From: Archaeoglobaceae archaeon
GTDB lineage: Archaea > Halobacteriota > Archaeoglobi > Archaeoglobales > Archaeoglobaceae
DNA: 56,137 nucleotides
Direction of reading: 5' to 3'
Assembly (NCBI GenBank): GCA_038893835.1
Contig: JAWAQR010000006.1
Location: 1 to 56,137, forward strand
The notes under the pieces are model-generated. The model saw only the letters and a program-made list of their open reading frames with translations, had not been told where the DNA came from and did not search any database. The position numbers and the translations under genes were made by a program. Positions 1 to 56,137 of the stretch are shown here, one piece after another (positions within the stretch are counted from its first letter, which is position 1; the number at the start of each line of letters is the position of its first letter).

Positions 1-131
1 CCGGAGTTCCTTCCACTCGCTCCATGCAATATAAACTTCTTTTCAAAAACTTTGACCTTTAAACCCTCCTTTGCCAGAAAATATGCAACAGCAAGCCCAG
101 CTATACCGGCGCCTATTACAGCAACTCTCAT
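1..131 (-). CDS. FAD-dependent oxidoreductase, dye-linked L-proline dehydrogenase/sarcosine oxidase beta-type subunit (5' part only, runs off the window edge)
   Basis: Not in the ORF track. Manual translation from ATG at 131 (ATGA overlap with the upstream stop) gives MRVAVIGAGIAGLAVAYFLAKEGLKVKVFEKKFILHGASGRNSG, with the GxGxxG Rossmann motif and the GASGRN motif of the DAO/sarcosine oxidase family. Last gene of the alpha-ferredoxin-small subunit operon. Confidence 0.85.
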   Translation of the reverse strand, partial: MRVAVIGAGIAGLAVAYFLAKEGLKVKVFEKKFILHGASGRNS

Positions 132-394
132 CTCTCTTCACCGCTCGCAAGTATATATAGCGGTACGGGATTTACCGGGGGTCTTTGTGTTGTGATTCCA
201 ATTTCTTCAATGCTTTTCCCAGTCTTTTGACTTAAAAGTCTAAGGATGTGCATAAGACACCCTTTCCCCTGACAGGGTCCAGTCATCGCTCCGGTGTATC
301 TCTTTAAGCTCTCTATGTCATCATAGCCAAGCTCTATTGCATGAATTATTTCCTCTTCCGTCAAATCCTCACATCTGCAAACGACCTTTCTCAT
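128..394 (-). CDS. BFD-like (2Fe-2S)-binding small subunit of the proline dehydrogenase/sarcosine oxidase-type complex
   Basis: VCRCED...KRYTGAMTGPCQGKGC...TTQRPP motif, with 4-bp overlaps to both neighbours. Confidence 0.85.
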   Translation of the reverse strand: MRKVVCRCEDLTEEEIIHAIELGYDDIESLKRYTGAMTGPCQGKGCLMHILRLLSQKTGKSIEEIGITTQRPPVNPVPLYILASGEER

Positions 395-876
395 TCTTTC
401 ACCTTCCTCACAGCTCTAACTTCATATATCAGCTTTACATCCATTTCAACGCGAACAAGTGATGTCTGATCGTTTCTCTCAGGTGGTAGAACCCAGTTTA
501 CAACTCCAATTCCAACAACCTCCCCTTTTCTGTTCAAAAGCTCGACTTTATCTCCTTTTTTTAGCCATGGAAGGAGCTCATACTGTAGCGTAACTTCTCC
601 CTTTCCATCTTCCCTTATTCTCAACATGAATATTGCAAGTCCAGGGCAAACGCGAATGCAGTTCATGCAGCCGGTACATTTTTCATAGTCGACTTCTGGT
701 GGATCGTTGATGTTCTCCATTTTTATCGCATCTACAGGACAAGCTTCATAGCATGGACTACATGGAATTGGCTGAGGGCATTCGATATAGGCCACTGGTC
801 TCTTCTTCAACCTTTCCTCACTTGGAAAAGGCGGTAGTTCTTCGAGTTCAGCATAACCTCTTTCTAGGTATTTCAA
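391..876 (-). CDS. 2x[4Fe-4S] ferredoxin subunit of the proline dehydrogenase-type complex
   Basis: CPQPIPCSPCYEACP and CTGCMNCIRVCP motifs. Likely TTG start at 876 overlapping the upstream TGA and preceded by GGGGTGGA (ORF track start 900). Confidence 0.85.
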   Translation of the reverse strand: MKYLERGYAELEELPPFPSEERLKKRPVAYIECPQPIPCSPCYEACPVDAIKMENINDPPEVDYEKCTGCMNCIRVCPGLAIFMLRIREDGKGEVTLQYELLPWLKKGDKVELLNRKGEVVGIGVVNWVLPPERNDQTSLVRVEMDVKLIYEVRAVRKVKE

Positions 877-2456
877 GCTTCCACCCCATCCATCAAACAC
901 TTCTCAATGCCACAAACTATCCTTTTCCCAAATGGTCCAGATCTGAATTCCTCTAAGTCTTTTATAGTATCATTTAATTCCTTCCTAGCTTCCTCTCCAC
1001 CCAGTCCAAGTGAAATCGCAGCATGAAGCGCTGCAATTTTTCCATTCATTATCGCTGCTGTAGCCTCTTCAATTCCGGCCACATCCCCTGCGACGTAAAC
1101 ACCTTCAACACTCGTTTCATTGAACTTTGTTCGTAGCGGAACCAATCCTCCAAGCTCTGGTACAAATTTCATCCTACAACCAGCTTGGTAAAGCAATTCA
1201 TGGGTAGGTGAAAGTCCGACTGCAACGCATATGAAATCGCAGTCTATCCGCTTTTCACTTCCGGGAATGGGTTTAAATTTTTCATCTAGCTGCGCTATTA
1301 TAGCTCCTTCAACGTGATCTTTTCCAAGCGCTCGAATTATGGTATGTCTCACATATATCGGCACACCTAATCTGCGAATTTTTGCAGCGTGGACAAAGTA
1401 ACCTCCAATTCTTGGCATTGCCTCAACGACAGCAGCAACCTCAACTCCAGCCTGTATAAGCTGGTAGCTCAAGATTAATCCAACATTTCCCGAGCCAACT
1501 ATTAACCCCCTTTTTCCCGGTTTTATGCCATAGACGTTCATAAGCGTTTGCACGCCGCCAGCTCCGTAAATTCCAGGGAGATCGTTGTTCTCGAACACCA
1601 ATGTCCTTTCATATGCTCCAGTTGCTACTATTATTTTCTTTGGAATTATCCTTAGAAGTCTTTCTTTCTCAACAGCTCCAACTTCCTTTCCATAGATACC
1701 AAAAACTCTTGTTTCAAGCCTTATGTCAACGTTTGGGATCTTTTTGAGCTCATTCTCCAAGATCTTGGCAATCTTTATACCCCTAGTCCCAGCCATGTGT
1801 TTTCCAGAACCAAAAAAGCGATGCGTCTGCTTTACAAGCTGCCCACCCAAAAACGGGTTTTCATCAACCAGCAAAACTCTTGCTCCATATTTTCCTGCAT
1901 TAATCGCTGCACTCATTCCAGCTGGTCCACCACCGATTACAGCAACGTCGCAATGAATTTCTTCATAGCTACCTTTACCACTAAATTCGACCTTTGGAGC
2001 ATTACCGAATCCAGTCATCTTTCTCAACTGAGATAGAAAGAAATCGCGCAAAAGTTTTGATGTGAACTTCGTGTATTGACTTCCATGTGGAAATAATCTG
2101 TCTAAAAATTTATCAAAGATCGCAAAGAAATCCTTTTCAGCATTTGGGAAACCGATTTGTGTTTTAACTTTCATCCCATTTCGAACGTAAACTTTGCAAG
2201 TTCTCACGTTTGGAACACCATCTACTTCCATCATGCATGCCGAACATTTTCCAATTGCGCAGAAAAAGCCACGCGGTCTATGCCATCTAAAGGACCTGCT
2301 AAAGATTCTGATTCCATTGGCATAAAGAGCTGCTGCAACGGTTTCGCCTTCATAGGCTCTTATCGGTCTTCCATTGAAATATATCGTAACTTCTTTGCCT
2401 CGATTGAATTTGAGTATTGGATGTTCGGTCAATCTTCCGTCTACGATTTTCGCCAT
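873..2456 (-). CDS. Proline dehydrogenase/sarcosine oxidase alpha-type subunit (2Fe-2S plus FAD/NAD-binding)
   Basis: N-terminal HRPRGFFCAIGKCSAC...NVRTC 2Fe-2S domain, GGGPAG FAD motif, ATGAYER, GSGNVG NAD motif and AGDVAG. Confidence 0.9.
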   Translation of the reverse strand: MAKIVDGRLTEHPILKFNRGKEVTIYFNGRPIRAYEGETVAAALYANGIRIFSRSFRWHRPRGFFCAIGKCSACMMEVDGVPNVRTCKVYVRNGMKVKTQIGFPNAEKDFFAIFDKFLDRLFPHGSQYTKFTSKLLRDFFLSQLRKMTGFGNAPKVEFSGKGSYEEIHCDVAVIGGGPAGMSAAINAGKYGARVLLVDENPFLGGQLVKQTHRFFGSGKHMAGTRGIKIAKILENELKKIPNVDIRLETRVFGIYGKEVGAVEKERLLRIIPKKIIVATGAYERTLVFENNDLPGIYGAGGVQTLMNVYGIKPGKRGLIVGSGNVGLILSYQLIQAGVEVAAVVEAMPRIGGYFVHAAKIRRLGVPIYVRHTIIRALGKDHVEGAIIAQLDEKFKPIPGSEKRIDCDFICVAVGLSPTHELLYQAGCRMKFVPELGGLVPLRTKFNETSVEGVYVAGDVAGIEEATAAIMNGKIAALHAAISLGLGGEEARKELNDTIKDLEEFRSGPFGKRIVCGIEKCLMDGVEA

Positions 2457-2522
2457 TGATCGAATGAAAAAATTAATGAAATATTAGTCTTTTGCTGTTT
2501 TGAATTGAAATACTTCCTAAAA

Positions 2523-2530
2523 TTTATAAA
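2523..2530 (+). promoter_or_regulatory. TATA box of the hdr-flx cluster (probably a leaderless first gene)
   Basis: TTTATAAA preceded by an A-run, ending about 22 nt upstream of ATG 2552, with no RBS before the ATG. Confidence 0.6.
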
Positions 2531-2551
2531 CTGAACATCTCCTCCTGAAGT

Positions 2552-3382
2552 ATGTCTGAAGATCAGAAAAAAACAATAATAATCGATTATAAAAAATGTG
2601 TTAGCTGCGGAATCTGTGTAGCGCTTTGTCCGCATAAAGTGCTTGAGTTTGTTAATGGTTATCCTGAAGTAACAGGAATCTGCAAAGTTTGCGGTCTTTG
2701 TGCGGGTAGCTGTATAACTTCTGCTATAACCATGTTTGCAGCTAAATTCAGAGACGACTCGATTTTAGCTGAAATTGAAAAGAGTAATCTGATCTCTTGT
2801 AGGAGAAAAAGCAAAGAAGGTACAACTTTGTTATGTATTTCTAGGCTCGATATGATCCATATAGCTGAAGCAATTGCAAAGCATGGAAGTGTTGCAATTC
2901 TGAGTTGCGAAGGAGATTGCAGAAACAATCCTGGGGCATTTGAGGCTAGAAATAAAGTAAAAGTGATGAGGATGGCCTTGAAAAAGCTGGGATTGGAAGA
3001 GGAGAGAATTGCATTTAATGAAACTCCTAAAAAATTTGAAAAAATTAGCTCTGAGATTGCAGAAATTTTGAGAGCTGTTGCGAGGGATAGAAATGTTAGA
3101 GCCCTAACTGCGAAAATGAGGACCATAGTTGAGCTTGGGAACGTATATGGAGAAAAAATTGATGCTGAAAAATATGAAGAGGTTCTATCAAATGCAGTTG
3201 AGACAGCTATAAGGGTTGCGAAGATTCTATCGTATGTAAAAGGAGAAGCGAGAGTTTCGGAGATAGCTGAAAAATCTGGGATGAATAAAAGAGATGTAGT
3301 TGCCACAATTGTTGAAATGAAGAGAAGGGGATTAGTTGAAATTGGAGGAGAAGATGAGCTGACTATTAGGGTGGTTAGATGA
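2552..3382 (+). CDS. Ferredoxin + divergent MvhD/FlpD-like [2Fe-2S] domain + C-terminal winged HTH fusion protein
   Basis: CVSCGICVALCP and CKVCGLCAGSC ferredoxin motifs. ISC...LCISRLD...LSCEGDC...LGLEEERI matches MvhD spacing. GNVYGEK linker, then RVSEIAEKSGMNKRDVVATIVEMKRRGLV wHTH-like end. Confidence 0.7.
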   Translation: MSEDQKKTIIIDYKKCVSCGICVALCPHKVLEFVNGYPEVTGICKVCGLCAGSCITSAITMFAAKFRDDSILAEIEKSNLISCRRKSKEGTTLLCISRLDMIHIAEAIAKHGSVAILSCEGDCRNNPGAFEARNKVKVMRMALKKLGLEEERIAFNETPKKFEKISSEIAEILRAVARDRNVRALTAKMRTIVELGNVYGEKIDAEKYEEVLSNAVETAIRVAKILSYVKGEARVSEIAEKSGMNKRDVVATIVEMKRRGLVEIGGEDELTIRVVR

Positions 3383-6357
3383 GCGTTTTGGTAGTTGGTG
3401 GTGGTATTGCTGGAATTCAAGCGAGTTTGGATTTGGCAGAATCTGGAATTAAGGTTTATTTGGTAGAAAAGCTACCAGCTATTGGCGGTAGAATGAGTCA
3501 ACTTGACAAGACATTTCCAACGAACGATTGCTCGATGTGCATACTATCTCCAAAGCTAAACGAAGTTGCAAGGCATGAGAATATTGAGATAATAAACAAC
3601 GCTGAAGTTATAGCAGTAGAAGGTAATGCTGGGGATTTCAGGGTGAAGATAAAACAGAAGCCGCTTTATGTAGATAGATCAAAATGTACTGGCTGCGGAG
3701 TTTGTGCATCGATTTGTCCAGTAAGTGCGATAGATGAGTACAATGAAGGGATGAGCTTTAGATCCGCTATATTTCTACGCTACCCTCAGGCTGTGCCGAA
3801 GGTTTATGCGATAGATAGAAGTAAATGCGTAGGTTGTGGGATTTGTTATAACGTTTGCGTGGCAAAGGCAATTGATTATGGACAGAAGGAAAAAATAATT
3901 GAGTTAAAAGTCTCTTCAATAATCCTGGCTCTAGGAGGGAAACTTTTTGACGCTAGAAGGAAAGGAGAATATGGCTACGGTATATATCCAAATGTTATCA
4001 CGAGCATACAGTTTGAGCGCCTTCTCTCTGCTACTGGCCCATTTGAGGGACATGTTTTCAGGAGCGATGGGAAAGTTCCAAAGAAGATCGCAATACTGCA
4101 ATGTGTTGGTTCTAGGGATGCAAAGACTAATCCATATTGCTCATCAGTTTGCTGCACTTACGCGACAAAGCATGCTATAATTGCAAAAGAACACATTCCA
4201 GATGCAGAAATTCACATCTTTGCAATGGACGTCAGAACTTTTGGCAAAGGTTTTGAGGAATATGCGAATAGAGCTAAGAATGAGTATGGTATAATTTATC
4301 ATAAAGCAAGAGTGGCCAACATATTGCAAAAGAAAGACGGAAATTTAATTATAAAATATGAAAAAGATGGAAAGAGCTATGAAGAAGAATTCGATCTCGT
4401 AGTCCTGTCTGTAGGCTTTGAAGCAGGAGAAGAGCTTAAAGAGTATTCTAAAATCTTTGGAATTGAACTGAATGACTATGGCTTCATTTTAACAGACTCC
4501 TTTGCACCAGTAGAGACTTCAAAACCTGGTATATTTGTTGCAGGAGTGGCTTGCGAACCAAAGGATATTCCAGAAAGCGTTGCAATGGCGAGCGCTTCAG
4601 CAGCAAAAGCTTCTGGGCTAAATTTTGAAAGAATTTTGAAAAAGAAAGAATTTCCACCTGAAAAGAATGTAGTAGGTGAACCTCCGAGAATCGGTGTCTT
4701 TATCTGTCATTGTGGTGTAAACATAGCATCAACAGTTGATGTTGAAGAGTTGACGAGATTCGCTAAAACGCTCGATGATGTAGTTTTTGCAGATCATGTT
4801 CTCTTTGCCTGCTCTGCTGATACGCAGGAAAAGATAAAGAAGGCAATAGCAGATTATAACTTAAACAGAATCGTTGTTGCAGCCTGTACACCAAGGACAC
4901 ATGAACAGTTGTTCAAAAGAACACTGATGGAAGCTGGTTTGAATCCGTATCTATTCGAGTTTGTGAACATAAGGGAGCACTGTTCCTGGGTGCATACGGA
5001 TAAATTGAAAGCGACTGAAAAGGCAAAGACACTTTTAAATGCTGGCGTTTCAAAGGCGAAACTTCTTGAGCCCTTGCAATTCGTCGAAGTGGATGTTGTT
5101 AAAAGGGCTTTGATAATTGGCGGAGGATTGGCAGGAATGGTTTCAGCGATTGAACTTGCTAGGAATGGAATAGAATGCTATTTAGTTGAAAAAGAGGCTG
5201 AGCTTGGAGGGAATTTGAGACACATTCATTACACGATCGATGGAAAAGATCCACAGGAATTGCTTAAGAAACTTGTAGCAGAAGTTGAATCTAATCCTAG
5301 AATAAAGGTGTTCAGGAATTCCATGGTTGAGAGTGTGGAGGGATTTGTTGGCAATTACAGGAGTATGGTAAGGACTCCAAATGGAACTGTCGAATTGGAA
5401 CATGGTGTGATAATCGTTGCAACAGGTGCAAAAGAGTATAAGCCAAAGGAATTTGGATATGGGCATCCAAGGGTATTAACGCAGGTGGAACTTGAAGAAA
5501 AGTTGGCTAAAAAAGAAGTGCCGAGAAGTGTTGTGATGATTCAGTGTGTTGGAAGCAGAAATGAGGAGAGACCATACTGCAGCAGGATCTGTTGTCAGAC
5601 TGCGATAAAAAATGCGTTGAAAATAAAGGAACTGGATCCAAATGCTGACGTTTTAATCCTCTTCAGAGACATTAGAACTTATGGATTCCTTGAAAGATAC
5701 TACGAAAAGGCTGCAAGAGAGGGAGTTATCTTTGTCCGCTACACCCCAGAAAATCCACCAGTCGTGAGAGAGAGTGGAGATGGAGTAGAGGTGGAGTTTT
5801 ACGATGAAATTCTCGGTGAAAAACTTGTTGCAAAACCAGAGTTCGTGGTTTTAAGTGCCGCGATTGTGCCAAATGAGGACAATGCTAGTATTTCGAAACT
5901 GCTGAAAGTACCACTGGATCCAAATGGTTTCTTCTTAGAAGCGCATCCAAAGCTTCGTCCAGTCGATTTTGCAACCGAGGGGATATTCTTAGCTGGGATA
6001 GCGCACAGTCCTAGGCTTATTCCTGAAACGATTTCTCTGGCACTTGCAGCAGTTTCAAGAGCGATGACGATTCTTTCGAAGGATAAGATAGTGATGGAAG
6101 CGAATAAGGCTGAAGTTACCAGAGAACGCTGTGATGCCTGTGGAATTTGCGTGAAAGTCTGTCCTGTGAATGCGATTGAAATCGTAGAGTTTAAGACAAG
6201 GACAGGAGTCGAGCTTAAGGCTTCAGTTAAGAAAGCAGTCTGCCTTGGCTGTGGAATTTGCAGCGCTTCATGTCCTAAGGGTGCAATAACCGTGAAAGGC
6301 TTCACGTTCGATCAGATAAAGTCGGCTATAGATGGTTTGTTAGAGGTGATGGTGTGA
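3379..6357 (+). CDS. hdrA: Heterodisulfide reductase subunit A, large tandem (two FAD-domain) type
   Basis: GGGIAG...DKTFPTNDCSMC, an inserted ferredoxin and CVGSR..YCSSVCC; then the RIGVFICHCG domain, a second GGGLAG, CVGSR..YCSRICC, FFLEAHPKLRPV and a C-terminal 2x[4Fe-4S] ferredoxin. Confidence 0.93.
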   Translation: MSVLVVGGGIAGIQASLDLAESGIKVYLVEKLPAIGGRMSQLDKTFPTNDCSMCILSPKLNEVARHENIEIINNAEVIAVEGNAGDFRVKIKQKPLYVDRSKCTGCGVCASICPVSAIDEYNEGMSFRSAIFLRYPQAVPKVYAIDRSKCVGCGICYNVCVAKAIDYGQKEKIIELKVSSIILALGGKLFDARRKGEYGYGIYPNVITSIQFERLLSATGPFEGHVFRSDGKVPKKIAILQCVGSRDAKTNPYCSSVCCTYATKHAIIAKEHIPDAEIHIFAMDVRTFGKGFEEYANRAKNEYGIIYHKARVANILQKKDGNLIIKYEKDGKSYEEEFDLVVLSVGFEAGEELKEYSKIFGIELNDYGFILTDSFAPVETSKPGIFVAGVACEPKDIPESVAMASASAAKASGLNFERILKKKEFPPEKNVVGEPPRIGVFICHCGVNIASTVDVEELTRFAKTLDDVVFADHVLFACSADTQEKIKKAIADYNLNRIVVAACTPRTHEQLFKRTLMEAGLNPYLFEFVNIREHCSWVHTDKLKATEKAKTLLNAGVSKAKLLEPLQFVEVDVVKRALIIGGGLAGMVSAIELARNGIECYLVEKEAELGGNLRHIHYTIDGKDPQELLKKLVAEVESNPRIKVFRNSMVESVEGFVGNYRSMVRTPNGTVELEHGVIIVATGAKEYKPKEFGYGHPRVLTQVELEEKLAKKEVPRSVVMIQCVGSRNEERPYCSRICCQTAIKNALKIKELDPNADVLILFRDIRTYGFLERYYEKAAREGVIFVRYTPENPPVVRESGDGVEVEFYDEILGEKLVAKPEFVVLSAAIVPNEDNASISKLLKVPLDPNGFFLEAHPKLRPVDFATEGIFLAGIAHSPRLIPETISLALAAVSRAMTILSKDKIVMEANKAEVTRERCDACGICVKVCPVNAIEIVEFKTRTGVELKASVKKAVCLGCGICSASCPKGAITVKGFTFDQIKSAIDGLLEVMV

Positions 6358-6758
6358 AGATAGTGACTTTTGCCTGTAACTGGTGCAGCTATGCTGGAGC
6401 AGATTTAGCAGGAGTTAGCAGGCTGAAGTATCCTGAGGATGTGAAAATAATCCGTGTAATGTGCTCTGGCATGGTAAATCCAGCATGGATTCTCCGCGCT
6501 TTCAGACAGGGTGCGGATGGGGTTGTAATAGCTGGCTGTCATCCTGGAGACTGTCATTACATGGTTGGAAATTACCATGCGAAAAAGAGGTATATCCTGC
6601 TAAAGGAGCTATTGAAGTTCATAGGTTTCGAAGATGAACGATTGAAGCTACTCTGGGCATCTGCATCGGAGGGAAAGAAATTTGCAGAAGAAATGACTGC
6701 CTTTAAAAAAGTTATAGAACAGCTTGGAGAGCAAAAGAAGTTGAGGTGGGAGGAATGA
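6354..6758 (+). CDS. mvhD: MvhD/FlxD [2Fe-2S] subunit
   Basis: FACNWCSYAGAD, RVMCSG, GADGV..GCHPGDCHY and WASASEG motifs. Confidence 0.93.
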   Translation: MKIVTFACNWCSYAGADLAGVSRLKYPEDVKIIRVMCSGMVNPAWILRAFRQGADGVVIAGCHPGDCHYMVGNYHAKKRYILLKELLKFIGFEDERLKLLWASASEGKKFAEEMTAFKKVIEQLGEQKKLRWEE

Positions 6759-7699
6759 GCGAATTGGAGAAGATAAAAGAAGCGATAAAGAGTTCGAATG
6801 CTGAGAAGATTGTAGCATTTGTAAGGAAAAAGAATGAGCCAAGAGAAGTTCTTGCAGTTCTTGGCATGAATGAAATCGATAAAATTTCCTTCTCTCCTCT
6901 ATCCATCAACAATCCTGCAAAGCTCCTCATGCAGCTAAGTGGTAAAGTAGCTGTTGTTGCCAAGGGTTGCGATGCGATGGCGATAAAGCAATTGATAAAA
7001 GAGGGAAAGCTCAAAAGAGAAAACTTATTCATCGTTGGTGTCTCCTGCAAAGGAGTCATAGATTATAGGAAGCTTTCAAAGATCGTAAAGTTGAATGAAG
7101 TCTCCTCAGTCGAACTTGATGGACAGGATTTAGTGATAAAGACGAAGAATGGAGAAAAGAGAGTCTCTTTTGCTGAAGTCATCGATGAGAACTGCAAATA
7201 CTGCGAACATCCAACTCCTGTCATTTACGATGTGCTGATTGGTGAGGCTAGAGAGGGAAAGAAAGACTTTAGCGATGTTGAAGAGTTTGAGAAAATGAGC
7301 AGGGAAGAGAGATGGAATTACTGGATTTCTCAATTCGAAAGATGTATCAGATGCCATGCCTGCAGAAGCGTTTGTCCACTTTGCTATTGTGAGGAGTGCA
7401 TCGTTGACCCATCGAATCTTGCAATCTCTCCAATGAGCACCGCTGAAGAGAAGGCAAGCTATCCAAGACTTCTTGGAAAAACAGTAAATGCAAAGGATAA
7501 CGCGATTTATCACATCTTGCGCGTTTTACACCATTCAGGAAGATGTGCTGGCTGTGGAGAATGCGAAAGAGCATGTCCAATGGAGTTGCCTTTAAGAAAG
7601 CTAGAAAGAAAGCTCGAAAAAGTTGTTTTTGAAACTTTTGGATATGATCTGAGAGAGGAAATACCATTCTTCTCAAAGCTCGACATAGTGGGTGATTGA
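6755..7699 (+). CDS. flxC: FlxC-like (FdhB/FrhB-like) iron-sulfur subunit
   Basis: KGCD, CKYC, CIRCHACRSVCPLCYC..C and RCAGCGECERACP motifs; follows mvhD. ATG 6755 after GAGGTGGG (ORF track start 6746). Confidence 0.78.
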   Translation: MSELEKIKEAIKSSNAEKIVAFVRKKNEPREVLAVLGMNEIDKISFSPLSINNPAKLLMQLSGKVAVVAKGCDAMAIKQLIKEGKLKRENLFIVGVSCKGVIDYRKLSKIVKLNEVSSVELDGQDLVIKTKNGEKRVSFAEVIDENCKYCEHPTPVIYDVLIGEAREGKKDFSDVEEFEKMSREERWNYWISQFERCIRCHACRSVCPLCYCEECIVDPSNLAISPMSTAEEKASYPRLLGKTVNAKDNAIYHILRVLHHSGRCAGCGECERACPMELPLRKLERKLEKVVFETFGYDLREEIPFFSKLDIVGD

Positions 7700-8672
7700 A
7701 ATGATATACGAGGGGGATTTCCTTAGAGATGCGATTTCCAAGCTTCTTGAAAGAGGTTACAGGGTTTTTGCACCTGTAAAGGTCGATGATTTCCACATTT
7801 TTAAGGAAATAAACTCAGCCAACGATGTAAACTTCGATTATATCCTCCCAAGAAATTCTGCGAAAATAGCGGTTTTTCCGGAAAACGAAGTTCTTATCAG
7901 ATATTCTTCTTGGATCGATGAAATTCCGATGGAAGAAAAAAAGATCGCAGTCGTTGGATTGAGGAGCTGTGATGCCAAAGCTATAAAGCTACTCGACAGG
8001 CACTTCTTGGAGGGATTTGTGGATCCCTATTACAAGAAAAGAAGGGAAAAACTTTTCACAATAGCCATATCCTGCAAAGAAGCTGGTGTGAACTGTTTCT
8101 GTCAGAGTCTTGGATTGGATCCGAAAAATCCTGAAGCGGATATAGTGGTTTCCAAGATTGGAGAAAAGATCTTTGTGAATCATAAAAGTGATGCAGGAAA
8201 AGAATTCCTTTCAGAATTCAATTTGAGAGAGGAAAACTCTGAGGAAATTCTGCTTAGAAAGAGATTTGAGGAAGAAAAACTTGAAATGCGAAGCATTGCT
8301 GTTGATGTTGAAAAGCTCAGAAAAAGCTTTGATAGCAATTACTGGAAAGAAGTCGCGATGAACTGTAAGTCTTGTGGAATCTGCACATATCTCTGTCCAA
8401 CCTGTTTCTGTTTTGACATATACGATGAGGGGGAAAAGAGAGGGGTTAGAATAAGGGCTTGGGATAGCTGTCAATTTCCATTACACACGCTTGAAAGTTC
8501 CAGTCATAATCCGAGGGCAGAGAAGTGGCAAAGGCTAAGGAATAGATTTTATGACAAGTTCTATTACACTCTGGTTAGAAAGGGAGAATTCTATTGTGTT
8601 GGCTGTGGGAGGTGCATAGATTTCTGTCCAGCGGGGATAGATATTGTAGAGGTGATTTCGGAGGTGAGATAA
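7692..8672 (+). CDS. flxB: FlxB-like (AsrA/HydB-like) iron-sulfur subunit
   Basis: GLRSCD, DPYY..RR, CFC, CKSCGICTYLCPTCFCFD, WDSC and CVGCGRCIDFCP motifs. Confidence 0.82.
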   Translation: MIEMIYEGDFLRDAISKLLERGYRVFAPVKVDDFHIFKEINSANDVNFDYILPRNSAKIAVFPENEVLIRYSSWIDEIPMEEKKIAVVGLRSCDAKAIKLLDRHFLEGFVDPYYKKRREKLFTIAISCKEAGVNCFCQSLGLDPKNPEADIVVSKIGEKIFVNHKSDAGKEFLSEFNLREENSEEILLRKRFEEEKLEMRSIAVDVEKLRKSFDSNYWKEVAMNCKSCGICTYLCPTCFCFDIYDEGEKRGVRIRAWDSCQFPLHTLESSSHNPRAEKWQRLRNRFYDKFYYTLVRKGEFYCVGCGRCIDFCPAGIDIVEVISEVR

Positions 8673-9494
8673 TTGCAGAATCCCTATGTTCCATACAAAG
8701 CTGAAATCGTAGAAATCAGGGACGAAGTCAGAGGACCAAGGCCTATAAAGACGTTCAAAATCAGGCTGTTGGAAAGAGAAAGATTTGATTATAAATCTGG
8801 TCAAGGGTGTCTAGTTTCAGTTTTTGGTCGAGGAGAAAGCTGGTTTACGATTGCAAATTCACCTACAAGACCAGATTTGGAGTTTAGCGTTTTAAAGACT
8901 GGAAAAGTTACGGCAAAGCTTCATGAGATGAAAGTTGGAGACATCGTTGGCATTCGCGGCCCCCTTGGGAGAGCATTTCCATTGGAGGAGTGGAAGGGGA
9001 TGAATATATTAACGATCGGAGGCGGGATTGGTCAGACTCCCTTGAGGTCGATTTATCAATATGTGATAGACAAAGAGAAAGATTATGGAGATTTGACGAT
9101 AATATACGGTGCCAGAAGTTCAAGAGATCTAGTTTACAAAGATGAGCTCTTCAAGCTCATCGAAGAAGGTTACAACGTTCATCTCTCCATAGACAATCCA
9201 GAGCCAGAATGGAAGTATTTTGTAGGCTTCGTTCCTGACAACGTCAAAAGGCTTAAGCCTGAACCAAGAAATACGATCGCGATAACCTGTGGACCACCGA
9301 TAATGATCAAGATAACTTTGAACGTTTTGAAGGACCTTGGATTTAGAGATGAACAGATATACACGACTTTGGAAAGAAGGATGAAGTGTGGAATCGGAAA
9401 GTGTGGTAAGTGTAGGATAGAAAGCTATTATGTCTGTAAGGATGGGCCAGTATTTAGCTATGCTGAACTCTCAAAGATGCTTGAAAAGATTTGA
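8673..9494 (+). CDS. flxA: FlxA-like FAD/NAD(P)-binding oxidoreductase (AsrB/HydG/PyrK family)
   Basis: RGPLG, GGGIG, YGAR, CGPPIM and ERRMKCGIGKCGKC...VCKDGPVF. TTG start after a GAGGTGA RBS. Confidence 0.85.
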   Translation: MQNPYVPYKAEIVEIRDEVRGPRPIKTFKIRLLERERFDYKSGQGCLVSVFGRGESWFTIANSPTRPDLEFSVLKTGKVTAKLHEMKVGDIVGIRGPLGRAFPLEEWKGMNILTIGGGIGQTPLRSIYQYVIDKEKDYGDLTIIYGARSSRDLVYKDELFKLIEEGYNVHLSIDNPEPEWKYFVGFVPDNVKRLKPEPRNTIAITCGPPIMIKITLNVLKDLGFRDEQIYTTLERRMKCGIGKCGKCRIESYYVCKDGPVFSYAELSKMLEKI

Positions 9495-9500
9495 GGTGGT

Positions 9501-10004
9501 TTGATGATAGAGGGAAGAGATCCTGAACTCGTTAAAGAGCTAATCGAACTTGGAGCACATGATCTGGTTAAATGTTACCAGTGTGGAACGTGCATAGCAG
9601 ATTGCCCTACGGGTTTCTCAGAAACTCCTCTCAGCGCTAAAAGGCTAATTCATATCATAAAACTTGGACTCAGGGAAAAACTGCTGGAAGAGGAAACACC
9701 ATGGATGTGTGTTACTTGTGGCGGTTGTGAGGAAAGGTGTCCAAGAGAGGCGGAGCCATTTGAAATAGTACTTGCAATAAGGAGATGGCAGTGTAAGGAA
9801 GATGATACATTTGTCCCACTCGTTCTGGGTGAAATATTTGCTAGGGGACATACGCAGAACGTTTTAAATCCAATGCGAGATGAACTTGGGTTACCTAAGA
9901 TAAAGACAGTTGCAAACAACGCTGAAGCTTTGCGAAAGTTTAGGGAGATGTTGAAGGAGACGAACGTTTATAAAAAATATAGCTATATCTTCAGGGAGGA
10001 ATGA
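9501..10004 (+). CDS. hdrC: Heterodisulfide reductase subunit C
   Basis: CYQCGTCIADCP and WMCVTCGGCEERCPR, directly upstream of hdrB. Confidence 0.88.
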   Translation: MMIEGRDPELVKELIELGAHDLVKCYQCGTCIADCPTGFSETPLSAKRLIHIIKLGLREKLLEEETPWMCVTCGGCEERCPREAEPFEIVLAIRRWQCKEDDTFVPLVLGEIFARGHTQNVLNPMRDELGLPKIKTVANNAEALRKFREMLKETNVYKKYSYIFREE

Positions 10005-10897
10005 TTATGAAGTTTAGCCTTTTCCTTGGCTGTAACATGCCTGCAATTCGTCCAGATGTGGAGTTGGCGATAAGACTTTCTCTCCAAACACTTGGAGTTG
10101 AAATCCTTGACATAGAAGGAGCAGCATGCTGTCCAGCTTTTGGGACTTTTCCAAGCGTTGATGAGGAAGCAGCCCTAGCAATAGTTGCCTGGAATCTTGC
10201 AAATGCTGAGAAAAATAGAACCGACATCGTCGTTCAATGTGGGAGCTGTTATTCCGTTCTGAAGCTTGGAAGGTATAAGCTTCTCAATGGAAAACTGGAT
10301 GAGATAAACAAAAAATATCTGTTGAAATTCGATCTTAAATACGAGGGTAAAACCGATGTTAGACATATTCTCGATGTTTTCCATAACGTTATAGGTGTTG
10401 AAAGAATAAGGAGGTCGCTCAAGTATTCAATGAAAGGTATGAAGGTCGTCTTTCAATATCCATGCCATGTCTTAAGACCGAGCAAGAAAGTGGGTTTTGA
10501 TGATCCAGAAAATCCAGTAATATTTAGAAATCTCCTTAAAGCTCTTGGAGCTGAGGTTCCAAGTTTTTCCAGAGAAAGACAATGCTGTGGGGGGGCGGGA
10601 GGATTTGCAAAGCATGATAAAATGGCGAACTTGGAGTTTCTGAAAAAGAAACTGGATGCGATGAAGGATGAGGTAAATCCAGACTGCATCGCAGTTTCGT
10701 GTATAACTTGTCTCATGCACATGGACAACGCTCAAGCGGAGATGAAGAAGCTTGGAATGATCGACTATGAAATTCCAGTCTTCGATTACAGTCAACTCTT
10801 GGCAATTTGCCAAGGACATGATCCGAAAAAAGTCGCAAGAATAGCGACAACGCCGAGAGATGCGGTTATAGATAGAATACTTCAAAATAAGCTCTAG
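10001..10897 (+). CDS. hdrB: Heterodisulfide reductase subunit B
   Basis: Two CCG-type domains: FLGC, CCPAFG, CGSC, YPCH, CCGGAGG, CITC. Confidence 0.9.
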   Translation: MIMKFSLFLGCNMPAIRPDVELAIRLSLQTLGVEILDIEGAACCPAFGTFPSVDEEAALAIVAWNLANAEKNRTDIVVQCGSCYSVLKLGRYKLLNGKLDEINKKYLLKFDLKYEGKTDVRHILDVFHNVIGVERIRRSLKYSMKGMKVVFQYPCHVLRPSKKVGFDDPENPVIFRNLLKALGAEVPSFSRERQCCGGAGGFAKHDKMANLEFLKKKLDAMKDEVNPDCIAVSCITCLMHMDNAQAEMKKLGMIDYEIPVFDYSQLLAICQGHDPKKVARIATTPRDAVIDRILQNKL

Positions 10898-10978
10898 CTT
10901 TGTCGACAAGGGAAAAATTATAAATATCTTTAAACACACAATACAAAAAATTTAAATTAAAGTTAGGAGGTGAATCGA

Positions 10979-11863
10979 ATGGAACTTGAGTTAACTCAAA
11001 TACAGAAGGATATATTATATGCTTTAATAACCCTATACAAGAAGAAGTCTGGAAGCTCTATAAAGGGGGAAGAGATAGCGGAATTAATAAATAGAAATCC
11101 AGGAACTGTAAGAAACCAAATGCAAGCTTTAAGAGCTCTGGGACTTGTTGAAGGAGTTCCAGGACCAAAAGGCGGTTATAGACCAACTGCAAAAGCATAT
11201 GAACTCCTTTCAATTACGAAGCCAGAGGAAAGTGTCGTAGTACCTGTAATAGTAAATGATAACGTAATGGAAGATCTATCCGTTGAGGAGATAGATTTGC
11301 CCTCAGTTTCCAATCCAGAGGTCTGTCAGGCAAGAGTAAGACTTCTGGGAGATATAAAGAAAATAGTACCTGGGGATAAGGTTACTTTTGGCCCAACACC
11401 TGTCAACGAGCTTATAATATCTGGTAAAGTCGTTGGTAGAGATGATACGGCAAACACGGTTATAGTGGATATAGAGAAGATTGTGGCATTGCCGAGAGAT
11501 ACGGTTGGAGAACATATGAGTTCCCCAATTATCGCAGTGAACGCGGATGCAAAGGTAATAGAAGGTGCGAAGCTTTTGGCTGAAAAGCAAATCTACTGCG
11601 CCCCTGTAAAGAAGGATGAAAAATTCGTTGGAATATTCACCTTGGATCACGTAGCAAAAGCTGTTGCAGAAGGAAAACTCGAAGCAAAAGTGGAGGAAGT
11701 GATGAGACCAAAGATAGTGCTTGTTGAAAAGGATACGAAGATAAGAGAGGCAATAAGACTGATGAGAGATGAAAATGTCCGAATTCTAGTTGTAACGGAC
11801 AAAGGAGAGCCGGTGGGAGTTATAACTGACCAGAAGATTCTAACAAAATTGGCTCCACAATAA
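10979..11863 (+). CDS. Transcriptional regulator with N-terminal wHTH (HrcA-like) and C-terminal CBS pair
   Basis: IKGEEIAELINRNPGTVRNQMQALRALGLVEGVPGPKGGY HTH, a GPTPVN middle domain and two CBS repeats. ATG 10979 follows GGAGGTGA (ORF track start 10970). Confidence 0.85.
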   Translation: MELELTQIQKDILYALITLYKKKSGSSIKGEEIAELINRNPGTVRNQMQALRALGLVEGVPGPKGGYRPTAKAYELLSITKPEESVVVPVIVNDNVMEDLSVEEIDLPSVSNPEVCQARVRLLGDIKKIVPGDKVTFGPTPVNELIISGKVVGRDDTANTVIVDIEKIVALPRDTVGEHMSSPIIAVNADAKVIEGAKLLAEKQIYCAPVKKDEKFVGIFTLDHVAKAVAEGKLEAKVEEVMRPKIVLVEKDTKIREAIRLMRDENVRILVVTDKGEPVGVITDQKILTKLAPQ

Positions 11864-11867
11864 ATTT

Positions 11868-12380
11868 TTAAAAGGCATTGTAGATTTTTTCATGCCTTAA
11901 ATAGGCTCCTCTATCCACAAGATTCTCTACCACAACTCTATCCCTTTTTTGCTTTAAAATTTCTGAAGAGCTGAATCTTGCCTTACCAATTCCTATGATG
12001 TCGTTGAACTTGTTGCAAATGAATACGATTTCATTTTGTTCGAAGTTTCCAGTTCTTGTCACAGATTCCGCAAATATGTCTCTGCCGTAAAGGAAGAGCA
12101 TTTCTCCCTTCTCATTCACCCAAACCTTTTTATCCTCATTCTTCATCAGCCAAAAAGTTCCTTCCAGTGTCAATCGAAATCTTTTTCCTATTTCTCCAAC
12201 TTTCACACCAAAAATGCACTCTATTCCTGTCTTAAGAAACTCGTAAAGCTCTTCAGAAACCGCAAAAACTTCTTTACCTTTAACAACCAATCTCTTCTCT
12301 TTTAAAAAATCAAGTGAATTAAAAAATTTCAGGGCTTTGTTAAGAGTCTTTATTTCTCTTTCGTTCAGCTCCCTAAGCAA
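11868..12380 (-). CDS. NIP7-like PUA-domain ribosome biogenesis protein
   Basis: [15 protein letters not shown] and [10 protein letters not shown] motifs; follows EF-2. Confidence 0.8.
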
Positions 12381-14559
12381 GGAACTCCTCCGGTTTCGGA
12401 ATTTCCAATTTCAGACCCTTTCTTTTTCTTACCTCCATTATGAATTCTTCCAGTAGACCGGGCGGAACCTTTTCGAATCCTGCATGTTCTGTGCTCCATA
12501 TCGCTTTTCCGGATGTTGCAGATCTTATGCTACCGGCGAAACCAAACATTTCCTTAACCGGAGCTTTTGCTGTTAAGGTTGCTGTATCTCCATCGATTCT
12601 AACATCCAAAATATGTCCTCTCCTCCCCTGGATTTCCCTTGTAACATTTCCCATCATCGTTTGAGGCACCATGATGTAGATGTTCTGATATGGCTCCAAA
12701 AGCGTCGGTTTTGCTTGAAGAATTGCTGCGAATATCGCGGATCTAACAGCTGGAATAACCTGAGCTGGACCACGATGAACAGCATCTTCATGCAACTTGC
12801 AGTCTACCAGTTTAACCTTTATCCCCATACATGGCTCCTTTGCCAGCGGTCCAGCTTTCATCGCTTCTCTGAAACCTTCCAAGATTAATTCAATAGTCTC
12901 GTTGAGGTACTGAATCCCTTTGGTAACGTCGCAGAATAGATTACCTTCGTAGAACTCGATAGCTCCAGCAGCCTCTTCACCATCCAAACCAGCATCCTGG
13001 AGCTTCTTTCTTCTCTCTTTTTTATCCATCTTGAAGTTCACTTCTCCCTCCCTGAAAAGCCTTATAACTTCCGCTGGAAGAGGCTCCACAACTATGTAGA
13101 ATTTGTTGTGCTTGTTTGGCGACTTTCCTTCTACAACAGGTGAAGTCTGCGTTACAGTTTCTCTGAAGACAACTATTGGTGGTGAAGTAACAACTTCAAG
13201 ACCGTATTCTCTCCTTATTTTCTCTATCTTTACCTCCAAATGCAACTCTCCCATTCCGCTAAGCAGGTGTTCTCCAGTTTCCTCATTCAGCGTTAATTGC
13301 AGTGTTGGATCTTCTCTTACTAGCTTCCTGAGAACTTCTACAAGCTTCGGTAAATCCCTTGGATTCTTCGCTTCTACAGCCATTGTAACGACAGGATCGC
13401 TGTAATGCTTTAAACTTTCAAATGGTTCGATCTTTTCAATTTCAGAACAAGTCGAACCGGCAACGACATCTTTAAGTCCAACAACTGCAACTATGTTCCC
13501 TGCCGGGATCTCTTCTACTTCAACCCTTTTTGGTCCCATGAAAATGCCAACCGTTTGGACCCTATTCTTAGACTTTCTGTCGATTATGTACAAATCAATC
13601 CCTGGCTTTAGCGTTCCGCTAAAAAGTCTTCCAACTGCAATTTCTCCAGCCTGTGGATCTACGACTATCTTTGTTATCATCAGCACAACAGGCCCCTTAG
13701 GATTGCATGCAACCATAGCTTTTCCAACTTCGCTGTTCAGTTCACCCCTCCATATTATCTTTATTCTCTCCTTCTGAGCCTCAATTGGGTTTGGAAGATG
13801 CTTTACAACCATGTCTAGGACAACGACATGTGCAGGACTCTTTTTTGAAAGCTCCTTTACTTCTCCTTTTCTTAAGTATTCGTAGACTTCCTTAAAACCT
13901 ATTCCTGTAACCTTTTGCGATGGCACACTTACAGCCCATTTCTGCAGTGCAGAGCCAAAGGCAACGTTTCCCTTAGCCACTTCTATCTTCCATTCTGGGA
14001 ATTTTTCTGGACTTGCAGACTTTAGCAGTCTGTTTATGTCGTTTATTACCTTTATAAGTCTCTCCTGCATTTGCTGAGGTGTTAGCTGAAGTTCTTTAAT
14101 GAGCCTGTCTATCTTGTTTATGAAAAGAACTGGCTTAACACCTTCTTTAAGCGCTTGTCTTACAACGGTCTCTGTCTGTGGCATTACACCCTCAACTGCG
14201 TCAACTACTATTATCACTCCATCCACTGCCCTCATTGCCCTAGTTACTTCCCCACCGAAATCAACATGTCCTGGCGTGTCGATTAGGTTGATCAGATAAT
14301 CCTCACCGTTGTATTCGTGGACCATTGAGATGTTTGCAGCGTTTATCGTTATCCCTCTTTCCTTTTCCTGTTCATCGTAGTCCAAATATAGCTGTTGTCC
14401 GGCCAATTCTTCACTTATTATCCCCGCTCCCGCAATAAGGCAATCGCTGAGGGTAGTTTTTCCGTGATCTATGTGTGCTGCAATTCCTATGTTTCTGATC
14501 TTCTCAGGCTTCCACATCAGTTCGTACATCCTTTCAACCATTCTCTTTATCCTTGTCAT
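12373..14559 (-). CDS. fusA: Translation elongation factor 2 (aEF-2)
   Basis: [26 protein letters not shown] and the diphthamide loop [15 protein letters not shown] 14559 after GAGGTGA (ORF track start 14568). Confidence 0.98.
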
Positions 14560-14564
14560 CCCTG

Positions 14565-15146
14565 TCACCTCGCCGACTTCGCAACTCTCTCCACTTCTTC
14601 CTTCTTCGAAACTGCGTAGCTCTTCGTGTCGTTGTTAGCAGCAGCTATTATTTCATCTGCAAGACAATAAGCGAAACTCTTTTTGGACTTGAAAGCCATC
14701 CTCCTCGCACCTTCAACGATGTTCCTCAATGCGACATCAACTCTCCTTAGACTTGAGGTATCCACAGCCTTTGGAACTGCGATACCACCATATTTCAGTC
14801 TCACAACTTCTTCCCTAGGACCAGCGTTGACAATGGCATCAACTAAAACCTGTATCGGATTCTTTTTCGTCTTTCTTTCTATTATCTCAAAAGCCTCTCT
14901 GACCAAGTTGTATGCTGACATCTTCTTTCCTGTATTTCTCTCCTTTCGCATCACCTTGTTGATCAGTCTTTCTACGATGAACACCCTTTCTTTTCCAAAT
15001 GGGTAAAAATGTCTTCCATGAGTGTGAAGCGTAAAAGTTGGGGTTAAACAAATATAGTTCTTTAATGCTGGATCCTTTATTTCAACGTCCTTTGTGCTGT
15101 ATTTTCCAAAGACAAGTAAATCTTCTTCCTTGAATCCGTAGGCCAT
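14565..15146 (-). CDS. rps7: 30S ribosomal protein uS7
   Basis: [23 protein letters not shown] and [13 protein letters not shown]; sits in the str-like operon. Confidence 0.97.
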
Positions 15147-15148
15147 AA

Positions 15149-15577
15149 TTACCTCCTCTTCTTCTCCTTTCTCCCTCTAACGAGCTCTTTTAAACTCGTG
15201 TCATTGACTTTTATCACTTTGTATCTCACGCCAGGAATGTCCCCCATGCTTCTTCCCATTCTGCCACCTATTTTCTCCACTATCACTTCATCATGCTCAT
15301 CGATGAAGTTTATCGCTCCATCTCCAGGGGCGAAGGCTGTGATCTGTCTCCCATTCTTTATTAGTTGAACCCTCACAGCCTTTCTTATTCCAGAGTTTGG
15401 CTGCCTGGCTTCTATGCCAATCTTTTCCAATACGATACCACGAGCCATTGGTGCTCCTTCTAAAGGATCTGCTTTTTCCGCCAAACCCAACACTCTTCTC
15501 ACGTACTTTTTTTGACTCCACCTGAACTTCTTCTTAACCTGAATCAGCTTTCTAGCGGCGAACAATCCATAGCCCAT
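15149..15577 (-). CDS. rps12: 30S ribosomal protein uS12
   Basis: [31 protein letters not shown] and [10 protein letters not shown]. Confidence 0.98.
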
Positions 15578-15581
15578 ACCA

Positions 15582-16001
15582 TCACCTTACCACTATTTCA
15601 TCGATGTTATGATGCCTTTTAGCTAGTTCTTTCGCTTTATTAATATTTTTGCCACCTTTACCTATGACGATTCCTTTCAAATCTGGAGAAACGCTGATCT
15701 GGGCAACCTTGCTATTCCCTTTCTCCAAAATCTTGACGTTTACTTTTATCGGTTTAAAGATGTTCGAAATGAACTCCGCTGGATCATCTGAATGCTCTAT
15801 GATTTCTATCTTTTTCCCTATCAGTTCTCTTGCCCTATCAACGTTTATTCCCCCTTTCCCTATTGCAAGCCCCATGTCTCCCTTTTTTACCACGAAGATT
15901 ACCTTGTCATCGTAGATTATACAATCCTTAACGCTTGCCCCAGTGAGGTTTTCGAACAAAGTCAAATATCTTATTTCTTCCGAAGACAACTTCATTTCCA
16001 T
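15582..16001 (-). CDS. nusA: Archaeal NusA (two KH domains)
   Basis: GLAIGKGG and [13 protein letters not shown] motifs; canonical position between L30e and S12 (ORF track start 16010). Confidence 0.95.
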
Positions 16002-16006
16002 ATCGA

Positions 16007-20024
<4,018 letters not shown>

Positions 20025-20041
20025 AATACCACCCAAACTTT

Positions 20042-21853
20042 CTAAACTTTATCTCCCAACTTTAACCTTGGAGCAATCATCATGGACTTCAGTTCATCTA
20101 GAAGGAGCTTGAAGGCATAACTCATGCTCACCTTGAAAACGTTCGTATCATCATCGCATACATTACAATAAGCAGTTCCCTTTCTATAATCGAACATGGC
20201 AACATGTCCACAGTTTCCACAAACCCATACCTCAACCTTATCCGACTCATCAAGCAGTCTGTCTTTCAAAAGTAGAGCAGCTCCATGTCCAATCAACACA
20301 TCTCTCTCCATTTCTCCAAACCTTAACCCCCCTTTCCTGGCCCTACCTTCAGTTGGCTGTCTTGTCAATATCTGCACAGGCCCCCTGCTTCTGGCATGGA
20401 TCTTTCCAGCCACCATGTGGTAAAGCTTCTGATAATAAATGACTCCAACGAATATGTCTGCCAGATACTTTTTACCGCTTATTCCATCGTACATAACTTC
20501 TTTTCCAGTATAGGAAAATCCATACTTCTTCAGAGTTGCTCTTAGATCCTCCTCTTTCTCTCCATGGAATATGGTTCCATCAACTCTTCTAGCTTCGAGC
20601 GATCCTACTTTTCCAGCTATCATTTCCAGCACGTGACCAACTGTCATTCTCGATGGAATCGCGTGTGGATTTAATATCATGTCTGGAACTATGCCAGACT
20701 CTGTGAATGGCATATCCTCTTCTGGTACTATCAAACCAACAACTCCTTTTTGTCCATGTCTTGAAGCGAATTTGTCTCCTAGCTCAGGAATTCTTAGATC
20801 TCTAACCCTTACTTTCGCTAGCTTGAGTCCATTTTCTGATTGGACTAGGAATACAGCATCAACTACTCCTTTTTCATTACTTCTCATCGTTATCGAAGTC
20901 TCTCTTCTCTTTTGTGGTGAAATTCCAATTTCTGGTTCTTCGAGAAATCTCGGCGGTGAGCTTCTACCTATGAGAACATCATCTGGCTTTACTTCTGTCT
21001 CAGGATGAACTAAACCATCTTCATCGAGATGAGCATAAGCTTCTGAACCCCTAAATCCGGAAATATCTGCTCCAGGAATTTCGAATTTATCTTCCTGTCC
21101 ACCGGGATATCGCATTTCTTCAGCTTCATAAGTTCTGAAGAAGAAACTTCTTCCAAGCCCTCTATCCACGCTACCCTTGTTCAGGATGATCGCATCTTCT
21201 ATATTATAACCTTCATAGCTCAAAACAGCGACAACGAAGTTCTGTCCTGAAGGTCTTTCATCGTACTTCATCTTTATCTGTGTATCTGTTGTTACAATTG
21301 GTGTCTGAGTGTATTGAAGCAGATGGCCTCTTGTATCTGTTCTCCAGTCAAGGTTTATGTATGGAATTCCAAGACCTTGCTTTATCATTGCAGCTCCCAT
21401 CGTGTTTCTTGGTGAAGCATTGTGCTCAGCATATGGAATGCTACCAGCGCAAATTCCAACTATAAGACTTGGATCTAACTCGAGATGCGTATGTTCTGGA
21501 GTAAGTTCATCTTCATAGACCGCAACTAAGGCATTCTCCTCCTCTTCGGCGTCCAGATACTCTATCAGGCCCTGTTTTACAAGATCTTCGAATGTTATTT
21601 CTCCAGCTTCCAACTTCTTTATATGTTTCTCCGTCAACAGAGGCTTACCATTCTTTACAACGATCAAAGGCCTTCTAGCCCTTCCTGGATCTGTGTTTAT
21701 CCTGACTTCATTCGAATCAGCAAAGTATGCGACGTTAACTTGATTTGAAATCTTACCCTTTCTCCTTAATTCCCTTATTTCCTCAGCTAGCTTTTTCCCA
21801 TCATCACAGAAACCAACTAAGGCACCATTAACATAAACCCTGCACTTCCTCAT
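20042..21853 (-). CDS. rpoB1: RNA polymerase subunit B' (Rpo2 C-terminal half)
   Basis: [32 protein letters not shown] and a C-terminal Zn ribbon. Confidence 0.98.
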
Positions 21854-23397
21854 AACCCTCCCTTTATCATTTCAACTCCAAGCTTTGGTAGTATGGAGAG
21901 AACCTCTCTTTCATCCACCCCAACGCTTACCTCAGCGTACTGTGCGTAGTTCTTAACCAATCCACAATTTGGCCCTTCTGGAGTTTCAGAAGGACAAATC
22001 CTTCCCCAGTGAGTTGCATGAAGATCTCTAGCCTCGAAATGAGGTTGCGATCTTGAAAGCGGTGAAACAACCCTTCGTAAATGAGATATTAGGGACATGA
22101 AATTGTGCCTATCTATCAGCTGCGAAATTCCAGTTCTACCACCAACCCAGTTTCCTGTTGCCATCGGATGCATAATTCTGTCTGTCAGAACATCACTTCT
22201 CACTGCTGTTGAGAGCTTCATACTCCTCCCACGCATCTTTGCCCTTTCAAGCTGATATTTAACATCCTTTATCAACCTAAGGAAGGCAACTCTAAAGATC
22301 TCCTCCATAAGATCTCCAGCCAACCTAAGTCTTTTGTTTGCATAATGATCTTTATCATCCTCTCTTCTAAGTCCAAGATGTAGCTCGAATATTAGCTCCG
22401 CCATCCTAGCGAGGAAGAAGGCTTTTGCCTTTCTGGCCTCTTTTTCTATGCCAAGATGGGGTAAAAAGTATTGATCAAGCACTTGTTCAGCTCTCTGAAT
22501 CCTGTATTCTCTGCTCTGACCTGGGGCAACTCTTTTGCCTATGTATTCAATTGCATCCTCCTTTGTTTGTATATCCGAAACGTCAGGATCTTCTATGTTT
22601 TGCAGCATGTACCTCATTATCTGTGGATTTGTGCTAACCATTTCCACAATATCCTGATCGCTCTCAACTCCCAATGCTCTCATCAGAATCACGAACTTTA
22701 TCGGCTTTGGCAACTGTGGAAAAGTAACTTCCAGTATATTCCCTTTTGACCTTTCCACAACTATCAAAGCCCTATATCCAGCTCTTTGACTAAAGCATTT
22801 TGCAACTTCCACCATTTCTCCATACTTCTCTTCCCTTTCAAGTAGAACTTTATTGGGGGCTAAGTCTTCAAGGGTTACAATTGCTCTCTCGGTTCCATTT
22901 ATTATGAAATAACCACCGGGATCAACAGGATCTTCTCCAGCTAAGAAAAGTTTCTCCTCGTAGCTGAGCGAGTCAACTTTTTTCTTATATATGAACTCAA
23001 GAACTTTATCTATTCTCTCTGGACTCAAATTGCAAACCTTTGACTTAACCATCACCGGAAGCATTCCAATCTCAACTATTTCTCTTTCCAAAGGTTTTCC
23101 TTCATCATAAACAGTTGCCTCCAGATAAATTGGGGCCGCGTAATTCAAGTTTCTCAGTCTTGCATGGCTTGGTAGAAGGGGTGTTTGCGGCCCATCTGCC
23201 TCCTTTATCACAGGATAACCGACCTTTATTCTACCAAGCTCTATGTACGTGTTCGGTATATCCAATTCGATTATTTTTTGCTCATCTATAACCTTTTGAA
23301 GTCCCTCCTCTATGAATCTGTTGAAGGAATCTATCTGGTGCTTTACAAGCCTGCTGTGGGTAAAATATTCCCTTGCAAGGACACGGGTATTTAGCAT
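21850..23397 (-). CDS. rpoB2: RNA polymerase subunit B'' (Rpo2 N-terminal half)
   Basis: [23 protein letters not shown] and [16 protein letters not shown]. Confidence 0.98.
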
Positions 23398-23406
23398 AGA
23401 ATCACC

Positions 23407-23634
23407 TTATTCAACTACAAGACGATAAAAAATGCTAACACCTGCAGTTATACTCTTCCTAGTTATCTTAATAACATCTCCCGGTTTTGCTCCAATCTCC
23501 TTTACTATTGGATCAGAAGCTTTTATCTTTGGCAATTGCTCCTTACTAATTCCCAATAATTTCAAAAGTTCCTCCACCTCTTCATCTTTCAAAATTTCAT
23601 GTTTCGGGACCAATATATGATCCTGCAATCTCAC
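23407..23634 (-). CDS. rpoH: RNA polymerase subunit H (Rpo5)
   Basis: [15 protein letters not shown]...DP and [13 protein letters not shown]...YRLV. Confidence 0.97.
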
Positions 23635-23787
23635 CTTTTCCCCCGTAAAGCCAGATGTGGAGAAGGTAAAAAAAACTTTCGATTAAAAAAATTTGGGATA
23701 AAAAGCATTTTGAAAGAATATAGATGTTTAGTTGAATCCTCCTCCAACTTGAAAAAGAAATTTTAAAATTTTGATCCAACTCTTTAC

Positions 23788-25032
23788 ATGATACTCATAG
23801 AAGGTGCAAAGATTCTTCATGGCAATCGAATCTTGGAAGGAAACATAGTAATAGAGGGCAACAGAATTTCTTATATAGGTGAAAAAAAGGATAAGAGTGA
23901 CATCGTGATAGATGCAAGAGGACTTGCAGCGATTCCGGGACTTTTTAATGCGCATACACATGCAGCAATGACAATTTTCCGAGGTTATGCGGAAGATATG
24001 CCTTTACAGGAATGGTTGGAAAAGAAGATATGGCCCGCAGAAATGAGATTAAATGAAAGGATTGTTTACCTCGCATCAAAGCTAGCTTGCATTGAAATGT
24101 TGAAAACAGGGACAACCTTCTTCCTAGACATGTATTTCTTCCCATCAGCAACTGCAAGGGCTGTTGAGGAAACTGGAATTAGAGCTTGCATATCTTCAGC
24201 ATTCTTCGACTTCTTCAATTCAGAAATTCTTGAAGCTAGCTTGAAGAGGGTGGAAAAAGAGCTTAGGGAGCTGGAGAAGTTTAAGGTTATGAGGGCAATA
24301 GCTCCACATGCGGTTTATACTGTTAGCATTGAAGGCTTAAAAATTTCTGCAGAGATGGCAAAGGAAAAAGGGGTTTTTCTACACTTTCATCTTGCAGAAA
24401 CTGAAAAAGAGGTAGTTGATTTTAGAAAGAAGCATGGAAAAGGAATAGTTCAAGTTTTGGACGAGATAGGATTTCTTAGCTCAAACCTCTTCTGCGCTCA
24501 TGGAGTTTGGCTTGAGAGTGGAGAAATAGAAGTTCTGGCAAAAAGATCTGCGAATGTAGTCCATTGTCCGACGAGCAACATGAAGCTCGGTGTTGGTAGG
24601 GCTATGAACTATCCTGAGATGAGAAAATTTGGTCTAAACGTCCTTCTTGGAACAGATGGTGCTGCAAGCAACAATTCTTTGAACATGTTCAGCGAAATGA
24701 AGTTCTGCGCTTTACTGCAGAAGTTCAGCTATGGAGCTGAGAGTTTCAAAGCATTTGAAGCCCTAAAGATGGCAACAGAAAATGCTGGTAAAGCATTTGG
24801 AATAAAAGCTGGAAGAATTGAAGAGAACTGGCTTGCAGACATAGTTTTAGTAGATTTGAAGCAAGTTCAATCAACCCCATGCCACGATCTAATCGCAAAC
24901 TTGGTTTATACAGCTCCGATTGTGGATACGGTAATAGTTGATGGGAAGGTAGTTGTGGAGAACGGTCACTTCGATGGGGAAGAAAGAGTTGTGGAGGAGT
25001 TCTCGAAAGAGGCTGAAAGATTCCTTGTATAG
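23788..25032 (+). CDS. mtaD: Amidohydrolase, 5'-methylthioadenosine/SAH/5'-deoxyadenosine deaminase family (MtaD/DadD)
   Basis: NAHTHAAM, APHAVY, HFHLAET..E, AHGVW and GTDGAASNN metal-site motifs. Confidence 0.78.
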   Translation: MILIEGAKILHGNRILEGNIVIEGNRISYIGEKKDKSDIVIDARGLAAIPGLFNAHTHAAMTIFRGYAEDMPLQEWLEKKIWPAEMRLNERIVYLASKLACIEMLKTGTTFFLDMYFFPSATARAVEETGIRACISSAFFDFFNSEILEASLKRVEKELRELEKFKVMRAIAPHAVYTVSIEGLKISAEMAKEKGVFLHFHLAETEKEVVDFRKKHGKGIVQVLDEIGFLSSNLFCAHGVWLESGEIEVLAKRSANVVHCPTSNMKLGVGRAMNYPEMRKFGLNVLLGTDGAASNNSLNMFSEMKFCALLQKFSYGAESFKAFEALKMATENAGKAFGIKAGRIEENWLADIVLVDLKQVQSTPCHDLIANLVYTAPIVDTVIVDGKVVVENGHFDGEERVVEEFSKEAERFLV

Positions 25033-26021
25033 AACCTCTTTTTTTCATCCCATGGAAGCTTTTTTATTTCTTCCATGACTTTTTCGGAAACCAGATAAAG
25101 TCTCTGTTCTCTACATACATCGTAAAAATCGGATTTTTGCAGATTTAGCCAGTCGAAATCTTTGAAAACACTCTTTGAAACAACTCTAACTGTTTTATCT
25201 CCAACCCTCAACCTTACACTTTTCTTTGGCAACTCCTTTCTCAGCCTCCACTTGGCAACAACTCTGGGCTGAACTTCTCTTACAGCCTCCTCGACTCCAA
25301 CGTCATCCAACACAACTTTTAACACAATTTCAGCAATGTGGTTTATCCTATCTGACACCCCGACGATATCTCCTCTTAATTCTATTCTTTGTCTTTCGCA
25401 TTTTATTCCCGCCTTTTCAAGTTCATCTCCTATTGCTCCTGTAAGGTATCTATTTTCACCCTTGTCCACTATTCCTCCAATTACATAACATCTAGCATCT
25501 CCTTTTTTAAAGAGCTCATCTCCCTTTGGATCGAGTAAGACGACTTCATTTATACCTCTATTCAGCAGAAATTCTTCCAATTTCTCGCAGTAAACTCCAA
25601 CTCCGAAATCCTTACCAGCTACTATTAGCCTTCCATCCCACATGAATTCCCTTATTACTCCGAGTGTTTGCGTTACTTGGAGCCTCAGTTTTGATCTCTC
25701 CTTTTCAGAATGGAGATCGTAAAATCTGCAATCTATCGCAATGTATGGGAAATTTCCCATTTCAAATATCTCCTTTCCAAAAAGAACTTCTCCCTCTTTG
25801 TCAACATAAGCTTGGGGTTTTTCTCTTACGATTTTTCCGTCCAATGTGAAGGAATAGTTTAGATTTGCAGATCCCTTTAAAACGTATGCTCTCCCATTTG
25901 CAACTTCAAGTGCCATTGCTTTGATCGGATCCCTTGAATACACTATTTCCTTGATCCTTGTCCCAATTCTTTCTATTCCAAGGGAACTAAGTTTTTCAAC
26001 AAAGAATTCTCTGAGTCTCAT
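24966..26021 (-). CDS. trm10: tRNA (purine-9-N1)-methyltransferase Trm10, archaeal type
   Basis: H...E..KLRLQ, VVLLDP, YVIGGIVDK and RIELRGDIVGV.DRIN SPOUT motifs. Confidence 0.85.
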   Translation of the reverse strand: MRLREFFVEKLSSLGIERIGTRIKEIVYSRDPIKAMALEVANGRAYVLKGSANLNYSFTLDGKIVREKPQAYVDKEGEVLFGKEIFEMGNFPYIAIDCRFYDLHSEKERSKLRLQVTQTLGVIREFMWDGRLIVAGKDFGVGVYCEKLEEFLLNRGINEVVLLDPKGDELFKKGDARCYVIGGIVDKGENRYLTGAIGDELEKAGIKCERQRIELRGDIVGVSDRINHIAEIVLKVVLDDVGVEEAVREVQPRVVAKWRLRKELPKKSVRLRVGDKTVRVVSKSVFKDFDWLNLQKSDFYDVCREQRLYLVSEKVMEEIKKLPWDEKKRFYTRNLSASFENSSTTLSSPSK

Positions 26022-26726
26022 TCAAAGAAAGATTTTTGCCTTCACTTCTCTGAATTCTCTATAGTATTTCACGATCTCTCTTCCCTCCACAAATGGAATC
26101 CCCTTTTCTTCAGCATACTTCATCGCCTTTTCTTTGCTTAAAGCCCTTCCACTTTCGCTGTCTAGCATTTCGCAAATTGCGACAGCTGGAGCAATACCAG
26201 CCAATTCTGCAAGAGCTACACTCAACTCAGTCTGTCCCACTCTTTCATATACAAGGTTCTCTGAAGCCCTAAGAATTGCAACGTGTCCTGGGCTTCTGAA
26301 TTCTTTGCCAAAATCCACTTCCCCATTCATCATTACTATGTCCACGACTTCTCCTATTCTCTTGATCGTCTTCGCTCTGTCTATGTCAGTTATTCCTGTA
26401 AAAGTATCCCTGTGATTGACCCATATTGAAAAGGAACTTCTGCTGTCATATTTTATATCGAAATTCGAAATAGAGGCGAGGGAAGGAATTTTTTCACTCG
26501 CTATTCTAAGCAAATCATGCATGAATGGCAGTCCAAGTTTTTTCGCCGCTATTGGGTGAATTGCAACACAAATCAATCCTCCTCCATCGATACGCATCAT
26601 TGCAACATCCTTTGGCTTTACGAACTGTGCTGGAATCGCTATATCTGTTTCGCCCTCTCTGTATTCAAAATCGAAGATTAATACAGGTTTTCCCTTTCTG
26701 AAGGCCTTCAGAGCTTCTTCTATCAT
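26022..26726 (-). CDS. ribB: 3,4-dihydroxy-2-butanone 4-phosphate synthase
   Basis: REGETD, GGLICVA, SSFSIWVNHRDTFTGITD.DR, FRSPGHV and CEMLD. Confidence 0.95.
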   Translation of the reverse strand: MIEEALKAFRKGKPVLIFDFEYREGETDIAIPAQFVKPKDVAMMRIDGGGLICVAIHPIAAKKLGLPFMHDLLRIASEKIPSLASISNFDIKYDSRSSFSIWVNHRDTFTGITDIDRAKTIKRIGEVVDIVMMNGEVDFGKEFRSPGHVAILRASENLVYERVGQTELSVALAELAGIAPAVAICEMLDSESGRALSKEKAMKYAEEKGIPFVEGREIVKYYREFREVKAKIFL

Positions 26727-27370
26727 AAAATCACCTCTATTTCAACGATGTCGCCGTCCTTCAATCCAAGTGTGTCCCTTAATTTCTTTTCCGAAATCAG
26801 CTCGACGACATCGTTGGGATAATGTGTCCTTTTGGGCATCACAATGAAGGCATCAACTCCGTTAACTTTGCACTTAAAAGCCTTTACTTCTCCAAAGGTC
26901 CTGGATTCAGTTTTAAATCCATCTATCTTTATCCCCTCTTCAGCATCGAGTCTTCTTTTTATAACCATTTCCTCCTTTAGTACCCTTACATTTAGAGTTC
27001 CGGGGAAGGGATCTATACCAAGTTTCTCTCTGAACTGTCTTTTATAACCTTCGAGCGAAACGTAGTAATGCCCCTCTCCAAAGCCACTGAAAACAACTCC
27101 CCGGAACTTTAAGCTACTTATCCCTTCAAAAATCCTTTTGTAATCCAAGTATTCGGAGTGAAGAAGACTTAGACCTTTTTCGGTTATCACAATGAATTGA
27201 CCATCTTTCGTTATTTTCCTTTCTATCAAGCCTTTCTCCTCCAATTCCTTCAATCTTCTTGAAGCAGTTTGGACACTCTGATTGATCCTTTCCGCAAAAT
27301 CCTTACAGCTTATCTTAACGACTTCTCTGGCAGCGTTCATCAACGCTAGGACTTTGAGTGCTTCAATCAT
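26723..27370 (-). CDS. ribK: CTP-dependent riboflavin kinase with N-terminal wHTH (RbkR-type bifunctional regulator)
   Basis: QSVQTASRRLKELE HTH; SGFGEG.YY, PFPGTLN, PKRTHY and LKDGD kinase motifs. ATG 27370 fits the upstream TATA better than 27388. Confidence 0.92.
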   Translation of the reverse strand: MIEALKVLALMNAAREVVKISCKDFAERINQSVQTASRRLKELEEKGLIERKITKDGQFIVITEKGLSLLHSEYLDYKRIFEGISSLKFRGVVFSGFGEGHYYVSLEGYKRQFREKLGIDPFPGTLNVRVLKEEMVIKRRLDAEEGIKIDGFKTESRTFGEVKAFKCKVNGVDAFIVMPKRTHYPNDVVELISEKKLRDTLGLKDGDIVEIEVIL

Positions 27371-27410
27371 ATCAATTTTGAGATACATCTCCCATATGTT
27401 ATAAATTTTT
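27369..27410 (-). promoter_or_regulatory. ribK-ribB promoter with candidate RbkR operator
   Basis: Minus-strand AAAAAATTTATAAC (BRE/TATA, about 27398-27411) followed by the imperfect palindrome ATCTCAA-AA-TTGATAT (27369-27384) over the expected start site. Confidence 0.55.
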
Positions 27411-27449
27411 TGCTCAAATTAGGATAAAATAATCGTTAAGATAAATTTA

Positions 27450-27532
27450 TGCGGGGGGAGGGATTTGAACCCTCGAACCCCTACGGGAGTGGATCTTGAG
27501 TCCACCGCCTTTGGCCACTCGGCAACCCCCGC
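27450..27532 (-). tRNA. tRNA-Leu(CAA)
   Basis: GCGGGGG acceptor stem, anticodon arm GTGGA-CT-CAA-GA-TCCAC, long variable arm and TTCAAAT T-loop; no CCA, no intron. Confidence 0.97.
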
Positions 27533-27607
27533 GATGTTAAGTTGATGTTTCTGTTTTTAAATTTTAATCCATCAGTAAAGAAGATAAGGTGAGGGGGAAT
27601 TAAGGAT

Positions 27608-28126
27608 ATGGCGCACGATGAATCTCATGTCTTAAGGGTTTTGAGAATTGCAAAGTTCATAGCAGAAAGGGAAGGAGCAAATGTTGAAGTGGTGCTGAAA
27701 GCTGCCGAGCTTCATGACATTGCGAGAAATTCAGAAAATCACGCCTTTGAATCAGCGAGAATTGCAGAAAAGATTCTGAGAGATCAGGGATATGATGATA
27801 AGTTTATTGAAGCTGTGAAGCACGCGATTGAAGCGCACTCTTTTTCGGGAAAGATTGAAGCTAAAACGCTGGAAGCGAAGGTTTTAAGCGATGCGGATAA
27901 ATTGGATGCGATTGGAGCAATTGGAATTGCAAGGGCATTCATGTTCAGCGGTGAGAAGGGTAGGAGTATAGAGGAGACGCTCAAGCACTTTGAGGATAAG
28001 CTTTTGAAACTCGTAGACAATCTTTACACCGATACTGCGAAGAGAATTGCGAAAAAAAGGCATGAATTTCTTAAGACATTTTATGATGAAATAAAGAAAG
28101 AAATGGCCTTTCAGGATCTTCAGTAA
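27608..28126 (+). CDS. HD-domain metal-dependent phosphohydrolase
   Basis: H...H..RV, LHDIAR, HSF and DADKLDAIGAIGIAR. Confidence 0.88.
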   Translation: MAHDESHVLRVLRIAKFIAEREGANVEVVLKAAELHDIARNSENHAFESARIAEKILRDQGYDDKFIEAVKHAIEAHSFSGKIEAKTLEAKVLSDADKLDAIGAIGIARAFMFSGEKGRSIEETLKHFEDKLLKLVDNLYTDTAKRIAKKRHEFLKTFYDEIKKEMAFQDLQ

Positions 28127-29130
28127 CATTCTAGAATTCGATAATACGTATCCCTTCTCGCAGGCTTTTTTCCAACAGACTTTATTGCCTCAACTATCTC
28201 CTCCACATTCGCAGGTCTGAATTTTTTACCCGTAGCCCTTATCACGCTCTCCTCAATCAAAGTTCCGCCGAAGTCGTTTGCACCAAAGAATAGAGCAATC
28301 TTTGCAACTTCAAAACCTTGAGAAAGCCAAGAAGCCTGAATATTTCTGAAATTTTCTAATACTATCCTTGAAATGGCAAGAACTTTCAAATACCTACTCG
28401 CTCCAGCCTTTTTTAAAAAGTCGAGCTCCGTATTTCCTGGATGAAAAGTCCATGGAATGAAAGCAGTAAAACCTTTTGTTTCCTCCTGAAGTTCCTTTAT
28501 TTTCATTAAGTGCTCTAAGATATCCTCATCGCTTTCGATATGTCCAAAAACCATTGTAGCAGTTGTGGGAATTCCAAGTTTGTGAGCCGTTCGCATAACT
28601 TCAAGCCATTCTTCTGCGCTGCATTTGTTTGGACTTATTTTTTTCCTAATCCTATCCACCAGTATCTCCGCACCTCCACCGGGTAAAGAATCGAGTCCAG
28701 AGTTCTTTAGCCTTAAAAGAACTTCCTCATAACTTAATCCTTCTAATTTTGATAGAAAAACGATTTCTGGTGGAGAAAGGCTATGAAGATGAATTTTTGG
28801 AAAAATCTTCTTTATTCTTGAAAATATTCCCTCAAACCACTCTATCCCAAGCTCCGGATTCAGTCCACCTTGTAGCATTATCTGTGTTGCTCCCATTCTA
28901 ACAGCTTTGGCAACCCTTTCAATTATCTCTTCGTATGAAAGCGTAAATCCTTTATCTCTGGCATAAAAAGCGCAGAATTTGCACTTAGAAATGCAGACGT
29001 TCGTGTAATTTATCGTGGCATCGACCACAAAGGTTACAACATCTCCACATTTTTCCCTAACTATCCTGTTGGCCATTTTTCCAAGCTCTGGAAGGGATAG
29101 GGAAAAGAGGTCAGAGTAGTCGATGCTCAT
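28120..29130 (-). CDS. mqnC: Cyclic dehypoxanthine futalosine synthase (radical SAM)
   Basis: INYTNVCISKCKFCAF, MLQGG, SLPGGGAEIL, QASW and GANDFGGT.IEE.V; clustered with mqnA/E/D. Confidence 0.9.
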   Translation of the reverse strand: MSIDYSDLFSLSLPELGKMANRIVREKCGDVVTFVVDATINYTNVCISKCKFCAFYARDKGFTLSYEEIIERVAKAVRMGATQIMLQGGLNPELGIEWFEGIFSRIKKIFPKIHLHSLSPPEIVFLSKLEGLSYEEVLLRLKNSGLDSLPGGGAEILVDRIRKKISPNKCSAEEWLEVMRTAHKLGIPTTATMVFGHIESDEDILEHLMKIKELQEETKGFTAFIPWTFHPGNTELDFLKKAGASRYLKVLAISRIVLENFRNIQASWLSQGFEVAKIALFFGANDFGGTLIEESVIRATGKKFRPANVEEIVEAIKSVGKKPARRDTYYRILECY

Positions 29131-29833
29131 AGCACATTTCCCTGAAAACTTCTATAGCCTTCCTTTCCTTTTGCCCAAGTTCATGGATTAAGGAAGAGAA
29201 GTAGTGGAATAGAAAATCTTCTGGAAGTCTGAATTTTTCGCTCGCAATGCTCACGACTTCTTCAATATTCCTCCTTCCCCACCTCATCGATTCAAGCACG
29301 TCTTCATCTATTCCATCAACTCTCGAAACAGCTACACCAAAAACAGCTGGTAGACCTGTTATTTCTTTCCATTCCTCTCCTATGTCCATTAAAACTCGAT
29401 AGCGCATTCTAGCTTTTATAGCTTCGTCTCCTATGACCAATGCGTGCTCGTAATTTCTGAGCATCTCCTCAACACAACCATTTACGATTATTAGCTCATT
29501 CTTTAAACCCTTTATTTCCTTTATCAGCCTCATCATGCTAATTGAAGTCATTGAATTTGCAGTCATGGCTATTGGAGAATCATCAAGTTTTCTTTTTTTT
29601 GAAACGACTAAAACGCTGTAAATCTCCCCATCCGATGCAACACAAAAGCATTTTGGCTCATAATTTTTTCTTATTAGCTCGAAAGTTGGAATTGGAGCAT
29701 AAACTATTTCTCCTTTTTCAAACATGCTTGCCAGCTTTCTCGGACTACCTTCGACAACCTCGTATTTGCACTCCTTTTCAAGCTTGTAGTAGGGTAGGAA
29801 GTTGTTTATGAAACCGAATTTACCGATTTTCAT
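29111..29833 (-). CDS. mqnA: Chorismate dehydratase (futalosine pathway)
   Basis: FINNFLPYY, VASDG.I.SV, SMTS, LVIGDEA and DIGEEWKEITGLP.VF. Confidence 0.88.
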   Translation of the reverse strand: MKIGKFGFINNFLPYYKLEKECKYEVVEGSPRKLASMFEKGEIVYAPIPTFELIRKNYEPKCFCVASDGEIYSVLVVSKKRKLDDSPIAMTANSMTSISMMRLIKEIKGLKNELIIVNGCVEEMLRNYEHALVIGDEAIKARMRYRVLMDIGEEWKEITGLPAVFGVAVSRVDGIDEDVLESMRWGRRNIEEVVSIASEKFRLPEDFLFHYFSSLIHELGQKERKAIEVFREMCYEHRLL

Positions 29834-30827
29834 AGATCTTTAAAATGTTGAAAAATGCATCTCTTTCTGCAGGAATTTTTCCCGCATTTCTTATCAACGA
29901 TAAGATCTCATCAACGCTCAAACCAATGGGAGTTCTTGCTCCTGCAGAATGTGCTATTTTTTCTTTACCAACTGTACCATCGAGATCGTTTGCCCCATAG
30001 TGCAGTGCTATCTCTGAAAGTTCCAGACCGAGCATAACCCAGTAAGCCTTTATTCCTCTGAAGTTTGGAAGTGCCAACCTTGAAACGGCAATTGTTTTCA
30101 AAATTTCTATTGGAGATGGAGATTTTTTGAAATCTGTTCCCTCTGGATGGAATGGAAGAGGAACAAATGCCAGAAATCCTCCAGTCTTTTCCTGAAGTTT
30201 TCTTAACTTGTACAAATGGATCGCTCTCTGTCTGATGTTCTCCACATGGCCAAAGAGCATGGTTGCGTTGCTTTTTATTCCGAGTTCGTGTGCTATTCTC
30301 ATAACCCTGAGCCATTCATAGCTTTTACACTTCTTTGGGCAAATCTCCATTCTGACACCATCTACGAGTATTTCCGCCCCACCACCAGTTAGGATCTTCA
30401 AACCGGCATCTTTCAATCTTGAAAGAAACTCTCTTACGCTCATCTTTTCTTTTTTCGAATAGTAATGAACTTCAGCAGCTGTTAACGCTTTGATCGTTGC
30501 AGAGCAATTCGAAGAAATCTTGCGAAAGATCTCTTCAAAGTATTCAATTCCAAGCTCCGGGTTGTGAGAACCAACTATGTGTAATTCCTTGGCCCCATTC
30601 CTTGCAGCTGTTAAAGCTTCATTCACGACCTCATCTACAGTAAGCGTGAAAGGTTTTTTACGATGATAGGCACAAATTTTGCATTTTGTCTCACAAACAT
30701 TGCTGTAATTTATGTGTGCGTTGATCGAAAACGTGATTATATCTTCCTTCCCTACCATCAAACCGAGTTCATGAAGATCGAGCTTGAATAGATCCTCTAT
30801 CTCCTTAACTGACATCTCGTAGAACAT
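29820..30827 (-). CDS. mqnE: Aminodeoxyfutalosine synthase (radical SAM)
   Basis: INYSNVCETKCKICAY, ELHIVG, KALTAAE, SNATMLFGHVE, IKAYWVMLG and DLDGTV..EKIAHSAGA. Confidence 0.88.
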   Translation of the reverse strand: MFYEMSVKEIEDLFKLDLHELGLMVGKEDIITFSINAHINYSNVCETKCKICAYHRKKPFTLTVDEVVNEALTAARNGAKELHIVGSHNPELGIEYFEEIFRKISSNCSATIKALTAAEVHYYSKKEKMSVREFLSRLKDAGLKILTGGGAEILVDGVRMEICPKKCKSYEWLRVMRIAHELGIKSNATMLFGHVENIRQRAIHLYKLRKLQEKTGGFLAFVPLPFHPEGTDFKKSPSPIEILKTIAVSRLALPNFRGIKAYWVMLGLELSEIALHYGANDLDGTVGKEKIAHSAGARTPIGLSVDEILSLIRNAGKIPAERDAFFNILKIYENR

Positions 30828-31623
30828 CGACGATTGGTTTTTTAACTATTTTCTTCTCCTCAGCTAGTTCAAAAATGACCTCTATCGCCCTTTCAACTTT
30901 CTTAGGCATTTCCAGTGTGAATTCGTTCACATACATCTTTACAAATTTACTCAACCTTTCCCTGTCCAAACCTCTCGAATATCTTTCCGCATAATTCAAT
31001 GCCTCATCAAAGTTTTCCAGCGCATATTTAATGCTAGCCCTCATCGCTTTGAGGAACTCCTTTTGGACTGCTATATCTAGATTTCTTCTTATCGCATTAA
31101 CACCGAGAGGTAATGGCAGAGATGTGAGCGAATACCACCAGTCAAACAGGTCTAGAACTTTTTTTAGCCCATAATCTTCAAAGTTCAGTTGTGATTCATG
31201 TATCAAAAGCCCGGCATCAACTTTTCCTGACAAAACTGCATTGATTATCTCATCAAATTTCATTTCCAGCATTTTTGCATTGCAAGCAAGTCTTAGCAGT
31301 AGAGCTGAAGTTGTATTTTTTCCGGGAATTGCGACTATAGCGTTATCGAGATCAACTTTTTCCCTAGCTACTACAATTGGTCCATAACCATTTCCCACAC
31401 TTGCGCCTGAACTTAAAATGCGATAAATTTTCGAAACTGAAGCGTAGGCATGGACAGATATTGCTGTAACATCATAAATACCGTGAAAAGCACGAAGGTT
31501 GAGAGTTTCTATGTCTTCCACAATGCTCTCAACCTCGAATGGTGTCCAGATTTTACCGTTCATCATCGCATAGAACATGAAGGCATCATCTGCATCGGGG
31601 GTATGGGCTACAGTTATGCGCAT
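30805..31623 (-). CDS. mqnD: 1,4-dihydroxy-6-naphthoate synthase
   Basis: AHTPDADDAFMFYA, DIETLN, GASVG.GYGP, GLLIHE and LPLPLG. Confidence 0.92.
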   Translation of the reverse strand: MRITVAHTPDADDAFMFYAMMNGKIWTPFEVESIVEDIETLNLRAFHGIYDVTAISVHAYASVSKIYRILSSGASVGNGYGPIVVAREKVDLDNAIVAIPGKNTTSALLLRLACNAKMLEMKFDEIINAVLSGKVDAGLLIHESQLNFEDYGLKKVLDLFDWWYSLTSLPLPLGVNAIRRNLDIAVQKEFLKAMRASIKYALENFDEALNYAERYSRGLDRERLSKFVKMYVNEFTLEMPKKVERAIEVIFELAEEKKIVKKPIVDVLRDVS

Positions 31624-31647
31624 GAAAAAAGTGATTTGAAAATAAAA

Positions 31648-32616
31648 TTAATCCATCGCCATTTCGATCAACTCATGGACCATCAATGGTTTCATTCCAA
31701 TCTCCCTTATTTTCTCACCAAGAGTTGCGAAACACATTGGGCAAAGAAAGACTACAAAATCCGCATCAGTTTTGGCTATGTCTGAAACGTTCTTTGATTG
31801 AAGCTCATCGACCAGATTTCTTTCACCTGAGAGAATAAATGGAGCTCCACAGCATATTGCCCTTTCGCGATCGAACTCCCTTTTAACCCTTTCCAGCGCC
31901 AGAGCTTCACATATCTCGTCGAAGAGTTTATCGGTTTCATTCAGCCTATTGGAGCAGGGCCTTTGGTAGGCTATTTTTAAGTTCAACTTTCTCAATTTCC
32001 CTTGGGCGATCAGTTCTAGGAAGTATTGATAGATGTGCTTGACTCTAAGGCTCACATTTATTCCATATGCAGGTAGAAAAGACTTGTAGAAGCTGTAGCA
32101 TTCATCATGAAAGAGAACTAACTCTTCGAAGTTGAGAGAGGAGATGTTTTCCAGCACCTTTAAAGCTCTTTTTTTTATTATAGAAGAGTTTCCAAAGTGC
32201 AGATAGACGAGGTTGCAGAATATGTGTCTTCCTCGAACTATTTCGAAATCTCTAAAAACATTTGTCTTGTTCAGTTCCTTGAATTCCGGAAAAAGGCAGA
32301 TATGTAAAGCTTTTTTAACTTTTTTAGCTCTAAACTCTCCTTCTGGAGCATATCTTTTCTCCAGAGCTTCAAGAACTTCCCTTCTCACTTTCTGCACACC
32401 GAATCTTTCTTGCATTTCTACAATTTTATAAAAAGGATGATTATTATATGGGCAAAATTCCTCACATGCATAACAGTTTCTACACTCTTCAAGAACTTTG
32501 CCAAACTCATTTCTTGCAACTTTCAGAAACTCCTTTGGATCGCTGATGTAACCGCATTTACTCATGCAGAATATTTCACATTTCTCACAGAGAGAGGAAT
32601 TGAATTTGAGCTCCAT
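31648..32616 (-). CDS. Fe-S oxidoreductase with ferredoxin and CCG domains (HdrD/GlcF-like), soluble
   Basis: CEKCEIFCMSKC and CRNCYACEEFCP; degenerate first CCG domain (HDECY), second domain QRPC..CCG..CPMC. ATG 32616 after AGGTGA (ORF track start 32634). Confidence 0.75.
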   Translation of the reverse strand: MELKFNSSLCEKCEIFCMSKCGYISDPKEFLKVARNEFGKVLEECRNCYACEEFCPYNNHPFYKIVEMQERFGVQKVRREVLEALEKRYAPEGEFRAKKVKKALHICLFPEFKELNKTNVFRDFEIVRGRHIFCNLVYLHFGNSSIIKKRALKVLENISSLNFEELVLFHDECYSFYKSFLPAYGINVSLRVKHIYQYFLELIAQGKLRKLNLKIAYQRPCSNRLNETDKLFDEICEALALERVKREFDRERAICCGAPFILSGERNLVDELQSKNVSDIAKTDADFVVFLCPMCFATLGEKIREIGMKPLMVHELIEMAMD

Positions 32617-32620
32617 GAAC

Positions 32621-33532
32621 TCACCTGATACCAAGTCTCCTCAGCAATTGAGAAGCTCTTTCCTGCCCATAGAACTCATATACTCCTCCCTTACTTCCCG
32701 GCTTAACACTTGGATCTCCAAGATATCCTGCATCAACCAGCTGAATTAAAAGTCTTGGCGGAGCCCATTTGGGATCTTTTGTCATTTGGAACATCGCCTC
32801 ATAAATTCTCAGCCTAGTATCAAGTCCCACAAGATCGCCCGTTTCAATTGGCCCCATCGCATATCCATAGCCGAGCATCATCGCTATGTCTATGTCTTGT
32901 GGCGTTGCAATCCCTTCTTGAAGCATCAGCATCGCCTCTTTACCAAGAATTAGCCCCAAGCGTGTTGTTGCGAAGCCTGGAGAGTCTTTTACTATTATCG
33001 GAACTTTTCCAAGTTTTGATAACCAGTCCCTTATTTCTAAAATCAGCTTTCTTTCTGTCAAAACACCTTCCACTAGCTCTACGAGCTTTTGAATTTGTGC
33101 TGGATTGAAAAAGTGCATCCCTAGAAATCTGTTTGGATTCTTCACGGCTGAGGAAAGCTTTGTGATGCTTATTGAGGAAGTGTTTGAAGCCATAACTGCA
33201 TCGCTAATCGATGACAGTTCTTTGAAAACTCTCAACTTCAAGTCCAAATCCTCATAAACCGCTTCTATGATTAGATCGCACTCCTTCAGATCCTCATATT
33301 TCGTGGAAACCTTTATCCTCGAAAGGACTCTTTCAGCCTCACTCTCGCTCATCTTTCCCTTTTCAACCAATTTCTTGACACCAAATCTCCCCTCTCTGAT
33401 CGCCTTTAGTCCATTATCAAGCGCCTCTTTTCTATTATCTACGGCAACAACCTCGTATCCTTGCTGAGCAAAAAATTGTGTTATCTGCGATCCCATCAAT
33501 CCGAAACCAACAACTCCTATACACTTAAACAT
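32621..33532 (-). CDS. 3-hydroxyacyl-CoA dehydrogenase
   Basis: GFGLMG, IIEAVYE, ASNTSS, GMHFFNPA..LVE and DLVGLD. Confidence 0.93.
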   Translation of the reverse strand: MFKCIGVVGFGLMGSQITQFFAQQGYEVVAVDNRKEALDNGLKAIREGRFGVKKLVEKGKMSESEAERVLSRIKVSTKYEDLKECDLIIEAVYEDLDLKLRVFKELSSISDAVMASNTSSISITKLSSAVKNPNRFLGMHFFNPAQIQKLVELVEGVLTERKLILEIRDWLSKLGKVPIIVKDSPGFATTRLGLILGKEAMLMLQEGIATPQDIDIAMMLGYGYAMGPIETGDLVGLDTRLRIYEAMFQMTKDPKWAPPRLLIQLVDAGYLGDPSVKPGSKGGVYEFYGQERASQLLRRLGIR

Positions 33533-33536
33533 TCAA

Positions 33537-34283
33537 TCACCTCTTCTTTTCGAGAAAATCTTTCATCAACTTTTTCGCCTCCTCACTCGCGAAAAGAATA
33601 GAGAAAAGACCGGCTTCAAGTCTTAATCCCTCTCTTAGTGGTGTGTTCATGGAAGCATTTAGGGCTCTTTTTGCCAATTTTATGGCAATTGCTGACTTTT
33701 CTGCTATCTTGTTTGCAATTTCTTTTGCTCTTTCCATCAACTTTTCATGCTCGACAACTTCATCAACGAGCCCTATTCGAAAAGCCTCATTTGCATCTAT
33801 GATTTCTCCAGTAAATATGAGTTTCTTCGCCATTCCAATCCCTACAAGCCTAGGTAACCTCTGTGTCCCACCTGCACCTGGAATTATGCCCAAATTTATC
33901 TCTGGCTGTCCAAGTCTAGCTTTGTTGCTTGCAATCCTTATATCACATGCCATCGCAAGTTCAAGCCCTCCACCCAATGCAAGGCCATTGATCGCGGCAA
34001 TGGTTGGAATTTCGAGATCTTCTATTTTAGCAAAAAGCTCAGAACCGAGTTTTGTTGCCTCTATAGCTTTTATAGGATCTCTCTGAATCAACTCATTTAC
34101 ATCAGCTCCAGCTGCGAAAGCTCGACCACTTCCAGTTATTATTAGTACTCTAACTTCCTTTTCCGCCCTTTCAACTATTTCCTTTAAATTTTCCCTTGTC
34201 TTCGTGTCAAGGGCATTGAGTTTTTCTGGTCTGTTTAAAACTGCAATCCCTATATTTCCTTCAACACTGTAAAGAACGTTCAT
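33537..34283 (-). CDS. Enoyl-CoA hydratase (crotonase)
   Basis: LNRPEKLNAL, AFAAGAD, GGGLELAMACD and GQPEINLGIIPGAGGTQRL, with both catalytic Glu present. Confidence 0.93.
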   Translation of the reverse strand: MNVLYSVEGNIGIAVLNRPEKLNALDTKTRENLKEIVERAEKEVRVLIITGSGRAFAAGADVNELIQRDPIKAIEATKLGSELFAKIEDLEIPTIAAINGLALGGGLELAMACDIRIASNKARLGQPEINLGIIPGAGGTQRLPRLVGIGMAKKLIFTGEIIDANEAFRIGLVDEVVEHEKLMERAKEIANKIAEKSAIAIKLAKRALNASMNTPLREGLRLEAGLFSILFASEEAKKLMKDFLEKKR

Positions 34284-35428
34284 ACTCTCCCTAGAAGTTG
34301 TCTGGCTATTATCAATTTCTGAATTTCTTTTGTCCCTTCATATATTTCTGTTATCTTCGCATCCCTGTAAAATCTCTCCGCAGGATATTCACCAATGTAT
34401 CCATATCCACCGTGGAACTGCACACACCAGTCAGCGGCCATCACAGCAGTTTCTCCAGCAAACCACTTTGCCATTGAAGAGAGTTCTGGTCTTGGCTGTC
34501 CGATGCTACAATACCAAGCCGCTTGCCAAGTTAAAAGTCTTGCGGCCTGTATTCTTGTCGCAATTTCAGCGATCTTGAATTGGGTGTGTTGAAAACTTGC
34601 TATAGTCTGTCCGAACTGTTTTCTTTGCTTTACATATTTTATTGCAAGCTCTAATGCTCCCTGAGCTATTCCAACTGCTTGTGCAGCAACCCTTGGTCTT
34701 GTATGGTTGAAGAATTCCATCAGCAGATAGAAACCTTTTCCGGGTTCACCGAGTATGTTCTCATCTCCAACACGAACATCTTTAAGAACAATTTCAGCAG
34801 TATCGCTTGCTCTTAAGCCAAGCTTATTCTTTATTTTTGTTGCCTTAAATCCCTTCATTTTGCTCTCAACGATTGCAAAAGTCAATCCTTCATGCCTTTT
34901 CTTACCTTCAAAAGTTCTGCCTAAAACCAGCACAAAATCGCAAACGCTCCCGTTCGTTATGAAAGTCTTCACTCCATTTATAACCCATTCATCTCCTTCC
35001 TTTACTATTCTCGTCTTAACACTTGCAACATCGCTACCAGCTTCTGGCTCAGTGGAAGCCATTGCAGAAATTCCATCTTTCTCCGTTATCCAGCGCAGGT
35101 ATTTTTCCTTCTGCTCCTCGCTGCCAAACATTACGATCAATTCCGAGCCAAATGTAGAACTTAGGCACGCATTACCTAGCCCAGGGCTTATGCGATAGAA
35201 TTCTTCAGTGACAAGGCACTCCTCAAGCAAGGTCAATCCCATCCCTCCATATTTTTCCGGTATTTTTATCGTCGAAAAACCGAGTTTTCTCGCTTTTTTC
35301 ACGAGTTCCATTGGATATTTCTCTTCCCTATCACACTCCTCCATGAGCTCTTTTGTGAACTCCTTCTCCGCAAATTCTCTTGCAGCTCTTCTTATATCTT
35401 CCTGCTCCTCATTAAGTTTAAAATCCAA
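34280..35428 (-). CDS. Acyl-CoA dehydrogenase
   Basis: TEPEAGSD, NGVKTFITNG, RKQFG, GGYGY and IYEGT. TTG start after GGAGGTGA. Confidence 0.95.
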   Translation of the reverse strand: MDFKLNEEQEDIRRAAREFAEKEFTKELMEECDREEKYPMELVKKARKLGFSTIKIPEKYGGMGLTLLEECLVTEEFYRISPGLGNACLSSTFGSELIVMFGSEEQKEKYLRWITEKDGISAMASTEPEAGSDVASVKTRIVKEGDEWVINGVKTFITNGSVCDFVLVLGRTFEGKKRHEGLTFAIVESKMKGFKATKIKNKLGLRASDTAEIVLKDVRVGDENILGEPGKGFYLLMEFFNHTRPRVAAQAVGIAQGALELAIKYVKQRKQFGQTIASFQHTQFKIAEIATRIQAARLLTWQAAWYCSIGQPRPELSSMAKWFAGETAVMAADWCVQFHGGYGYIGEYPAERFYRDAKITEIYEGTKEIQKLIIARQLLGRV

Positions 35429-35434
35429 AAGATA

Positions 35435-35827
35435 TCACCTCCTAAACCAAATCTTCCAAATTCCGCTCTCGTCTTTTGCAGTTGAAATGAAAACTTCATC
35501 ACCAACCCTTAGATCCTCTTCGCTCCATCCCATAACGCAAACGTCACCAAATCTCGCAATCACAATTCTATACGGCTTACTCCATTCAAAACAGGCTGGA
35601 ATTGAATGGACAACAGTAAAGCACTCCACAAACCCTTTTTCCTTTATTTCAACCCATTCAGTTTGGTTTCCACAAATGCAGTCTGCTCTCGGAGGATAGT
35701 AGCTTTTTTCGCAATTTCTACAAACTGTTTTAAAGACTCTTCCCTCTTCTAATCCTTTCCAGTAGTTTGCAGTTTTTTTGACGGGAATTCTATGCTTCAA
35801 TTTAATTTCCCTACTTTCAACTATCAT
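35435..35827 (-). CDS. DUF35 Zn-ribbon/OB-fold protein, thiolase partner
   Basis: YWKGLEEG, CRNC..YYPPRADC.C and an OB-fold C-terminus. ATG 35827 after GAGGTGA (ORF track start 35878). Confidence 0.85.
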   Translation of the reverse strand: MIVESREIKLKHRIPVKKTANYWKGLEEGRVFKTVCRNCEKSYYPPRADCICGNQTEWVEIKEKGFVECFTVVHSIPACFEWSKPYRIVIARFGDVCVMGWSEEDLRVGDEVFISTAKDESGIWKIWFRR

Positions 35828-35831
35828 CCCA

Positions 35832-36989
35832 TCACCTCGAAAAGATGAAAACCCATGCAAAATGGCCAGTCCCTCCAACGTTGTGGCTCAGGGCACGGTA
35901 GTGCTTTAAATCCACCTGTAACTTTCCAGCCTCTTCACGGAGTTGTTTGACAATTTCATAAACCATTGCAATTCCTGTCGCTGCCAGAGGATGTCCTTTT
36001 GCCTTTAAACCACCAAAAGTGTTAACGGGAATTTTTCCACCGAAATCTGAATCTCCATTTTCGATGAATTTACCACCTTCACCTTTTTTACAGAATCCAA
36101 GGTCTTCATAAGCCATGATCTCTGCAATCGTAAAGCAATCATGTACAGTTGCAAGATCGAAACTCTTTACTGGTTCAGAAATCTTTGCACCTTTATAAGC
36201 CATCTCTGCTGCGAGTCTGGAAGCCCTCAGACCTAGAAAGTTTTCCCTCATTGTCATGTTCGACGTATCAGAGGAGAAACCAATACTTTCAATCCATACA
36301 GCATCAAGTCCATGCTCCTTTACAGCTTTTTCACTTGCCAATATGGCTGCTGAGGCACCATCGCTGATTGGAGAGCAATCGTAGAGCTTCAGGGGATATG
36401 CTATCATCCTAGAATTTAGAACATCTTCAACGCTTATTTCCTTCTGGAAGTGTGCTTTTGGATTTTTTGCTGCATTTCTATGCGCTTTTACAGCAACTAA
36501 AGCCATTTGTTTTTCTGTAGTTCCAAATTTTGCCATATGTGCGGTTGCGTGCATTGCATAGTAAGCAGGGAAGGTTGTGCCGTAAAAGTGATGTTCCCAT
36601 AAATAATTTCCAGCTCTTCCCCCAATCGCAGTTGAAGTTGCCGTATCGACTTCTGTCATCTTTTCAACTCCAATTGCTATCGCTATTTCAGCAATTCCGG
36701 CTTTTATGGAAGAATAAGCTGTATAAATCGCAGCACTTCCAGTTGCACATGCAGCTTCAACTCTTAAAGGACCTTTACCGATAAAACCGCAATACTCGTT
36801 CACAACTACAGCTGGCATCAACTCATAGTTTCTTGTCCCAACGCAGCCAACTACGCTTAGATCTATATCTTCCTGACTCAAATTTGCATCTTTCAAAGCT
36901 TCGAGAACAGCCTCAAAAGCCAATTCTTGAATAGTTAAATCTCTGACTCCGAACTTTGAACATCCTACTCCGACTATACCAACTTTCAT
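35832..36989 (-). CDS. Acetyl-CoA acyltransferase (SCP2-type archaeal thiolase)
   Basis: EAACATG (catalytic Cys), DCSPISDGA, HDCFT, KGHPLAATG and HNVGG. Confidence 0.93.
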   Translation of the reverse strand: MKVGIVGVGCSKFGVRDLTIQELAFEAVLEALKDANLSQEDIDLSVVGCVGTRNYELMPAVVVNEYCGFIGKGPLRVEAACATGSAAIYTAYSSIKAGIAEIAIAIGVEKMTEVDTATSTAIGGRAGNYLWEHHFYGTTFPAYYAMHATAHMAKFGTTEKQMALVAVKAHRNAAKNPKAHFQKEISVEDVLNSRMIAYPLKLYDCSPISDGASAAILASEKAVKEHGLDAVWIESIGFSSDTSNMTMRENFLGLRASRLAAEMAYKGAKISEPVKSFDLATVHDCFTIAEIMAYEDLGFCKKGEGGKFIENGDSDFGGKIPVNTFGGLKAKGHPLAATGIAMVYEIVKQLREEAGKLQVDLKHYRALSHNVGGTGHFAWVFIFSR

Positions 36990-36996
36990 CGATTTT

Positions 36997-37025
36997 TGTG
37001 AGCGACAACATTAAAAAACTTTTCG
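36997..37025 (-). promoter_or_regulatory. BRE/TATA promoter of the beta-oxidation operon
   Basis: Minus-strand CGAAAAG-TTTTTTAAT about 21 nt upstream of the thiolase ATG, with a TGT-N3-CG-N3-ACA dyad (36997-37010) between the TATA and the start. Confidence 0.55.
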
Positions 37026-37037
37026 CAAAATACGAAG

Positions 37038-37484
37038 TCATTCGAGGAGAATGAGTGCATAAAGTGATGACTCATTTGGATCCAATTCGATAAGTTTTCC
37101 AAGCTCAATCCCAAGTGCGGATAAGGAAAACCTTTTCTTCTCAGGCTTTTTACATGGATTCTCGCAGCTGTTGCAGAGATTACAGTTACCTGGAAAGAGG
37201 GCAAGAGCGAATGTATAACCACTTTTAACAAACTCCTTTTCCTTTTCTAACAAAAACTCTTGAATCTTTCTCTTTTCTTCGTCGAATTTTCCCTCTATAG
37301 CGAACTTAAAGAGTAGGGCTTTTTTGTAGTGTTCTAACAGCTCTTTAAAGCTCCTCCAGTCTGGAGCATTTGGCGGACAAGAGGGGCTTTTTCCATAATT
37401 TGGACAACTCATACATTTCCATACTGGCTTTGGAGAAACTGGGATAATTTTTGCATCAATTTCCTTTTGAAAGACTATCCTCAT
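37038..37484 (-). CDS. DUF2284-family predicted metal-binding protein
   Basis: WKCMSCPNYGKSPSCPP and PGNCNLC..C..C..PEK.R.SL.ALGI. Confidence 0.8.
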   Translation of the reverse strand: MRIVFQKEIDAKIIPVSPKPVWKCMSCPNYGKSPSCPPNAPDWRSFKELLEHYKKALLFKFAIEGKFDEEKRKIQEFLLEKEKEFVKSGYTFALALFPGNCNLCNSCENPCKKPEKKRFSLSALGIELGKLIELDPNESSLYALILLE

Positions 37485-37969
37485 GGTATAATCGTCCTCC
37501 TGTGATCTTTGTGAGTTCTCGAGGCTATGAAGGTGTGGATGTGGTTAATTTTGATCCCATTTTTCTTCATCCATTCCATGAACTTCTTTCTCTCTATTCT
37601 ATACTCTTCAACATCTTTATATCTGACGATTATGCATAAATCGTATTGGGAGCCAACTATTTCGAATATGTTTTCAACGAAATCGAGCTTTTTAAAATGT
37701 TCGATTATCTCATCCAGCCTCGTCTTCGACTCAATGTCGAGGTCAAGTAGAACGACTGCAAGCATGTTCAAACCGATCTTCTGATAGTTCGCAATCCAAT
37801 ATCCTTCCTTAAGCTTTATCAAAAAGCCATGTTCTTCAAGAGCTTTTATTCTATTTTGAACAGTTCTAAGTGTAACCCCAACTATTTCAGCAATTTCTGC
37901 TTGCGTTTTACCGCGAAGAAGATTTTCTATTATCTTCTTATCTATTTCATCGAGCTCATTTTTTCGCAT
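37481..37969 (-). CDS. Lrp/AsnC-family transcriptional regulator
   Basis: LDEIDKKII...AEIAEIVGVT..TVQNRIKALEE.G HTH plus a RAM domain (EIVGSQYD). Confidence 0.88.
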   Translation of the reverse strand: MRKNELDEIDKKIIENLLRGKTQAEIAEIVGVTLRTVQNRIKALEEHGFLIKLKEGYWIANYQKIGLNMLAVVLLDLDIESKTRLDEIIEHFKKLDFVENIFEIVGSQYDLCIIVRYKDVEEYRIERKKFMEWMKKNGIKINHIHTFIASRTHKDHRRTIIP

Positions 37970-38014
37970 ATGTAGAAAATATTTGTAATAAGTATATAAA
38001 TTTTACTAATTACT

Positions 38015-38929
38015 CTAGAGAAGCGGAATTCTTGCAAATTGCTCTATTTCTAGAGCTTTATTCCATAAAAGCTTACATTCACAGTCTATATCTAGTAAGG
38101 TTTTGTCCTGTGTAACTGAAAACAGTTTTAAGGCACTAACAATTTCTCGATCACACTTTCCACAATTGTGTGGTCCCCTAGCTTTTCCACCTGCTACCGG
38201 ATCGCATATAACTTCCACTTTTTCTCTTATTCTCTTTATCGCCTCCACAGCACTCCAAAGCCAAGGAGGGCGATAAAGTCCTCTTTCCCAAAGTTTTTCT
38301 ACCAAAGTTCCTTTTTGGATGTTCATCAAGTTTATCGATATCACGTCAACGAATTCATGTACTTTTTTCACGGAATCTACGATATCTCTTATCGCTTCTT
38401 TTTCAGAAACGAAAGGTGGCTTTAAGAGTAAATAGCACTTTACACGAAACCCTTCTTTTTTTATTTTCTCAGCTGCAAATTTGAAATCATCGAAACTGAA
38501 ACCTTTGTTTATACATATCTCTCTTATCCTATCATTTGCACTTTCCAAGCCTATACCAACCTCCAGCTCTAGTCCCTTAAAGTCTGCAAGTTTTTCTTCA
38601 CTTATGAACTCCGGTCGAGATTCGACGATTATCTTTTTAATCCCCATTTCCTTTGCCCTGTCGGCGATGTATTTCCTTAATTCTGCGGATATTTCGTTCT
38701 CATCAAAAAAGCTTCCGGATGTGAAAATCTTCAACAACTTTGTATCCACTCTTTCAAAGATGAAATCTATCTGCTCTTTTAAATCTCTCTCGCTTATATT
38801 TCTTGATTCTATCCAGTAGCTGCACATGTTGCACTTTCTCCATCTGCAGCCCTTTGTTGTCAGAATTGCAGTTAAACAGACTTCTCTCTCTCCCTTGTAT
38901 CTCTCGAACTCTTTCCAAATCTTAACCAT
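38015..38929 (-). CDS. Archaeosine biosynthesis radical SAM enzyme RaSEA
   Basis: ILTT.GC.W..C.MCSY, KIFTSGSFFD.E, VESRPEF, LLKPPF, YRPPWLWS and RGPHNCGKCD. Confidence 0.88.
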   Translation of the reverse strand: MVKIWKEFERYKGEREVCLTAILTTKGCRWRKCNMCSYWIESRNISERDLKEQIDFIFERVDTKLLKIFTSGSFFDENEISAELRKYIADRAKEMGIKKIIVESRPEFISEEKLADFKGLELEVGIGLESANDRIREICINKGFSFDDFKFAAEKIKKEGFRVKCYLLLKPPFVSEKEAIRDIVDSVKKVHEFVDVISINLMNIQKGTLVEKLWERGLYRPPWLWSAVEAIKRIREKVEVICDPVAGGKARGPHNCGKCDREIVSALKLFSVTQDKTLLDIDCECKLLWNKALEIEQFARIPLL

Positions 38930-39545
38930 AAAATCTCTTCACCCTTAACCTATCTCCCATGTAGAGTCCAGCTATGAGCCCTGTAAGGTGGGCTATATAT
39001 GCAACTCCTGTGTATACTAGATGTGAAGCGCTTAAAACCAGCATTGTAAAGTCGTAGAGTGCAAAGATCAGCAGAGCTATGCGAATGTTTATTGGAAAAG
39101 GTATTGGAAATATTATTATCTTTATACCCGGTGCAATTATGGCCAAACAGCCCATAACACCAAATATCGCTCCTGAAGCACCAAGACCGGGAATAAAGCT
39201 GTCCATTGCATAGGAATAAAGGATGTATCCAATGTTTCCCGCCAAACCAGAAGTCAAAAAAACCTTAAAATAACTCTTCTCCCCTAATAGTCTTTCAAGT
39301 TCGTTTCCGAAGAATAAAAGGACAAAACAATTTATAAAAAAGTGCCAGAAATCTACGTGCATGAATATGCTGGTGATCAATTGCCAGGGCATTAAAATGA
39401 ATTTCAGCGGATGCAGTGCAAAGAAATCTACCATCTGTCTTGGAAAGAAAATGGAAAGTAAGAAGAAAAATAAGCAGATAAAGAGGACAGTGTTATTCGC
39501 TCCGTAGGGGAAAATTTTCTTTCTGTATGGGCTTCTAAACTCCAC
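38922..39545 (-). CDS. Rhomboid intramembrane serine protease
   Basis: PWQLITSIFMH...H...N, GASGA (Ser) and AHL.G (His), with hydrophobic helices. Confidence 0.92.
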   Translation of the reverse strand: MEFRSPYRKKIFPYGANNTVLFICLFFFLLSIFFPRQMVDFFALHPLKFILMPWQLITSIFMHVDFWHFFINCFVLLFFGNELERLLGEKSYFKVFLTSGLAGNIGYILYSYAMDSFIPGLGASGAIFGVMGCLAIIAPGIKIIIFPIPFPINIRIALLIFALYDFTMLVLSASHLVYTGVAYIAHLTGLIAGLYMGDRLRVKRFYG

Positions 39546-39577
39546 AAAAAAAGAATAAGTAAAGGTTAAAAAAGTTT

Positions 39578-39928
39578 CTATAGTTTATACTTTGACTGGA
39601 ACTTCTTCACAACTCCTGCAAGTCTTTGAGCTTCCAATATGTTGCCTTGAATCTTATACTTGCCCATCATGAAGGCTGCAACAGGGTCCTCCTTACCTTT
39701 TAAAACATTTACCCATAGATCTGGACTGGCTATTATTGTGAAAGTTGGCGAGGTAGCTTTACCTTCCTTAAATTCGCATTTTCCATCTGGATTGTATTCA
39801 ACGTAAAACTCTTCCCCAGCTAGGGAGTACTGCACTATCCCTTTCCAGCCAGCCATCGCCTTTTGAATCTCTGGATCGCTGTTCTGTATGTCACACATTT
39901 TCTTGATCAATTCTTTCGCTTCACTCAT
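39578..39928 (-). CDS. SCP2 sterol/lipid carrier domain protein
   Basis: DPVAAFMMGKYKIQGNI SCP2 signature; 116 aa. Confidence 0.85.
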   Translation of the reverse strand: MSEAKELIKKMCDIQNSDPEIQKAMAGWKGIVQYSLAGEEFYVEYNPDGKCEFKEGKATSPTFTIIASPDLWVNVLKGKEDPVAAFMMGKYKIQGNILEAQRLAGVVKKFQSKYKL

Positions 39929-40041
39929 GCGATCACCGAATTTGATAATTTTTTAAAGAAATATAAGTCTTGTGATTTGACTGCAAAAAGAAAGATTTTA
40001 AAATTAGAGAAGAATTACAATTATAAATTATTTTTCTTTTA

Positions 40042-40326
40042 TCACTCAACTTTTACTTCTTTGAGCTCCTGGGAAGTTTGCATTCTCCTCGTAAAAACAT
40101 CTTTTATTATCACAATATCCCCTACAGCTTTAACAAGTCTGTAGGGAATAATAACTCCACGAGAATGTGAGTCGATCAGAGCTTTATTGTATTCAACAAC
40201 AACAATTCCTGAGATCGCATTTGCGTTTGTATCTATTATAACATCCTCGATCTTTCCAACGTATCTCCCCTCATCCGTAAAGACTCTCATACCAAAAAGC
40301 ATCGTTATTTCCCCGCTCATCGTCAT
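40042..40326 (-). CDS. PRC-barrel protein, CdpB1-like cell-division protein
   Basis: EIT.LFGMRVFTDEGRYVGKIEDV..D and RGVIIPYRLVKAVGDIV PRC-barrel signature. Confidence 0.75.
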   Translation of the reverse strand: MTMSGEITMLFGMRVFTDEGRYVGKIEDVIIDTNANAISGIVVVEYNKALIDSHSRGVIIPYRLVKAVGDIVIIKDVFTRRMQTSQELKEVKVE

Positions 40327-40425
40327 AAGCTATGATCTGAGAGCAATATATTAATTTTTTCTTTGAAGACCGTTAAGCTCGAGAAGTTGCGAAAAAAATT
40401 TATCTTGTAACACTAAAAGTATAAA

Positions 40426-40497
40426 GGGCTCGTAGCTCAGCGGTAGAGCGCCGCCTTCGCGAGGCGGAGGCCCCGGGTTCGAATCCCGGCGAGTCCA
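40426..40497 (+). tRNA. tRNA-Ala(CGC)
   Basis: GGGCTCG/CGAGTCC acceptor with the G3:U70 Ala determinant, anticodon arm CCGCC-TT-CGC-GA-GGCGG and TTCGAAT T-loop. Confidence 0.97.
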
Positions 40498-40774
40498 TGT
40501 TTTTGAAAATGAGAATTTTGGAAGATCTTCTGGAGAAAGTCTTATTTAGCGTAATTAAGTGAAACAAATGAATAGCAGTTGTTAACATCGATGAAATCAG
40601 GCCAAGGAATATCTAGAACTGCAGCTATATCGTTAGCGACGTTATATGAATCGAGGTTGCTCCAAGAATCCAGCTATGGGTTCTTGTACGAATAACTAAT
40701 GCGAACGAATACTGCTGATTATTATGATGTTCAAAATCAGAGTTAGGTTAAAGATGTGTTTCTTGAGAAGCCCA

Positions 40775-42031
40775 TTAGCATATCTCTCTAGGATCTGTAA
40801 TTTCTCCATATATCGCACTGGCAGCTGCAACGGCTGGATTGACGAGATATATTTTGCCTTCAGGACTCCCTTGCCTGCCAATGAAATTTCTGTTCGAAGT
40901 TGAAACGCTGACTTCTCCACTGGCTATCAATCCAAAACTTCCACCCATGCATGGACCACAGGATGGAAATTCTACAATTCCTCCAGCTTCTACGAATATA
41001 TCTATTAATCCAGCTTTCAAAGCCCTTAAATACTCCCTTCTGCTTGCCGGGATTATTATTAATCTTACACCTCTTGCAACTTTCTCTCCTTCAAGAATTT
41101 CAGCCGCAATCTTTAGGTCTTCAAATCTTCCATTTGTGCAGGAGCCTATGAAGACTTGATCAACTTTTATTCCCTTCACTTTTGAAATCCCAACAACATT
41201 GTCAACTCTGTGCGGAACTGCAACCTGTGGCTCCATTCCAGTTACATCGATGATGACTTCTTCAAAGCTTGCATCTTCATCGCTCCTGATCAATTCACCT
41301 CTATATTCTCTTCCAAGCTCCTTTAGATAGTCCATTGTAACTTTATCTGGCTCAACGATCCCAGCCTTTCCACCCATTTCTATGGCCATGTTGCACATCG
41401 TAAGTCTGTCTGCCATTGGAAGGGATTCAACCACTTCTCCAGCAAAGATGCATGCCTTGTAATTAGCCCCCTCTACGCCAATCTTTCCAATTATCCTTAA
41501 AATTATATCCTTTCCATATACGAATTTTCCGAGCTTCCCCTTTACCGTAAATTTTATGCTTTCTGGAACTTTGAACCAAAGTTTCCCGGTTGCAAGGACG
41601 CAGCCCATGTCCGTTGAGCCAATTCCAGTTGCAAAGGCTCCAAGGGCACCGTACATGCAGGTGTGACTGTCAGCACCTACAATTAGCATTCCGGGCTCCA
41701 CATGGTTCTCAACCATCAGCTGATGCGCAATTCCGTTGCATACATCGTAATTTAAAATTCCCTGCTCTCTTGCAAACTTTCTGAGCATCTTTTGGTTTTC
41801 AGCTGCTTTAACGCTATCTGCTGGAGCTTGGTGATCGAAAGCCATTATTAGTCTTTTGTTATCCCATATTCTTGCATTTTTTCCTGCAATCTCCTCAAAA
41901 GCCTTTATCGCGAGTGGTGCAGTTATGTCATGGATCATCGCTAGGTCGATGTTTGCGATAACGAAATCTCCGGCTTTTACATCTTTACCACATGCTCTCG
42001 AAAATATTTTTTCCACTATCGTCTTACCCAT
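40775..42031 (-). CDS. leuC: 3-isopropylmalate dehydratase/homoaconitase large subunit
   Basis: [29 protein letters not shown] and [12 protein letters not shown]; LeuC versus HacA/AksD cannot be resolved by eye. Confidence 0.85.
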
Positions 42032-42057
42032 AAAGCCATAGTGGGCTTAGGTGTATT

Positions 42058-42546
42058 TCATTTTTTCTTCAATTTCTTCAGGCAGTCCTCACAAAAATTC
42101 TCCGTTTTTTTGTCCACATCTATGACACTGGGAGAGAAGTTCATTACGCAGCCTTTTTTCTTGCAATGGGATAATCCAAAAACATGTCCAAGCTCGTGAA
42201 CTGATTCTTTAAGCAATCTTTGCTTAAAAAGTTCGTAATCTTGGGATTTAAGCCTATAAAAAGAAACTATAGCTTTTTTCCCACCAATCTCAGCTTCACC
42301 GAATATGAAGTTCAATTCATCTGCATAGATGTCTTCGGCTGTGATGAAAAGAGTGATGTTTTTAACTCTGAAAGACATCAGAATGCATGTTGAATTGTAT
42401 TGTCCCCTTCTAACATCGAAGCAAGTCTTTGGAATCTCCAATTCTAGATTTGTTTCAACTTTTATATCAAATTTCTTTTCAAGTTCTCTTGCAAGCCATT
42501 TTAAGAGTTCTGAATCCACCTTTCCGAGAGGCTGAAGGGAGATCAT
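42058..42546 (-). CDS. amzA: Archaemetzincin (peptidase M54)
   Basis: RGQY, LNFIFGEA, KE..HELGHVFGLSHC...CVMNFS and FCEDC. Confidence 0.92.
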   Translation of the reverse strand: MISLQPLGKVDSELLKWLARELEKKFDIKVETNLELEIPKTCFDVRRGQYNSTCILMSFRVKNITLFITAEDIYADELNFIFGEAEIGGKKAIVSFYRLKSQDYELFKQRLLKESVHELGHVFGLSHCKKKGCVMNFSPSVIDVDKKTENFCEDCLKKLKKK

Positions 42547-43688
42547 AGGCTAAAAATTCTCTCAAAAAGATTTGCGATATTTATTCCAAAATTTGTCAAG
42601 ATGTAATAGCTTCCGTAAATGGTTCCGATCATGCTACCCAAGTTCGTGAATGCTGCGACCATTATCACTCTAAAGAATTTGTTCTTCATCAACTCACCAA
42701 CTTTCTCACTTTTAAAAAGTTCTTCCACATCCTTCATACCAGGCTTTCTAATCCATGCCTCCACAAGCCCTGAAAGCCAGCCAGCAGCGATTAAAGGGTT
42801 TAAAGATGTGAACCAGGCACATAGAAAGGCAGTCAGTATCGATAAAGGATGCGCTCTTGCCAAAGCGGCACCAAGTGCCGCGAGTATCCCATTTATTAGG
42901 AACCAGTATAGAAAGATCTTGTAGAGAAGTTCTAGCGATAGAAGAAGTGTAATTGAAAAAATGCCTAAAATAAGGAAGGAAAGGAAGAGAAATGCATATT
43001 TTAAAGCCTTTCCTTCTTTGACTGTGAGCAAATCATTTACATCTACTTCTTTCTGAAGCCAGTTCATTATTCCTTTTTTGTGCCCAGCTCCAACAACTGC
43101 AACCACTTTTTTGTATTTTTCAAGTGCCTTTTTTAAGTTAAAAGCCATGTAAGCATCTCTTTCATCTATGAGAACTTCGGCGGCCTTTGGAGATATTTTT
43201 CTAAATTCCTTGACGAGCAGGTCTATGGTATCCTCTTTAAGCATTTCGTTAACGTCCAAATCTTTTGTAAAGAAACTTCGAAATATGTGATAAAAGAATT
43301 TCAGCTTTTCAAAAATGCTCATCCTTTCCCAAAGTCTTTTGAAGGTGATTGCAATATCTCTGTCAATTAGGAGCACATCAGCTCCGATTTCCCTTGCTTT
43401 TTGAATTGCTACCAGCACTTCTTCTCCAGGTCTAACTTTCATTTCTTTCCCAATTTTCCTTTGGAAATAGCTTAGGAGTATTTGAAGGAGAATTGGAAAG
43501 ATGTCTCCTCTTTTTAAGACATCTTTTACATCTACATCATCTCTCTTTCCGAGCAAAGCTTGATATCTTCTCGGACAAATCTCCAAAGCAACGGCATCTG
43601 GTCTCTCTTTTTCTATCACCTCCTTTACTTCTTCAACACTTTTCTGCGAAACATGTGCAGTCCCAATTATTATCAGGCTTTTCTCCAT
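42543..43688 (-). CDS. TraB/PrgY (pheromone-shutdown-related) family membrane protein
   Basis: IGTAHVS, VALEIC..R, PGEE, IDRDI, LIDERD.YMA and VVGAGH, with C-terminal TM helices. Confidence 0.9.
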   Translation of the reverse strand: MEKSLIIIGTAHVSQKSVEEVKEVIEKERPDAVALEICPRRYQALLGKRDDVDVKDVLKRGDIFPILLQILLSYFQRKIGKEMKVRPGEEVLVAIQKAREIGADVLLIDRDIAITFKRLWERMSIFEKLKFFYHIFRSFFTKDLDVNEMLKEDTIDLLVKEFRKISPKAAEVLIDERDAYMAFNLKKALEKYKKVVAVVGAGHKKGIMNWLQKEVDVNDLLTVKEGKALKYAFLFLSFLILGIFSITLLLSLELLYKIFLYWFLINGILAALGAALARAHPLSILTAFLCAWFTSLNPLIAAGWLSGLVEAWIRKPGMKDVEELFKSEKVGELMKNKFFRVIMVAAFTNLGSMIGTIYGSYYILTNFGINIANLFERIFSL

Positions 43689-44752
43689 TCAGACACCTCT
43701 AGGATTTCGATTATCTCTTTTAGCTTCATCAGGTCACTCCTTGTTATTATTCCTACGAGCTTATCGTCTTCAACCACAGGCAGTCTGCCTATGTTTTTTT
43801 CGCTCATGATTTTGAAAGCTTCAAAAGCGCTTTTACGCGGGCTAATTGTTAAAACATTTCTACTCATCACTTCCTCAACTTTTTTGCTCCTTTCAGCCTT
43901 TATAAGGTCCGTTAACGTTACTATTCCTACCAATTTTCCGTCTGAAACGACTGGATAACCGAGATGTTTGTATCTAAACATCAGATCTATAACATCTCCA
44001 ACCGTCATTTCTGGAGTTACGTGGAGCACGTTGGAAGTCATTATGTCTCCAACTTTAAATCTAGAAAGAAAACTTTCCATCGTCACTATCTTTTCTTCCT
44101 CTGTTGCTCCAAGGTATATAAATAGAGCTATTAAGAGAAGCCAAATGTTAAAGAAGAAGCCAAAAATACCCATAACAACAGCTATGGCTTTTCCAACATT
44201 TGCGGATATCCTAGTTGCGGAAACATAGCTCATTCTTTCTGCTAAAAAACTCCTTAGAACCCTTCCTCCATCCATGGGAAATGCTGGGATTAGATTGAAT
44301 GCTGTGATGATTCCATTGAAATATGCGCTGATTAAGAAGAACGTAGAAAGCCCATCTTTCGTAATCTGAGAAAATAGAAGGCTGATTAAACAGATTAAAA
44401 AACTGACAGCTGGTCCAGATAAAGAAATGATCAACTCCTGTCTCGGATTCTTTGGAACTTCCTCCATCATCGCAACTCCACCAAAGATGAAGAGCATTAT
44501 ACCCCTTACAACAACTCCATAGCGCATCGCAGCCAAGGAGTGAGCTAACTCATGCAATAAGACTGCGATAAAGACAAAAATTGATGCAAGTGCTGAAAAC
44601 ATGATCCTCTCAACGTGCTCTAGGTCCGCAAAACCGAAAGGTTTTGTTGATGTGTAAAAATAGCCTGCAAGGAAAGCTAGGATTATGAAGAGGCTCCAGT
44701 GAACATATATATCAATGTTCAAGATTCTCGCGATTTTTACGGATGCCCTCAT
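43673..44752 (-). CDS. Site-2 protease (M50) with C-terminal CBS pair
   Basis: HELAH, SGP and FNLIPAFPMDGGRV, TM helices and two CBS repeats. Confidence 0.93.
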   Translation of the reverse strand: MRASVKIARILNIDIYVHWSLFIILAFLAGYFYTSTKPFGFADLEHVERIMFSALASIFVFIAVLLHELAHSLAAMRYGVVVRGIMLFIFGGVAMMEEVPKNPRQELIISLSGPAVSFLICLISLLFSQITKDGLSTFFLISAYFNGIITAFNLIPAFPMDGGRVLRSFLAERMSYVSATRISANVGKAIAVVMGIFGFFFNIWLLLIALFIYLGATEEEKIVTMESFLSRFKVGDIMTSNVLHVTPEMTVGDVIDLMFRYKHLGYPVVSDGKLVGIVTLTDLIKAERSKKVEEVMSRNVLTISPRKSAFEAFKIMSEKNIGRLPVVEDDKLVGIITRSDLMKLKEIIEILEVSEWRKA

Positions 44753-44831
44753 AACCTTAATTAAAAAGTGTCTTATTTATCTTTTGTCCTGTCAAACGCA
44801 AGGTTTATATCCTGAGTTCAGGAGATCGATC

Positions 44832-45125
44832 ATGAACCTCGCATCGGTCCTAGGATTTCTGATCGGTTTTTTGTTTGGAATTAGCAGCATCACCACTTTG
44901 CTGAACTTTATGGGCGTAGTTTTGGTTGAGGTTGAAGAAAGTCTTAGAAATTTAAATGCAATCTCCACTATAATTTTGCTGATAATAGCGATTGTATTGG
45001 TTGTTAAAATAAAAGTAATAGCTTCGCTGATAGCTGGGGCAATTTTGGGGGCGATCTTAAATCTCATCTTAGCACAGAATGGAATAGACGTCTTACAATT
45101 AGTGAAATCCATGATTGGTTTATAA
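44832..45125 (+). CDS. Small hypothetical membrane protein (about 3 TM helices)
   Basis: ATG 44832 preceded by GGAG; highly hydrophobic 97 aa; fills the gap between S2P and the synthetase (ORF track start 44715 overlaps S2P). Confidence 0.7.
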   Translation: MNLASVLGFLIGFLFGISSITTLLNFMGVVLVEVEESLRNLNAISTIILLIIAIVLVVKIKVIASLIAGAILGAILNLILAQNGIDVLQLVKSMIGL

Positions 45126-45158
45126 AGTTTTTTAATCCGAAAACTTTAGAACTTAATT

Positions 45159-47171
45159 ATGCTCCTCTTGGAACATGAAGCTAAAGAATTGCTTGAAAGT
45201 TATGGAATAAGGAGTACAAGAGAAAAAATTTGCAAAGATGAGGAAGAGGCGGTCTCATTTGCCAAGGAGATAGGATTCCCGGTTGTGATGAAAGTTCATG
45301 GTTTAATTCACAAGAGCGATGTGGGTGGAGTTTTATTGAACATAAGGAGTGAAGAGGAGGTTAGAAGTGCTTTTAGAAGGCTAATGAGCATCGATGGGGC
45401 GAAGGGGGTTAATGTTCAGCAAATGCTTTATGGTATAGAGCTTATAGTTGGAGCCGCAGAAGATGATCAGTTTGGAAGTTATTTGATGTTTGGACTTGGT
45501 GGAATATTTGCTGAAGTCCTAAGAGATGTCTCTTTCAGATTAATTCCAATAAATAGAAAGGATGCAGAAGAAATGGTAAAAGAGATAAGGGGTTATAGAA
45601 TACTTAAAGGTTATCGCGGCTGTGTTGCAAACATCGATGAAATCGTTGAACTCCTCCTCAAAGTAAGTGAGCTGGTTGAAGAGGAAGAAATAGTTGAAAT
45701 GGATCTAAATCCCGTCTTTGCCAATGAAAAAGGTTGTTTTGTTGCAGATGCTAGGATTTTGAAGGGAAAAAGAAAGTCTTTTGAGTTTAGGGTTAGAGAT
45801 ATAAGCTTCTTTTTCGATCCCCGTAGCGTTGCAGTTGTTGGAGCATCGAGGAGCATTGGTAAACCGGGAAACAATATAGTCTGGAATCTGAAATTCCATG
45901 GCTTTGGAGGTAAAATCTACCCAATAAATCCGAATGCTGAGGAAATACATGGGTTAAAGTGTTACCCCTCTGTAAAAGATGTGCCTGAAGGATTAGATGT
46001 TGCAATAATAGCAGTTCCGGCAAGAATTGTGCCGAAAATAATCGAGGAATGTGCTGAAAAAGGAGTTAAGGGGGTAGTGATTGTCAGTTCTGGATTCAGC
46101 GAGGAAGGAGAAGAGGGAGAGAAGATCGAGAAGAGGGTGGTTGAGACTGCAAAGAAAGCTGGGATATTGATCTTTGGTCCAAATACAACTGGGGTGATGA
46201 ACACCGAAACTGGTTTCATAACCAGTTTTGCTCCGCTGAGGAATGTAAGGAAGGGAAATGTAAGCATCGTTGCACAAACAGGTCTTTTCCTTGGAGTTAT
46301 GATGGAAGCCATAGCCTCAAACAATCCAGGCATAGGTTTTAGCAAGCTCATCGGAATGGGGAATAAAATAGATGTTCAAGATCATGAGGTTCTAGAGTAT
46401 CTGTTGAGGGATGAGAGAACGAAGGTTATAGGAATGTATATTGAAGGCTTTAGAAATGGAAGAGCTTTCTTTGAAATTGCGAGGAAATCGAACAAGCCAA
46501 TAGTAGTTTTTAAGAGTGGAAGGAGTGAATATGGAAAGAGAGCTGCAATGAGTCACACAGCCTCGATTGGAGGAAGCGAGGAAATATTTGAAGCTGTTTG
46601 CAGACAGGCAAATTTGATAAGAGTATTCAGCTTTGACGAACTGCTGAACGTAGCGAAGGCATTGTCTCTGCAGCCTTTGCCTAGAGGTGATAGAGTTGGA
46701 GTTATTCACTACACAGGCTCTGGCTGTGTTCAGTCGGCGGATGCTATTTTCTTTTCAGGACTTAAACTTGCAGAAATCGGTGAAGAAACGAGAAGGGAAA
46801 TAGAGAAAGTCACTCCAGATTGGCATCGAGTCAACAATCCCGTGGACATATGGCCAATGGTAGAGTATAATGGGATGAAGAAGTCTTATGATGTGGCAAT
46901 AAATGCGATGCTCAGAGATGATAACGTCGATTCAATGGTAGTTGCAGTTTGGGCAAGCATTATATGGAAGGGATACATACCGGATTTTGAAAAGCTAAAA
47001 AAGGCTGGAAAACCGATCTACTTTGTAATAGAAGGACCAAGGGAAGATGTGCATAATCTAAGGACTGAATACGAATTGAATGGTTTTCCGGTTTTTCCAA
47101 ATGCCATAACTGCGATAGAAGTCTTAGGTAAGGTGACAAAGTACGCGATGAAATATGGAAGTAGCGGCTGA
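45159..47171 (+). CDS. ADP-forming acetate/acyl-CoA ligase, fused beta-alpha domain order
   Basis: N-terminal ATP-grasp (HKSDVGGV, GLGGIF.E...DV, DLNP), then CoA-binding domain (VAVVGAS..GKPG, GPN..G) and phospho-His AAMSHT. Confidence 0.9.
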   Translation: MLLLEHEAKELLESYGIRSTREKICKDEEEAVSFAKEIGFPVVMKVHGLIHKSDVGGVLLNIRSEEEVRSAFRRLMSIDGAKGVNVQQMLYGIELIVGAAEDDQFGSYLMFGLGGIFAEVLRDVSFRLIPINRKDAEEMVKEIRGYRILKGYRGCVANIDEIVELLLKVSELVEEEEIVEMDLNPVFANEKGCFVADARILKGKRKSFEFRVRDISFFFDPRSVAVVGASRSIGKPGNNIVWNLKFHGFGGKIYPINPNAEEIHGLKCYPSVKDVPEGLDVAIIAVPARIVPKIIEECAEKGVKGVVIVSSGFSEEGEEGEKIEKRVVETAKKAGILIFGPNTTGVMNTETGFITSFAPLRNVRKGNVSIVAQTGLFLGVMMEAIASNNPGIGFSKLIGMGNKIDVQDHEVLEYLLRDERTKVIGMYIEGFRNGRAFFEIARKSNKPIVVFKSGRSEYGKRAAMSHTASIGGSEEIFEAVCRQANLIRVFSFDELLNVAKALSLQPLPRGDRVGVIHYTGSGCVQSADAIFFSGLKLAEIGEETRREIEKVTPDWHRVNNPVDIWPMVEYNGMKKSYDVAINAMLRDDNVDSMVVAVWASIIWKGYIPDFEKLKKAGKPIYFVIEGPREDVHNLRTEYELNGFPVFPNAITAIEVLGKVTKYAMKYGSSG

Positions 47172-47511
47172 ATATGATGGATGGGTAAAAATCCTGCTAT
47201 CTTTTCCCTTCCTAATTCTTTTCACGATCTACTTACTAATAAATTTAGGAATAATTGAAGATGATAGCTATGCCTTGATTCCAGCAATTCTTCTACTTTT
47301 ATTCGTTTACTGGCTCATTCTGCCAAGAAAATACTGCATTCGTGGAGAAAATCTAGAGATTAGGTTTGCAACTTCGAGGAATCTTATAGTGATAAAGAGA
47401 AAAAAGGGATTCAGCATAACGATATCGCCAAAGAACATCGACGCATTTTACGAGCATTTAAAGAAGTCGATTCAAAATTATGAGAAAGGTATTGCCAAAG
47501 AAGGGTTTTAG
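47155..47511 (+). CDS. Hypothetical 2-TM protein with PH-like C-terminal domain (possibly internally deleted)
   Basis: Two hydrophobic helices, then LPRKY, RFATS and ITISP.N...F; overlaps the synthetase stop. Confidence 0.55.
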   Translation: MEVAAEYDGWVKILLSFPFLILFTIYLLINLGIIEDDSYALIPAILLLLFVYWLILPRKYCIRGENLEIRFATSRNLIVIKRKKGFSITISPKNIDAFYEHLKKSIQNYEKGIAKEGF

Positions 47512-47852
47512 CAGGGAGGATAATACAGAAGCTAAAAGAACTCTTCAGAGTACTGATTGAAAATCTGATTGATTATGCTGTTTCCCTAATGCAAAGGTTG
47601 ACGATCAGGTAACAAGAACGTTTACTTTTGGTAGAACTGAAAGTGTTTTTTAGCTATAAGGCCGCAAGAGATTTGTTCATTCTGAAAATTTGGCTACACG
47701 TAGATGCATGCATTGGTTGTTTTGTTTTACCTTTTATGAAGAAATTGGGTAAAAAAATTCCAGATTTGACTTCAGAATTCTCGCTATCTCTCGAGATGGC
47801 AGAAATACTTGCAAGCTATGTTGTAATAGAGATGTTTCATAGAGGCTTTTAA
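47480..47852 (+). pseudogene. Decayed group II PLP-dependent decarboxylase / sphingosine-1-phosphate-lyase-like gene
   Basis: ATG 47480 gives MRKVLPKKGFSRE, then a frameshift to IIQKLKEL. At 47691 the family motif WLHVDACIGCFVLPFMKKLGKKIPD appears, and one inserted T restores FDFR. Only about 370 bp remain and the PLP-lysine segment is absent. Confidence 0.72.
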
Positions 47853-47891
47853 TTGCAAAAGCTTAATTAACTCAACTTCAACCGATTTTTA

Positions 47892-47964
47892 GCCGCCGTG
47901 GCTCAGCTGGCAGAGCGGGTGACTCGTAATCACCAGGTCGCGGGTTCGAATCCCGCCGGCGGCT
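47892..47964 (+). tRNA. tRNA-Thr(CGT)
   Basis: GCCGCCG/CGGCGGC acceptor, anticodon arm GGTGA-CT-CGT-AA-TCACC and TTCGAAT T-loop, followed by a T-tract. Confidence 0.97.
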
Positions 47965-48024
47965 TTTTAAATTTTCTTAAAGGTAAAAACAAAAGAATGC
48001 AACTGGAAACTTCTCAACTTAATT

Positions 48025-48097
48025 TAGCCCCGGCCGGATTCGAACCGGCGTCGCCGGCTCCAAAGGCCGGCAGGATTGACCACTACCCTACGGGGCT
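48025..48097 (-). tRNA. tRNA-Gln(TTG)
   Basis: AGCCCCG/CGGGGCT acceptor (A1-U72, typical of archaeal tRNA-Gln) and anticodon arm CCGGC-CT-TTG-GA-GCCGG. Confidence 0.97.
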
Positions 48098-48113
48098 TTA
48101 AAGAAATTCAAAA

Positions 48114-48184
48114 TGCGGTCGCCGGGATTCGAACCCGGGCAACGGGCTCGGGAGGCCCGTGTCCTACCACTAGACTACGACCGC
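48114..48184 (-). tRNA. tRNA-Gly(CCC)
   Basis: GCGGTCG/CGACCGC acceptor and anticodon arm CGGGC-CT-CCC-GA-GCCCG; lies 16 nt upstream of tRNA-Gln, so probably co-transcribed. Confidence 0.97.
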
Positions 48185-48286
48185 TAATTATAATCGTCAT
48201 CCTGCTTATAAAAATTTTGTCGATTTTGGCAACTCATTTTCCTTCATCAACGCAAATCTTAAATCTGAAATCGGGATAAAGTTGTT

Positions 48287-49273
48287 ATGGAATTCAGAAA
48301 GGAAGTCGAAGTTGCCAAAATTCTTGTAGGTGGAAAAGTGGAAGAGAGTTTGATAGAGATACGTTATGATCCATTAACACTTCAGACAAGCAGAGTCGTT
48401 AAAAAAAGTCTTTCCCTTTTAAAATCAGAAAGTTTTGAGGAAGAAGTGGAAAATACGAAAAACTGGTGCCCTTTCTGTGAAGAAAGACTGGAATCTATGG
48501 TTGCTAGAGATCCTGAAATAATGAAGGGAGAAATATGGAAGAGAGGGGAATGTAGGGCTTTTTCAAACTTGATTCCTTATGCGAAGTATTCATTGGTTTT
48601 GAGATTGTCTGAAAAACATTATTTAAAGCTCTCTGAATTCAAAGATTCGCACTTCTTCGATGCGTTCAAGCTAGTTCAGGAATACATAAGGAAGTTGCCA
48701 AACGAAAAGTTGTTCATAACTGTGGGTATGAATTACCTAAAACCGGCTGGAAGCAGCATAATGCATCCCCATATACAGTTCATAGCATCCGAAAATTCTC
48801 CAGATTACTTTGCCAGACTTAACTGGAGCTCTTTGGAATTCATGGAAATGAATGGGAAGGATTTCTGGACTGCACTAACTGAGGCGGAGAGGGAAGGGGA
48901 AAGATATATTGGGAAGACTGAGAAGACAGAATGGATCTCTGCCTTCGCCCCAAAGGGATTCATGCACATCATTGGCATTCCTGAGGAAAGAGAATTTGCG
49001 GAGATGAGTGATGAGCAGTTGTTTGGTTTATCCAGAGGTATCGTGAAGATCTTGAAATATTATGAAATGAAGGGGTTTAACGCATTCAACTTTTGCATTT
49101 TCTGTGCAGATAGACTGGATAGGCATTTCAGAACGAACTTCCACATAGTTGCGAGAACACCTTTTGGAAAATATTACTGGTGCGACGTATTTTTCCCAAG
49201 AATTCTACAGGATGAAAGCGTTGTCTTTTTCTCTCCAGAAGATTACGCAAGAGAACTTAGAGAGATATGGTAA
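48287..49273 (+). CDS. GalT-like HIT-superfamily nucleotidyltransferase/phosphorylase
   Basis: EIRYDPLT, WCPFC, NLIPY and NY...AGSSIMHPHIQ (HxHxQ). Confidence 0.8.
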   Translation: MEFRKEVEVAKILVGGKVEESLIEIRYDPLTLQTSRVVKKSLSLLKSESFEEEVENTKNWCPFCEERLESMVARDPEIMKGEIWKRGECRAFSNLIPYAKYSLVLRLSEKHYLKLSEFKDSHFFDAFKLVQEYIRKLPNEKLFITVGMNYLKPAGSSIMHPHIQFIASENSPDYFARLNWSSLEFMEMNGKDFWTALTEAEREGERYIGKTEKTEWISAFAPKGFMHIIGIPEEREFAEMSDEQLFGLSRGIVKILKYYEMKGFNAFNFCIFCADRLDRHFRTNFHIVARTPFGKYYWCDVFFPRILQDESVVFFSPEDYARELREIW

Positions 49274-50265
49274 TCGAGTCATACCTTTATGAAAAGCTGA
49301 ACGATGAAGTGAGATGCAAAACTTGTTGGCATAACTGCAAGCTTAAAGAAGGGCAGTGGGGAATTTGTAAGGTTAGAAAGAATGAGAGAGGAAAACTGAT
49401 GGTTTACAACTATGGCTTAGTCTCCTCTATAGCCTTGGATCCAATAGAAAAGAAACCTCTGCACAACTACAAACCTGGGAGTAAGGTTTTATCCTTTGGC
49501 AGCGTCAGCTGCAACTTCAAATGCGATCACTGTCAAAACTTCGAGATATCCTTTGCAGACTTATCTTACCCTTACCTGCAGGAATTAACTCCAGACGACG
49601 TCTTAAGGCTATGCAGAGAAAGGAGAGCAGATGGAATTGCATGGACTTACAATGAACCATCTATATGGCATGAATTCACGCTTGATGCCTCAAAAGTTGT
49701 GAAAAAGCATGGCTATTTCGTAGTCTATGTTACGAACGGATATATGAGTCTGGAAGCTATAGATCAGTTTTACGTACTCGATGCTGCAAACGTGGATGTA
49801 AAGGCTTTCTCCCAGAGATTTTACAGCAAGATATGCAAGGCAAAGCTGGAAAACGTTCTAAGGACCGTGGAATATTTACATAAAAAAGGTGTCTTCGTTG
49901 AGATAACTTATTTAATAATCCCGAATGAGAACGATAGCAGAGAAGAGATTCAGGAATTTTGCAAATGGCTAATTTCTGTTGATAAGAGAATTCCAGTTCA
50001 TTTCTCAAGGTTCCATCCAGATTTCAAAATGCTGGATAAACCGATGACTCCGGTTAAGAAAATAGAAGAAGCGATAGAGGTTGCAAAAAGAGAGGGAGTT
50101 GAATATGTTTATGCAGGAAACGTCTGGGGGCATAAAAATGAGAACACATATTGTCCTAACTGCAACGAGTTGCTGATAGAGAGGTATGGCTTTTATGTAA
50201 AAAGGATAAATTTAAATGGTGAAAGGTGTCCGAGTTGTGGATATAGGCAGAACATAGTCCTTTAG
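49267..50265 (+). CDS. amrS: AmmeMemoRadiSam system radical SAM enzyme
   Basis: CKTC.HNC, DPIEKKPL, CNFKCDHCQN..IS, WTYNEP, HFSRFHP and YAGNV...NTYCPNC. Confidence 0.9.
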   Translation: MVIESYLYEKLNDEVRCKTCWHNCKLKEGQWGICKVRKNERGKLMVYNYGLVSSIALDPIEKKPLHNYKPGSKVLSFGSVSCNFKCDHCQNFEISFADLSYPYLQELTPDDVLRLCRERRADGIAWTYNEPSIWHEFTLDASKVVKKHGYFVVYVTNGYMSLEAIDQFYVLDAANVDVKAFSQRFYSKICKAKLENVLRTVEYLHKKGVFVEITYLIIPNENDSREEIQEFCKWLISVDKRIPVHFSRFHPDFKMLDKPMTPVKKIEEAIEVAKREGVEYVYAGNVWGHKNENTYCPNCNELLIERYGFYVKRINLNGERCPSCGYRQNIVL

Positions 50266-50268
50266 ATT

Positions 50269-51264
50269 ATGCGGACTATATTTTGGAAGGATGGAATTTG
50301 GCTGCTGGATCAGACTTTGCTTCCTGAAAGAGAAGTTATGATTAAATGTGAAAAAGTTGACGATTTAATAAAGGCTATAAAAAGGCTTGCAATTCGCGGT
50401 GCTCCAGCACTTGAAGCAGCAGGAGCTTATGGCGTTGCTTTAGCTTGTTTTGAGAGAGAATTTGAAAGCGTAGAAGAAATGAAGAAACACGTAATTAAAA
50501 GGGCTGAAGAAATCGCAAATGCTAGACCAACAGCCGTGAATTTGATGGTTGGTGTTCGGAGAGTACTTGAAAAAGCTTTAAACTGTGAAAGCGTTGAAAG
50601 TGTAAGGAAAATGGCTTTGGAAGAAGCTGAAAGGGTTGCGAATGAGGATGTTGAAAGAAATAAAAAGCTTGGTAAGCATGGAGCAAAGTTGCTAGAGGAT
50701 GGCGATGTTGTTTTGACCCATTGCAACACTGGAAGACTTGCAACCGTTGACTGGGGGACGGCTTTGGGAGTTGTGAGATCTGCAATAGAGGAGGGAAAAA
50801 GGATAAAGGTTTTTGCATGTGAAACTAGACCCCTCAATCAGGGCTCTAGACTCACCTGTTATGAGTTGATTAAGGATGGCATAGATGTAACGCTAATAAC
50901 GGACTCTGCAATCGGAATTGTGATGAGAAAAAAAATGGTAAACAAAGTAATCGTGGGTGCGGATAGAATAGTAAAGGACGGCGTTTTCAATAAAATAGGA
51001 ACGTATACTTTGGCAATAGCTGCAAGTTATCATGGAATCCCATTTTATGTTGCTGCTCCCAAGAGTACTTTCGATCTAGAAAAGAGTTCTGAAGAAGTAA
51101 TAATAGAGGAGAGAGGTAAAGAGGAGCTGATTTTCTGCAATGGGAAGCTTTTAGCTCCAAGGGATGTTAATGTTTACAATCCGGCTTTCGATTTCACCCC
51201 ATTAAGTCTTGTTAGTGCAATAATCACCGAAGATGGAATTCTTTATCCACCTTATAATTTTTGA
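50269..51264 (+). CDS. mtnA: Methylthioribose-1-phosphate isomerase
   Basis: LDQT.LP, IRGAPA, ARPTAVNL, LTHCNTG.LAT..WGTA, ETRP.NQG.RLT, VGADRI and NPAFD.TP. Confidence 0.92.
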   Translation: MRTIFWKDGIWLLDQTLLPEREVMIKCEKVDDLIKAIKRLAIRGAPALEAAGAYGVALACFEREFESVEEMKKHVIKRAEEIANARPTAVNLMVGVRRVLEKALNCESVESVRKMALEEAERVANEDVERNKKLGKHGAKLLEDGDVVLTHCNTGRLATVDWGTALGVVRSAIEEGKRIKVFACETRPLNQGSRLTCYELIKDGIDVTLITDSAIGIVMRKKMVNKVIVGADRIVKDGVFNKIGTYTLAIAASYHGIPFYVAAPKSTFDLEKSSEEVIIEERGKEELIFCNGKLLAPRDVNVYNPAFDFTPLSLVSAIITEDGILYPPYNF

Positions 51265-52088
51265 AGAAAATAGATGAGCACGGATAAAAGAATTGTGGAG
51301 CTTATGATTGCGTTTATGTAAAAGAAGGACATCTGTATCCTTTGCTCGCTGTGTTCCTTTCTAACTAAATAATGCTCCAAAAAAAGAAGGAAGGCTATTG
51401 GAGGGAGAAGGAATGGGAAGTTAGAGAAAAAGAAAGCAATAAGTGAGAAAAAGATTAAATGATTGATTCTTGATATCCATTTGGCAAAATTCTCTCCGAA
51501 ATGCGCTCCCAGAGAATGGAGTCCATATTTTCTATCAAACTCAGCGTCTTGGAGAGCATAGATTATGTCGAATCCAGCTACCCAAAAAACTACGGAAGCT
51601 GAGAAGAGAAGTATGTTCAAATCGAAATCCAGTGAATCCTTTACAGCAATCCATCCACCTAGAGGAGCTAGAGCTAAGTTTAGGCCGAGGAAGTAATGGG
51701 AGAGGCAGGTAAATCTCTTTAAGTACGGATAGACATAAGCCACTACTGCAGGGATTGGGGAGAATATGAAAGCTGTCCAGTTTATGAGGAAAGCTGAAAA
51801 GATGTACACAGATAAACCTATGAATGCAATTGTATAAGCTTCCTTTAAGCTCATCAGTCCAGATGGCAGGTGTCTTTTGGCAGTCCTTGGGTTTAAAGCA
51901 TCTATTTCTCTGTCTATGATCCTATTGAATGCCATTGCGAATGTTCTCAACCCCGTGAATGCAAAAAGTATTAGTAAGGCAATTCTTGAATCAATTTCTC
52001 CAGCTATAAGGGCTCCTGCATAGGCAAAAGGTAAGGCAAAAAGGGTGTGCTCAATCTTTATGAATTCAAGATACGTTTTGATCCTCAA
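51252..52088 (-). CDS. mqnP: UbiA-family prenyltransferase (menaquinone biosynthesis MqnP type)
   Basis: IKIEHTLFALPFA, AMAFNRIIDREIDALNPRT..R.LP, Y.YLKRFT and FDIIYALQDAEFD. Confidence 0.82.
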   Translation of the reverse strand: MRIKTYLEFIKIEHTLFALPFAYAGALIAGEIDSRIALLILFAFTGLRTFAMAFNRIIDREIDALNPRTAKRHLPSGLMSLKEAYTIAFIGLSVYIFSAFLINWTAFIFSPIPAVVAYVYPYLKRFTCLSHYFLGLNLALAPLGGWIAVKDSLDFDLNILLFSASVVFWVAGFDIIYALQDAEFDRKYGLHSLGAHFGENFAKWISRINHLIFFSLIAFFFSNFPFLLPPIAFLLFLEHYLVRKEHSEQRIQMSFFYINAIISSTILLSVLIYFLQKL

Positions 52089-54670
52089 ATTCCACCTCCA
52101 ATCACGCCCATAACTTTTTCATGCAATTCCCTCAAAATTCTTCTTCTATCCTCCATAAGGACAACATCTTCTTCTCCAAGGACGAACATGTTGAAGGCGA
52201 ATGGACTCGGATATGGAACGCGGATAATCCGAAGCTCTATTTCTTTTCCTACCTTTGAAAGGAACTCCATCGCATTGCTTATGTCCATAGCATCCTCCAT
52301 TATCTCTCTGTAAGTCTCTTTTAGCACAGGAAAGTCTGGATAGTATCTTTTCAAAAAGCTTAGAATCGCATCCGCATTTAGCTGCTGCTTCCAAACACTC
52401 TTCTCTCTGCCGAGATAATTTCTTAGGATCATAAAACTGCGGACTGCAACGTGTCTAAATCTCCTTCTTAAAATTTCCGTATGCTCCAAAGCCTTCTTCA
52501 AATGCTCTTCGAAGTTTGGCATTATGAAAAGACTCTCAATTTCTGCATCGCTCAAACGTTTGCTTTCTGGCAAGATTAAAGCAAATCCATTGTCATTGGC
52601 AACGATTTGAACGTTGCAATCCTTCATTACACCAACCCGATATGCAAAGACACGAGATATTGCATTGTTAGCCCTTCTTCCAACGAGGGTGTGGAAGAAG
52701 TAGTAATTCTTTTCCCTCTCAAATTTTTCAACTACTAACTTTTTATCAGTTGGAATCTCGCTGAAAAGCTTTTGTTCAATGAAAAATCTATATATTGCAT
52801 TTGCAGAAACTTTGTCCAGATTGTATTTGCTCATGAGCCATTCTATTGCATCTTTTTCAAGTCTTCTCTCCATCTCCCCCCTAAACTTCTGAATTCTAAG
52901 GGCCAAATCGTAGCTCAAGGGTAGCTGTTCGCTGAACCAGCTGGGAACAGTTGGCTTCTCCCCTTCCACTTCTTCGACTATTAAATTCATCCCCTTTGAC
53001 TTCAAAAATCTGAATGTTTTGCCAGCAAGGATGAAGATGTCACCAACGACAAGCCTTTCAGCGAAATCTTCTTCAACCTTTCCAACCATTTTCCCCTCTT
53101 TTGTTATCACGTTTATCGCAACTTCATCCGGAATAGTTCCAACATTTAAATAGTAGATTGGTCTGAGCATCTTTCCCCTTCTGCCAAAAAATCCCTCTTT
53201 TTCATCGAACCATATCTTTGCATAAACATTCTTTCTCTCTAGTTCAGAAAACTCTCCAGATAAGTAACGGAGGACACTCAGAAAGTCTTCTTTACTCAGA
53301 TTTCTGTAAGGATAGGCATTTCTAACCAAAGCCAAAGCTTCATCAACGCTCCACTTCTTTTCTATAGCCATTCCAACTATGTGCTGACACAGAACGTCTA
53401 GACAATTCTCAGGAATCCTTATCCTATCGAGATTTCTTTCCATGGCTTCCTTTGCCAGTACTGTACATTCCACGAGGTCATCTGGGTCAAGAACTATTAT
53501 CCTTCCAACAGAAACTTCGTGAAGTCTATGACCACTCCTTCCAATTCTTTGTAAAGCCCTGCTTATACTTTTAGGCGAGCCGAGGAGAATTACGAGGTCT
53601 ATGTATCCAATGTCTATGCCGAGTTCCAAACTCGTGGATGATACGACGCATTTTAGCTTTCCTTCTTTCAGTTCCTTCTCAACTTCTAAACGGACCTCTT
53701 TTGACAAAGAACTGTGATGCGCTTTTATCGCCTCATCTTTCAATCTTTTTTTCAGATAATAGACAACCCTTTCCGTTGCACTCCTAGTGTTTGTGAAGAT
53801 CAGCGTAGTCTTAGAGTTTTTTACGAGTTCCGCAATTGTGTCGTAAAGTCTCTCATTTATCTCCTCAGCCGTGAGGTTGAAGAAATCGTTTATTGGCGAT
53901 ATAACCTTTATATCTATCTTCTTTTCATATGAAACATCAGCCACCAAGCAATCTCTTTCAACTCCATATTCCATACCAACCAAAAATCTTGCAACATCTT
54001 CTATCGGCGCAATTGTTGCAGATAGACCAATTCTTGTCATCTTACCTTGTTGAACTCTCTGCAATCTCTCCATCGATAAAGATAAGTGTGTTCCGCGTTT
54101 GTTTTCAGCCATTGCATGTATTTCATCAACGATCAAAAATCTAACATTTCTCAGGCTTTTTGAGAACTTCGGACTGCATAGCGTTATTGCTAGAGTTTCC
54201 GGAGTGGTTATTAAGATGTGGGGCGGTTTTTTTATTTGTTTTTGCCTTTCATTCGCATCCGTGTCTCCAGTTCTGACTGCAATTCTTATCTTCTGTAGAT
54301 CAATTCCCCTCTTTTCTGCCAACTCATATATTTCTCTTAAAGGCTCTTCCAAGTTCTTTCTTATATCGTTGTTGAGCGCTTTCAATGGGGAAACATAGAC
54401 GACATAGACTTCATCGCTCAGCTGTCCTTTTTCAGCCTTTTCAATTAACATACTCAGAGCTGACATGAAAGCTGCAAGCGTTTTTCCGCTGCCTGTTGGA
54501 GATGTTATTAAAATGTTGTTCCCCTTTGCCGCTTCAACTATCGCAAATCTTTGCGGTGGAGTAAAGGTTTCAAACTTCGATAGAAACCATTCCCTAAGTA
54601 AGGGATGCATCGATGCTAGTATTTCGTCATCGCTGTATGGCTTCGCTTTTATTATCATTTTATCCACCAC
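52085..54670 (-). CDS. lhr: ATP-dependent Lhr-family SF2 helicase
   Basis: PTGSGKT, SPLKALNNDI, TTPE, DEIH, GLSAT, LELGIDIG, QRIGRSGH and the DEAD_assoc motif (RRRFRHVA). Confidence 0.93.
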   Translation of the reverse strand: MVDKMIIKAKPYSDDEILASMHPLLREWFLSKFETFTPPQRFAIVEAAKGNNILITSPTGSGKTLAAFMSALSMLIEKAEKGQLSDEVYVVYVSPLKALNNDIRKNLEEPLREIYELAEKRGIDLQKIRIAVRTGDTDANERQKQIKKPPHILITTPETLAITLCSPKFSKSLRNVRFLIVDEIHAMAENKRGTHLSLSMERLQRVQQGKMTRIGLSATIAPIEDVARFLVGMEYGVERDCLVADVSYEKKIDIKVISPINDFFNLTAEEINERLYDTIAELVKNSKTTLIFTNTRSATERVVYYLKKRLKDEAIKAHHSSLSKEVRLEVEKELKEGKLKCVVSSTSLELGIDIGYIDLVILLGSPKSISRALQRIGRSGHRLHEVSVGRIIVLDPDDLVECTVLAKEAMERNLDRIRIPENCLDVLCQHIVGMAIEKKWSVDEALALVRNAYPYRNLSKEDFLSVLRYLSGEFSELERKNVYAKIWFDEKEGFFGRRGKMLRPIYYLNVGTIPDEVAINVITKEGKMVGKVEEDFAERLVVGDIFILAGKTFRFLKSKGMNLIVEEVEGEKPTVPSWFSEQLPLSYDLALRIQKFRGEMERRLEKDAIEWLMSKYNLDKVSANAIYRFFIEQKLFSEIPTDKKLVVEKFEREKNYYFFHTLVGRRANNAISRVFAYRVGVMKDCNVQIVANDNGFALILPESKRLSDAEIESLFIMPNFEEHLKKALEHTEILRRRFRHVAVRSFMILRNYLGREKSVWKQQLNADAILSFLKRYYPDFPVLKETYREIMEDAMDISNAMEFLSKVGKEIELRIIRVPYPSPFAFNMFVLGEEDVVLMEDRRRILRELHEKVMGVIGGGI

Positions 54671-54920
54671 TCACAGGTGGAAAAATCGCTATAACATCGC
54701 TTTCTGAAACCTCTATTTCGAGATTTCTACGGAAATGTCTTCCATTGACCATGATTTGAACGATTTCTTTTAACTTTCCATCGGAAAAAAAGACTTCTTT
54801 CAGTTTTGGGCATTTAGCGACAAGATTTTCAATCACTTCTCTCAAATTTCTCCCTTCTACCTCAATCTCTCCAAATCCCGCAATTTCACGAAACATTGCA
54901 AAGAGCTTAACCTTTGGCAT
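54660..54920 (-). CDS. Ubiquitin-like SAMP/MoaD sulfur carrier
   Basis: VKLFA.FRE..G, VNGR and C-terminal FPPVSGG di-glycine. Confidence 0.9.
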   Translation of the reverse strand: MPKVKLFAMFREIAGFGEIEVEGRNLREVIENLVAKCPKLKEVFFSDGKLKEIVQIMVNGRHFRRNLEIEVSESDVIAIFPPVSGG

Positions 54921-56079
54921 TCACGAATTCCTCCATTCTATCTAAAGCTTCTTTCAACTTTTCAAACCTCACAGCAAATGCTAAGCGCACGTATCCTTCT
55001 CCACATTCTCCAAACGCATTTCCGGGAACGACTGCGACATTCTTCTTGAACAATAGTTCTTCTGCAAATTCTTCGCTGCTCATTCCTGTTGAGGAAATGT
55101 TGGGAAATGCATAGAATGTCCCATCAGGCTTTCTAACTTCCAAAAATTCACTTAATCTTTTTACTACATAATTTCTCCTTCGCAAGTATTCAGCTTTTGC
55201 TTTTTCAACTTCATCCAGACATTTTAACGCCTCGATTGCACCGATCTGTGAAGTTATTGGAGCACAGAGCATGCAGTATTGATGGATTTTGAGAGCTGCG
55301 TTGAATATGTCTTGGGGAGCTATTAGATATCCAACTCTTAATCCAGTCATAGAAAAAGCTTTTGAGAATCCATTTATTATTATGCAACGTTCCTCCATTC
55401 CATTGAGAGAGGCTATCGACACATGTTTAAAATCATAAGTTAACTCTGCATATATTTCATCGGAAATCACCAACAAATCATGCTCAAGAACACTGTCCGC
55501 TATTTCCTCAAGCTCCTTTTTTGTATAACTAACGCCAGTCGGATTCGCTGGATAGTTTATTATGATTGCCTTAGTCTTTTCATCCACGTATTTCTCTATC
55601 CTTTCTTTCGTCAGCTTGAAATCAGGATTCGTCGCAATTGAAATGGCTTCGCCATGGCAAATTGATACGAGTGGTTTATAGCTGACATAACATGGTTCTG
55701 GGATTAGAACTCTATCCCCTGGATCGATTATAGCTCTTATCGCCAAATCTATTGCTTCACTTGCACCTGTCGTTACCAGGATTTGATTTGGGGACACTTC
55801 AAGGGAGAATCGCTTGTAGTATTTAGCAATTCCCTCCCTCAATTCTGGAAGTCCGAGGTTGGAAGTGTAGGAAGTAAAACCCTTTTCAAGCGAATATATC
55901 ATTTCCTCTCTTATCCTCCAAGGGACAGGAAAATCCGGCTCTCCAACGCCGAGGCTTATGACGTCTTCTCTTCCAATTACTAGATCAAAGAATCTCCTTA
56001 TACCGGATGGTCTAAGTTCTTCAACCCTCTTCGCAACCCTACGGCACGAACGCGAGCCTTCTATCTTCTTCATCTGCAA
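54907..56079 (-). CDS. Class I/II PLP aminotransferase (AlaT/YugH-like)
   Basis: SGIRRFFDL, SLGVGEPDF, NYPANPTG, DEIY, NGFSKAFSMTGLRVG and VPGNAFG..GEGYVR. TTG start after GGGGTGA. Confidence 0.92.
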   Translation of the reverse strand: MQMKKIEGSRSCRRVAKRVEELRPSGIRRFFDLVIGREDVISLGVGEPDFPVPWRIREEMIYSLEKGFTSYTSNLGLPELREGIAKYYKRFSLEVSPNQILVTTGASEAIDLAIRAIIDPGDRVLIPEPCYVSYKPLVSICHGEAISIATNPDFKLTKERIEKYVDEKTKAIIINYPANPTGVSYTKKELEEIADSVLEHDLLVISDEIYAELTYDFKHVSIASLNGMEERCIIINGFSKAFSMTGLRVGYLIAPQDIFNAALKIHQYCMLCAPITSQIGAIEALKCLDEVEKAKAEYLRRRNYVVKRLSEFLEVRKPDGTFYAFPNISSTGMSSEEFAEELLFKKNVAVVPGNAFGECGEGYVRLAFAVRFEKLKEALDRMEEFVNAKG

Positions 56080-56137
56080 AAAGAGTCACCCCCTCTTCTT
56101 TGTAAGTTCTTAGAACGAAATGTGTGACAGTATCTCT
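56039..56137 (-). CDS. Lrp/AsnC-family regulator (AlaR/YugG-like), 3' end only
   Basis: Not in the ORF track. Manual translation RDTVTHFVLRTYKEEGVTLFADEEDRRLAFVP* matches the T.THF.L..YK..G C-terminal tail of regulators encoded upstream of YugH-type aminotransferases. Confidence 0.75.
   Translation of the reverse strand, partial: RDTVTHFVLRTYKEEGVTLFADEEDRRLAFVP

What the first reader, a model, noticed from the sequence alone, without database searches (positions are those of the whole stretch)
2552..3382. Ferredoxin-MvhD-like-winged-HTH fusion heading the Hdr-Flx operon: candidate redox-sensing regulator or second electron-entry module
Seen: two ferredoxin motifs, then a divergent domain keeping four Cys at MvhD-like spacing (ISC / LCISRLD / SCEGDC / LGLEEERI), a GNVYGEK linker and a C-terminal wHTH-like segment. 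It is the first gene after a TATA box and overlaps hdrA (ATGA), while a normal mvhD also follows hdrA. Known: MvhD/FlxD docks on HdrA, and canonical Hdr-Flx operons carry no DNA-binding subunit. Inference: the protein may dock on HdrA and report the complex's redox state to DNA, or act as an alternative ferredoxin-bearing adaptor. I know of no characterised protein with this architecture.
Basis: partly seen in the sequence, partly recalled or inferred. Interest (0 to 1): 0.7.

Follow-up and report, generated by a model that had tools for sequence, protein, structure and literature searches.

The report
Winged-helix MvhD adaptor docking on HdrA
The gene is real and has the described domains, but its DNA-binding-looking tail most likely clips this iron-sulfur protein onto the neighbouring heterodisulfide reductase flavoprotein rather than onto DNA.

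Summary
Observation confirmed. Window 2552-3382 encodes a 276-aa protein (X) with a 2x[4Fe-4S] ferredoxin domain of the HdrA C-terminal type, a shortened MvhD/FlpD domain keeping four invariant Cys, a conserved R-x-R...GNVYGEK linker and a winged helix. Its stop overlaps the start of a 992-aa fused double HdrA (ATGA), and a normal mvhD follows.

The regulator reading is not supported; the adaptor reading is. X lies directly upstream of the fused hdrA in 20 of 21 Archaeoglobi genomes that carry that hdrA; in the 21st the contig ends. The linker plus winged-helix module also occurs C-terminal to canonical MvhD in at least nine other lineages. In 40 of 43 such loci it sits next to an HdrA-type gene, often between two hdrA genes.

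A 2026 preprint reports that BamF, an MvhD adaptor next to a fused HdrA dimer, has a winged HTH that contacts a protein.

A complex prediction places X 176-276 on the inserted ferredoxin domain of HdrA: score 0.83, best control 0.00. It uses the "recognition" helix and wing. The winged-helix core is neutral or acidic in 13 of 14 orthologues.

Best reading (about 0.65): an Fe-S subunit tethered at the low-potential port of HdrA. It is a new variant of a known kind. Nothing here is experimental.

The parts
2523..2530 (+). TATA-like box TTTATAAA, about 25 nt upstream of the ATG of X (leaderless or very short leader inferred)
   Evidence: Read. The block AAAGTTTTATAAAC is conserved in the 6 other same-genus upstream regions aligned with the window, which itself reads AAAATTTATAAAC. 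No transcript start was measured.
2552..3382 (+). Gene X, 276 aa: ferredoxin + MvhD-like + linker + winged helix
   Evidence: Single copy in the genome.
2576..2737 (+). Residues 9-62: 2x[4Fe-4S] ferredoxin domain of the HdrA C-terminal type
   Evidence: Pfam Fer4. NCBIfam HdrA2 model positions 571-639, E 2.9e-13. PDB HdrA chains 9sfi_A 578-646 and 8rvu_a 585-651, E about 1e-9. Eight Cys invariant.
2783..3046 (+). Residues 78-165: shortened MvhD/FlpD domain. Four Cys kept (C83, C95, C119, C123); the second Cys of the CxxC motif is absent
   Evidence: Pfam FlpD E 3e-10. hhalign against the window MvhD 97 % and against the HdrA N-terminal domain 0.3 %. PDB 5odc_D E 6.5e-10.
3077..3379 (+). Residues 176-276: docking module, made of the R-x-R helix, the GNVYGEK loop (196-202), a long helix and a winged helix (232-274)
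   Evidence: Model pLDDT 91.9. Winged-helix matches. Collinear alignment with modules of other phyla. Predicted interface with HdrA.
3379..6357 (+). Fused double HdrA, 992 aa. Half 1 is a TrxR-like domain plus the inserted ferredoxin domain. Half 2 is an N-terminal-type domain, a TrxR-like domain and a C-terminal ferredoxin domain
   Evidence: Pfam (Pyr_redox_2 three stretches; Fer4 at 97-118 and 911-971). Sequence. 50-55 % identical to fused HdrAs of other phyla.
3667..3888 (+). HdrA residues 97-170: inserted ferredoxin domain, the predicted docking surface for the X module (contacts 112-168)
4039..4077 (+). HdrA residues 221-233 (PFEGHVFRSDGKV): second part of the predicted interface, touching helix 3 and the wing of X
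   Evidence: P221, G231 invariant and D230 26 of 27.
6354..6758 (+). Canonical MvhD, 134 aa, five Cys
   Evidence: Pfam FlpD E 7.9e-55, full length 1-123 of 123.
6746..7699 (+). FlxB-like Fe-S protein (FrhB_FdhB_C + 4Fe-4S motifs)
7692..8672 (+). FlxC-like Fe-S protein (Fer4_22)
8673..9494 (+). FlxA-like FNR-type flavoprotein (FAD_binding_6, NAD_binding_1, DHODB Fe-S)
9501..10004 (+). HdrC
   Evidence: 4Fe-4S dicluster families. Conserved position.
10001..10897 (+). HdrB (two CCG domains)
   Evidence: CCG E 3.4e-30.

Best explanation
X is an iron-sulfur subunit of the fused-HdrA / MvhD / Flx-like / HdrCB complex, not a transcription factor. It is a variant of the extended MvhD adaptors whose structurally described example is BamF.

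Its C-terminal module (R-x-R helix, GNVYGEK loop, winged helix) is a protein-docking device. It clips X onto the inserted ferredoxin domain of the first half of HdrA. In solved Hdr complexes that domain is the port through which low-potential electrons leave, or in the reverse reaction enter.

X's two [4Fe-4S] clusters and its probable [2Fe-2S] cluster would then be a tethered ferredoxin-like relay at that port.

Evolutionary reading (inferred): in other phyla the MvhD-winged-helix gene lies between an upstream hdrA and a downstream fused hdrA. X looks like the surviving input arm of a lost upstream HdrA (C-terminal ferredoxin domain + MvhD + docking module). Its MvhD domain is shortened and lacks the redox-active Cys.

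Shown: domain content, conservation, synteny.
Predicted only: the docking site.
Inferred: cluster content, direction of electron flow, origin.
For: 1. Strict linkage. The fused hdrA orthologue (at least 69 % identity) is found in 21 of 96 Archaeoglobi genomes. X lies directly upstream, with a 4-nt overlap or 4-nt gap, in 20 of them. In the 21st (G008, 54 % complete) the contig ends 55 nt before hdrA. X without the operon occurs only as a broken copy at a contig end (G006) and as a deletion remnant (G001).

2. The module belongs to HdrA systems in general.
- HMMER over 1.84 billion representatives finds residues about 165-270 of X C-terminal to canonical MvhD in proteins of about 210-260 aa. 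All 10 that I scanned carry FlpD.
- A scan of species genomes with GNVYGEK[IV] gave 52 confirmed loci. They come from Bathyarchaeota, Thermoplasmata, Methanomassiliicoccales, Hadarchaeota, Helarchaeota, Bacillota, Chloroflexi, Desulfobacterota and WOR-3.
- Of the 43 loci outside X's own family, 40 have an HdrA-type ORF adjacent: 36 upstream, 27 downstream. Two of the 3 misses lie at contig edges.

3. Structural precedent. BamF is described as an MvhD adaptor more than 100 aa longer than others, with a winged HTH that interfaces with BamI. BamE is described as a fused HdrA dimer (preprint passages).

4. Complex prediction, HdrA 1-899 with X 176-276.
- Scores 0.83, 0.82, 0.83; best of 3 controls 0.00.
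- The mark was reached by 58 of 80 solved complexes and 2 of 110 mismatched pairs. These counts hold only roughly, because my own alignments were used.
- The runs agree in at least 98 % of contacts; partner pLDDT is at least 85.
- Interface on HdrA: 112-168 (inserted ferredoxin domain), 204, 221-233.
- Interface on X: 180-192, N197, V198, Y199, E201, helix 3 (246-258) and the wing (264-270). Most of the module's most conserved residues are included.
- I know of no solved complex of a winged helix on an HdrA inserted ferredoxin domain, so a pass from memory seems unlikely. I cannot exclude it.

5. The winged-helix core (residues 228-276) has net charge of 0 or below in 13 of 14 orthologues.

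6. The ferredoxin and MvhD parts of X are collinear with the C-terminal ferredoxin + MvhD tail of HdrA-MvhD fusions. In solved complexes the C-terminal ferredoxin domain and MvhD form one mobile arm (PMC12350162 passages).

7. [quoted passage not shown] So that surface is a known docking site for low-potential partners.
Against: - Nothing is experimental. The interface is a model's confidence, and only X 176-276 and HdrA 1-899 were folded. The ferredoxin and MvhD-like domains of X, the HdrA C-terminal ferredoxin domain and all other subunits were left out.
- The closest folds of the module are genuine DNA-binding ArsR/SmtB, MarR and AspA proteins. Distant members of the module family pass Pfam cut-offs for HTH_24 and HTH_5, and some have a basic winged helix (net up to +6).
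- X is the first gene behind a promoter, as autorepressors often are.
- In two Chloroflexi loci the module is a free-standing protein of 119-121 aa, which would also suit a small regulator.
- In BamF the winged HTH contacts BamI, a protein with no counterpart here. The precedent covers the principle, not the site.
- I could not compare X with a BamF sequence, because none was available from the tools.
- Interface residues of the module are only slightly more conserved than the rest (0.51 against 0.45). Those of HdrA are not more conserved at all (0.69 against 0.74).
Confidence: 0.65

Rival explanations
1. X is a redox-sensing transcription factor. Its Fe-S domains sense the redox state (free, or while docked on HdrA), and the winged HTH binds the promoter between X and the divergent upstream gene to auto-regulate the operon.
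For: - The fold is closest to ArsR/SmtB-type DNA binders.
- Weak TrmB and MarR_2 hits. ArsR-type NCBIfam and Pfam hits in distant module carriers.
- X is the first gene after a TATA box.
- A non-palindromic block (window about 2478-2504) is conserved in the 7 same-genus intergenic regions aligned.
Against: - The hits for X itself are below Pfam cut-offs.
- The winged-helix core is neutral or acidic in 13 of 14 orthologues.
- The only inverted repeat in 2440-2570 (10 nt, 90 %) is not conserved in relatives.
- The conserved block overlaps the likely TATA box of the divergent gene and is absent outside the genus.
- In other phyla the module sits inside operons between hdrA genes.
- Helix 3 and the wing are predicted to be buried against HdrA.
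- A separate wHTH + CBS protein is encoded next to the operon.
Confidence: 0.1
2. X has a dual role. It is normally docked on HdrA through the module and is released under some redox condition to bind DNA, so that HdrA occupancy controls free regulator.
For: This combines the evidence for docking with the DNA-binder-like fold. The same face would serve both partners, which makes binding mutually exclusive.
Against: There is no operator candidate. The winged helix is acidic in most orthologues. No call offers a precedent.
Confidence: 0.07
3. X fills the vacant pseudo-symmetric MvhD / C-terminal-ferredoxin site of the fused HdrA. It would supply in trans the arm that the first HdrA half lacks, and so act as a second electron-input arm. 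The module would be only an auxiliary anchor.
For: - The first HdrA half lacks both an N-terminal domain and a C-terminal ferredoxin domain.
- Fused HdrAs show complementary domain loss (PMC9012536 passages).
- X carries exactly a C-terminal-type ferredoxin domain plus an MvhD-like domain.
Against: - Not tested: these domains were not in the complex job.
- In BamE the second TrxR domain is described as structural, with a non-bifurcating FAD.
- The MvhD domain of X lacks the Cys (Sec19 in BamF) proposed to act in transfer to FAD.
- This reading is compatible with the best explanation rather than opposed to it.
Confidence: 0.12
4. X is a functionless evolutionary leftover, an orphan arm of a lost HdrA, carried along with the operon.
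For: The MvhD domain is shortened. One genome has lost the operon altogether.
Against: - All 12 Cys and the module motifs are invariant over orthologues down to 36-44 % identity.
- Full-length intact copies are present in 20 genomes of 6 genera.
- The translational coupling is kept.
Confidence: 0.04

Closest known systems
BamF, the MvhD-type adaptor of class II benzoyl-CoA reductase (Geobacter metallireducens), as described in bioRxiv 10.64898/2026.04.10.717634 (passages read)
   Same: An MvhD domain followed by an extension of more than 100 aa ending in a winged HTH. It is encoded next to a fused HdrA dimer (BamE). The winged HTH makes a protein contact that ties an electron-donor module to the HdrA arm.
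   Different: - X has an extra N-terminal 2x[4Fe-4S] domain.
- Its MvhD domain is shortened and lacks the Sec/Cys next to the cluster.
- The gene precedes rather than follows the fused hdrA.
- The predicted partner is HdrA's own inserted ferredoxin domain, not a BamI-like protein.
- Sequence homology to BamF itself was not tested, because no sequence was available.
MvhD / FlxD / ElpC (PF02662), the [2Fe-2S] connector of Hdr complexes (PDB 5odc_D, 7bkb_F, 8rvu_F)
   Same: The middle domain is homologous (Pfam above cut-off; hhalign 97 %) and four Cys are aligned.
   Different: About 17 residues are deleted after the first strand, and the fifth Cys is missing. The domain is flanked by a ferredoxin domain and a winged-helix module. 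A canonical MvhD is encoded in the same operon.
HdrA2 / HdrA-MvhD fusions (NF040770) and their C-terminal ferredoxin + MvhD tail
   Same: X residues 8-155 are collinear with that tail.
   Different: X has no flavoprotein core, and the score is far below the family cut-off (48.9 against 1100 bits).
ArsR/SmtB- and MarR-type winged-HTH transcription factors (for example NolR 4omy, CadC 1u2w)
   Same: The fold of residues about 205-276.
   Different: There is no family-level sequence hit for X. The surface is not basic in most orthologues, no operator was found, and the predicted partner is a protein.

Membership tests
MvhD / FlpD (PF02662) | Sequence match above the curated cut-off | tested here: met
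   40.6 bits against 22.3, E 3e-10. hhalign 97 % against the window MvhD. 5odc_D E 6.5e-10.
MvhD / FlpD (PF02662) | Full-length domain (profile positions 1-123) | tested here: not met
   Only profile positions 33-118 are matched. About 17 residues are deleted between C83 and C95.
MvhD / FlpD (PF02662) | Four Cys able to hold the [2Fe-2S] cluster | tested here: met
   C83, C95, C119 and C123 are invariant in 14 of 14 orthologues and align with MvhD C8, C37, C62 and C67. Which Cys are ligands is inferred; cluster binding was not measured.
MvhD / FlpD (PF02662) | Additional redox-active Cys (or Sec) next to the cluster (second Cys of CxxC) | tested here: not met
   X reads C83-R-R-K where the window MvhD reads C8-N-W-C11. 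The role of this residue is taken from the preprint passage.
BamF-like extended MvhD adaptors | MvhD domain plus a C-terminal extension of more than 100 aa ending in a winged HTH | tested here: met
BamF-like extended MvhD adaptors | Encoded next to a fused double HdrA | tested here: met
   20 of 20 orthologous loci. 40 of 43 module loci of other phyla have an adjacent HdrA-type ORF.
BamF-like extended MvhD adaptors | Winged HTH used as a protein-protein interface | tested here: inconclusive
   Prediction only: score 0.83 against best control 0.00.
BamF-like extended MvhD adaptors | Sequence homology to BamF itself | not testable with these tools
   No BamF chain is in the PDB copy. The preprint's entries 29QY, 29RC and 29RN are not held, and no BamF sequence was returned by any tool.
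ArsR/MarR/TrmB-type winged-HTH DNA-binding regulators | Winged-helix fold | tested here: met
   (probability 1.00, rmsd 1.1-1.9 A over 54-61 residues; best E only 2.0e-3).
ArsR/MarR/TrmB-type winged-HTH DNA-binding regulators | Family profile match above cut-off | tested here: not met
   TrmB 17.2 against 25.6 bits; MarR_2 17.0 against 27 bits.
ArsR/MarR/TrmB-type winged-HTH DNA-binding regulators | Basic DNA-binding face and a conserved operator near the regulated promoter | tested here: not met
   Net charge of residues 228-276 is 0 or below in 13 of 14 orthologues. No conserved inverted repeat. Actual DNA binding is not testable here.
2x[4Fe-4S] bacterial-type ferredoxin domain | Two CxxCxxCxxxC motifs and a Fer4 profile match | tested here: met

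The most novel reading that the evidence does not exclude
The R-x-R / GNVYGEK / winged-helix module is a general plug. It attaches the electron-input arm of one HdrA module (C-terminal ferredoxin domain + MvhD) to the low-potential exit (inserted ferredoxin domain) of a second, fused HdrA. Two flavin-based bifurcation modules would then be wired in series in Bathyarchaeota, Thermoplasmata, Helarchaeota, Bacillota, Chloroflexi and Desulfobacterota. In Archaeoglobaceae the first HdrA core has been lost, and the orphan arm X survives as a built-in ferredoxin of the NAD(P)H-linked Hdr complex that probably serves DsrC.
Probability: 0.3. Interest if true: 0.8.

Novelty: new variant of a known kind. 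Interest (0 to 1): 0.6.

Why it matters
How Hdr-type bifurcating enzymes hand over their low-potential electrons, and how separate bifurcation modules are coupled, are open questions in anaerobic energy metabolism. This finding bears on them in three ways.

- A docking module that looks like a DNA-binding domain but holds an Fe-S arm on the low-potential port of HdrA would explain the unannotated extended MvhD proteins found next to fused HdrA genes in many uncultured lineages.
- It would warn annotators against calling these proteins regulators.
- It points to a compact, thermostable system (X + fused HdrA) in which the contact can be tested.

Tried and rejected
- Word-indexed search with residues 160-276 alone found only 8 close Archaeoglobaceae relatives. 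It gave no names beyond '4Fe-4S binding protein'.
A 5-row alignment A3 worked. That scan used only the pattern GNVYGEK[IV], so module carriers with other loop sequences (GNVYNE, QNVFGK and so on) are under-sampled.
- NCBIfam holds no BamF-type model. Six distant module carriers hit only the HdrA2 and VhuD models plus sub-threshold ArsR-type models.
- Foldseek on the whole-protein model gave no match at E of 0.001 or better. Neither did the module model. The fold assignment therefore rests on probability, rmsd and topology.
- The idea that the middle domain is the missing HdrA N-terminal domain was rejected: hhalign 0.3 %.
- The inverted repeat 2507-2516 / 2547-2556 is not seen in relatives, so I dropped it as an operator candidate.
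- Earlier findings of this scan: nothing by place or by sequence.
- Sequencing runs. DNA runs of hot-spring metagenomes hold the stretch and may be the window's source. One RNA-library run holds 95-99 % alike contigs over parts of X (2909-3118) and hdrA. No listed contig bridges the X/hdrA junction by 31 letters, and an RNA library does not prove transcription. A second RNA run laid nothing, which is no proof of absence.
- Supplements of the papers were closed. Extended data of the preprint (BamF domain borders) and S1 Data / S8 Fig of PMC9012536 may bear on the comparison.
Full report
**What is there**

Window 2552-3382 (+) is an open frame of 276 codons; I call its product X. Pfam finds a 4Fe-4S ferredoxin domain (Fer4 30.6 bits against a cut-off of 21.1, residues 9-31). 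It also finds an MvhD/FlpD domain (E 3e-10, 40.6 bits against 22.3, residues 93-172 on profile positions 33-118 of 123). The only winged-HTH hits are sub-threshold (TrmB 17.2 against 25.6 bits; MarR_2 17.0 against 27 bits; residues 230-265).

The stop of X overlaps the ATG of the next gene (ATGA at 3379-3382). That gene encodes a 992-aa HdrA made of two fused HdrA-like halves. After it come:
- a canonical MvhD (FlpD E 7.9e-55);
- two Fe-S proteins (FrhB_FdhB_C + Fer4; Fer4_22);
- an FNR-type flavoprotein;
- HdrC and HdrB.

A TTTATAAA box lies at 2523-2530, about 25 nt before the ATG. The block is conserved as AAAGTTTTATAAAC in the 6 other same-genus sequences aligned with the window, which itself reads AAAATTTATAAAC.

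**The three parts of X**

*(i) Ferredoxin domain.* Residues 8-77 match best the stretch of the NCBIfam HdrA2 model that lies just before its fused MvhD (positions 571-639 of 777, E 2.9e-13). They also match the C-terminal ferredoxin domains of solved HdrA chains (9sfi_A 578-646, E 8.2e-10; 8rvu_a 585-651, E 3.2e-9). In the window's own genome the next-best match to X is a 776-aa HdrA-MvhD-type frame aligned collinearly to X 10-155 (E 1.7e-10).

*(ii) MvhD-like domain.* hhalign of the 14-sequence family alignment against the window's MvhD gives 97.0 % probability, E 8.5e-11. It pairs C83, C95, C119 and C123 with C8, C37, C62 and C67, with about 17 residues missing after the first strand. The second Cys of the MvhD CxxC motif is absent: X reads C-R-R-K. 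The HdrA N-terminal domain is not the template (0.3 %).

*(iii) C-terminal module.* Residues 165-276 fold with pLDDT 91.9 into three short helices, the GNVYGEK loop, a long helix and a strand-helix-helix-hairpin winged helix. The best structural neighbours are ArsR/SmtB-type regulators, AspA and a Z-alpha domain (probability 1.00, rmsd 1.1-1.9 A over 54-61 residues). No match reaches E 0.001; the best is 2.0e-3.

All 12 Cys, and R180, R183, R190, E194, N197, Y199, E201, E255, M256 and R258, are invariant in 14 orthologues.

**Distribution and linkage**

- Close relatives (41-74 % identity, 275-307 aa) come only from Archaeoglobaceae records. Where named, they are called '4Fe-4S binding protein' or 'hydrogenase iron-sulfur subunit'.
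- In 96 genomes of the class, 26 have a match at E of 1e-10 or better. Of these, 20 (including the window's genome) are full-length, one is broken by two stops at a contig end (G006), and one covers only residues 1-149 (G001). The rest are ferredoxin or MvhD parts of other proteins.
- I fetched about 19 kb around the 19 full-length relatives and G001, and compared all ORFs with the window's proteins. In every locus with enough contig, X is followed at once by the fused hdrA, then mvhD, the three Flx-like genes, hdrC and hdrB.
- A search with the fused HdrA finds orthologues (at least 69 % identity) in 21 genomes. These are the same 20 plus G008, where the contig ends 55 nt upstream of hdrA.
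- In G001 the locus holds a single 279-codon frame. Its first half is X up to the middle of the MvhD-like domain, and its second half is the C-terminal half of HdrB. The whole operon has been deleted in frame.

X and the operon are thus gained, kept and lost together.

**The module is not private to Archaeoglobaceae**

An exhaustive HMMER search (748 hits at E of 0.001 or better, 18 at 1e-10, 4 at 1e-30) showed many proteins of about 210-260 aa that match X 93-270 or 165-270. All 10 that I scanned carry a canonical FlpD domain. Two (P0031, P0131) pass Pfam cut-offs for HTH_24 or HTH_5. One (P0040, 331 aa) has the same ferredoxin-MvhD-module order as X. The module aligns without internal gaps across these proteins.

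A scan of one genome per species with the peptide GNVYGEK[IV] gave 309 pattern matches and 52 confirmed loci. I left them out as X's own family.

The other 43 come from Bathyarchaeota, Thermoplasmata, Methanomassiliicoccales, Hadarchaeota, Helarchaeota, Bacillota, Chloroflexi, Desulfobacterota and WOR-3. In 40 of 43 an HdrA-type ORF (blastp E below 1e-20 to the window's HdrA) lies directly beside the module gene: upstream in 36, downstream in 27. Of the three misses, two are at contig edges and one (L091) has no HdrA nearby.

The commonest order is [hdrC hdrB] - hdrA (single, split 435 + 557 aa, or fused) - mvhD-module - fused hdrA of about 1000 aa - mvhD - [Flx-like genes or hdrC hdrB]. A shorter form is hdrB hdrC - fused hdrA - mvhD-module. 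The downstream fused HdrAs are 50-55 % identical to the window's.

**What is known**

I read passages only of each paper below.

The preprint 10.64898/2026.04.10.717634 describes the cryo-EM structure of class II benzoyl-CoA reductase. It states that:
[quoted passage not shown] - the Cys next to the MvhD cluster is Sec19 in BamF.

PMC9012536 describes fused and tandem HdrAs with complementary domain loss. [quoted passage not shown]

PMC12350162 describes the donor, MvhD, and the N- and C-terminal HdrA domains as one mobile arm. [quoted passage not shown]

Full-text searches for MvhD + helix-turn-helix (2 papers), HdrA + winged helix (4 papers) and BamF + MvhD (2 papers) returned no other paper on such a protein. 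Subscription journals are not covered.

**Test of docking**

I folded HdrA 1-899 (alignment of 27 fused HdrAs) with X 176-276 (alignment of 20 modules). The cuts were forced by the 1000-residue limit.
- Scores were 0.83, 0.82 and 0.83; the best of 3 controls was 0.00.
- The mark was reached by 58 of 80 solved complexes and 2 of 110 mismatched pairs. These counts hold only roughly, because my own alignments were used.
- The runs agree in at least 98 % of contacts, and the partner's pLDDT is at least 85.

The model supports binding; it does not show it.

The interface on HdrA is residues 112-168 of the inserted ferredoxin domain, including the invariant G152-C153-G154 of its second cluster motif, plus residue 204 and residues 221-233. 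On X it comprises the R-x-R helix (180-192), N197, V198, Y199, E201, the long helix, the 'recognition' helix (246-258) and the wing (264-270).

So the face that a regulator would offer to DNA is predicted to be buried against HdrA. One lineage-level pattern fits the contact: HdrA 232 is K or R and X 269 is E in the Archaeoglobaceae rows, while they are mostly D/E and G elsewhere. This is a single split between related groups and counts for little.

Averaged conservation does not single out the interface (module 0.51 against 0.45; HdrA 0.69 against 0.74).

**Other evidence on the regulator reading**

- The winged-helix core (228-276) has net charge of 0 or below in 13 of 14 orthologues; X itself is +1. 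In distant module carriers it ranges from -7 to +6.
- The 95-nt divergent intergenic region holds two TATA-like boxes and a conserved non-palindromic block (about 2478-2504) in the 7 sequences of the genus. Nothing is conserved in the other genera.
- The one inverted repeat is not conserved.
- A wHTH + two-CBS protein is encoded right after hdrB (10970-11863). That is the kind of protein reported to bind the mcr promoter in Methanothermobacter (PMC3087415 passage). It is a more ordinary candidate regulator.

**Reading**

X is most likely a subunit. Its module anchors it on the low-potential port of the fused HdrA, and its clusters form a tethered relay there.

The synteny in other phyla suggests that MvhD-module proteins serve the HdrA encoded before them with their MvhD domain, and hold on to the fused HdrA encoded after them with the module. 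X would then be the arm of a lost upstream HdrA. This fits its HdrA-type ferredoxin domain and its decayed MvhD domain without the redox-active Cys.

The genome has a DsrC (134 bits), a plausible substrate of HdrBC in a sulfate-reducer lineage. That is inference from the literature on Flx-Hdr, which I recall and did not read here.

Where the ferredoxin and MvhD-like domains of X sit, which way electrons flow and whether the clusters are bound all remain open.

**Expression**

DNA runs from hot-spring metagenomes hold the stretch nearly identically and may be its source. One RNA-library run holds contigs 95-99 % alike over parts of X and hdrA. That does not prove transcription, and no listed contig bridges the junction.

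**Verdict**

X is a new variant of a known kind (BamF-like extended MvhD adaptors). The wider family and its predicted docking site deserve an experiment.

Noticed in passing
L055:13659-14498 (-), genome handle G001: A 279-codon frame whose first half is X (up to the middle of the MvhD-like domain) and whose second half is the C-terminal half of HdrB. This is an in-frame deletion that removed the whole operon. The first Cys of the second cluster motif is also replaced (reads GKRKVCGLC).
   Followed up: partly
window 10970-11863 (+): A gene right after hdrB encodes a winged HTH (HrcA_DNA-bdg E 1.4e-37) plus two CBS domains. It is a more conventional candidate regulator of the neighbourhood. The same gene is adjacent to hdrB in L036.
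   Followed up: no
window about 2478-2504: A non-palindromic block (consensus GATATTAG-TTTTCGCGGTTTGGAA) is conserved in the 7 same-genus intergenic regions aligned, between X and the divergent gene. It overlaps the likely TATA box of the divergent gene and is absent in other genera.
   Followed up: partly
L059, L061, L072, L082, L085, L094, L099, L107 and others: Loci of Bathyarchaeota, Thermoplasmata, WOR-3 and Helarchaeota carry two HdrA systems in one string, with the MvhD-winged-helix gene between them. The second, fused HdrA is 50-55 % identical to the window's.
   Followed up: partly
L083, L084, L093, L096, L097, L098, L100 (Desulfobacterota records): Both hdrA and the mvhD-module gene appear as split ORFs: 75-89 aa + about 928 aa for hdrA, and 167-168-aa module ORFs that lack the MvhD N-terminus. 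This is as expected if in-frame TGA encodes selenocysteine. I did not inspect the codons.
   Followed up: no
L056:7995-8360, L057:7995-8354 (Chloroflexi records): The module occurs as a free-standing protein of 119-121 aa, directly after giant HdrA-MvhD fusions of 1675 and 1224 aa.
   Followed up: no
window 391-2456 (-): The divergent gene pair (Fer2_4 + Pyr_redox_2 flavoprotein of 527 aa, and a 169-aa ferredoxin-like protein) is syntenic with X in 13 of the 20 fetched loci (12 of the 19 that hold full-length X, plus the G001 remnant locus), across four genera.
   Followed up: no
genome G000: The assembly is small (1.17 Mb, 97 % complete by marker count) for this family. Same-genus genomes range from 1.0 to 1.7 Mb, and only 8 of 19 carry X and the operon.
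   Followed up: no
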